Of a stretch of 64,000 bases of DNA, positions 1 to 64,000 are shown piece by piece; positions within the stretch are counted from its first letter, which is position 1; each line of letters begins with the position of its first letter. The notes beneath the pieces are model-generated. The model did no database searches. It was not told where the DNA came from and saw only the letters and a list, made by a program, of their open reading frames with translations. A program made the translations under genes and the position numbers. Where the stretch lies: contig BQFW01000015.1 of assembly GCA_020891255.1 (NCBI GenBank), forward strand, positions 1,364,001 through 1,428,000, written 5' to 3'. The stretch is from Entomortierella parvispora E1425. Taxonomy: Eukaryota; Fungi; Mortierellomycota.

Positions 1-625
1 TGGACATTTGAATTTGTTCGTCCCACGGAAGTCCGCTCCGAATATCCAGGGCTGATCGACTGCAAATCAGTCGGCCAAGCTCGGCTTAATGGGGCTGACA
101 GGGCTGATGGGGAGAGCGCTTGGACTTGGCATCGATGCCCTCTTGGCAGAAAGACAACTCGCCCTGTCGCCCTCTGTGCTCTCCATGTAACTTTGTATGT
201 CTAATATTGCAGATGGGAACGAGTGCTGGATTTGAGTCGACGACAGGATAAAGTTCCTATTGGATGTTTTCATAGCGCGTCCGAGGCCCTTTTTTTTTTT
301 TGTTTTTTTTTTGTTTTTGCCACAGTCGACCATCAACAGTGGCTCCCTCCCAAGTTTCCTCTCCCCTGGACCAAAAGGGCCCTCAATAAACAACCTCGGA
401 TCCAAAGACCGTCTTGTTTTGGCCAATTGATGGCAACTGGACAGATCTCCGTGCATGGCTATCAGTCTTGTGGACACTGTTCCACTTTGTCGGCTAGCTC
501 CAGAGAATTGTGCCCTTGACAACTGGATGGGGTGACCATGGCTCGATCTCAGCCCTTGCATCCCATGTTCTCATCAGGTGGAGCTCTTCACACCTTTCTT
601 TCCTTTCTACATTTTTCTTGGCCGC

Positions 626-633
626 TATAAAAG
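626..633 (+). promoter_or_regulatory. TATA box of OPT pseudogene A
   Basis: TATAAAAG followed by a long CT-rich tract about 170 nt upstream of the decayed start codon. The same layout precedes the three full-length OPT genes. Confidence 0.6.
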
Positions 634-801
634 GCCGCTGTTCTTTCCTCCAACATTGTCCTTTGTCTCTGACCCTATCCTCATTCCTCGGCCTCCTCCT
701 TCCTTCTTTCATCCCTCTCTTATCTTCCCTCTTTTCTTCCTCCCCTGAACCCATTACTTCCTCCTTCAGAACTAGGGGGGATATCCGTTCTCTGTTGCAC
801 C

Positions 802-1650
802 GTGTCTGACTATAAGCAAGAATTCGTTGCTGAAAAGAGTTCATCGGTGAGAAACACGATGTCGTACGCGCCTCTGTTATCCCCGATGAAGAAAACTCGC
901 CCATTGTCGAGGTCGCTGCCATCGTTTCCAAAAGGATGATCCTTCCCTCCCTGTCATGACCTTCCGTTTCTGGATCTTGGCCGTGTTCTTCACCGCGTTC
1001 CGGTCGTTCATGAACCGGTTCTTGTAAGTGTCATTCGAAAGTCAACAGCCCAAATAAGACTGTGGCCCAGGATCTAATACTTCATTCCTGGTTCAATAGC
1101 TGGTTTCGTACCCATCCTTTGACTATTGGTACTTTGGTCATCCATTTGACCGCTTTCCCCATTGGAAAGTTCATGGCTCGCGTCCTTCCCGCTGGTCGCC
1201 TCAACCCGTGGTCCCTTCAACATCAAGGAGCACGTTGCACGTTTTGATCGCCTTGACCACCAACTGTGCCTCTAACACTGCTTACGCTGTTGATATTATC
1301 GTTATTCAAAGAGTGTTTTACGACCAAGACTTTGGCTTCCTTGCCAACTTTCTCCTCGTCCTCACCACCCATCTGCTGGGTTATGGCATGGCCGGTGTTC
1401 TCCGTCGTTACCTTGTATAACCAGCCGTCATGGTCTGGCCCGTTAGCCTGGTCTAAGTTGCTTTGTTGAATACTCTCCACAAGGATGAGGATCTTGCTCC
1501 TGGCCAGTGGTCATGGTACAAGTTCTTCCTGGTTGCCATGCTCTGCATGCTCTGCTACGCCTGGTTCCCTGCGTATGTCTTTCCTGCTCTGACCGCCTTC
1601 GCTTGGATCTGCTGGATCAAGCCCGACAATCTGGTCCTTTCTCAGCTACC
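802..1650 (+). pseudogene. OPT oligopeptide transporter pseudogene A (frameshifted, 3'-truncated)
   Basis: Collinear with the OPT paralogs (SD-KQEFVAEK, DEENSPIVEVAAIVS, WFRTHPLTIG, GFLANFLLVLTT, LNTLHKDEDLAPGQW) and has the same intron (1024-1099). Lesions: GTG in place of ATG at 802, 1-nt deletions in exon 1, a 7-nt GCACGTT duplication near 1230-1243, and a premature stop near 1418. Homology ends at about 1650. Confidence 0.9.
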
Positions 1651-2945
1651 CCGAGGCCGGCTAAGCTGCATCGGTCTAATTGGTGATACTCTATCGATCA
1701 TCATCACATTATTAAACTTATTATCGATGTGCTTTGCGTTCTTCATGAAAGACTTCTATGGAAAATAAAATCCTGTGATTATTGAGAGCGGCCGATGACG
1801 GCCCAGGAATGAAGCAATGGAACATAGCATGCGACGAGGAGTAGAGCGAGCCAGCTTTATGAATTTCACTGTTGAAGCGAAACAGAAAATTAAGAAGATA
1901 CAAACGATCTGTATCCTGGGGGCTGGGACTGGGCAAAAAAAAGGAACCGGTGCACTCTGTCTCTCAAAAGGAAAAAGCCGGTGCATCGAGCTGGTTCACT
2001 GCCAAAAAAGCTCTCACTCTCAATTTTTTTTGGCTTCCCTTTTTTTTCCCTGGACCAATTCATTGAGGCCGAGAAGGGTCGTAGAAAGAACCTAGAGACT
2101 CCAAAGAGTAGTTTGAGAAAACAATGTCACCAAGAGCAGTGGCTTCCCTAGGGGGATTGGAAGGAAATGAGAGGAGAGGTTGGGTCTGAATTTGAGGCTC
2201 AAGCTGTGTTCGATCAAAACAATGGACCGAGGAAGATTTCTGAAAAAAAAAAAAAGAAAACAGAACCGCGGTTCCCAAAAATGTACGATGCTGGTGCACT
2301 GACCTCAAAAAAAAAACGAGAACCGAGTTGCACCACAGAATAGTCCCAATCCCTGAATTCTGAGTGTATCCGTTTGATGAAAGAGGCTGAGGCGGGATGA
2401 TGTACATAGGCAGGGTGACCCAAAACATAGAGACCTTTCCTGACCCATTAGAAAAAGTAGCTGAAACCCCGGGAGCGTGTTCTTTCTTTGGCCATTTTTG
2501 GCAACGCCCTGACCCAAATCGGGTCAGTTTAGCGAATATTGGTCCTTTGCTGTACCTTATGTACCCTATGGATCGGCATGGCAACGTAGCTGGAACTTAC
2601 CGCCAATGGCTAGCCTTTCTTGAAGATTCAATCCCCGGAGAAGGCGGATAACAATACCGAGGACCAAGGGCTGAGGGAGAGAATTTTCTGATGGGAAGCA
2701 TTCCTATTGGCCTACGTCGCGTCCATTGGAGCCAGCCAGCAAATGGTTGTCCGTTCCTGGCGAGAGGAGTTTTGTCAATACCCACTTGGGACGGGCTCTT
2801 GCTCACTTGGATGTCGACTTGCCCATTGATGGCAATAATAACGCGTGGACGGCCATTCCTCTTTCCTGAATCGGAGCGCCGTATTCCCTTTACTTGGCTG
2901 TCAACGCCCAATCGAGAATACGTACCTCGGCCACTGTATCTTGCG

Positions 2946-2953
2946 TATAAAAG
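2946..2953 (+). promoter_or_regulatory. TATA box of OPT copy 1
   Basis: TATAAAAG followed by a CT-rich leader, 118 nt upstream of the ATG at 3064. Confidence 0.65.
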
Positions 2954-3063
2954 GGTCCGTCTATCGACTTTTTCCCTTTGTCCAATTTGACCTTCTCATC
3001 TTCCCCCTTCCCCTCCTCTCTTCCCCTTCCCCTTCCCTCCCCCCCTCTCCTTCTTTGCTCACC

Positions 3064-5327
3064 ATGGCAACCGAGCAAAAGCAAGAGTATTTGGCCGAAA
3101 AGGAATACGTTGACGAGAAGCACGACATTGAGCGTTCGTCCGTGGTCCTTGATGAAGATGAAAACTCTCCCATCCCCGAAGTTGCAGCCATTGTTTCCAA
3201 CAGAGATGATCCCTCCATGCCCACCATGACCGTCCGTGTTTGGACACTGGGAATTTTTTTCACCGTAGTGCTGTCTTTCTTGAACCAATTCTTGTAAGTC
3301 CTCGCGTAGATAACATTGAGACCAACTTGACTCTGGGCACAATTCTTATAGTGTACAAATCATTCGATCCCTGTGTGTCTAGCTGGTTCCGTACCAATCC
3401 TTTGACCATTGGAATCTTAGTTGCTCAGTTGTTGGCGTACCCTCTCGGTGTGTTAATGGCCAAGATCCTTCCTTCAGGCCGTCTTAATCCTGGGCCTTTC
3501 AACATCAAGGAGCATGTTCTGATCACCCTTTGCGCTAATTGCGCTGGTGGTACCGCTTACGCTGTCGATATTATCGTCATCCAGAAGGTCTTTTACAAGC
3601 AGGACTTTGGATTCCTTGCCAACTTCCTCCTCATCCTCACTACTCAGATGTTGGGTTATGGAATGGCCGGTGTTCTCCGTCGTTACCTTGTCTACCCCGC
3701 TGCCATGATCTGGCCCGCCAACTTGGTTCAAGTCGCTCTATTCAACACTCTTCATAAGGATGAGGATCTTGCTCCCGGTCAGTGGACCCGCTACAAGTTC
3801 TTCGTGGTTGCGGCCATTGGTATGTTTGTATACCACTGGATCCCCAACTTCTTGTTTGGTGCTCTTGGCACTTTCGCCTGGATCTGCTGGATCAAGCCCG
3901 ACAACCACGTCCTTGCCCAAATTACTGGCTCCAATGGACTTGGCTTTGGTACGATGATCTTCGACTGGAACGTTCTTGTCTCCTTCTTGACCTCACCGCT
4001 TATTGTCCCATGGTGGGCCCAGGTCAACATCGCGGTTGGATTCTTCGCCCTTACTTGGGTTTTGGTTCCAATCTGTTATTACTCCAATGTGTGGGAGGCA
4101 AAACACTTCCCCATCTTCTCGAGCAAACTGTTCAAACAAGATGGAGACACTTACAATGTGACCGCTATCACGACCGACCACATGCTCGACGAGGCCAAGT
4201 ACGAGGCCTATGGACCTCTTCGTCTCTCTGTCTTCTTTGCTTTGACCTACGGTATCGGTTTCGCCGGTCTTGCTTCCATGGTCACCCACACCTGGTTGTA
4301 CCATCGCCACAAGTTGGTTGCCCAGTGGAGACAATCCCGCGAGCATTCTGAGGATATTCACCACAAGCTCATGCAGGCCTACCCTGAGGTTCCTGACTGG
4401 TGGTACTTCATCGTCTTTATTGTCATGACGGTTGTCGCCGTGATCACCTGCGAGGTCTGGGATTACAAACTCCCCTGGTGGGGCGTGCTTTTGGCCATCT
4501 TTTTGGCTGCTTTCTTCTCTCTCCCTGTTGGTCTCATTCAGGCTGTTACCAACCAGCAGCCAGGCTTGAACATCATCACTGAGTATGTTATTGGTTACGC
4601 TCTGCCCGGTCGCCCCATTGCCAATGTTACCTTCAAGACTCTTGGATATATCTCCATGGGACAGGCCTTGACGTTCGTCGGCGATCTCAAGCTTGGCCAC
4701 TACATGAAAGTCCCTCCTCGCGCCATGTTCTGGACTCAGTGCGTCGGCACAGTCATTGCTGGCGTCATTAACTTGGTCACGGCCAACTGGTTGCTCGCCA
4801 CCCAAGACAAGATCTGCACAGACGATAACAAGGACTTCTCTTGCCCCTCTGCCGGCACCTTCTACTCGGCATCGGTCATCTGGGGTGTTATCTCGCCGAA
4901 CAAGATGTTTGGACCTACGTCGATCTACAACCCCATCAATTACTTCTTCTTGATCGGTTTCTTCTTGCCCATTCCATTTTATTATCTCAAAAAGAGATTC
5001 CCCAATACCTGGATTGAGAATATCCACATCCCTGTGCTCTTGGCCGCTACTGGTATGATGCCCCCTGCCAAGCCCTTCAACTACCCTATGTGGGTCGCTG
5101 TCGGCTTTATTTTCCAGTACTATATTCGTCGCAGATACGCTTCCTGGCACATGCGCTTCACGTATGTGATGTCAGCCGCCTTTGATTCTGGTTCGGCCTT
5201 CTCCATCTTGGTCTGTTTCTTTATTTTCGGCATGAGAGGCGTTGAGATCAAGTGGTGGGGCAACAATGTCCCAAAGGCCCTGTGTCCCCTGGATGCGGCT
5301 CCTACTATCCCTATCGGTCAGCTGTAA
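3064..5327 (+). CDS. OPT: OPT-family oligopeptide/glutathione transporter, copy 1 (about 724 aa)
   Basis: Exons 3064-3293 and 3383-5327; intron GTAAGT...TAG, phase 2. OPT motifs SPIPEV, NPGPFNIKEH, YPEVPDWWY, NQQPGLNIITE, DLKLGHYMKVPPR. Many hydrophobic segments. Confidence 0.95.
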
Positions 5328-5996
5328 TAACAGAATCCTACCCCTAGCTCCTTGCTCCGCAACTGTAATAAATAACGGCGACTTATCGTCTTGCAATCTG
5401 TCCCAGAGATTAGTTAGCGTAAACCAGATGAGTGGGAAAGTTCGCGCCAGTCGGAATCACTCCTTTGCGCCCATGCTGTTGGGAAGGCGTCACTGCTTCA
5501 ATGGACCTATCCATCCTTGCGTAGCGCACAATTAGAGGAAATGGTTTATTTTGGAGAGTACTAGGAGGACAAAAAAATGCAACGGACAGTGGCTCACGCG
5601 CAGTTCCCTGTGTCTCGAGAGAGGGATGAACTTTGTGCTCCATGCCTTTTTTTTCTTTTTTTTGCTGACGAGGGATTAAATCAGTCAAGGGCGAAGGAAA
5701 GTGAACTAAATCCAAGACTCTAATTGACTGCATGTGTGGCCGCTCCAGCTTCTTCATGCACCCATGCCACTGCTGGACAACGATGCACCCCGAACGAGCC
5801 AATGAAGGATACACGCAGTGTATGTGCAGCCAAGGCAACAAAAACTTTAAGCGCCTGCTGAAATGAATAGTTGGTAAGCTTGGAAAGGACGCGATCGGCA
5901 GATCGTCCATTCCATCGGACGGTCTGAAAAGATCAAAAAAAAAAAAAAAAAAAAAGGGGGGGGGGGGGAAACGCGCGAAGCCCCAAGAGAGTGCTC

Positions 5997-6395
5997 ACCA
6001 CTCTCACCATCAGCATCATATCCGACTTCTTTCACGACTGCCTTCCACTTCACCTGTCATCTATGCCAAAGTCCTCCCTTCTGGTCGCCTCGACCCTGGC
6101 TCCTTCAACATCATGGCTACTGGTACCGCTTACACCGCTGGTATCACTAGCATCCAGGAGGTCTTCTATAGGCAGGTCGTTGGATTCCTTGCCAACTTCC
6201 TTCCAATTCTCACCGCTTAGAAATTCACATCGAGTGGAACATGAGCTTACCTGTATTCCATCGACTGCCTTTGACTCCAGTGTCACGTTCATGGTTCTGC
6301 TGTTGTACTTAATCCTCAGCATTCGCGGCAAGACTATGACCCCATGGTAGGGTACTGGGTCCTCTGAGGATGTCTGCCCACTAGATGGCGCCCCA
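5997..6395 (+). pseudogene. OPT relic B with a large internal deletion
   Basis: An N-proximal piece (AKVLPSGRLDPGSFNI...GFLANFLPILT) is fused directly to the C-terminal piece (AFDSSVTFMVLL...W*G...CPLDGAP). About 1.4 kb of coding sequence is missing and an in-frame stop is present. Confidence 0.8.
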
Positions 6396-7050
6396 GCAAC
6401 GCCCCGCCAAAGATTCTTGAGTAATCATGAGTCGGTCCTCAGGTCGACTGAAGTTATTCTCGCCAGAATGAAAAAATATAATTTGCTTGAATAGAAGTTT
6501 GCGACAGGTATCCTAGTTATACTCATGATATTCCACTGTGAGATGATCTCCATTGTTGGTGTCGTTCCAATGGTGAATTTTTCTCTTCCTTCAAAACATC
6601 GTGTTTTTGCGGCGCTTTTTTTTTTTTTTTTTTTTTTTTTTTGGTAATATTCAGACCACGCGCCGCAGTTCAACCTGTGCTAAAAGGAAAGCAATATCTT
6701 TCAAGGTATTGTCCAACCGGGCACTCTCCGTTCACAAGAGTACGGCTGATGCCCAATCCTCGGTATTGCTTCCGTTGTCACGGTTGAAATTAACGCCTCA
6801 GCTTTTCTTTCAGAAATCGGAACGCTCTTATTGGCCTGACAGCCACTGTTCGAAGCCAAGCACCTTTGCCCAGGATCGGGAATGCGTCCTATTGCTGGCT
6901 ATTTCCTCCAAACAGAGTCAAGACCAGGGCCAGGAGACCTTCAGTTACTGAAAAAAGTTGTTCGCCATCAATGGGGTCCGCAATAGAGCGGGTCGTATGA
7001 TCAAAGACTTCCTCTTTCTTGCGATGACAACACTGCGGCCTTTTTTTGAT

Positions 7051-7058
7051 TATAAAAG
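7051..7058 (+). promoter_or_regulatory. TATA box of OPT copy 2
   Basis: TATAAAAG 155 nt upstream of the ATG at 7206, followed by a pyrimidine-rich leader. Confidence 0.6.
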
Positions 7059-7205
7059 GACGGCCGCCTTCGCCTCCATTTCTGTCCATTGTCTTCAACC
7101 ACTCTCTTCTTGATCAACACTCCCATAGGTGGTCTTGTCAGCTCTCTTCCCAATTAGTTCCTGCACTGATTACCTAATTCTGACCCGAGTTTCATCTCAC
7201 TCACA

Positions 7206-9460
7206 ATGACTGTCGACTCCCGGCACGACTACCATACTGAGAAAGAAGACAATATGGATGAGAAACATGATGTGGAGCACGCCTCTGTTGTCCTCGACGA
7301 AGAGAACAATTCTCCAATCCCTGAGGTAGCTGCCGTTGTTTCCATCACTGACGACCCCTCCTTACCCACTCTTACTTTCCGATACTGGGTCATGGCCATT
7401 TTATTCTCCTGCTTGCTGTCCTTCTTCAATCAGTTCTTGTAAGATATCATTCCGTTCCAAACGCTTTTGATGTTCCCTTCTCCAAAATTTTGACTGAGCC
7501 TTTCTCTCTCCCCCCATCTAGCTGGTTCCGCACCAACCCCATGTCCATCTCAGCCTTGGTCATTCAGTTGGTCTCGTACCCTTTCGGGAAGTTTATGGCC
7601 ACAGTCCTCCCAGCCGGTCGCCTCAACCCTGGCCCTTTCAACATCAAGGAGCACGTCCTGGTCGGTCTTACCGCCAACTGTGCTGCTGGTACCGCCTACG
7701 CCGTCGATATCACTGTCATCCAGAAGGTCTTTTACAAGCAGGATTTTGGATTCCTTGCCAACTTCCTCCTCATCCTCACTACTCAGATGTTGGGATACGG
7801 TATGGCCGGTGTCCTTCGTCGTTACCTTGTGTACCCCGCTGCCATGGTTTGGCCCGCCAACCTGGTTCAAGTCGCCTTGTTCAACACTCTCCACAAGGAT
7901 GAGGATCTTGCTCCTGGTCAGTGGTCACGCTACAAGTTCTTCTTGGTTGCCACTTTTACCATGTTCTGCTACCAATGGCTCCCAGGTTTTCTCTTCCCTA
8001 TCATGAGTTCCATTGCTTGGCTTTGCTGGATCAACCCCAAAAGTGTCCTGTTGGCCCAAATTGGAGGCGACAAGGGTCTTGGCATCGGTGCCATTTCTTT
8101 GGACTGGAACAATATCTGCGCCTACCTTGTGTCACCTCTGGTTGTTCCATGGTGGGCGCAGGTTAATATTGGTATCGGCGTCTTCCTTATTGCATTCGTT
8201 ATGTCCCCTATCGCCTATTACACCAATCTCTGGGATGCCAAGAAGTTCCCCATCAATAATTCGAAGCTGTATACGACTTCTGGCCAAATTTACAACACCA
8301 GTGCGGTCATGACTAATTTTGTCCTTGATGAGGACAAGTACGCCGCGTATGGTCCTCTTCGCATCACTACCTTCTTTGCCCTGACCTATGGTGTCGGCTT
8401 CGCTGGTCTTTCATCCATGATCACCCACACCTGGTTGTACCATCGCCACAAGTTGGTTGCTCAGTGGAGACAATCCCGCGAGCACTCTGAGGATATCCAC
8501 CATCGTCTCATGCAAGCCTATCCCGAAGTCCCTGACTGGTGGTATGGTGGCCTGTTCGTTCTCATGACCGTTGTCGCCATCGGCACTTGTGAAGTCTGGG
8601 ATTACAAGCTTCCCTGGTGGGCTGTCCTTTTGGGCATTGCTCTCTCTTGCTTTTTCGTCCTTCCCGTCGGTCTCATCCAGGCCCTCACCAACCAGCAGCC
8701 CGGTCTTAACATCATCACTGAGTATGTTATTGGTTATATCCTCCCTGGTCGCCCCATTGCCAATGTTACCTTCAAGACCCTTGGTTACATTTCCATGGTC
8801 CAGGCTTTGACTTTCACCTCGGATCCCAAACTTGGTCACTACATGAAGGTCCCCCCTCGTGCAATGTTCTGGGCCCAGTTGACTGGTACTTTTATTGCCG
8901 GTCTCGTCAATTTGTTGACAGCCAACTGGCTACTCACCTCCCAACACAAGGTCTGCACAGAAGAGAACAAGGATTTCTCCTGCCCATACGTTAACACCTA
9001 CTACTCTGCCTCAGTTATCTGGGGCGTCATTGCGCCTAACAGAATGTTCGGACCCTCCTCCATCTACAACTCGATCAACTACTTCTTTTTGATTGGACTT
9101 GTACTACCTATACCCTTCTACTACCTCAAGAAGAGGTTCCCCAATACCTGGATGGAGATGATTCATATCCCAGTAATCTTGGCCTCCACTGGTATGATGC
9201 CTCCTGCATCCCCCTACCACTATACCAACTGGTTGGCCGTCGGCTTCATCTTCCAGTTCTTCATCCGCCGCTACCACAACGAGTGGCATTTGCGCTTCAC
9301 CTATATTCTGTCCGCCGCCTTTGATGCAGGCGTGGCCTTCATGGTCTTGTTATCGTTCTTCATCTTTGGTATCCGTAACAAGAACATGGTGGATTGGTGG
9401 GGCACCCGCCCCGATCTATGTCCTCTGAATGGCGCGCCAACAATTGCCCCTCTCGAGTAA
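7206..9460 (+). CDS. OPT: OPT-family oligopeptide transporter, copy 2 (about 723 aa)
   Basis: Exons 7206-7438 and 7522-9460, same intron position and phase as the paralogs. All OPT motifs are present, except that DLKLGHY reads DPKLGHY. Confidence 0.93.
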
Positions 9461-9707
9461 TATACTGAAGGATGATATCTTAAATAATAATGATGCTCAC
9501 AATGTTGCGGTGAGGTGATCAAACGTCCAGTTCTGTGTTCATATTGCTTTCAGCAAGTGTTTCCTCCTTCAATCCCGATGTTGTCGTTCTTCACATAGGA
9601 GTGGCGCAGCAAAAGGCTGTGAAGTTAAAAAAGGTAGCTATTGAGTAGGAGTTGCCAATACTGACAGAGTCAACTCCATTTGTAGTTTCCCTTAAATCAC
9701 AGGAGAT

Positions 9708-9888
9708 GGAGGGCGCTCAGTTTACCCATTCATTTGATGGGAAGTTCTATCCGACAGACTGGCGACCGGTGATGAGGGTGGGAATGAGGGCAAATGATTG
9801 CAGTACTAGCGCGGATGTGAACTTAAAAGATTTCATTCGCCCTGGGAGGGAACTTTCCATTCTTTCCAAAAGTTGATTTTTTTTCTCG
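9708..9888. repeat. Non-coding block duplicated at 13668-13840 (3' flank of OPT copy 2)
   Basis: GGAGGGCGCTCAGTTTACCCATTCATT...TATCCGA...GTGATGAGGGTGGGAA...GAACTTTCCAT...AGTTGATTTTTTT aligns by eye with the sequence immediately after relic C. Confidence 0.75.
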
Positions 9889-10308
9889 TTTATTTCAAGT
9901 TGTCCAATGCTGTGTCCATGTCCGTGTTGACATGTCTGAGAGCAGATGACCTCCGACTTGGTATTCGGTGCGAACCCGGTAAACAGAAGCGCGCTCTCAA
10001 CCGTGTCCGATTTAAGCATGACGAACAAAGAAAAGGGCCATCGAGTTGCTCTAATTGGTTACCAACATTCTGGTCGATTCTTATTACTCTTGATCCGTCC
10101 GCGAGGCCTCCACCAGCATCGGATGTGTTCCTATTCGACGATCGGATTATGAGGTAACGTACCTCATGAGGCATGGGCTTCAACGAATGCAAAGAACTGT
10201 TTCCCATCATCCTTCTCTCCGCTCTTGGTGTTGATGCACATGCCCACCCGCTCTCGATTCTGACTTTTATGCAACTTTCTTGTTGTTCTGGTTCTGGGGG
10301 GTAGAGGG

Positions 10309-10316
10309 TATAAAAG
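10309..10316 (+). promoter_or_regulatory. TATA box of OPT copy 3
   Basis: TATAAAAG 170 nt upstream of the ATG at 10479, followed by a CT-rich leader. Confidence 0.6.
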
Positions 10317-10478
10317 GACAAAGGTCTTGCCCAAAATGATGATCCCTTGTCTCTTGTCCTTCACCCTTCCTTAGACCCTCCTCTCTACAGGCAGCTCTCC
10401 CCTGTCTTCCGACCCGCCGCTCCTTCCTCTTCTCCTTCATCTCTGTTCTCACTCCTCTTTTGCACAACCCACAGCGCA

Positions 10479-12758
10479 ATGTCCGAGCACAAGCAAGAGT
10501 ATCTTGCTGAGAAGGAGTACGTCGATGACAAGCATGATATCGAACGCTCCTCCGTCATCCTTGAGGAAGAAGAGAACTCTCCCATTCCTGAGGTTGCCGC
10601 CATCGTCTCCAACAAGGATGATCCCTCCCTGCCCACCCTCACCTTTCGTTACTGGGTCATGGCCATTGTCTTCTCTTGCTTGCTATCATTCGTCAACCAG
10701 TTCTTGTAAGTCTTCCTTACCGCGTTCTGGCACTTTGATTTTTTTTTGTTGTGCCTCACTTCGGCTTCTGACCCTTTTTCTCTCTCGCGTTTTTCTCCCT
10801 GCAGCTGGTTCCGCACCAACCCCATGTCCATCTCAGCCTTGGTCATTCAGTTGGTCTCGTACCCTTTCGGGAAGTTTATGGCCACAGTCCTCCCAGCCGG
10901 TCGCCTCAACCCTGGCCCTTTCAACATCAAGGAGCACGTCCTGGTCGGTCTTACCGCCAACTGTGCTGCTGGTACCGCCTACGCTGTCGATATCACTGTC
11001 ATCCAGAAGGTCTTTTACAAGCAGGATTTTGGATTCCTTGCCAACTTCCTCCTCATCCTCACTACTCAGATGTTGGGATACGGTATGGCCGGTGTTCTCC
11101 GTCGTTACCTTGTCTACCCCGCTGCCATGATTTGGCCCGCCAACTTGGTCCAAGTCGCCTTGTTCAACACTCTCCACAAGGATGAGGATCTTGCTCCTGG
11201 TCAATGGTCGCGCTACAAGTTCTTCATGGTTGCCACTCTTGCCATGTTCTGTTACCATTGGTTGCCAGGTTTCCTTTTCCCTGTCATGAGCTCTATTGCC
11301 TGGGTCTGCTGGATCAACCCCAATAGCAGACTCTTGGGCCAGATTGGAGGTTACAAGGGCCTTGGTATTGGTGCCATCTCTTTGGACTGGAATAACATTG
11401 TTGCCTACCTTTCCTCCCCTTTGGTTGTTCCATGGTGGGCTCAGGTCAACATCTTTATTGGTTTCTTCGTCATTGCCTGGGTTATGACTCCCATTGCTTA
11501 TTACACCAACCTTTGGGACGCCAAGAAGTTCCCCATCATCAGCGCTGGCTTGTTCAGAGTCGATGGTTCTGATTACAACACAACGTTGGTCATGACCAAT
11601 TTTGTCCTTGACGAGGACAAGTATGCCGAGTATGGTCCTCTCCGTATCTCTACCTTCTTTGCCCTGACCTATGGTGTTGGCTTCGCTGGTCTTTCATCCA
11701 TGATCACCCACACCTGGTTGTACCATCGCCACAAGTTGGTTGCTCAGTGGAGACAATCCCGCGAGCACTCTGAGGATATCCACCATCGTCTCATGCAAGC
11801 CTATCCCGAAGTCCCTGACTGGTGGTATGGTGGCCTGTTCGTTCTCATGACCGTTGTCGCCGTCGTCACTTGTGAGGTCTGGGATTACAAGCTTCCCTGG
11901 TGGGCTGTCCTTATGGGCATTGCTCTCTCTTGCATCTTCGTCCTCCCTGTCGGTCTCATCCAGGCCCTCACCAACCAGCAGCCCGGTCTTAACATCATCA
12001 CCGAGTATGTTATTGGTTATATCCTCCCTGGTCGCCCCATTGCCAATGTTACCTTCAAGACCCTTGGTTACATTTCCATGGCCCAGGCTTTGACTTTCAC
12101 CTCGGATCTCAAACTTGGTCACTATATGAAGGTCCCCCCTCGTGCCATGTTCTGGGCCCAGTTGACTGGTACTTTTATTGCTGGTCTCGTCAATTTGTTG
12201 ACAGCCAACTGGCTGCTCACTACGAAAGAGAATATTTGCACCCCCGATGGCGGGAATTTCCAATGCCTTTTTGTTAATACCTTCTACTCTGCCTCCGTGA
12301 TCTGGGGTGTCATCTCCCCCAACAGGATGTTCGGACCTACGTCCATCTACAATGCCATCAACTACTTCTTCTTGATTGGTCTTGTGCTTCCTATTCCCTT
12401 CTACTACCTCAAGAAGAGATTCCCCAACACCTGGATGGAGTACATCCACATTCCAGTCATCTTGGCTGCCACCGGTATGATGCCTCCTGCCGCTGCTTAC
12501 CATTACACCAACTGGTTGGCTGTTGGTTTTGCCTTTCAGTACTTCATGCGCCGTTACCACAGCGAGTGGCACTTGCGTTACACCTACATTCTCTCGGCCG
12601 CCTTCGACTCTGGTGTTGCCTTCATGGTTTTGATCGGATTCTTCATTTTCGATTACAGAGAAAAGGAGATGGCTAAGTGGTGGGGTACCCGTCGCGATAT
12701 CTGCCCCTTGAATGGTGTCCCCACAATCCCCCCACCTGAGATCCCCCCACCTAAGTAG
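10479..12758 (+). CDS. OPT: OPT-family oligopeptide transporter, copy 3 (about 726 aa)
   Basis: Exons 10479-10705 and 10805-12758, intron GTAAGT...CAG. Complete set of OPT motifs including DLKLGHYMKVPPR. Confidence 0.95.
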
Positions 12759-13033
12759 GCCTTCCCCTAAGTCCCTAAGTAAATCTTGACGTTATTTACA
12801 TTCCCATTTTAATATAAGCAACGGCGTCGTGTTTGACTAGAGAAGCAGATCACAGCACAAAACAGAGATAAAAGCGGGGTCGGATTGACGAAGGGGGGCC
12901 ATTCATGATCCTACTCTAATGCTTGAAGAACCAAGCAAGGTCTCTTTTTAAGGGCACTTTCGTGTTATTCTGGGAACATTGGTCTACTGATGAGCAGACA
13001 AAACACTGATAAGCGGGAAGATGTCTTCCAAAC

Positions 13034-13300
13034 AAAGCTCGGTATCGTTTGGTGATTGGTCAAAGGGTATTTCTTGCTCCAGCGCACGCGCATCACCCCT
13101 TTTCCTCGCCCACTTTCTCTCTTCCGGGGAATCGAGGCGAGGTGCATGAGATGAGGGGCGCTTGTTCCGGCTATGGTAGCCACCCCCACCTTTTTCAGTT
13201 GATAATCAGGCACAGGCTGAACGCCTCTTTGTTTGGCCCAAGGACCATGTTTTCCAGGGAAGATAACGCATCACTCTCACAGAGTTTGCGTTTCCCACAA
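13034..13300. repeat. Non-coding block duplicated at 15820-16100
   Basis: Shared CGTTTGGTGATTGGTCAA, GCACGCGC, an identical GAGATGAGGGGCGCTTGTTCC, TTGGCCCAA and AAGGACCA...TTTCCA in the same order. Each copy lies just upstream of an OPT relic. Confidence 0.75.
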
Positions 13301-13349
13301 AATAAATATCTCTCCCGAGACCTTTTTTTTTTTTTTTTTTTTCCGCATG

Positions 13350-23615: not shown

Positions 23616-24293
23616 ATGTTTGTCTCGACATTATTCTGCGGTGTTAGATCGCTCTACAATAGTGCTAGTATCAGCGGCCCCTCATCAAAGATGCTCAGCA
23701 AAGACTCTACTTCTCCCTCTTGCCCTTCTTCTCTATCACCTCCAACACCATTCTCTCTTCGATCCTTGATCCTTCTTCTCGCCTTGATCCTCTATACGCT
23801 ACCCTCCGAGTTCCCTTGTGTCTCCACCAAGGGGTTTTTCTCCGCTGTCCGCACCCCAAAATCTTCGCCGTCCATGCCTCTCCGATCATCTCCTTTACCA
23901 ACAACATTCGGGGCGCCTGCACCTTGGTCTATAGTCGAAGAGCAAGAGGCCTATTTCCGCCATCTTGATGAACAAAGGGCCAAAACTCAAGATGGCGATC
24001 AGGAAGGAGACTCAAACGCCAACTTTGAGTTTCAACGATACAGACAATACCAAAAACAAAAAAAGGGTCAGTCCAATGTTCAAGATCGGTTCTATGAGCA
24101 GCAGCAGGAACGACTCCAAAGGCAACAGTCCTCTAGTAATCAGGGCAGCTGCGCCGGTTACCTTTGTCCAGAGACAGGAACCTGTGTTGATCTACCCATT
24201 CTCTGTCCCTGTCCTTCCAATTTAGATAGAAAGGTTCTGACAGGAGAGTGGTATGTCTGTCTTCGAGGTCATTCCTCGAACCTCAGGCAGTGA
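23616..24293 (+). CDS. LCL2: LCL2-like (long chronological lifespan protein 2) secretory/ER protein
   Basis: C-terminal CAGYLCPETGTCVDLPILCPCP matches the LCL2 signature (CxGYLCPxTxxCV-x5-CPCP), preceded by a Q-rich stretch and a hydrophobic leader (LILLLALILYTL). The start could be 23616 or 23691. Confidence 0.75.
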   Translation: MFVSTLFCGVRSLYNSASISGPSSKMLSKDSTSPSCPSSLSPPTPFSLRSLILLLALILYTLPSEFPCVSTKGFFSAVRTPKSSPSMPLRSSPLPTTFGAPAPWSIVEEQEAYFRHLDEQRAKTQDGDQEGDSNANFEFQRYRQYQKQKKGQSNVQDRFYEQQQERLQRQQSSSNQGSCAGYLCPETGTCVDLPILCPCPSNLDRKVLTGEWYVCLRGHSSNLRQ

Positions 24294-24520
24294 GCCTCCT
24301 CTTTATCCCCATCCTCAAAATACTATGTAAATAAACAATAGATACCAAGTGCTTCAGTAGCCACTTTTCACCATCTTCAGCGTCACTATCCTTCTTTTAT
24401 TATTTGAAAGAAATACCATGTTATTATGTACAGGTGCTCGATTCGAGCGAAAGGGTATATACAGCGTGCGTTCAAGCCGAGCCGCTAGAAAACACTTGAA
24501 AAAAAATCAAAAAATCAGAA

Positions 24521-27478
24521 TCAAAGGCTCCCTTCAACTTTCTCCTCCAAGGCCATCATCTTGGCAAGACCAGCAGCCATGGCCTCCATTGCATTTGCAA
24601 TGGCATTGGCCGCCCCCATCTTTTCGTCTCCAGCAGGGTTTACGACTTCCATGTCTCCTCCTTCTTCTTCGCCCTCCCCATTCTGCAGCCTCGACTGTTG
24701 AAGTTTCTTGAGCTTGGCCTGAGCTCTTCTCCGATCAGAACGGGGACGACTTCTCGGCACAGACTTGGGTCTAGAATCTGGTGGTCGATAGCTGTACCCG
24801 TATCCTTGTCCTTGACCAATACCAGCACCACCTGCGCTCGAGTACACCTTGCCTTGGCTATCTGCATCTGTACCAGCTCCTACGTCGTAGATAGTAACGC
24901 CGTTGCTACCACCATCGCCATTATCACCAGTGGCCTGGTTTTCGCCCACGCCAGAAGCAGGACCAGTGCTATTGTTCTTGAGCAAATCTTCACAGATCTG
25001 ATCCACGCCTCCCATGGCCTCGACCATGCCCCTTCCAAATGCTGTCAGCCTGTAGACCCATTGGCGTCCTCGCTTCAATCCAAAGCTCTCGAATCTAGGT
25101 CGAGGCTGACCTTTTTCATGCGCCAAGGCGTCCGAGATCTGAGCTCGCCAAATCTGCAAGTTCTTGTGTCCGGTCCGAGGAATTCGGTTCAGATGACGAC
25201 TGAATAACTTTTCCACCATTGTCGCCACATCGTTCAGAGTCCCTTCCATATCCGGTAACCAAGCCAAAGAGAGAAACGCCATTTGAGCATAGGTCGGCAG
25301 CTTGATCGTCGTCTCAGGATCTTGCCGGCAACGACGGGAAACACCGTGACCTTTGCCTTTTACAAACCCGGGGTCCGTCAAAATTTGTCTTCGGGATCGC
25401 ACAGAGTGGACTGTGCGATCCAGAGATCGGGCGATATCGTGGATCGGCGTCTTTTTCGCAAAGAGCTTGAGCAGAAGAGCCTCGTCCGCTGGAGTCCAGG
25501 GTCGTTTACTAGTTGAACTCGTGGGTGTTGCAGTGGTAGATGACTCATCAGAAGGGGAGGAGCCTTCAGAGTCAGGCGAGTCGTGTGAAATCGAAAGTGA
25601 AGACAAGAAGGTGGGGGAGACTGGAGAAGTTTCCGAGCCCGATGTCGAACCAGCTACCCCTCCCAGGATCGTAAGGGAAGAGGGTGTATCAGGGCTGAGT
25701 TGAGTCTCGCCCAAAAGCTTTCTCTTTTTGGCAGACGGTCGTGTAGATAAAGAAGAAGCGCGGTCCTTCTTTGGGGATGCAACAATAATGACAGGCTTTG
25801 GTCGGATCTGGTTGCTCTTTGTTTTAGAGCTTCCTCTTGAAGATTGCCGCGTGACCTTGGCCGGCAAGGCGTCTTTATCCTTGGTGGTTGAGGTATGATT
25901 CATCGATGGAGCAGGCGAACTCGTGAAGTCCACATCCATGTAACTGTCGCGAACGGGGTCAAAGAAATGGGAGCCATGGGACGGGCCGCCATGGAAGCCA
26001 GAGGACCCAGAAGTCATGCATGACTCGTAGTCCGCAGATAGGAAATCCAGGGGCTCAAACATGAACCGAGGCAGAGGACGCAGATGCTGGCCATTGAATG
26101 CGTACTCCTCAGGATCGACACGAGGCGCTGATTTTGTTGTTGCCGCCAGCACTTGGTCACGCTGAAAGGCAGCTTGGACCTCCAGCTCTTCCATCAATGT
26201 TCGAAACAGATCCTGGGTGGGAGGCGAAAGATGCTCTTGAGTCGTATGCATAGGCGGTGGCGTGGAAGGGTGAGTGTTTGTCACAGCTCCTGATGATAAC
26301 GAGTCCAAATAAACTCCTTGGGTCGGTCGAGAAGATCCAGATCCATCCATTTGCATTGAGCCGTAGTCTGCGGACAAAAAATCAAGAGGTTCCATGACGA
26401 AACGTGGCAGCCTGGCATGATGTTGGTTATAATGACTTCCATTAAACGCGGCCATTGAGTCCGACTCGGCCTTTAAGTTGGACGCAAGAGCTTGATCACG
26501 TTGAATTGCGGCCTGTGTCTCCAGCTCTTCCATAAGCATGCGAAACAAGTCTTGTGTCGGAGGTGACAGCTGATCATGACCATTCGATCCAGATGGCGGA
26601 GTGGTTGTTGAATCTGGATGATGCTCGAAGCCATATGAGTCATCTACCAAAGCTCGCTTCTTGCACCCTCCCGGTGACCCAACTTGGTCGGTAGAGGCAG
26701 ATACCGACGCAGTCGCGTTAGAATGGCGCATCTCTGAATTGTCTGGCTGGTGAGACGATGACATAGTCATGTTGACGCTGTTGTCCTGGAGTGAATGGGA
26801 TCCCGAGTCTTGCCCTACACACGATTCATAGTCTTCGGAGAGAAAGTCAAAAGGCTCTATCATGAACTTTGGAAGTGCTCGGTTGTAGTGATCCATGACC
26901 TCTGGTCCAGGCCCTGACTTTGCAGTGGAGGCCAAGAACAGATCTCTCTGGAGCGCTGCTTGGGTCTGCAGCTCTTCCATAAGTGATCGAAACAAGCCTT
27001 GGGTCGGTGGAGGCACAAGATCGTGGTATGGATAGATATGCGATGAAGTCGAACCCTCAAACACAGGATTCATCGCTTGGTGGCTCAGGAATGGCTCGCT
27101 TGTGGAAACGGGGGCATGTGTGGTATTGCCGTTGCCGATTTGATCAAGATCATTGCTCTGATGCAAGTTGCCTCCGAGATTTGCGCCATTGACCAAAGAC
27201 GAAGCCTGGGTTGAGTTGGCGTGCCTTGCAATCCTGCTATGGATGTGTCTAGGAGAGGACATTGCGGACCGATTCTCATCCGTTTCTTTGTCGTCTTCGT
27301 GTTTGGAGTGGATGAAATCATGGAAGTTGACTTCGTCATCCCCAGTTGGCGCTGAGACTTTTTGAGGAGTGTGCATGGTCTTGTGATAGTGGACTGATTC
27401 TTGTTGAAAGGTCGATGGCAACAATGGTACTGGGTTGTCGCGCACCAAGAGTGTGTTTGCCCCTGCGTGACCCATCAT
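24521..27478 (-). CDS. Putative transcription/chromatin factor: triple internal repeat, Myb/SANT-like HTH and winged-helix-like domain (985 aa)
   Basis: Single long ORF. KRPWTPADEALLLKL...IARSLDRTVHSVRSR is Myb-like. LPTYAQMAFLSL...GTLNDVATMVEKLF...WRAQISDAL...RQWVYRL resembles a forkhead/winged helix. Three copies of a ~70-aa repeat lie N-terminal to these. Confidence 0.8.
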   Translation of the reverse strand: MMGHAGANTLLVRDNPVPLLPSTFQQESVHYHKTMHTPQKVSAPTGDDEVNFHDFIHSKHEDDKETDENRSAMSSPRHIHSRIARHANSTQASSLVNGANLGGNLHQSNDLDQIGNGNTTHAPVSTSEPFLSHQAMNPVFEGSTSSHIYPYHDLVPPPTQGLFRSLMEELQTQAALQRDLFLASTAKSGPGPEVMDHYNRALPKFMIEPFDFLSEDYESCVGQDSGSHSLQDNSVNMTMSSSHQPDNSEMRHSNATASVSASTDQVGSPGGCKKRALVDDSYGFEHHPDSTTTPPSGSNGHDQLSPPTQDLFRMLMEELETQAAIQRDQALASNLKAESDSMAAFNGSHYNQHHARLPRFVMEPLDFLSADYGSMQMDGSGSSRPTQGVYLDSLSSGAVTNTHPSTPPPMHTTQEHLSPPTQDLFRTLMEELEVQAAFQRDQVLAATTKSAPRVDPEEYAFNGQHLRPLPRFMFEPLDFLSADYESCMTSGSSGFHGGPSHGSHFFDPVRDSYMDVDFTSSPAPSMNHTSTTKDKDALPAKVTRQSSRGSSKTKSNQIRPKPVIIVASPKKDRASSLSTRPSAKKRKLLGETQLSPDTPSSLTILGGVAGSTSGSETSPVSPTFLSSLSISHDSPDSEGSSPSDESSTTATPTSSTSKRPWTPADEALLLKLFAKKTPIHDIARSLDRTVHSVRSRRQILTDPGFVKGKGHGVSRRCRQDPETTIKLPTYAQMAFLSLAWLPDMEGTLNDVATMVEKLFSRHLNRIPRTGHKNLQIWRAQISDALAHEKGQPRPRFESFGLKRGRQWVYRLTAFGRGMVEAMGGVDQICEDLLKNNSTGPASGVGENQATGDNGDGGSNGVTIYDVGAGTDADSQGKVYSSAGGAGIGQGQGYGYSYRPPDSRPKSVPRSRPRSDRRRAQAKLKKLQQSRLQNGEGEEEGGDMEVVNPAGDEKMGAANAIANAMEAMAAGLAKMMALEEKVEGSL

Positions 27479-28421
27479 CCTACAGCTGATTCAAGGGGAA
27501 GATAGCGCCTCCAGACAAGATCTGTTGGTGAAGACGAGATCAGGGCTGTGGTGGTTTGGCTATTGACCGCAGAGGGTGGAGAACCGGTCAACGGTCGTAT
27601 CTTCAGGATTGTACACCGAAATCATCGTTAGCAACGTGCCTGGAGGCGCAGAGAGAGTGCAAGGCGGTCAGCAACAGTCCACTGTGTGGTGCACATACCC
27701 TGGGAACTTGTGAATGAGAATGAGACAGGAAATGAAGGGAATGCAAAGAATGAACAGGATCAATTCAGGATCGCCTCTGAAGTCTCAGTGGTTGTGACTG
27801 CAATAGAGTTTCGGAGAGATCTTTTTGCCTTCTGGACTTGTAGCGAGTGGCAAGAAGGGCAGGTAATCAAAGACAAGCCAAGCAAGCGAGTCAGTCAGGG
27901 AGTCAGGGAGTCAGGAAGAAAGAAGAAAATGAAAAAGAGTCTGTGGCAGCGACGTTGGAGAGAACAGAGAAGGACAGAACTAGCCCCCGCGCAATCCTTT
28001 TAAATGTTGTTTTGGCCAGCGAAGCAAAGCAGGCAAAGTTCGGTCGCAGAGCAAAGCCCAGCGCAAGCCCGATCAGACACAAATCATCGTTTACACGGCT
28101 CTCGCACGGGGTGGTCACGAAAACGACACAACTTTTATTGTCTGTTCCTGCACTCGAGAGCATTGTCCACCGCGGTATGATGCTCAATTGCTTCTCCACT
28201 CCACCGCACTGCGCTGGGTGTGATCGTCCCTTGATGTGCGCCCATTCGTGGCTGCTGACCCCCTCCTGCCTCCTCTCCCTTCTTCGCTCACTCCCCGTTC
28301 CACGTCTCTCCCCCTCTTCTCTTCTCTTGTTTTCAAGAATCTTTTATTCATATAGGCTATTTACAAAGGCGAAATGCAGCCTTGTTGGAGCTCGATCTGC
28401 AGCGAGGAAGCAAAGAGGCGT

Positions 28422-30085
28422 TTAACATGTTCGGCCAAACGTCTTGGTCGCATGCGAAAGCTTTCCACTCAGTTTGCCGTGTGGCGTCTTCCTGTGTTTG
28501 CCACCGTCCTTGGTGGATAGCACTCCCACGTCAAATGGGCTGTTTTCCTTCAATATTTCGACCGCCTCAATGATATCTTCTACCAGACCCTCGATCAATT
28601 CCTCACTCAGCGACTCTCGAACCACCACTCGCAGAATCTCAATCTCTTCCTCCCCTTTGGCCAGTGGATAATTGGGCACGATCCAACCCTTGACTCGAAG
28701 CAATGTGGAGATGGCTACTTGCTTCACATGACTATTCTCCTTCTTGAACTCGTCCGTGAGCTTGAAGGCAACCACAGGAAGAGACGGGTTCTGCTTCTTA
28801 CCATGGGCTCCTTCTTTATAGTCTGCCCCAAAGACGCCCACAGGACGGTGCATATCCGAAATCACGTCAAAGTAGCCCGACCTTTCCAAACAACGCGAAA
28901 GGAGGGTCGCGTTTACGAGGCAATTCTCCATGATGGATTTAAATCCTGCACGGCCCAATCGAATGAGATTGTAGTAGGCGCCGATCTAAGGAAGGCCAAA
29001 TATCACCAGTCAGTACCTCTATTCAAAGAGAAACAAAAATACTCATGTAGACACCTTACCATGAAGCACGCTGGACGTGAGAAGTTGAGTGTATAAGTTT
29101 GTTCTGTGCCACCAAGGTAATGCAGCTCAAAGATAAGCTCTTTTGGCAAGAAATCCTCATTCCGCCAAAGGACCCAGCCAACGCCAGCATAGACGAGGCC
29201 AAACTTGTGGCCAGATGTGTTGATGGACTTGACTCGATCAATCTCAAAATTCCATCTGAGATCTGGGAACGCAAACGGGGCCACAAAGCCGCCGGATGCA
29301 GCGTCAACGTGAATGGGAATATCCCAGCCTTTCTCTTCCTGGACCTTATCCAAAAGCTTGGCCATTCCTTCGACGTTTTCAAAGTGACCCGTGTATGTGG
29401 ATCCGAGGATGACAAAGACTCCGATCGTATTCTCATCGCACAGTTTGGCCGCCTCCTCGATATTCAGGCAGTGGTGACTCTTTTCACTGATGGGGACCAA
29501 ACGCTCTTCCACATCAAAGTACCGCGCGAATTTCTCCAAAGCCACCTGGGCATTGCTTCCCATGATAATGTTGGGCCGCGAGGCATCTTTGCCAGCCTTG
29601 CGCATTTTGGCCTGCCAGCGTTTTTTCATCGCCAATCCGGCCATCTGGATGGCTTCCGAAGATCCGACCGTAGAGGTGCCGATGGCCTCCTTGCTCTTCC
29701 AGAGATCGCCGATGATGGACACACATCGCGATTGAATCCGAAGCGTGGCAGGGTATTCTTCCACATCGGAGAGGTTGATAGGCAAGGACTCCGTGAGAAG
29801 CTTCTCTGCCTCAGGCTCCATCCAAGTGCCGACAAAGCTGGCAAGATTGAGCGAAGGTCGGCCGTCGAGCTGAAGTTCATCGTGGATCAGCTGGTAAACG
29901 GCGGAGGCATCGGTTGGTTCGTCTGGAAGTTTGTACTTTGGAATATCCCCGGTAGCATATCGCGAGCCATAGGCTAGTGAATGAATGGATCTGTTGGGAG
30001 TTTCTCCTCTAAGTCTGTCGATAGTAGGTTGGTCCTTTGAGTCGCGAACGATATCCGAGGCGTCAATGTGCTTGTGAAGAACCAT
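28422..30085 (-). CDS. GAD1: Glutamate decarboxylase, PLP-dependent (about 529 aa)
   Basis: Exons 30085-29060 and 28985-28422 (intron GTAAGG...TAG). Motifs LNLASFVGTWME, IHVDAASGGFVAPF, SINTSGHKFG (PLP lysine), TLNFSRPA. Confidence 0.95.
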
Positions 30086-30768
30086 AGTAAGTGAGTGGAT
30101 GAGTGAGTGGATGAATGAGTAAAAAAGGGAAGAGAGGAAGGTGATGATGATAACAGCTAAAACCAAAAAAAAAAAAAAAAAAAAAAAAAATCGAAACACC
30201 ACGACAGGGTTTTAAAAGGTTTTCACACGGCACGCCCAATAGTAATGACCGTCGGATGAGGTCATGAAAAAAGAGTCCATGTCAATCAATATTGACTGCG
30301 CTGGGGCCTCAATGGGCAAGCATCAGGGTCTGCCACACTGTTTTGCGTCAATCCTGCAACTGGACACCTATCGTCATCGCCCTCATATCCCTTATCGCTG
30401 GACATCAGTCAACATCATTGTTCCGAAACGTAGTGGTGCGCTCGGCGAGTTGCTCCTAGACTGAACATTTGAATACGTCTGTCAGCCCTTGCGTTGTTGT
30501 GTTGTTGTGCTAGGATGGATGCATTCTGCGACACAACCAGAGTCTTTCTCGGAAAAACAGAAGGCAAGCAAGGACAAGGCCAAGAGCGCGTTCGTGTCTG
30601 CATAGTGGCAGCCGTTGGTTGAGATGAGTGACTGCTCTCGTGTACCTTTCCGTCCCACGCTGCTTGCATGTGTTGGCGCGTTTGACCATCATTGCATCTG
30701 TTCCTCCATTCCATTTCATCAGGTTCCGAAGAAGGATGACCGTCCGCCATATAGCCCTACCTGGAGGT

Positions 30769-32122
30769 ATGACGCCCTCAGATGTGCTCGTCCCTGCCGC
30801 GCTTTGCACCTTTATCGTCCGACACGGTCTCACCAAGAAGTCTCTTTCGACCTCTGGCGCCATCGCTGCAACGGTCGTGGGTCTCGGCACTTTCACAAAT
30901 ACGCCATATGTGTTTAGCACGGTTCTCCTAACTTTTTTCCTTTCCTCGAGCAAAATGACGAAGGTAATCTATTGGCCCATTCAGGCACGACTGTGTGGAA
31001 CTGAGAATGACGTTGAATTGACCTTGTTTAATCTCCTTGTTCGCTATCAGTACAAATCCAGCGTCAAGAAGTCTCTTGAGGTAACGCCCTACACAGGATA
31101 ATATTGTTAGGGACTGAAGATGGGAAAACAGAATATAGCAACCTAACGCCTTGTTTCCAACCCTTCGCCTTCCCATTTCCTACTCAAAAGGAGGATCATC
31201 AAGAGGGAGGTGGGCGGACAGCGATTCAGGTCTTCTCAAATGGGGCTACTGGAACAGCCCTGGCCTTGGTTTTCCAGTACCTTTTCTGGAACAAGGAGCC
31301 TAGACTTTCGACCCTACTCTTGAATGACTGGAGGGCGAATACGATATTATTTGCATACATTGGACACTATGCTTGTTGCAATGGAGACACCGTAAGTACT
31401 TTTCTATTATCTCTTTCGTCTCTATTCAAAAAAGGCTCGTTTGTTTGGTCCTGATATTCACATATTACCCCCTTTCCTTACGATGCGCAACGGCTCTATA
31501 GTGGGCAAGCGAACTCGGCATCTTGAATAAGACCTGGCCAACTCTGATTACGACCTTCAAAAAAGTCCCTCCAGGAACCAATGGTGGCGTGTCGCCTCTG
31601 GGATTAGCGGCATCTTTTGCAGGCGGTCTTTTGATCGGCGGCACAGCGGCGATCAGTGTTTTGATTCAACAGGCATTTGAGTGTTCATTTGCATGGCAAA
31701 ACGGTCGCCTCCTGGGATTGGATCGCTATGTGGACTCTCTCGACTTCAAGTTCCTTTCGGCCTTGTTGATTGCGGGTGCTAGCGCTGGCTTCTTTGGATC
31801 ATTGGTAAGAAGAAATTCCCGGATGGGCGGATATTTATTTATTTAAAAAAGTCAAGTCTTATCCTAACACTGCCGATCCATCTCATTGCCCTCATTTTAT
31901 CTGTTTCCGCCTAATCAGCTGGATTCACTCCTAGGTGCGACCGTTCAAAAGTCCAATTATTCCACCAAGAAAAAGATCATTACATACAAGGCCGCCGAGG
32001 AAGGTGATGAAGTCAAGGCTATTTCTGGACTGGACATCTTGGACAATCATCAGGTGAACTTTCTCTCCTCTTTAGTTATCGCTGCTGTTACAGGATACGT
32101 CTCTCTGAAGGCACTCTTCTAG
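30769..32122 (+). CDS. TMEM19: TMEM19 / DUF92 integral membrane protein (about 310 aa)
   Basis: Exons 30769-30963, 31051-31080, 31191-31391, 31502-31804 and 31919-32122, all phase 0. Motifs [52 protein letters not shown]. Confidence 0.88.
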
Positions 32123-33837
32123 AGGATACGGAGGAATAAAGAATAGAAAATCAATAGAATATGTCTTTTTGACAGTGAGGGACGCGTAGGTGACATGTGC
32201 ATGTGCGGAGTGCTGGGCACATGGGGTCAATGAGGGCTTTTCACGTAGTGCGTTCCTTCGTTTTTCTTTTTCATGTTTTTATTTCATGTGTCATCGAGAC
32301 TTTTCTTGAGGAAGCAAAGGAACGAGTAGGTGGAATAGGCACAACAATAAATAGTAGAGCCCAAATAGAAAGCAATATCTCGACGTTAGATACATATCTC
32401 TTCTGCTTTTGACAGAACTGATCCGACAAAAGCGAAAGAGGCTGGAGAACGTGATGACCAGAGTAGAATTCACCGAGAGCCTTGTCCCCGGATCTGATCA
32501 ATTTAGATCATTGGGAGGCAGTTTGCGTTGGGCTGGGAAGGGTCGAGCAATTCGTCATCTGTGGGGCGAGAGAGTTTTTTACATTGTAACATGCGGAGCA
32601 ATTGGCGCTTGCAGCCCCTCACCTGATGCGAATCTGTTCCTGAAGGAGAAGAGCAGTGGTTGAACGGCCCAAACACGAAAAAAAAAATTGTCACGGAAAT
32701 TAGATCACTGAAGGTCCACCCCCTGATGGTGCACACAAAAACAATATATTCCTCCATGGCCTCTTCTTCCTTGCAATTGGCGTGATCAAGAGTTCTCTCC
32801 TAGTGCTTGGGTAGCAGTCTCTTACTTTGTTTCTTTTTAAAGTGAACGTTTGTGGTCAGGGACATTGTTCTACTGCTTGTGGCGCTTTTTCTTTTTTTTT
32901 TTTTTTTTTTGGCATGACTTGACCTGACTTGACTTGGACTGAGAGAATTTTAGAGACTGCATCTACTCTGAAGATAAACAAACACCGAGGTGAATTCTGT
33001 TGACTGTTCTTTGCTGGATACCAAAGTATATGAGTAGCACATGTCATCATCTGAAGAAGAGAGAAGAATACGAGATGGGAGAGCGAGTAAGCGATGACCA
33101 TCGACGCTAGCCAAATGGTCAATGTTGGGCTGGATGGTTAACTAGTATCGAAACGCGCCAGGTTTTCTCGTTTGTCTATACCTCTGCCATACCGTTTCAT
33201 CAAGGCGACATCAAAGATAGATGTAGATGGATAAACCGAGAGGCTGGTTTCCTGCAGAGAGATAAACCGCCCTTATCTTTAGCCTATGCTCAAAGTGCTT
33301 TCCCATGGGCTGAGCAGGGAACTTGGGACAAATGACGAAACAGAAAGCACTGCCACAAGCGGAGGTCCATAAATTACTTGACTGGGACCAACCATCATTT
33401 GTTGTGTCGTGAGCATTTTGTGCCTCTCTCCATGTCCCCGAACCACGAGAGGCTTCCAGGAGAATATCTGTCCTTAAACATCATGCACATCCATGCCCTT
33501 GGGCAAGCCACAATAGTGCCCAAGATCACTGACTCCCAAGGGAAAGGCTGAACCGAGATATATTTTCATGATCCTTGACAGCTGCACTAACCTCTTCTTT
33601 GTCTCTTTAGACCCTTGAAAGCAGTAAAAGCCACCCTCGCTCAAAAGGCGACACTCTATGGCCCCTGGAACAAAATGTGGAAGGTGGTCAAGAACATAGT
33701 GAACTATGTTCTTTGCGAGTTTTTTTTTATTTGTGGACGGAAGTCCCATATTTGGGTATTTTGTTGCTGTTGCTGCTAGGCGTGGACCTATGGTTGTTGT
33801 CTTTTGTCGTCGCCGTTGTGAAGGGGGTCCAGGTTCT

Positions 33838-34253
33838 CTACGCGTACTTTTGGTCGTAAATGTGCTCGGCCTGTTTCTTGGCCTCGTGCTTTGCCTTTTG
33901 GCGGTCGATAAAGTCCAGACCTTTGGTCTCAAAGATCTTGTCAGCCTCGGCAGCGGCCAAGGCTGCAAAGGCTTCCTTGGCCAACTTGTGCTTGCCTCCT
34001 GCCTTGCCATCCTCGTGCTTCTTCATGGCTGCGAACGCAGCGGCCTATTCGTGTCAAAGAACAAAGAGTTGTGAGTTTAACAGGTCCCCAGTCCAAGGCG
34101 CTCAAACTTGAGGAGGATGAAGGGAGGACGATAAACGAAATGAAAAAAGTGGGCAATAAATCATACTCCAGCGATAAGCTCGTGGGTCCAGTCCGAGTGG
34201 TGCTTCTTGCCGTTGTAGACTGCTTCATGGGCATCTTCGTGGTGGCCGAACAT
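33838..34253 (-). CDS. CipC-like / DUF3759 small stress-response protein (97 aa)
   Basis: Exons 34253-34167 and 34044-33838. Sequence HHSDWTHELIAGAAAFAAMK...AKEAFAALAAAEADKIFETKGLDFIDRQKAKHEAKKQAEHIYD is typical of the CipC family. Confidence 0.85.
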
Positions 34254-35534
34254 TGTTGTTATATACAAAGGATGAAAGTTATAAAGAAGATGAGGGAGAA
34301 AAGTGTTGTTGGAGCGGTGAAGAGTGGGAAGAAAAAGGGAGGAAAACAGGCCCACTCGAGTCCTTTTTAAATGAATCGGGACACAACCGTAGCAAGTCAG
34401 GGGCCACAAGGAGCGCCTTTTGGAATAAAGGTGGCTTTTACTGCTCTCCGGGTCGAAAGAGACAAAGAGGTTAGTGCGGCTGTCAAGGATCATGAAAATA
34501 GATCCCGGTTCATCCCTGTTTTGCTCCCTTGGGAGTCAATGATCTTGGGCACTGTTGTGGCTTGCCCAAGGGCATGGATGTGCATGACGCTTAAGGGCAG
34601 ACCTTTCTCCTTTCTCTGCATGAAAACCTCCCATGGTCCGGGAACATGGGAGAGAGTGGCACAAAACGCTCACAGCACAACAAACGATGGTTTAGTCCGA
34701 TTCCCAGTCAGGTAATTTGTGGTCAAGGACCTCTGATCTCGTGGCTCCAAGAGTCCAAAATTTGTCCTCTGTGCTGTGGCAGTGCTTTCAGTTGCGTCAT
34801 TTTTTTCCAGTGCCCGGCTCAGCCCATGGGGATGCATTCTGCAACAGCCTCTTTGAAGCGGGTTTTTTTTCCTCTCAGCAGTCAGCAGGAGACTATCGTC
34901 TTGGCCCATCCATCTATTTTTGGTACCCTCTTTTAAGTCTGAGTCAGTCATAAAAAATAAGAGGCCCAGCGCGTTTTGATCAGTGATCTCCGGCCGGAGA
35001 ACAGTTCATGTTAATCAACCGCCGCACCTGTTCAACACAGACTCTTTGAGTAGCATCAGAAGACTCATTGTTTACCAGCTTAAAACGCAAAAAAACATGT
35101 GCATGAAGGTAATATTCTTAAAGAGGGACAGTGTAGAAGGGAAGGTCAGGTTATGATGGGTGGCTCTCCACATGCTCGTGGGTCCTGGTTTCCAACGGTT
35201 TATTTTGACGCGAGAAAGCCCGCAGTGCAAGGGACGCGTCTGGGTTGTAAGCGGATAGTTCATTACCAATATATTTGTTAAGGAGGACCCTGCTGTCTTT
35301 TGGATCGAGCTTGAAAAACGAGTCTCCTTGGGCATTGCTCTGAGTTTGACCCATGGTGATGTGAGGTGCATGTTGAAAAGACTTAGCGAGGAATTAAGCG
35401 TTTTTGGCGTGGTTTTTACACCCTTTCTCTTGCGGGGCGCAGCAGAGAGCACGCGCGCGCGCTCTTCATTTTCCTGCAGGCTCACGTTTCTCTCATCATC
35501 ATCATTCTGTCATCAACTGGTTCTGGATCAAGAA

Positions 35535-37214
35535 ATGTCGAGCTCCATCTCCATCTTCGAGATCCCGCTCCTGCTCAAACTTATCTGTGAGAACCTCGAT
35601 CCGGAAGCCATCTTTGCCTGTCGACGCGTTTGCAGGACCTGGGATGTCCTGTTTTCGCCGTACGAGTGGCAGTCGGTCAAGATCGTCACCGCCACAGCGT
35701 ATTCTTGCGAGTTACCCGACGACGAAGACTTTATTCCTCTGCACCAGAATGCCAGGCTCGTCCGGAGACTGATCCTAGACAACACGAGGCTTTTTGAACC
35801 TCTGCTCAATCCCTGTACCTCTTGGATATCACTCGTTTCGAAAACAACGGAACAGCGACAGGATGGCACCGCTCCAAAATCGACAGAAACCCATGACTTT
35901 GTCCGCTTGCTCTCTCTGACCTGTGACATGGTTCACCGCGCAGATGGAGACCAGGATTGGGCTTTCAAGGATCATCCGACTCTCCTGCCTGCCCTAATCC
36001 AACAAAACCTAGGACTGCTGCACTTGCACTTATCAAAGCTGGATACGAGCAATGCAGACTACAATGAAGTGCTCTTCAAGGCCATTGGCCAGCATCCATC
36101 CTTGACCTGTCTCCTGTACGCTATTAGTCCGGACAACACTGAAATACCCAGAGCGGTAATCCAGCAAATGCTTGGATGGCTGCCAGAGTCTCTTCAAACC
36201 CTTCGTATCACCACTGTCGAACCACCGTTGTTGACTGAGGACGTCCGTACGAATGAAGGAACGGTGGCAATGCATTGTCGTCCGACGAGGCTGCAGACAC
36301 TTGATCTGAATCTTGAATTCCGAGGGTGCGAGGAAACACTCTTATTTCCAATCCTCCAGAATTGTCCACAGCTGACCAGCTTTTGCCTCGGAGACATCAA
36401 TGACGATATGGTACAGCCTTTGGCCAAGCTCTTAAAAGAGCATTGTCCGAAACTCGTGGAGTTGAACTTTTACTGGGATAGCCTGGATCACTGGGCTGTA
36501 TCGGATTTGATACTGCAGGGAACAGCTAAGAACCAGTTGCGATCTCTCGGTCTGAATGGATGGTCCTCTATGGTCGAAAATCCATTCAATGAAGAGTTCT
36601 TTGATATCCTACACTCGGTCTTGGATCACTGTGGTCCTATGCTCCAAGCTCTCTCTATCCGCGAGGGACTCCGAATCAGCCATGACCACTATTCAGAGAT
36701 TTTATGGAAATGCCCCCAGCTGAAAGAACTGACGCTGGCCAGACCCGAGGATCCTTTCGGGAGGTGTTACCGAGCAGGTCTCGACTGCACCACGCTTCAA
36801 TTATTGGCGAGTCGACCATGGGTGTGTGCGCAGCTGGAGGTTTTACAATTGACTGCCGTTATCGATTATCCTAAGCACCCTTTCGATGGAGAAAAAAGCT
36901 TAGAATCTGGCAGGTCCCAGGAGCTGGCCACGTTTATACAACATCTAGGCCAGCTAAAATGTCTGCGAGAGATTCATCTCGGGTGGATGAGCTTTGACAA
37001 CGGCCCACCCCCTTTCTTTCAGGCAATAGAGCCTTTTTGGGACTCTCTTGCACAGTTGTCTCGACTCGAAAAGTTCTTGGTGCGATCCTACGATATGGAG
37101 TCAGGTTTACCAGAGGAAGATCAACCTTTTAAAAAGCAAGATCGAATCGAGTGGATTAAAGAGCATTGGCCACGCCTTGTGGAGATCCAAGAGCTCCATA
37201 TCAGCGACGAATGA
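35535..37214 (+). CDS. F-box protein with degenerate LRRs, Mortierellaceae-type expanded family (about 559 aa)
   Basis: IFEIPLLLKLICENLDPEAIFACRRVCRTW F-box; LxxLxL repeats; RPWVCAQLEVL; C-terminal WIKEHWPRL. Confidence 0.85.
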   Translation: MSSSISIFEIPLLLKLICENLDPEAIFACRRVCRTWDVLFSPYEWQSVKIVTATAYSCELPDDEDFIPLHQNARLVRRLILDNTRLFEPLLNPCTSWISLVSKTTEQRQDGTAPKSTETHDFVRLLSLTCDMVHRADGDQDWAFKDHPTLLPALIQQNLGLLHLHLSKLDTSNADYNEVLFKAIGQHPSLTCLLYAISPDNTEIPRAVIQQMLGWLPESLQTLRITTVEPPLLTEDVRTNEGTVAMHCRPTRLQTLDLNLEFRGCEETLLFPILQNCPQLTSFCLGDINDDMVQPLAKLLKEHCPKLVELNFYWDSLDHWAVSDLILQGTAKNQLRSLGLNGWSSMVENPFNEEFFDILHSVLDHCGPMLQALSIREGLRISHDHYSEILWKCPQLKELTLARPEDPFGRCYRAGLDCTTLQLLASRPWVCAQLEVLQLTAVIDYPKHPFDGEKSLESGRSQELATFIQHLGQLKCLREIHLGWMSFDNGPPPFFQAIEPFWDSLAQLSRLEKFLVRSYDMESGLPEEDQPFKKQDRIEWIKEHWPRLVEIQELHISDE

Positions 37215-37428
37215 GCCCACCTTACTTCCGTGATGGTGTTGTAATCAATGTCGTCTGAGAAAAATCGAACAATCTCTGTAACGTTTGGTGTGGCCCTATA
37301 CCATTGATGTCTCCTTTTATTGCACAAACTCTTTGCATCGCAAGATGTGGTTCACAGAAGACGTGGAGATTCAGGAAGAGAAAAAAAAAATAAAAGAATT
37401 GAAATTTACACAAAAAAATGGACGACTC

Positions 37429-38218
37429 TTAGAATCCGTGCAGCTTGATCTGCTTCTTGTCGATGCCGCCCTCGGAGGTCAAAAGGGTCAAGACCTTAGT
37501 ACGCTGATCGCCTTGGAGCTGAATAACCGAGCCCAACTCTTCATCCTCTACCAAGGTGCCGTTGCAAGCGAAGTCCTTCTTGAAGATCTTGAGCATGCGC
37601 TTCTTGTCAAAGTTTGAAGGCAGTCCCTGGATGGTGGTCAAAGTCTTGCGTCCGTTACGCTGCTGGATACGAATATCTATAATGAGGAGAAAGCAAGGAA
37701 ATAGAAAGCCATTTGCTTGTGAGTCACCTACGCCATATGAAGAGAGGGGGCAAAGCAGGAGAAAGGCGACGAAAGGAGGGTGGACAGACAAGGATAGCGG
37801 AGCACAAGTGGCACAACTGCGAGTTACAATAACAGAGCGTCATTGCCCTGTTGTCGCTACGTGCTGCAGTCCTTTCCGCAGGGTGCGTCAGCGTCTGCCC
37901 GAGCTCTGTCTGCCCGAGCTCTGTCGGAGAACCACAGCAACATGCGGCATTTCCGCACCACTAGTCATCGCGACGCGGAGAAATGAGAACAGAAGGGAGG
38001 CAATTGTGTGTAATGCACATACGGATATAGCCTTGTTGATCGCCGGTGTCTCCTGAATCGCCAAGATCGGCAAAAGGATCTAGAGAGAAGGACAATGGAC
38101 AAGTCTGTGTCAGCCTTATGGAGTCCTTAAGACGAGGAAGGCATTGCCCCGCAGTAAGCAAGGCGCCCAGTTGGCTGAGGTGCTTACCGTAGGATTGAAG
38201 GTTTTGAATATCGGACAT
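37429..38218 (-). CDS. SUI1: Translation initiation factor eIF1 (111 aa)
   Basis: Exons 38218-38188, 38079-38023 and 37676-37429 give MSDIQNLQSYDPFAD...YIHIRIQQRNGRKTLTTIQG...FACNGT...IQLQGDQR...IKLHGF. Confidence 0.95.
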
Positions 38219-38511
38219 GCGGTGGGTCTGGGTGATGATAATCCGAAGAGAATGGATTAGAGGGTAGAGAGTGAGAGTAAGAGTGGACGAGTAATGGAGG
38301 GGGAAAGAGCAAGAGGCGGGTGATGGGATGATGAAGAAAGATTGAGAGACTTTTGGCGAAGTGACCTCCAGCTCCAAGGACCACCAGACCGTCACGTGCA
38401 CAGGAGCGACGGTGCACGATACATTCCACAGATGTGGCATCTTCATCCTGCTTGTCCCTTTCCTCCCTTTCCTCCACATCCCCATCCCTCTTATCAACTG
38501 TAATCTCCCCC

Positions 38512-41500
38512 ATGGAAGACCTACTGGGCCTCTCCTGGGATCCCAAGTCGACGCAGCAGACGCGTCCAGGCGGAGCAGGACTTGGACCTGGAGCAAGCGC
38601 TGGCACCGGACACAAGGCGACGCCGCCACCTCCCGTCAAGAAGCCAGCGCATCTGCAGATGGGCCTCAGCAAGGGCGGACTCGTGCCCACGCCCGCAACA
38701 TCTTCTTCCTTCTCCACATCCTCTACTGGGTTCACTTCATCACCACAGCAGCAGCCATTTCGTGGCACTCTCGCTTCATCCCCTGCTTCGTCCTCCATCC
38801 AGTCAAAAAAGACCGCAGACGACGTCTTTGGCTCGTTGATGTCCAATTTTGGCCAGAACTCCGCAGGATCAGATCTCTCAAAGTCTCTTAGCTCTATGAC
38901 TTTGGAGGAACGCCGTCGTAATGACCAGCAACAACAACAGCAGCAATACATGGGCTCAATGGGTCGATCCACCCCGGCTTCTTCATCTGGATATTCGAGT
39001 CCTGCCCTGTCGTCTGCTTCGTCGTCCTCCTTCTCAGTGGGGGGCATCAACGGGGGCTCTGCCTCGACTATCTCCCAACCGACTGCGTCTCGTCCAGTGG
39101 CCTTTGGCAGTCAGACAAACACTGGATTGAGCGGATCTTTTGCGGCATCATCCTCATCATCGCCAACACCGCCCAGGGGATATGATCCAGGAAAAATTGG
39201 AGGGTTCTCGCCTCTCATGCCGACATTGTCATCATCCCCACGATTGCCGCCAGTTCAATCACAGCTTCAACCTTTGCCTGGAATGACCAACCCTGGACCA
39301 CGGAACCAAACCTCAGGTTCTAGCTTTTCAAATACCACTCCTGGTGGTCTGGGGCGATCCATGTCGCCCGCCATGACACCGTTGCAGCCAGAACGATCCA
39401 ACAATGCATCACCTGCGTCTACTGTTGGGTCCAGTTCAAATTCCAAAGACCCTTTTGATATGCTCTTGGGAGATCAGGTTTCCCGGAGTAACTCCGCCCT
39501 CAAGAATCAGTCTCTGAACTCCATGTATGCTTGGGACGCTGAGCATGATTGGAACACTTGGCAGACTGATAGCGGCAACATGGTTCACTAACTGCTTATA
39601 TACCTTTCCTTATAGTCGGTATAATACCCCTCCGCTTGGCCAGTCTACATCAACACCAAAGACGACGGGAGATCCGTGGGATCTGGACTTTTTGGCAAAT
39701 GCGACCCACTCAAAGGAACCACAGGTAAAGAATGCGCTCCAGAACAGGGTTGTACAACCATTGCGACATCAATATGTAAACCATTAACTCTCTTCTATGC
39801 CTGCAACCCCCTTAGACTACAAGTAGCGATGATGTCTTTGACCTGGGAGCATTCGAAAAAGCTCCACCACTCAAGTCAGCTGGCTCGCATAATGATTCTG
39901 TAGACGCGCTGAGCTCATTCATTGGAAAGCAGCCTTCGTCTTCTGGGTCACCCGTAGCACAATCCGTTTCTTCAGCTTCTCTGAGTGAAAAGGTAAAGAC
40001 CGTGATCCATCTTCTCCGAAATGTTGGTATATTTGCATATGAAACTTTCATTAACGTTTACCTCCCAACCATAGGGATCTCGATCATCCCCAACGGGGTC
40101 ATCTCATAAAGAAGGAGATATTGCACAGATTGTGGCCATGGGGTTCTCAGCCGATAAGGCTAGATTGGCCCTGTCAATGACTGAGAATGGTCGGGATATT
40201 GGGGCCGCCATTGAGTACTTGATCCAAAACGATGAGGCTCAGGAACAACTACCATCCTCTAGGAGGCGCACGACTTCAACCCCATCTTCTGGAGAAAAGG
40301 CTCGTTCAAGGCGAGATGATGGTCCGCCAGACCTTCCAGTCCGTCCATTGGATGATGGTGAAGATAGAGCATGGCGTACAAAGCGCGGCACTCAACAATC
40401 AAATCGCGATCAGCAGCAAGAACTTTCACGGGCACAACAGCTTCAACAACAAAAGGATAAACTTGTCGGAACAGCGTCTATCTTTGGCATGTCGGTCTTG
40501 TCAAAGGCCAATGAATTCTACAAACAAGGGCGAGAGAAGGTCCAAGCAGTAATGGAGGATATAACGGCAGCACCTGAGGACTCAAAACCGCCCGGTGTCC
40601 GTCGGCATGAGTGGATCGATGACGAGCACAAGCCAAGTCGTCATGACCAATACAAAGATTCTGATTCAGAGGACGACGAAGTCTTTAAAGGACGAAGGGA
40701 GCAACAACAGCAGCAGCAACAGAGGCAACGGCAGCAGCAGCAGTCCAAGCAGCAGGAATACAGACCCCGGCATGAAAAAGAGACGTTCGAGGATGCCTAT
40801 GTATCCTCTTCCAGACGTGGTCGTGGTGCTGGATCTACTCCCAAGAGCCATACTTTGTTTTCGATGGATGAACCATCCTCCAAACTATCGGGACAGCCTT
40901 CCTCCAAGGTCTCACCATTGCCTGCATCATCTGGCTCTCGGTCAACCGCGGGCAGGGCGACCTCACCATTGCCGCCCTTCAAGCCCAAGCCCACTCGACC
41001 ACCTAGAGTCCTTATTCAAGCCAACTCCCAGCAAATAATGACATCGAATCAGTTCAAGGAGAAAGGAAACGAATCCTTCAAGCTGGGACAATTTGGCCAA
41101 GCAGCCGAATTATATGCGCGAGCTGGTCAAGCTCTACCCTCTGGCCATTTACTATTGATTGTGACTCAAAACAACCGAGCCGCCGCATTACTCAAAATTG
41201 GAGAATACCGGGAGACAGTGGCAGAATGTAACCGAACGATCGTCTGGATTCAAGGCCCTGATGGCCAGGGTGTGAACGACACATTCTTATCGCCATCAAA
41301 TGGAACAGGGGCCGAGACTGGAGTGCAACTGAAGGACCAGATGGGCAAGGCCTTGATGCGACGGGCCAATGCATATGAAAACTTGGAAAAGTTCAAAGAG
41401 GCTAAGGAGGACTGGACACGTTTGCGGGATTTGGATCCTAGCCACAAGAATGCGGTGGAAGGTCATCGTCGATGTGAGAAGGCTCTGGCCATGGTCTCTA

Positions 41501-42119
41501 GCGGAACTGTGGAGGCAAAGGCGTCATCGTCATCGCCCTCTTTGTCGCGTCCTGCTGGCAGGACCCCTTCAGCTGCCCCTCGCTCTTCTCCTATGCAGGA
41601 TCTCTTTGCCTCGAACCAGAACTCGAACAGGGATGCAAAGACGCGTGCTGAGCTGGAGCGTTCAGAAGGTGTCAGCAAGTTGAGACAGAGTGCGGCTCAG
41701 CAGGAGCAAGAGGATGACGAAAAACTGAGACTGACGGACCAAGTGGATCGCAAAATGGCATTGTGGAAGAGTGGCAAAGAGGATAATATCCGAGCTCTGA
41801 TTGCTTCTTTGGGGTCAGTTCTTTGGGAAGGTGTTGGTTGGAAAGCTGTTGGGATGCACGAATTGGTGACTCCTCAACAGGTCAAGATCAAGTACATGCG
41901 AGCAATCGGGAAGATGCACCCTGACAAGGTAAACAAAAAAAAAAAAAGTACAAGGAGGATTTCTTCAATAGTACAAGTTTTACTAACAAAGTATATCATC
42001 TGATCATGACCATCTAGCTGGGGGCATCGACAACAGTAGAGCAGCGGATGATGGCTAATACCATTTTCAGTACGCTCAATTCTGCATGGGACGCGTTCAA
42101 AGTCCAGAACAATATGTAG
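38512..42119 (+). CDS. SWA2: Auxilin-like clathrin uncoating factor, UBA + TPR + J domain (about 1084 aa)
   Basis: Exons 38512-39524, 39616-39724, 39816-39992, 40075-41928 and 42018-42119. UBA (IAQIVAMGFSADKARLAL), TPR (FKEKGNESFKLGQF...KALMRRANAYE), and J domain (WKSGKEDNIRALIASL...KIKYMRAIGKMHPDK). DPF/DPW motifs in the N-terminus. Confidence 0.9.
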
Positions 42120-43325
42120 AAAGAGCCGTACTCCGCAATGACAATAAAAAACGCGGCGCATTGATCACTTCGAGACAGGCTGGTTGTACACACGTTTCCT
42201 GGTCTACTTTTTGACTTTTATTTCTACAAGATGTAGGATTTCATGGTTGTTGAACTGTGAGTGAATGAAGGTTTATTAATGCCCTCAAGGCTCAGATTGA
42301 CCAACACCAAACAGGGGATTGTCATGGCTGCCATTGGACGGTGGTTAATTGCTGATACTGGCGACTTTATGAACAGATCCTTTCTGAGTGATGGGGTCCT
42401 CACACACTGAAAGCAAGCGACGCGTGCAAGCTCTCCCTTCGAGAAACCCTCCTTCCCCAAATTCCTGGATAAACCTTGGGGCACTTTGTTTCGATAATGT
42501 CCGACTTTTGAGGAATGAGTCGAACTCGACCAGCTGCCTTTTCGAAAGCACCTTGGGGACAACTTTTTTTTCTCCTCGAAAATGGACAAACTTTTGGGTT
42601 GGGAGAATATATCTGCTCGTAGGATAGTATGGGTAATAACGACAGAGACCACTCCTTGGACCATGTTGGCCTCTGTGGGTTGAGGCAACGATGACATCTG
42701 AGGGAACTGGATATGCCCCCTTCCTGTCCAAGAGCCATGCGCAAGATCCATTTGCTCCTCATCCACCTTGTTCGGCAAACATGCAGAATGGTTGGATACG
42801 GGAATAGGGGTTGTTTGCGCCTTGGCGGCGCGGGGCTGTGGCCTCTGTGTGTGTCTCAATTGCAAGTCGGACTCGATCAGAGCAGAGCCAAGGAAGAGAG
42901 GCTGGCTCTCTTGCTGGTGCAAGAGCGATATTGGCGATAACAGTGGCGATGGAGGAAAGAAGAAAATGAAAGGCGACAATCATCTCCATCGTTCGGCTCT
43001 CGTCCCTCCACGGGCCAAAAGTCGTCATTGGCAATTTGGGGCATTGGGTTGAGCCAGAGGGAAGAAGGAGAGAAGAGAGTTCGGCGGTGCTTGTTCGCTG
43101 CGTGGGTTGTTGTTGGTATGTCTGCCAGGCTGTTGTTGTTGAATGCCTCTCTTTTTTTTTCCTTTCCTTTCCTTTCTTTTTCTCTTTCTTCTCTTTCTTC
43201 TCTTTTTCTGCATCGAACCATCATTCTTTTCTTCTTTCTTGTCGTTTTTCATTCCCTACTTGTCGACGGCAACTCGCTCTGCATTGCTCCCTCGCTCCCT
43301 CGCTCTCTCTCCCTCCTCCATCATC

Positions 43326-45171
43326 ATGGCCCCCATTGACACCGGACTCGTCCTGGCGCAGCCCTTCTTCCTGTGCTCACTCATTCTCATTTCGGTAACA
43401 ACTCCTTCCTTTCGTCATCCTACTCCTCCTACTCCTACTCCTCTTTGTGGCAGTTACTGTCGCGACTAGACCGCGATTGTGCAGTCGGCCAACCAGTCAG
43501 TCAATCAGTCAGCTAGCCAGTCAGAGGCGCTGATTCTGCCAGGAACGAGAACTAGTACAAACGCACCAGGGTTCCACGAAAAGAAAAATACAATTGACAA
43601 ATGGACATGCACAAGCGCTCTCCCCTTCCCTTCACCCCTTTTCCCTTCATCACATCATCCAATCTTCCACTCTCCTGCAGTCAGCGGCAATGTGAACAAA
43701 AAAAAAACCGCTACACACGGAGACACACACCACATGCACCTAAGAGGGGAATGTCAGCCTGCCATCCTTCGCCACAGTTCGATATTAATAGCTCTGAACC
43801 CAAAGAGGGGGTTGCGGTCAGGCCAAACTGACAGCATGTGTCGACCTGGAAGCGAGAAACAGAAACAAATATGGTCAGCCAGGCGACCCCTTCCAAGGGC
43901 CCTGGATGGACGTGCTCAGGAGAGGGAAACAAAGAGTCAGATAGAATCAAAAAAGGGGTGGAGAATTGGAGGATATGGAGCACTTCGCTTGTCTTCTGTT
44001 TCTCCCCACACAAAACCTGATAAGGACAAGACCGGTGGTAAAGACTATCACCGGCCATCCGTTTGTCAGCTAGGATCGGAACAATGTAGACCTGAAAATA
44101 GAAGCGCAGGGTCACAAACAACAGCTCGGAACACAAGACAAAGGGTCTTCTTTTCTTGTTGACACGTCGTTTATTGTGGGGGCCCTGGTTCAACGTTGGG
44201 TGTCACATGTGCGGCTGTAGCTCGATGGTGTTTGCAAAGTCAGTCCGTCTTGGCAACAGGCCACCGATGGGGAGTGCAGCGGGTCAATTGGCGTTGGAAG
44301 AGCGTGAAGGCAGTGGTGGCAACAGAAACAACAATGCGTCATGCCGCAGCGGGATAGCTGCAGACTACGGAAACCTTCGCCGTCTAAGAGAACACTGCTA
44401 TCATGAACAAATGAGCTGACCCCCCAACCTCATTCTTGTGGTTGTATATTATAGATTGGTTGGTTCATCACCTTCATCGGTGCCTGTACCATTGGCTCAA
44501 GTGTCCGCCTGGTCTGGGTTGACATCTTTTACAACCTTTTCTTGGTCCTCGGTGTTACTCTTGCGGTCGCAACGCAGGCAGTGCGAAACTACCGCCTGGT
44601 CATCTTGACTTTCTTGGCCGGCGGTCTCTCCCTCCTGTTCATCTGCATCGATGATATGATCAACATCCATTACTCCAAGACCAGTGCCGTCGGTTCTGGA
44701 CTTATCTTCCAGTCTCTTGTCATTGTAAGCCCAAGGCCCCGGTCGATACATTTCTTTATTTCAAAGCCAATGTGCTCTAACCATCATTCCTCAATGGTTC
44801 ATAATTAGATCTTTTGGGTTGTGTTCTTTGGAGCAGAGGAAGATTCGTTGGCTAAGCGCAGCATTGACGGGTACACTATTCCCCGCACCCCTGGAGCTGC
44901 TGGACCTGCAAGCGGCATGATTGCGGCTCCTGATCAGCACCAATCGCCTTTGGAGAACCTGAGCTCTGTTGTGGTGGCACCTTCGGCAGACTATGCATAC
45001 AAGGCCCGTGCCCTGTACTCGTACGAGGCCAACCCTGAGGACAGTAACGAGCTCTCTTTCACCAAGGGCGACGTCTTGGACATTGTCGACAACAAGGGCA
45101 AGTGGTGGCAGGCTCGCAAGCAGGATGGTACCGTCGGTATTGCACCCAGCAACTATCTTCAATTGATTTAA
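43326..45171 (+). CDS. SHO1: Sho1 osmosensor, 4 TM segments + C-terminal SH3 (about 233 aa)
   Basis: Exons 43326-43394, 44455-44724 and 44809-45171. TM region IGWFITFIG...[10 protein letters not shown]...[13 protein letters not shown]; SH3 [41 protein letters not shown]...[11 protein letters not shown]. Confidence 0.9.
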
Positions 45172-45529
45172 AAGAGATGATTGAAGAAACTCACCACGAA
45201 AAAAAAAAAAAAAGTACGGCGACCGTAAGGATCATCAATGGATTGTATTGTTCATCCGTGGACGTAACGATCATTGCTGCGAGAGACAACGATCGTCCTG
45301 GCGCCATCAAAAAACACCCGACAAAAAGACACATGAGAAAAACCAAAAAAAAAAAAAAAAAACCCCCTCCCCCAGAGATCCTAACCGACCATGCCCTTCC
45401 TTGCGTTTCGGGATGCAGAACTAAGCACGGAACATATATCCATCCATCTACCCACCATTTTAATGCCCTTTTCTCCCACCGCCACCATCTACTATCCATC
45501 TCCGTTTTTATTCTTTTCTTTTTCTCCTA

Positions 45530-48500
45530 TTATTGAGCCTTGCAAAGCAAAAGAACGACAACAAAATATGTTATTAATGAGAGCAAGTAACATTCACCAG
45601 AGCAAGAATAAATTTAATCTCAGAATACTTACATAATTTGGATCATATCCAATTCTTTGCGGCATCGGCGGGTTGATGCGCTCCGAAGGTTTTTTTCCAG
45701 GCGATGAGCTGCTGGCAGTGGTGGTGGGGTGCGATAAGAGTCGCTTGGGGTTGAAAGGAGGAAGGGCCTGACGGCTGGGCGTGGTCAGCTGCGAGTATCC
45801 TGAGATAGCGATGTTCAGGCTGGCATTCGCATCTCGTCCTCTTGTGCAATAGCCTGCCCTGAACGAAATACAGTCTGGATTGATGCATTCCACTGCGCCA
45901 TTCACGCGGACTACCCTTGTCCTTCCTTTCGAGTCCTTCCTCCTGGCGCGGACCAATCGGAGGAGCTTAAAGCAAAACGGACATAATTTTGAAGAATTGT
46001 GTTCGTTTGTTTTGCAAATCGGCCCATGCCTCATGTGTTTATGAGGAATAGTGTTGCCCCCCATGCGGTTGTTGCCCTTGAGTCGAGATCCGTTTCCTGT
46101 CCCAGCAGCTCCATGCAAAAAAAGCGGGACTACAACCGGTCTCAATTTCGGGCAACCCTTCAGATGTTTCAAGACGAGACGTCGCTTCGATGGATCCGTT
46201 TCATCGACTTGAAACTCAGGTCTGTGGTGAGTTTGGCATTCCAAGCAGAACCCGTTGCTCTGGAGGGCTGGCGTCTCATTGTCTACCATGTTCGCTGCTG
46301 TTGGAAAAAGAGTGGGAGAGTCAGTTTGACAGTCGATCGATGCAGCCTTAAAAGAATCAGGAAAAAGCGGATAGTTCAAATAACCGTACCGTAAGCAGTC
46401 TTTGCAAAAGCGCGTCGTTCTTTCGCTGCGACAACATCGTAAGTACGCTGCAAGCGCAGGCGCTTGGTTCGGCTCATGTTCCTGCATTGCCTTGATTGCT
46501 CAAAATCAACAATGGAATCACGCAGTTTACGACGGACCTCTCCTGCTTTTTCAAGGTCTGCAATAGTATTCGCCTGATGGGGACCCTGTTTCGCGAGCTC
46601 ATGGAAGGCCGACACAACGTGATCGTTCTCGCTCCTCGCCAGTGCTCTCGTCCGGGATTGGGCTTCCCTATTCAATCCAGACAGATGGCGGACGTGTTTG
46701 ACGGTAATGCACTGGGTATCAGGGATGATGATCTTGCCCAAAGTGTCTACGCGTCTCTCACCGATTGCAGGAGTAAATGGGTCGACTTTCGGTTGCGGGT
46801 CCACTTCAGATTGATCTGGGTCATCTTCCGAAAGAACCTCATATCTGTTGCACAGCTGCACCAACTTTGCCTCTGGAATCACCACTGTCTCAAACATGGT
46901 CTTCACCCCAGGATCGGTTCCTGCAGGCACAAGTGCTACCTTGCGATTGTGGGATTTGCTGTTATTGTCGCGGATACCGTCCTTCAAGTCGGCGATGCAG
47001 GTTGCCTCAGTGAAGTCCATTGACCCAGGTTGGTGGAGAGTCGGGCGCGACGTAATTTCTGGCTCTGCCGTCAAAGATTCCTTTCCTTTTCGAGACTTCT
47101 TTGCAGGTGCCGCTGAAGACGAAGATCCCGCGGAGGAGGAAGGCGGAGGTGCCGCTGACGATGAAGATGCAGGTGCCGCTGAAGTTGCTGGAGAGGTGGA
47201 CTTTGAATGTTGTAGAAAAACGTATTTGTCCTGTCTCAGCTCCTTTATCCTCATCCGGATGGGTATCGCTATCCTCCGTAAACGATGTACTCGCTGGCGT
47301 TGATTGTCCATCGCCTGGTAGCTGTCTTCCTCGTCCAGGCTCAATTGTTCCATGCCGGCTGAAAGAGCCTTGAGCGCCCAAAACCAACTCTTTAAAAGAC
47401 GTAAATCCTCTTCTTCCCGAGCCAAGTGTTTGTCGAGGACTTCGAGGTCGGCTGATAGTTCTTTGATGATGTCCGTTATCTCTTCTGCCATCAGCTTCGC
47501 CACCTCGGGGGAGACACTCAACGTCGATTTCGTCTTGTTGGTTTTGGTCCGTCCGCCCTTCTTTTTTTTCTCGCTCCATTTATCATGTGGAAACGTAGGC
47601 TTAATCTGCTTGCCCACAATCTGCACTTGTTTCTCATCGAGATAAAGGAACCTAAGAGTTCAAGCAAGTGGATACGAGTTAGTCCCTATTTGGCCATGAT
47701 TGTCACAAGAGTACTACAAGTTCAAGAGCTCGTACCGATCTTGAAACACCAAGTTGTGCGCGCGAAGGATATGCCCAACTTTCTTCATGTCAAAAAATGC
47801 ATTGAAGACAACATCTTTGCATGCAGGCGTTGATACGGAATTCACAAGGGAGTATATAACCCCGTCCTTGCATACATCATAATGGCCTCCTTCCCGTGCA
47901 CACAGGACTTCGCAGATGCCAGTAGCGCCTAGGGGCAATGGCTGTATCTTGCCGCAAGACGATAATGGAGATAGGCGCCGAGAGAATTGCTTGTATCCGA
48001 TTGCCCGTAGTAAGTTATTGGCCAGAAAACAAAAGGGCCCTAAGACAAGAGGGTGAACTACGATCTTGTCATCTGGACCACCACGCTTTGGCGTAAACGG
48101 TCTCAACCAGTTGACGATTTTGACGGCCACATCTAGTTCCTCGTCCAGATACTTTTGAGGTTCGTGTAAGGTGTCTCTGAAAATCTCCCGAGTGACTTCC
48201 ATGGGGCAATCACCACCTTTGTCCAGAAGTCTCGACATTACTGCCTCAAGGGGCCGAAGATGCTTAGAGGAAGGTTCTAATGATCGGGTTTGAAAAATGA
48301 CAGAGTTTGAAAAGAGGGTTGGTAAGAAAATGCCCCTGGTCCATGCAGTCACATAGTTGATCCTTTATCGAACACAACTGCATACCTTTTAGCTTTACAG
48401 CCGTCTGATCCGAACCCGCTGCTTGAGGATGAGAGCCATTGTCATCTGACGCTGAAAAGTCCTCGGTAGTTGTCATTAAACCTTTTGTCTCTTGGTCAAC

Positions 48501-51500
48501 GACAGCCTTAAACCCATCGTCCTCATCATCCTCGTCATCCTCATCATCCTCATCATCCTCATCAGACAAGCCGTTATCATCAGGCTCGTCCACTGACGCT
48601 CCACCTTTGCCGTTCTTGATCTCATTCTCTGTCGCTACAAGTTTCTCGAAGGTAGCACGGATCATGTCGACAATTCTCCTGGCACGAACAATGCGGGGTA
48701 GTTTGGTTGGAGCGGTAACATTGTCCCTATTTCGTAACGTCATTGTAGATCCGAACCAGCTCACTTTTGATTCTTCCACGACATGGTCGAGCTGCTGGAA
48801 TAGTGACTTGATCGAGTGCAGCAGCGCCTTCTTTCGGGCAAAAGGCTGGTTGTTGAAGGCAGCGTGCTCCTTTCTCTCCTTCTTCTCCTTTGCCTTTCTT
48901 GCCTTTGTCTCCCGGTATCTTTTCTCCGCAATTGGTCGGCGATGAACTCGGTGGAGAGAGCGTAGAAGCGCCTTTTTCAAAGAGAAATAGACAGTGGGGG
49001 TCCAGAGATTCCCTATGTTTGTTGCGAGTGTTCGAAGAAGTTCCACTCTTGTAAGAGACAGGCCCTCTGGAAGGTTTGCATTCGACTCGAAAGCGGATGT
49101 GGCTGAGGGGGATTGATTCTGGACGATGTCGATTAGCCTGTCCCATAGCGGATGTTCACCTCGAGCTCGCTTCTCGACATTTGGACCGACGTCAGTCGTG
49201 CTGGAGCGCTTCAGTCCAAGAGACGAGGGTCCGGCAGCGAAGTCTTTGTCGGGCTCGATAAATCCAGGGTCCTCTTCCCTTATGTTGCTATGAGCACGAT
49301 CCCAAACAAATCGTTTTCCAGCGTATTGAATGAAATCTTGTGAAAAAAGTTCCTTGTGGTCCTTTTGATCGTTGTTCAGACGTCCTTTGCTCTCACAAGC
49401 GATGCGCATGCTGCTTTGAAAATGATCGGATACAACGCCGACCCGAAGCGTCGTTCCCTTTCGCAGGTCCTCGTCACGTATCTCAAAGCCGTGTGGAAGG
49501 AACTTGATGAGATCCACATCTGATGAACTAGGATGCAGAGCGCCATGAAACACCTATAAACAAGGAGTAGAATAGCCTTTAAATTTAGCAAAAAAAAAAA
49601 AAAAAAAAAAAATACATGATCCTCAACCCATTCGCTCTTTCAATGGGAAATCACTCACCTCAAGTTGAACCTTCATCAGCGCGAGTTGAATCTCGTCCAT
49701 GTGCATGGATAGACAGCCTTGTTTTTGTTGTAGTAAATTCTTGATGTTGACTTTGTCATCATCAGAGAAATCGGAGCGGAGAATCTGGTCGAGGGCCACA
49801 GAGACTGTTCGAGTTTCTGGCTCCGTTTTTGTGACGACAGACTGGTCACCAGAAGGCGCGTGCTCCGGAGAGAGACTGGTTTCTTTAGCAACCGTCTTGA
49901 CCCAAATTCTGTCAAAATTCGCCTTCACGACATCGTGATAGTACTGGACAGGCTGTGCATGGAGCGCGATGTTTGACCTGAGGACGCTCGTGTCCACTGA
50001 ACTCTGCGGCAGCTCATAGTGGTGCTCCAACTTCCGTGCGGTGACAGCAAGAGTGTTTCTGGGCAACCCGGTAAGATTACGCTCGTGTTCGGCAACCTGT
50101 GTGCGCTTTGAACTTAGTACTTCCTCAGAGTTGTTTTTGGTGCTCTTCAGCGATGACCGGATAGTCTTAACAATGACATCTTCGGTGAGATGATCAACAC
50201 TAAATAAGGGGGGGGGATCATCAGCAAAAGCAAATCAAACAAGAGACAGAGATGATTAAACTTTCATTACCAGGCTTCCTGAAGACATCTCCTTTCAACC
50301 TCGCGTGTAATACATGAAGGGTATGATCGCCTTTGATTGGGTCTCTTCGTGTCCCTGAAGACAGCACGCTCGACTGACGGTCGACTGGATGTAGTAGTGA
50401 ACTGGGGCAGTCTCTCCACCGGTTGAAGTGAGGTCGTCGGTGCAATGGAACAACTGAGAGGCGAGAACGTTGATATTTGCTCGAAAGAAAGCTGGATGTG
50501 CAGCAGGGCGACATGCATCCTGGAGTGGGTTGATGGCCTAAATACCCTGATTCGGGAACGTGTAGACGGCAAGACGATCGTTATGCAGAGTACCTCTGAG
50601 AGATATCGGAGAAGTAGATAGCACGGAGGGATGTTGATGTGAACGTCTCCCAACTTCATCTTGAAGGCCGTCTTCCGTATGCCGTTCATCAAATCAGCCA
50701 AAAACCTGGCCAGGGGCAAGCCTGTTGTGTCATGATCCAGAACGACCAAGCCGAAATTTTTCTGAAGATACTCCAAGCTTTCATTCATGTTCTCCGAGTT
50801 GGGAAGAGGGGTTGTAACTTTGGATAAGCAGAAGAGGCGCTCTTCCATCACCAAGTCGGGCGTCTCATTCTGCAAGACGGCTTTGGCTTCCTTGAGGAGT
50901 TCCTCATCCAGACCCAATTCAATGGACAACTATGCAAACACTTGGTACTTAATCTCATTGCCTTTTTTTTGCTAACAAGCTGATAGAGCACGATCACCCA
51001 TGATTACCTGGTCGCTATCATGAACGTCAAGTTGCACGAGGTCGTCCTCAACTCCGACGTCTTCTGCAAGGAATGGGTCGTACTGGTCGCCATCATTCAG
51101 ACCCAGTTCAACAGACAACTATGCATACATCGGGCTTAAAATTAGTCTCATAGTCTTTTTGTTGGTGACCAGTTGGGAATGCACAATCGCCCATGACTAC
51201 CTGATCGCTATCATGAACGTCAAGTTGCACGAGGTCTTCCTCAACTCCGACGTCTTCTGCAAGGAATGAGTCGTACTGGTCGCCATCATTCAGACCCAAA
51301 CATTGAGTAATTAGTCTCATAGCCTTTTTGTTGGTGACCAGTTGGGAATGCACAATCGCCCATGATTACCTGGTCGCTATCATGAACGTCAAGTTGCACG
51401 AGGTCGTCCTCAACTCCGACGTCTTCTGCGAGGAATGAGTCGTACTGGTCGCCATCATTCAGACCCAGTTCAATAGGCAACCATGCAAACATTGAGTAAT

Positions 51501-51651
51501 TAGTCTCATGGCCCTTTTGTTGGTGACCAGTTGGGAATGCACAATCGCCCATGATTACCTGATCGCCATCATGACCATCAAGTTGCACAAGGTTGTCCTC
51601 AACTCCGACGTCTTCTGCGAGGAATGAGTCGTACTGGTCGGCCATTGGCAT
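45530..51651 (-). CDS. Giant, intron-containing Fanzor1/TnpB-like RuvC nuclease (about 1,645-1,690 aa)
   Basis: Exon chain: 51651-51559, optional 51118-51008, 50929-50271, 50199-49659, 49553-48386, 48276-47736, 47651-46390, 46297-45633, tentative 45538-45530 (otherwise stop at 45594). All junctions are GT-AG and phase-compatible, with no internal stop. RuvC-I AGTDPG (D at 46913-46915), RuvC-II TNEHNSSKLC (E at 46002-46004), Zn finger CPFC...CINPDC, RuvC-III RDANASLNIA (D at 45831-45833). Confidence 0.85.
50908..51645 (-). repeat. Tandem array of a ~189-bp exon+intron unit (4 copies plus a partial fifth)
   Basis: Unit is a 111-nt exon (LSVELGLNDGDQYDSFLAEDVGVEDDLVQLDVHDSDQ) plus a ~78-nt intron (GTAATC...TGCATAG). 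Copies are near-identical at the nucleotide level; one junction has a 20-bp deletion. Confidence 0.92.
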
Positions 51652-52084
51652 GGGAAGCGTCGAGAGCGAGTTGCAAACGAAAGGGACAAATTCGAAAAAC
51701 GCGCTGACTTGACGCGTGTCATCGTGAATCATGATTCCTGTAGTGGATTTGCCTCTAAGCCACCCAGTTTCTTTCCTACTATTTCATCGCTGCTGCTTTT
51801 GCTATACGGGCGCTGGTTCCATACGAGCAGGCGAGGAAACTTTTAGGAGAGCCCGGAAAGACGCATCAACAGCCCAGAGAAACATCTATTTGCGAGTATG
51901 GACGCTTCAGGTTCGAACGACAAGCAAGAGAGGCTAGCTTCGAAGAAGATACCTTCGGTGCAGCTGGCTCGTCCGTCCCACCTCTTGGTCTTGGGGCGGG
52001 GCGATTCTGGAACCGCGGGCACCCTCCTTCAAACTCACCACATTCCATGTATCACGTGGTACTTTTACTGTGATGGGGGATGTG

Positions 52085-52814
52085 GGGATCCAGCAACTTC
52101 GTCGTGCTGATCTCTAGGATCACGAAACGATTCCCGAGTGAGGGTTTCCGTGGTGACTTCCCAGGCCAGGAAACTTCTGCCTTTAAAAGCAGCCAGTACA
52201 GATACACGAATCACCCGCGAGAAAGGAACTGGAGTGTTGACTGTGGAATAGGCATACGACTTCAATGACGTTTGTCCATCCTTGCTTGTCTCATCAATAA
52301 ACACCAGCTGCTCTGGAAAGAGGTACAACTCATTCATGTTTTGGTAAATTCACTCGACTTCATACGGGTTTGATTTGCGTGCTCGCTTCTGCAATTTTTT
52401 TTCTTGATCTTTTCAAGTGCGGCAAATGGTGGAGACTGATGTATTCTGCAGATCTGGAAATTCACGCCTAAGTTCCTCTTGTAGCTCCTCAAGGAAGAAG
52501 CAAGGATGGTGTTTGGTATATGACTCGACGAAAGTCAACACATCTGGTGGCCATCGAGAAGAGCTTTTGCGCGTATGTTCAATGTGAACGTTCCCTGTGT
52601 TATTGAAATGACCTGTCCATGTCCAAAAAAAAAAAAAAAAAAAAAATAAGAAAAAAAACGCGAAGGCGACGCGACTCAACAACGCTGACTTACGAGACCA
52701 TTTCGTGATCATGTGTTGCGAAATGCCTAGCAACACTGCCACAGCAGACCTGGGCAGGCCCATTATATTGTAGAGCTTAATGGCGCACCAGCGAATATCG
52801 TCTGAAAAGGTCAT
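52085..52814 (-). mobile_element. Decayed IS630/Tc1-mariner transposase (pseudogene) with an intron
   Basis: Exon 52814-52694, intron 52693-52613 (GTAAGT...CAG), then HTH region MTFSDDIRW...LLGISQHMITKWSRHFNNTGNV...HPCFFLEELQEEL...SVSTICR. Frameshift and stop near 52415-52340. First catalytic motif PEQLVFIDETSKD and RVSVLAA are present; the later DDE residues are deleted. No TIRs found. Confidence 0.85.
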
Positions 52815-54192
52815 TGGGATGTGGGGTGATGTTTGAGAAGCAACACGCACGTTGCAGTTTAAATACAGCGGTCCGAATAGCAGTTTCTCATCTTTTTACC
52901 CTTTCTGGATGCGTAAAAAGTTCGCAAGTATACTAAAAATAAACGGATGCCAGGTAAAATACGAACATACCCATGCTTTTTCGAACCACACGCAGAAACT
53001 CCTTGTCAGTGCGGTTCCAAAACGCACCCTACGCTTTTCTGATTTTATTTATCCTGCGTCCATGTTCACGTGCCCCGTCTTGTCACGTGCGTTTAGCCCA
53101 CCAAATTTCTAAGTTAACCGGTGTTACTGTTCATTGATATATATTTTATCATCATGATATCTGCAAGTTTATTTTTTTTTAGGTGCAAAGCACAATAAAT
53201 AATCCTCACCGTGTGCACACACATTTTTCTTTTTCTTTCTTTCTTTTTTTCCTCGGAAGACAGACACTGAAGACAGGTCGAAATAAAATTGATCCGCAGC
53301 GAACAAAATATGCAAGAAGTGAAAGGAAGAGGTGCAGCAATACGCCTTTCCAGTAGTACCGAAGATAGAACTATGATCGGCCTGGTCTGTGCGAAAATGG
53401 ATGCATTGGCCTTCCGCATCCCAAGATTATGGAGAGACGTGTCCTGCGCATTGGAGCGCAGGAATTGGAGGAAGAGAAAGAAAAAAAAAAAGAGAGATGT
53501 CATCTTATCAAACACGCAGCCTGCCCTTCTCTCCATTGTTTACGTATTTGCAGTGTGGTTGTTCTCCACACGTTTTGAACATGGAGGTTACAGAGAAGAA
53601 AGTGGGGAAAAGCACATGCTGGATGTAGGATGTCCCTGCAGCCATTTTTTTCGCTCTCAGACAAGTTTTTTTTTTTTTTTTTTTTTTTTTTTGCGGTCTT
53701 GTCCATCGGCAAGGCTCAATCAGGGAAAGCGTTGGGGTGGTTTGAAGGCAGAAGGAATATCTACCAACTTCAGTCGAAGATCGGCCTGTTTTGATGTTGA
53801 TCTTGCGCACAGAGGCAGGGCCGACAGAGGCACAGAGGGACAGTCGGACACAGACTCCACAGAACATACAACTCAAAAGAAGCTCGGAAATGCCAACAAA
53901 AAGTTGGAGAGAAAGAACACACAAGACACAAGACTGACGGACAGACAGGACGAAAAGACTGCCGGCCTGACAGCCGGGCAAACAAATAAGCAAGGGAAGC
54001 AGGGACGAGCAGAAGACCGCGGCCGCATGGCGACAGACAGAAGGACGACGGAACAAGAAAAAAAAAAATCAGCGTCACGGCGCTCTTTCAAAAAAGGCTT
54101 TCTTTCCTCTCTTCCTAATAACCATACTCTTCACCAAAGTCCCTCCTTCGTTCTTCTCACACTTTGCCTTTTCCTCCCTCGCCTTGGGCCGC

Positions 54193-54241
54193 TTCCTCCT
54201 TCCTCCTTCCTCCTTCCTCCTTCCTCCTTCCTCCTTCCTCC
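54193..54241 (+). repeat. Heptamer repeat (TTCCTCC)7 in the REG1 leader
   Basis: Read directly from the sequence; lies in a CT-rich region upstream of the ATG at 54373. Confidence 0.95.
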
Positions 54242-54372
54242 TCGCCAACGTCTTTTATTCCTTCTCTTCCTTATTCCTTCGGCTTTCGTCTCTACTCCTT
54301 GGCTGGACAGGACACCACCCGCCCAATCAAACCCTTTCCCTTTAACATTCACCCTTCCCCAAGCGACAGGAA

Positions 54373-57176
54373 ATGGTCATCCCCTCGCCTCGTATCTCAC
54401 ACCCTCGCCGACATTCGCCCGAGCGAGCGGAAAAGACCTCCCAGTCAGAGAAGACCCCGTCGTCGTCTCCTGGCGACGAGTCTCCTTCGACCCCCGGGCG
54501 AAAACACTCCATATCCTCCTCTCGTCAAAGAAGTTCTTCCGCCAGCAGTGATCGTTCCTCCTCATCCCGGCGCATCAGCAAGTCCTCTTCTTCCTCTTCC
54601 AGTAACAGTCACCGCCACCACCGCCACCACCATCACAAGGCCCAAGGTCATCAGATCATCCCCGAGAGCAATCTCGTTCACCGGTCCACCTCTACGTCGG
54701 CCAAGACTCGACCAATGCACGATGACACGGACGCAGGTCGGGTCATCCCCGTGATTCAGCCCGCACTCGCGATCGATTACTTGGGCAATAGCTGGAAGAA
54801 CGAGGACGATATTGCGGCCTCTTGGAAGTTTATGACAAAGCAAAAGAATGATATGATCAATGGCCTCCGACTCGAGAACGCCTCCTGGCGTAATTGGGCC
54901 AAACAGAGACACCAACTCAAGACCGTGAGCCCTAAATCCCTGAACTGGTAAGCCGAGTGAACAAGAATGAAGAGAAACGAGAGACAAAATGAGAGGGGAA
55001 AAAAATCCTGATTTTGGAGAAACCGGGAAGGAACATTAAAAGAGGAACAGCGAGACGATGGACGGGAGGAGGGAGAAAAGATCGGCTGCAGACACGTGCA
55101 GGCAGGTGCAAAGAAGTGAGATAGAGAGAGAAAGATCAGTTTTGGCCCTTATTTCAATTTGTGCTCTTCTTGGAGAGGAGGAAAAGCAAAAGCATGAGAA
55201 GAAAGGGTTCAAAAAATGACATTCGGCTACAGAAGCTTGTTCGTCAAGGGACGATGAAAGGAAGAAAGCCCAACCATTCCCTAATCCAGAAGCAGGCCAG
55301 GCCCCCGGGGATTGGATCGAATCGAATCGCGCCTTTCCCCTTTCTCCTGACTGGCCGGTATGCCTAACAGGCGTCGACTTTCTCATTATTTTTTTGCTCT
55401 GTGCCCCCTCTTTGTAGGCTCAAGGATAGTGACACGACCTGGCTCTATGGGCCGTTATACAAGGCCAGCATCGACGAGTTTGATCTGGAGCGTTTTGGAA
55501 CGCAAACGATATCAGCCTTACCAACAGTCATAACGACAGAGCCACAGCAGGATGGAAGTGATACTAATCTCAACAACATCGACGGCAACGGCCTCAACGC
55601 AGGCACTCTCAGCAGCAACAGCAGCAGCACTACATCTATACCCGGCTCCATAAACTCCACGGGCTCCAGTTCCGGGACAGCGACGCCTACAACCCCATCA
55701 ACCACCACCACACCATTTCTCAAACCAGTGCTGAAACATAAAACTGCCTCTGAGCTTTTCAAGGCCGACACGCTCTTTCATGTCCAGTCGGATTTGAAAC
55801 TCTCGCGTCGAATTGAACCCAATAACAAAGCGCGTGAGAGTGCTGTCTTTAAGGAACATCGTCAGCCGAAGTTGAGGTTCAACGACTCTGTGGAACAATG
55901 TATCTCGGTCGACACTGACGCCATCTCGGAAGAGGACGAGGAAGATGAAGAGGACGAGGACGAGGACGAGGACGAAGAGGATGACCAGACTGAAGAAGAA
56001 GGACTCCCATCATCACAGGGGCAACAGCGGCAGCAACAACCTGCAGATGGTAGATTGGAGCTCCGAAGATACCCCTCTAGAAGGTTGAGGATCAGGCGTG
56101 GAGGCTCAGAAGGCGGGGGCGGCCGTGCGTACACGGAAGACGAGGATGAGGATGGTATCTTGATGGCGATCTCTTCTAGACGACCCCATCGTGTGCCCAG
56201 GAGCATTGTTCGCATCAGCCCAACCAAACTCAAGGCCGAGAGCACGTACAGGATGCACGACGAGGAGGATGAAGAGAGCCATGAACTAGGATACCCTATG
56301 ACCTCTCCAGTGACTGGACACCATTCAGCGGAAGAAGATGACGAAGAGGAGGGCCTGTTTGAACAACCACTCTACCTTGGCAACCCATACACGGGCACCG
56401 AACTTGGATATATCCCCCCTCCGGAACAGCAACAGCAACTACTACTGCTTCAGCAACAGCAGCAACAGTTGGCCCTAAATGGATCATCTTTGGAGGATCT
56501 CCTCCAACATCAGGAGGCAGCCATGGCTGAGGTCTCTTATACCCGCCCGCTGCTACCTTCGGCCCAGTCGTCTTTAATGTACTCTTATTCGTCCACATTG
56601 CAGCCGGAATCTACCTCTGCCACTGCCGTTTTAGGAGCCGACACAGAACTTTCTTCAAGTCCTCTGGCGAGATCGCCTTCCGTGGACTCTTCTATCTCGT
56701 CCTCTGGATCGTCTATTGGGTCTAGATTGTTTGTGGAGGCAGAGAGCGATGACGACTTTATTCCTCCTATAGCCACAGCCATGGCGAGGAGTGATTCGAC
56801 AACTCGATCATTCGCTAATACTCTAGAGGTAGTTCTGCAGGAAGGCGCAGGAGAGGAGTCGATCGACCCTTCTGTTACCATCGCCTCAGACGCATCCAAT
56901 ACACAAACAGCGGCGGCGGCGTCAATCACAAGAACTGGCTCTGCTACCCCTGTCATACCTTCTTCCACAATTCGTCCAAATCCGACCTCACCTCCACCGG
57001 CGACTGCTACCGAGGGACTCTTGGCGATCAACAAACTGGCATTAGAACGTGAAGCTGCAGGCGCCGGACGCGGTGGAGGTGGAGGCATTGGAAAACGAGC
57101 CGTGGATCTGGTCACCAATGTCAAGGATCTTGTCAGTTGGGCGTCGTCTCTGGTTCGCAACAGCAGCACTTTTTAG
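54373..57176 (+). CDS. REG1: Reg1-like protein phosphatase 1 regulatory subunit, DUF1752 domain (about 777 aa)
   Basis: Exons 54373-54947 and 55418-57176 (470-nt intron, phase 2). DYLGNSWKNEDDIAASW...RLENASWRNW...LNWLKDSDTTWLYGPL. RVxF-like PP1 motif KLRFNDSVEQCI. Confidence 0.85.
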
Positions 57177-58124
57177 AGCAGGATCCAAAAAGGAAAAAGA
57201 ACAGCAAGAGGAAGAGGCATCATTTTCATTCATCATTTCACATCTCACCTTGTACATATCATTTGTCAACCGAAAGAAAAACTGGAAAAAAAATCGTAAT
57301 ACCCTGCGCCAAGCAATAAATGGCCCTCAACTTGTCGTTGCACATTGTGAACAAACTAAACGTTTTATCGGAGCGTAATGGAAGGTTGAACTAAAAGATG
57401 ATTTGCCCCCATGATAAGACAAACAGATAGATTGTGAGGACCATGTCGAACGAGGCGAGATCTGCTGCTCTTGGATTAGGATGGCTACGATACAGGGGGC
57501 ATCTCGCCGAAATAAATATATGAGGAAACAGCGATTGACACGGGAGAGGGTCAACACATTGTCCGATATTGAACCCTCCATCAGTCGACTTGATGGCTCC
57601 GTTTTCCTTGCATCAACAAATGTGGTCGAGCCAGAAACTCTGCAGGATGTCTTTACGCGGACGTAATATGTACAGGGCCGTGGATCGCCTAATATTGAAT
57701 ACAGAGGTCCTTCGCGTTGTTGAATCGCTTTTATCCACATACGCCCACGCGATTAACTCTTGCAATAACATGGTCATAATCGAGAGTTTTCCAGAAAAAA
57801 ATACAAGCCCAGTCACCTTGAAAGCTAGGACATCGTTACCCCTCCTCAGAAGGTATCTTCTAAAACGATGATCGGAATAGTTAGTCTGTTCGACCTCTCC
57901 ACTTGATTTGATGCTACCTTCGAGGACAGTTTTTCGTGCAGAGTGAGAGAACCCTCTGCAGGAAATAATGTATAATGTCAGATGATATAGATTAAACTAC
58001 GACAGCGCTGGAATCTCGCGAAAAGGAATGCCATCCGTCGCCTCAAAGTCCCGGAATGATTTATTGGGAAATTGCTATAATAAATAAACGTTGTCTATTT
58101 TTTTTTGGGGGGGGGGGGTAGCAC

Positions 58125-58445
58125 TTAATCCTGCTCGTGTCCTCCAGGTCCTCCGGTTCCTTGTTCGAGAGCTGTAAGGGTCCAGCATCCAAGATTGAAG
58201 CTATTACCAGCCCCCCTATTGGCGCAGTCGTTGAGTGAAGGAATAAGCGCAGGGCTCCCGATCTGTACAGGAGAGTCGCAGTTGTTACGAATGTAGCAGA
58301 AGTAAGGGCCGACTACCATGCACTCATGAGCCTGGAGGATTAAAGGATCTTGGTCCAAGTAATATGCGGAGCTGCTGCATGAACTAGCAGTAACACTGCT
58401 CATGAGGAACATGAGAGTGCTGCAGAGGATTGTAGCTTTAAGCAT
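58125..58445 (-). CDS. Small secreted cysteine-rich protein A (106 aa)
   Basis: Signal-peptide-like MLKATILCSTLMFLMSSVTA and 6 Cys in the mature part. Paralog at 59478-59822. TATAAATA about 65 nt upstream (58509-58516). Confidence 0.8.
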   Translation of the reverse strand: MLKATILCSTLMFLMSSVTASSCSSSAYYLDQDPLILQAHECMVVGPYFCYIRNNCDSPVQIGSPALIPSLNDCANRGAGNSFNLGCWTLTALEQGTGGPGGHEQD

Positions 58446-59477
58446 GATTATTTGTAGCTTGGAGAGGTGGTGGATGATGTTTTTTTTTTATGGTGGAGGG
58501 GCACACTTTATTTATACTTGTTGAGCAGACAAAGAATGCATAGAATGGCTGCATTGAGTTATATTCGAGAATCCTCACGCAAAAGGTGAAGAATCACAAT
58601 GATCAAGCCATGAATTGAAAGCTTCGGCTAAAATAGCAAAGTGGCAACATGTCCATGGTGCCAGGAACTCCAATCAACGGAAGTACTTTGCAAGTACTGA
58701 TAGGTAAATACAAAGGGCAAACTGTTGTGGGCAACTGCCTTTGTACTTCCTGTTAAAGCATGTTCTGGTTGTAATGAAGGAACAGTCAATCATCAAAGGA
58801 GCAATTGAAGTCCACATGGCTTCTCATTGAGATACAAGGTACCGCTGTACTTCGATTCTCTGACGCTCAATTTTGCTGCACACTTTCACCTTCGATGAGC
58901 ACCTGTTCTTCTGCCGAGAATTCGTTGAGGCTGAAAATTCCCTCAACGCGTCGACTTCCAAACAAAGAGGCGCTAGGAAGTTTCTCGATTGCCTATACCT
59001 CGATTGCCTATACTCCCTCAACCTCGGTCTACGCTACTGGCCATTGCTATTCTTTGATCCTCCTCCCAAAAACTATCGGATTCTTGACAAGCTGGTTGCC
59101 TTTCATTTCTTCAATTGATCTCTTCATATCAGTCGTCAGCCTCGTCCGACAATCTCTTTGCCAGTCTTGGAATGTTTGCACCCCAGCCATCGCTGAATTT
59201 CTTTCAGCGTACTGTTCCAATCAGCATGGCAAGTCAGCTCGTGTCTTTTTTTTTTCTTTCTTTTTTTTTGTTCAACAGTAACGACTATCACGACATTCGT
59301 AGACCAGTCTCGAGGCCGATTGAATGTCCTTTGAATGTGATTTGTTTTTGTCGTGCTTCTGCACAATTTGGGTGCGCTTCGCAGCAACAGAAACGGACAG
59401 GAGGAGTCTGGACTGCAAAGGTCTGATTTCTCTCTGTCCTGCCATTTTTTATTGACTCGAAAACTCACAATAACTAA

Positions 59478-59822
59478 TTACTGTGAATCCGGCTGCACTT
59501 GGTCGATTGCATGTCCTCCTGATCCTCCTCCTCCGCTGCTAGGAGGGTTGGGGGTAAAGGTCCAGCAACCAAGATCAAAGGCTGCACTCCCGTCAAGGCA
59601 TTTACCGAGTGTGTCGCCAAGTTGAGGGCTCGCCATCCAGGCGTCGGAATCGCAGTGGTTGTAGACGAAGCAGAAGTAGGCGCCGGCTTCCATGCACCCG
59701 TGCGCACGGAGGGTTAAAGGATCTTGGCCCATGTAATATTCGGAGGTGCTGCACTTGATGGCGGCACTAACAGTGCTCATGAAGAACATGAGAGTGCTGC
59801 AGAGGAGGGTGGTTTTAAGCAT
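59478..59822 (-). CDS. Small secreted cysteine-rich protein B (114 aa)
   Basis: Signal-peptide-like MLKTTLLCSTLMFFMSTVSA and the same 6-Cys pattern as protein A. TATAAATA at 59889-59896. Confidence 0.8.
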   Translation of the reverse strand: MLKTTLLCSTLMFFMSTVSAAIKCSTSEYYMGQDPLTLRAHGCMEAGAYFCFVYNHCDSDAWMASPQLGDTLGKCLDGSAAFDLGCWTFTPNPPSSGGGGSGGHAIDQVQPDSQ

Positions 59823-61190
59823 GATTCTTTTGTAGCTTGGAGAGGTGGTGGATGAGGTTTTTTTTTTTTGTGGTGGAGGGGCACACGTTATTTATACTTG
59901 TCAATCAGAGAAAAAAATAGCATGGAAAGGCTACAGATATTCAGGAACCTACACGGAAGAAGATGATGGACCACAGTGATCAAGCCATGGATTGGAAGCC
60001 TTGGCAAACAGGGCAAATTGACAAAATGGCAAAGTGGCCATGGCGCCAGGAACTCTTCTCTACGGAAATGTCCATGCCTGCAAGAGTGACCGAGTCAATA
60101 TAAAGGGCAAATTGTTGTGGGCGACTGTCTTCGTGCTTGCCTTTTTCAGGAAATGCGGGACAGTTCATGCACAAGGAAAGGAAATTGGGTGTCCAGCAGA
60201 TAACCCATTGAGACACAAAGGCCGTGCAAACATAAATTCTCTGATGCTCAATTTTTGCTGCACACTTTCGCCCTCGTTCCTGGTTTTTGAGCCTGCCACA
60301 AGATTCGCACTATACTCTTTTTTTCTTTTTGTGTCCAAAGAATCTCTTCCCCGGGCGTGGCGCGCTGGTGTCCGACCAGGAAACCAACGCCTAGCCAGTG
60401 AACATCTCCTCTTGTGCCAAGAACTCGAGAGCTCTCGAGTCTCCCGCCGGAAGTGCATACCGAAGGGCATGCAGTGCACCTGGCTTGCTGGCACATTCTG
60501 TACTCCAAACCAATCGGATTACGGTGACCTCCCCAAGACCGCGTTCTTTTTTTCGTAGATTACATGTGGGAAGTCCGAAGTCTCCCTCCAATGGGTCAAC
60601 TTCCAAACAGAGATATCATCTACTTGTGTTTGCTCTTAACATTCAAGTTGGCATTACATGAATGAGAGCGTAGGATTCAGAGTACCACACCACATTCTCA
60701 CGCTGCCATCTGTAGGTCCTCACTCCATCAGCAGGGCGAACTCTGTGCGCGCTTTTCACTCTAGTTGTATGTCCGCTTTCTCTTCCTTTCATGGTAGAGT
60801 GGAATCTTTCGTGCTTCTCTGAAATGATTACAAAAAAAAAAAAAAAAAAGAGGGCGAATACATGTTTCATTTTGCCCACAGGCGCAAAATACAGCCTAAC
60901 ATCAGACCGTACGAGCAACAACCCCCTCGAAGAATGGAAAGATCGTTCAATGGGTTACGCATCTATCCAACTGTCGCAACGAAATTGTGTAGACAAGAAG
61001 ACTAGGGCGACAAAAGAATAGCCTATTTCGACCAGGTTTAGGACATTGCAAGTGTGGACTCATTGGAATTCTCTTTGAAAGTCGCGGGAGTGGTTGCTTT
61101 TATGTTGAAAATAACGCCGAAAAATCATCAAGAGGGGTCATGGAGTGGTTGGTGGTCGTGACAAAATGAGGAATAAAAAGGAGAGACTAT

Positions 61191-63920
61191 CTAGTTGGTG
61201 TTCAAGACATCGACGTAGCGTGACCGAGCTCCACGTCTAGCGGCAGATCCAGTGGCCCCTGCAGGGCGAGGAGGGCCGGGAGGCAATCCGGCACTCGCAG
61301 GCCCTCCAGAAGTGGGAGGTCCAACCGTGGCTGCAGAAGCCACTGGCGAAGGTGCAGCCGGGGTGGTTGAATGTGATCTCATGGGTGGAGGCGCCAAAGG
61401 CTGTGGTGGCGCTGCGGCATCTGCACCCTCTTTACCATTGATCCACTTTTGCTGCACCTTGTCAAAGTAGAAGCTCGACTCCTCGCCCAAGTTGGCCTTG
61501 GAGGGCTTAGGCGTAGGCTCCCTCTTTTCACCTCCAAAGATGGCAATCTTGCCCCACATGCCCCATCCGGCCTTGGCTAAAGTTCAAGAGATCAAAGAAA
61601 ACGATAAGTAAAAAAAAAATAAAAGACACCACAGAAAACATGAAGTAATGATGGAGACTTACATTCGTCAGATCCGTCACCATTTGCTCCTCCTTGAGTC
61701 GAATCGGATCCAGCGGTAGCTCCATTGTTGCCATTATCAGCATCTGCTGTGTTGGCATCGTCAGAAGTAGCCTTCTTCTTCAACGAGCTGTTGCCCCATC
61801 CAAGATCGTCTTCATCTTCGAACGTTTGCTGGTTGTTGTTTGCTGGAGCTGCTGAAATGGCTGGCTGACCGAAAGGGATAGTGGGAACGGCTCCAAAGGA
61901 GATAAACTGGCCTTCCTCGTAATCCTCTTCTGGTTGATCAGCCTGCTGTTGACTCTCTGGATGGGCATCGGCAGCGGCATTAGGATCCGCGCCAGCACCC
62001 CACCAACCGCTGTTGGCATTGTTATCTCCGCCAGCGGTGGAGGCGTCATAATCAGTGGCATCCTGAACAGGCAACACTCCTGGCTCATCCTGGCCTGCAG
62101 TCTGAGCATGGTCCTCAGCATGCTGTACTTGTTGCTGATAATCACCCTCTTGGTATTCACCCTGCTGGTACTGATCCTGCTGGTATTCACCCTGGTGATA
62201 ACCGTCCTGCTGGAACTCGGTCTGCTGGTAACCACCTTCGGCATACTGTCCCTGCTGGTAATCGCCCTCTTGGTAAGTGCCTTCAGTATACTGGCCCTGC
62301 TGGTACTCGCCCTGCTGGAACTCGCCCTGCTGGAACTCGCCCTGCTGGAACTCGCCCTGCTGGAACTCGCCCTGCTGGTATTCGCCCTGCTGCTGGTAAT
62401 CTTGGGCGTATTCACCTTGTTGATAGTCACCCTCAGTGTAGGCGCCTTCCTGGTACTGACCATCCTGGGTGTATTCACCGCTTTGCTGGTAGTCACCTTC
62501 AGCATATTCGCTGTACTGCGCTTCAGTAATCTCAACAGGAGCAATTGGCTCAGTCTCGGCAACAGCAGTGGTCGAAGTAGCTGTTTCGCCGTGCTGCTGC
62601 TCGGCAGTGGGCTCGTCGGCAAGGATCTGCTCGGTAGTGGGGTGCTCGTGAGTCAGGTGTTCCGACACCTGCTCATGCTGAACGGAGACATCGTGCAAAG
62701 GTTGATCGTTGTACCCGGCGCTCACTGCCTGATACTCAGCGGGCTCCTTAACATCCTCCACGGTAGCAGCTGGTTCAAGAGCTTGAGTCTGGTCTTGGTG
62801 CTGGTCGTAAGACTGATAGTCGCCGCCTTGCTGGTACTCTCCCTGTTGGTACTCTCCGTGCTGGTACCCATCCTGCTGGTATTCACCTTGCTGGTACTCT
62901 TGCTGGTACTCTTGCTGGTACTCTTGCTGATATTCGCCCTGGTACTCGCCCTGGTAATCTCCTTGGGCATATTCACCCTGTTGGAAGTCACCTTGCTGGT
63001 ACTCACCACCCTCATACGTAGCTCCTTCAGTGTAGGCAAACTCGCCACCCTCGGCAGGTGCATCTGCACTGTACTCGCCATACTGAGCCGTAGTCTCGTT
63101 ATAATCAGCCATAGGCTCCGCAGCTGCATGCTCATGATGAAGATGGCCATCATCAATTGAGGGCTTCTTCTCAGAGCCATGCACAGCTTGGGTAGAGTAG
63201 AGGGCGGAATCCGTGTTGGAGACAGGAGGAATTACATCGGGCTGAATAGCAAGAGCGTCCACAGTCTCGCCGTACTGCTGCTGCTGCTGGGAAGGATCGT
63301 ATTGGCCATCATACTGAGCGTTGTAGTCATAGGTTCCCTCGACGGCAGCCCCTTCGAATGCGCTTTGATCCAAGGGCTGCTGTTCAGAGTACTGCACTTC
63401 TCCGTAGGTTTGCTGCTCCTCTCCGTAGGTTTGCTGCTCCTCTCCGTAGGTTTGTTGCTCACTATATGTCTGCTGGATGCTCGTGGCATCATACCCATAT
63501 CCAGTCTGAGTGTCATAGCCGTAACCAGTCGTAGCATCGTTGCTGAAGTCACCTTGAGGATAAGTATCTGTAGGATACTGGGCAGATTGATCGTAACCTT
63601 GGTTGTAGTGACCGGCGTTGTAATCCACAGCAGGGGCTTCCGCTTGGTGGTTCTGCTGCAAGTCTGAAGGACGACGGCTGTTTGAGGCAGTGGAATGGTG
63701 TCCAAGGTTCGAGGGTGCTCTTGCAGAAAGATGACTCAAGTCAGGAAGGGCAGGTGCATTGGCAAAAGGTCCGCCAGTCTCAACACTGGTCTTGGGCTCT
63801 GCAACAGGAGGCTTGGCCTGCTCATTATCACCAGCAATGAACTTTGAGATCTTATTATCGAGAGCATCGAAAATGCCACCAATAGTGGGCTTAGGAACCT
63901 TCTTTGCAAACCAAGACCCT
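61191..63920 (-). CDS. SEC16: COPII coat assembly protein Sec16, 3' portion (gene continues beyond the window)
   Basis: Exons 63920-61663 and 61576-61191. KVPKPTIGGIFDALDNKISKFIAGD follows the Sec16 conserved core. C-terminal KANLGEESSFYFDKVQQKWIN and RRGARSRYVDVL are Sec16 C-terminal signatures. Confidence 0.85.
62130..63465 (-). repeat. Coding oligopeptide repeats in SEC16 (GEYQQ/GEFQQ/GDYQQ, QEYQ, QQTYGEE)
   Basis: 15-bp unit CTGGAACTCGCCCTG is tandem at about 62300-62375; 12-bp units at about 62890-62930; 21-bp units at about 63400-63460. Two clusters of degenerate copies. Confidence 0.9.
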
Positions 63921-64000
63921 CTAGAAAACACACACGTGGTCTGTTAGCAACTTTGCACCACTTGCACTTTGAAATACATAGTAGAGATATCGATATTCTT

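Follow-up and report, generated by a model that had tools for sequence, protein, structure and literature searches.

Positions 53195–45533 of the window (the whole 64,000-nt stretch of DNA that was analysed) probably represent one Tc1/mariner-superfamily transposon that carries a truncated transposase and an apparently intact Fanzor1-type gene of eight or nine exons, a reading to which we assign a probability of roughly 0.7. The predicted protein would begin with a short acidic exon, followed by an OTU-like alpha/beta domain of ~160 residues without the conserved catalytic dyad, a helical region, and a Fanzor1 module. That module appears to be complete (WED/REC, RuvC-I, -II, and -III with a Fanzor-type relocated glutamate, and a C4 zinc ribbon) and to be about doubled by inserts, namely an acidic tract, a coiled coil of ~100 residues, and a Ser-rich linker. 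Fanzor1 proteins have been studied chiefly as genome editors. In the family described here, found in Mortierellomycota, ~1,000 residues have been added while purifying selection has preserved the Fanzor1 core with its catalytic residues. The family offers a natural experiment on the features that OMEGA nucleases gain from eukaryotic hosts or from transposons.

Gene structure and conservation in Mortierellomycota

Splice sites were located by motif, and the joined open reading frame was then checked for frame and stops. Read from an ATG at 51651, the script-assembled minus-strand gene contains no internal stop and encodes 1,645 aa if the first donor is joined to the acceptor at 50930, or 1,682 aa if one duplicated exon (51118–51008) is kept. 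The original prediction had joined six minus-strand ORFs through introns of 71–109 nt (phases 2, 0, 1, 2, 1) without a stop, for a protein of ~1,650–1,690 aa; all of these are present as described, and the length agrees once exon 1 and the 9-nt terminal exon are added. The coding sequence is ~4.9 kb long, with 8–9 exons, canonical GT..AG sites at every intron, and no stop or frameshift. Its features are:

51559..51651, minus strand: exon 1 (MPMADQYDSF...DGDQ), 93 nt, from splice modelling
50930..51651, minus strand: four tandem copies of exon 1 plus intron, 169–189 bp each (Tandem repeats finder, self-BLAST, splice modelling)
50271..50929, minus strand: exon E1, 659 nt, alpha/beta domain whose fold is weakly OTU-like
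50270–50200, minus strand: intron, 71 nt, GTAATG..TTTAG, phase 2
49659..50199, minus strand: exon E2, 541 nt, helical part of the N-terminal extension
49658–49554, minus strand: intron, 105 nt, GTGAGT..ATAG, phase 0
48386..49553, minus strand: exon E3, 1,168 nt, in which the Fanzor WED/REC half begins; acidic low-complexity insert at its end
48385–48277, minus strand: intron, 109 nt, GTATGC..TTAG, phase 1
47736..48276, minus strand: exon E4, 541 nt, REC/WED, the best conserved N-terminal block
47735–47652, minus strand: intron, 84 nt, GTACGA..TTAG, phase 2
46390..47651, minus strand: exon E5, 1,262 nt, beta-hairpin, coiled-coil insert of ~100 residues, Ser-rich linker, RuvC-I, and helical bridge
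46389–46298, minus strand: intron, 92 nt, GTACGG..ACAG, phase 1
45633..46297, minus strand: exon E6, 665 nt, RuvC-II region, relocated Glu, C4 zinc ribbon, and RuvC-III
45632–45539, minus strand: terminal (sixth listed) intron, 94 nt, GTAAGT..CAAG, followed by the 9-nt last exon
45530..45538, minus strand: last mini-exon GCTCAATAA (Ala-Gln-stop), from splice modelling and comparison of paralogue ends

Only the first of the four tandem exon-1 copies has an in-frame ATG (51651), and intact acceptors in the array are limited to 51119 and 50930. Owing to the exon duplication at the 5' end, the first splice can be assigned only tentatively. An annotated Entomortierella parvispora homologue of 1,626 aa (P0057), collinear with the window gene and 38% identical, was used for comparison. 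Exon 1 of the window gene matches by position exon 1 of P0057, where the first intron follows residue 26, and E3 starts at P0057 residue 466. The predicted junctions coincide with the annotated P0057 introns or miss them by a few residues at most (after 277, 466, 794, 977, and 1384, plus the terminal intron). An extra intron within E1, where three frames are open, was rejected because homologues align along the entire frame-1 ORF.

Members of the family were found only among Mortierellomycota proteins and soil contigs, and no public member carries an annotation beyond "hypothetical protein". Every exon has collinear homologues, with E-values of 1e-16 to 1e-76, in independent contigs (L001/L002, L003, L004, L010, and L011) and in annotated proteins from four named Mortierellomycota taxa, and a fixed set of seven introns is kept across the family. 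E1 matches L001, L003, P0057, and a second annotated protein (P0013) at 1e-16 to 1e-27 (tblastn/blastp). E4, which lies inside the range that matches SpuFz, is 33%–50% identical to its homologues (1e-31 to 1e-52), and E5 and E6 are 29% and 57% identical, respectively, to P0057 region 960–1626. Judged from these alignments, the predicted gene structure and the homology far exceed chance, since each exon has collinear homologues in independent contigs and in annotated proteins. In E. parvispora there are at least 12 annotated paralogues, some of them 96%–99.6% identical at separate loci. The family accessions that were checked do not occur in the available part of the supplement to the main Fanzor catalogue, and a literature search returned no paper naming Fanzor jointly with Mortierella.

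A dN/dS comparison, proposed at the outset for orthologues, gave 0.19 for the window gene against a 93.5%-identical soil contig (L005) and 0.25 between two E. parvispora copies (L007 and L008). Both values are well below 1, and by this measure the gene family is under purifying selection. Copies in the family do decay: L005, a close relative, has a 1-nt deletion in a C-run within E5, and L008 has two frameshifts. These lesions would suit a recently dead relic, a gene whose ORF is intact in appearance only, silent or non-functional, and set to decay like the transposase. The truncation of that transposase and the loss of acceptors in the exon-1 tandem duplication would fit as well, as would the yield of one soil metatranscriptome, a single 247-nt contig (93% identical) that lies on E3 and spans no junction. 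We consider a relic unlikely, given the uninterrupted ~4.9 kb of coding sequence over 8–9 exons with canonical splice sites, the retention of every catalytic residue and zinc ligand, and the low dN/dS.

The Fanzor1 core and the N-terminal half

The C-terminal motifs occur in the order originally described: GTDPG (46921–46907, RuvC-I), PLFLHGAAGTGNGSRLKG, TNEHNSSKLCPFC (46010–45972, within which lies the relocated Glu of E6), CINPDC (45887–45870, C4 zinc ribbon), and the RD of RDANAS (45836–45831, RuvC-III). Retention of the acidic residues and of four cysteines had been claimed for this one protein and extends to the family, with D1247 (GTDPG), E1520 (NEHNSS), D1577 (RDANA), and the four Cys conserved in seven full-length members at 25%–38% identity. 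The E, the four Cys, and the last D are invariant in the last-exon alignment (A1). A published Fanzor motif, D-X(125,275)-[TS]-[TS]-X-X-C4 zinc finger-X(5,50)-RD (PMC3627910), is matched in the 1,645-aa model: D1247 to S1523 is 275 residues, the upper limit of the motif, and S1523 is followed by SS-KL-CPFC...CINPDC and then 11 residues to RD.

Profile and database searches gave weaker signals. A last-exon profile searched against PDB had SpuFz1 as its top match at the catalytic and zinc motifs, weakly (E 0.13), and placed its E and D opposite the SpuFz1 counterparts of E541 and D606, residues with established roles (PMC10432273). Nine of 11 family members match PF07282 (best E 1.5e-4, all under the gathering score), and P0057 matches at E 0.0029, also under that score; the window's own last exon had no match to PF07282 at E ≤ 1. 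A Pfam search of the separate exons yielded nothing significant, and E5 and E6 had no PDB matches by phmmer. The ESM Atlas score of E6 was 0.98.

The protein modelled with AlphaFold2 was P0057 rather than the window protein; the input alignments contained the window exons. The C-terminal model (960–1626; pLDDT 74.9) was searched with Foldseek, a comparison to SpuFz1 that the original prediction had called for, and best matched SpuFz 9cey (E 5.5e-6, probability 1.0), with PpFz, GtFz, and Cas12 proteins next in rank. Aligned to SpuFz 357–633 it scored Z 15.1 (VIA-align) over a split RuvC fold with a bridging helical region. In the N-terminal model (pLDDT 74.4), residues 411–994 aligned with SpuFz 18–341 at Z 16.0, with PpFz at 13.6, and with GtFz at 13.0, corresponding to the WED/REC half. 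The proposed split RuvC with zinc ribbon of the TnpB/Fanzor/Cas12 type is thus borne out for the C-terminal region on the strength of the homologue models, for which solved Fanzor1 structures are the best matches. By analogy, we infer that the window protein may be an active nuclease. The same models redraw an N-terminal extension that had been put at 1,250 aa: most of it is the Fanzor WED/REC half with insertions (P0057 411–994, Z 16.0), and ~400–430 aa at the N terminus plus the internal insertions are truly additional.

The additional N-terminal residues may comprise an OTU-like domain and helices, the OTU part being weakly supported. Matches of the E1 domain to the OTU family recur in four structure libraries. 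P0057 residues ~70–190 aligned weakly with OTU domains (Z 6.0 for Otu2 and 5.5 for OTUD5), with similarly weak Foldseek E-values of 0.2–5; the Swiss-Prot match of this model to OTUD6B had a probability of 0.92. Three ESM Atlas rows carry PF02338, and the TM by hit to a 166-aa OTU cluster was 0.46. In an alignment of the domain (A4) no Cys or His is invariant; the invariant positions are I118, S122, and L158. Searching PDB with an E1-domain profile returned only a chance match to mL55, and an ESM Atlas search with E1 gave no lead.

Transposon ends, the 3' end, and a possible omega RNA

A search for longer inverted repeats around the gene found only poly-A/T pairs, and the true element ends were defined by comparing paralogous copies. 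These place the gene in a TA-flanked minus-strand element of ~7.7 kb (53195–45533):

53196..53197, minus strand: TA target-site duplication at the left (5') end, exactly where the flanks of three E. parvispora copies and the window diverge
53184..53195, minus strand: left terminal inverted repeat TTGTGCTTTGCA..., at the position where the L007/L009 repeat unit starts
52119..53195, minus strand: truncated Tc1/IS630-type transposase module, 87% DNA identity over 1,125 nt to L007 7326–8441
45533..45544, minus strand: right terminal inverted repeat ...TGCAAGGCTCAA, with the flanking TA at 45532–45531

The left boundary reads ...TA followed by TTGTGCTTTGCACC, and 10 of the 12 bases of the left repeat agree with the right end in reverse complement (TTGAGCCTTGCA). 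The inverted ends (~12 bp) are short and imperfect. The layout of the window element, TA-TTGTGCTTTGCA ... TGCAAGGCTCAA-TA, has the same ends as those given by the diverging flanks of L007, L009, and L008. The match between L007 and L009 (99.6% identity over 8,143 nt) breaks off sharply at its ends, and the right ends of the two (...GGCACAA, then TA) pass into unrelated flanks at the equivalent point; across E. parvispora, copies of the element with these ends are 96%–99.6% identical.

Within the transposase module, Pfam searches detected HTH_23 (3.6e-5; 23.9 bits, just under the cut-off of 24.6) and HTH_32 at 52413–52850 and an N-terminal fragment of DDE_3 (0.011) at 52065–52337. The counterpart in L007, which lies upstream of the E. 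parvispora homologue, has DDE_3 at 1.9e-17, yet it is broken into several frames. Because its transposase is truncated, the window copy would be unable to move on its own.

The gene runs to the very end of the element. The stop codon of the mini-exon GCTCAATAA consists of the TA duplication plus one flanking base, and the annotated P0057 coding sequence likewise ends at its element terminus, on GCACAATAA. Nucleotide conservation at the locus is highest in the motif TTATGTAAGTAYTCTNAGMTYAAAT (about 45640–45608), which spans the end of the ORF and the 5' part of the terminal intron. Its region is the sole blastn match between the window gene and L007, and the motif is present in L006 and L011 too. 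The segment may serve as a cis element or be part of an omega RNA. Folded as single sequences, the 3' end gave z-scores of −1.3 and −2.3, not clearly better than shuffles, and an Rfam search of the 3' end and terminal intron found no family match. A SNORD103 C/D-box hit in the terminal intron (23 bits, below the gathering score of 45) was attributed to chance because relatives do not preserve the putative D box.

If the protein works as TnpB and characterised Fanzor1 proteins do, it would bind an omega RNA made from the 3' end of the element, and, since the TA duplication closes the last exon, the transcript would have to continue beyond the right end. The protein would then cut DNA that matches the flanking-derived guide, beside a TAM, and such cutting may help the element to persist or to home after excision. 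With so sharp-ended a Tc1/mariner carrier, guide and TAM could be predicted from the element itself. A more elaborate scheme, which we hold to be unlikely as a whole, would have the conserved terminal intron double as the omega-RNA scaffold. Unspliced read-out transcripts would become guide-bearing omega RNA and spliced ones mRNA, so that splicing would set the ratio of nuclease to guide; jointly with this, the OTU-like domain and the coiled coil would couple RNA-guided cleavage to ubiquitin or chromatin factors. If true, this would be a eukaryote-specific elaboration of the OMEGA mechanism.

The element boundaries also bear on the suggestion, made with the original prediction, that the gene may encode a host-domesticated OMEGA nuclease. 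It would then be a cellular gene present in one copy, detached from its former transposon and working for the fungus. Host-like intron richness, the long intact ORF, the dN/dS of 0.19, and the truncation of the neighbouring transposase are all compatible with that view, which nevertheless appears quite improbable: the gene sits exactly between TA-flanked inverted ends common to multicopy E. parvispora elements, next to a transposase remnant, its last exon finishes at the element terminus, and the near-identical copies among the paralogues occupy different loci. By comparison of these copies, the Fanzor gene is a mobile-element gene in a Tc1/mariner-type transposon and not a domesticated host gene.

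Relation to known systems

The transposon-borne Fanzor1 gene of the window shares with characterised Fanzor1 (SpuFz1, PpFz1, and GtFz1; PDB 8GKH, 9CEU–9CF1) the WED/REC and split RuvC architecture with a C4 zinc ribbon, the relocated Glu in an (N/D)E-x-x-[ST][ST]-x-x-C motif, the RD motif, and a eukaryotic, intron-containing gene carried by a transposon; Fanzor1 structures are also the best structural matches for both halves (Z 15–16, P0057 models). It differs in that sequence similarity is barely detectable (12%–15% in structural alignments, profile E 0.13), in the ~400–430 N-terminal residues with the OTU-like domain, in the acidic-tract, coiled-coil (~100 residues), and Ser-rich linker inserts, and in a terminal intron directly before the transposon end. 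To OTU deubiquitinases (Otu2, OTUD3/5/6B) the likeness is one of fold only (P0057 ~70–190), with no sequence-level match and no conserved Cys or His. Nuclease-dead TnpB relatives that serve as regulators are known, and this precedent, the ~1,000 residues beyond a normal Fanzor1, and the OTU-like matches in four libraries would suit an RNA-guided or DNA-binding regulator linked to chromatin or ubiquitin through the OTU-like domain and coiled coil, with RuvC activity dispensable; such a main role is very improbable, as the family shows no variation in the RuvC D/E/D or the zinc ribbon, pointing to selection on catalysis, and the OTU-like domain lacks the conserved Cys/His and matches only weakly (Z ≤ 6.0).

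Characterised Fanzor1 proteins are compact, at 600–700 aa (PMC11423790), against ~1,650 aa for the window protein, which is about 2.5 times as long; the predicted two- to threefold size comes out at ~2.4–2.7 times the typical length. TnpB (ISDra2) and Cas12f share the RuvC fold and zinc ribbon (TNB), and Cas12f structures match at Z 10–12, whereas the window protein does not use the canonical RuvC-II Glu position. It is also four times larger, is encoded by a eukaryotic gene with introns, and has a Tc1/mariner carrier instead of an IS200/IS605 element.

Earlier work has described Mariner/Tc1 elements that carry Fanzor1 genes and are flanked by TA duplications, and also chimeric 5' modules (Bao and Jurka 2013, PMC3627910). 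The window element resembles those elements (PGv-1, PUl-1, and PUl-4) in its TA target duplication, in the Mariner/Tc1-type transposase upstream of the Fanzor gene, and in belonging to chimeric families with a conserved 5' module of ~1 kb and differing 3' cargo. It differs in its Mortierellomycota host, its far larger cargo gene, and its truncated transposase. Chimerism of this kind is evident between the window and L007, for which the 5' module has 87% DNA identity and the Fanzor protein 38% identity.

Exon structure of the gene and its relatives

Long minus-strand ORFs form a chain at 45.5–51.7 kb of the window. An exon model with six main exons (E1–E6) between exon 1 and a 9-nt last exon was built by mapping all three minus frames from stop to stop and by anchoring splice sites on motifs.

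Exon model of the window gene (splice modelling)
51651-51559, minus strand, exon 1
50929-50271, minus strand, E1
50199-49659, minus strand, E2
49553-48386, minus strand, E3
48276-47736, minus strand, E4
47651-46390, minus strand, E5
46297-45633, minus strand, E6
45632-45539, minus strand, terminal intron, 94 nt
45538-45530, minus strand, last exon, 9 nt

Every intron in the model is GT..AG. The introns joining E1–E6 (71, 105, 109, 84, and 92 nt; phases 2, 0, 1, 2, and 1) match the sizes and phases of the original prediction exactly. Joined in silico to check frame, stops, and alignment, the predicted spliced ORF has no internal stop and encodes 1,645 aa, or 1,682 aa with a duplicated exon (51118–51008). 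At 50930–51651, exon 1 and the following intron occur four times in tandem, in units of 169–189 bp. A 1-nt difference leaves unit 1 as the sole unit with an in-frame ATG. The splice acceptor survives as CATAG in units 3 and 4; unit 2 has lost it, and in unit 1 it is altered to CATGG. With two intact acceptors and a single in-frame ATG, the first splice is uncertain, so the 5' end of the mRNA could follow either version, giving 1,645 or 1,682 aa.

The last main exon had only ten fragmentary relatives in a library of 5.8 billion proteins. Their contigs, L001/L002, L003, and L004, match the window exons collinearly (28%–55% identity), with L004 matches limited to E3, E4, and E6. A full HMMER scan with E5 identified 46 proteins; the long matches are NCBI "hypothetical proteins" from Entomortierella parvispora (at least 12 paralogues), Mortierella sp. 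AM989, Gryganskiella cystojenkinii, and Mortierella alpina. An annotated E. parvispora homologue, P0057 (GJJ70720.1, 1,626 aa), is collinear with E1–E6 and 37.9% identical to the spliced window protein over 1,534 aligned residues. Its annotated introns fall after residues 26, 277, 466, 794, 977, and 1384 and ahead of the last two codons. The predicted window junctions coincide with these sites exactly or within a few residues, and neighbouring window exons meet at identical P0057 residues (466 and 977), which indicates that the gene structure is old and common to the whole family.

Fanzor1 fold, catalytic residues, and selection

Sequence methods alone picked up little of the predicted Fanzor/TnpB-like affinity: 9 of 11 family members matched PF07282, all under the gathering score, and the window exons had no matches in Pfam or in PDB by phmmer. 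A last-exon profile ranked SpuFz1 (8GKH) first in PDB (E 0.13), aligning NEHNSSK..C..C and RD to the segment containing E541 and D606, whose roles are described (PMC10432273). In the ESM Atlas, this exon scored 0.98 beside a Mucoromycota cluster that partly bears PF07282.

Structure was modelled for P0057 in two overlapping parts, with the window exons included as rows in both alignments, and here the original assignment was borne out. In Foldseek, the top match of the 960–1626 model (pLDDT 74.9) is SpuFz (E 5.5e-6, probability 1.0); PpFz and GtFz come next, ahead of Cas12o/p/f. Residues 210–627 of this model align with SpuFz 357–633 (VIA-align, Z 15.1). In the 1–1000 model (pLDDT 74.4), residues 411–994 align with SpuFz 18–341 (Z 16.0), PpFz (13.6), and GtFz (13.0). 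Residues 206–1000 matched uncharacterised proteins among AlphaFold DB clusters (E down to 4e-18) and, more weakly (E 6.6e-3), a named Cas12f1-like TNB protein. Because both halves match Fanzor1 structures, a complete Fanzor1 body is predicted at about P0057 411–1590 (~1,180 residues versus ~615 in SpuFz1). In the models, inserts account for the excess; they include a coiled-coil hairpin of ~100 residues, an acidic tract, and a linker rich in Ser.

On these models, the true extra part is the first ~410 P0057 residues, equivalent to window exon 1, E1, and E2 (431 residues). Residues ~70–190 repeatedly matched OTU deubiquitinase domains in four structure libraries, including Otu2 (Z 6.0) and OTUD5 (Z 5.5) in PDB, OTUD6B in Swiss-Prot (probability 0.92), AlphaFold DB clusters, and three ESM Atlas rows carrying PF02338. 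Since the structure scores are weak, sequence methods (PDB profile, ESM Atlas) lend no support, and the family alignment of this region has no invariant Cys or His, the region is probably OTU-like in fold and unlikely to be a protease.

The acidic residues and four Zn ligands are retained, as originally proposed: D1247 (GTDPG), E1520 (NEHNSS), D1577 (RDANA), and four Cys are kept in seven full-length members with 25%–38% identity, and the E, D, and Cys of the last main exon are invariant in the ten fragments. The protein fits the Bao-Jurka Fanzor motif (PMC3627910), with the D-to-[TS][TS] spacing (275) at its upper limit. A soil contig, L005, has 93.5% DNA identity to the window over E5, intron 5, and E6, with a dN/dS of 0.19 (0.11 for E6 alone). 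Between L007, the P0057 locus, and L008, a further E. parvispora copy, dN/dS is 0.25 over 1,625 codons. The L008 gene has two frameshifts (two 1-nt deletions), and L005 has a 1-nt deletion in a C-run, attributable to decay or to an error in assembly. These comparisons indicate that the family is selected for protein function and that single copies decay.

Transposon boundaries

L007 and L009, another E. parvispora copy, share 99.6% identity across 8,143 nt, L008 is ~96% identical to this unit, and all flanks turn unrelated at sharp ends. At its start, 2.7 kb upstream of the gene, the unit carries a Tc1/IS630-type transposase (HTH_23; DDE_3, 1.9e-17), and it terminates at the gene's stop codon. 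A ~5.4-kb insertion with a hAT-type transposase (Dimer_Tnp_hAT) interrupts L008 at 996–6369. Window 53201–52119 is 87% DNA-identical to L007 7326–8441 with a common left-end start, whereas the cargo is 38% protein-identical, the same pattern as in chimeric Mariner-Fanzor1 families reported in 2013 (PMC3627910). This module retains HTH_23/HTH_32 but just the beginning of DDE_3. The window transposase is thus truncated, and the window copy needs transposase in trans.

The window element reads TA, then TTGTGCTTTGCA... on the left and ...TGCAAGGCTCAA, then TA on the right; L007 and L009 end in ...GGCACAA, then TA. The ends are thus a TA duplication and ~12-bp imperfect inverted repeats. The lineages of L010 (E. 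parvispora BQFW01000008) and L011, a further related locus, terminate in ...ACACTGTA, a common Tc1-type terminus. Host domestication, raised in the original prediction, is contradicted by the gene's position inside a TA-flanked unit whose ends are common to multicopy E. parvispora elements: the gene belongs to a transposon, not the host. The next gene on the 3' side, a convergent host gene ending at 45171, has a C-terminal SH3 domain (SH3_1, 2.1e-13; 44821–45171, plus strand) ~360 bp from the element's right end.

The 3' end and proposed activity

In every lineage, a 90–130-nt intron separates the ORF end from the final ~10 nt of the element. In three copies, the TA duplication supplies the first two bases of the stop codon TAA and the flanking DNA supplies the third.

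Composite stop codons (end comparison)
45530-45532, window
15464-15466, L007
~13931-13933, L009

In these three independent insertions the flanking base is A, and a T precedes the left TA; together these suggest a palindromic TTAA-like target context. Because the stop codon uses a flanking base, mature transcripts must run into flanking DNA, which by analogy is what a guide-bearing omega RNA would need. At the nucleotide level, the window gene and L007 match only in a 41-nt block across the terminal donor. Its motif TTATGTAAGTAYTCTNAGMTYAAAT was found again in L006, a related locus, and L011. It lies past the L006 stop codon, which argues for conservation as DNA or RNA, not coding sequence; the block is a candidate omega-RNA segment, transposase-binding site, or splicing element. 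Folding z-scores at the 3' end were unremarkable. In Rfam, only SNORD103, a C/D-box snoRNA, matched within the terminal intron (45538–45607, minus strand; E 0.041); at 23.2 bits against a gathering score of 45, this is probably chance.

By analogy with TnpB and Fz1 (PMC10432273, PMC10530073, PMC11423790), the protein would bind an omega RNA derived from the element's right end and cut both DNA strands in a guide- and TAM-dependent way; such cutting would favour element retention or homing. The gene and its family, a homologue's fold, retention of the catalytic residues, purifying selection, and the element's boundaries are established here; Fanzor1, Mariner/Tc1 carriers, introns, and the relocated Glu were already known. 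Size is new, at ~2.5 times the typical 600–700 aa of Fz1 (PMC11423790) and within the two- to threefold range first proposed, as are the modelled N-terminal OTU-like module and inserts, the conserved terminal intron adjoining the transposon end, and the apparent confinement of the family to Mortierellomycota and soil contigs. No link of Fanzor with Mortierella was found in the literature searched; in the accessible part of the Nature 2023 supplement, the sole Mortierella entry is 677 aa long and this family's accessions are absent, and an earlier listing is possible.

L010 carries a second giant Fanzor-like gene (1–2552, minus strand, annotated 1,591 aa) with its own co-oriented Tc1-like module, just upstream of the gene for P0013, another annotated homologue. 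The RuvC-II/III exon of that gene lies at L010 11209–11799, beyond the end of the annotated P0013 model.
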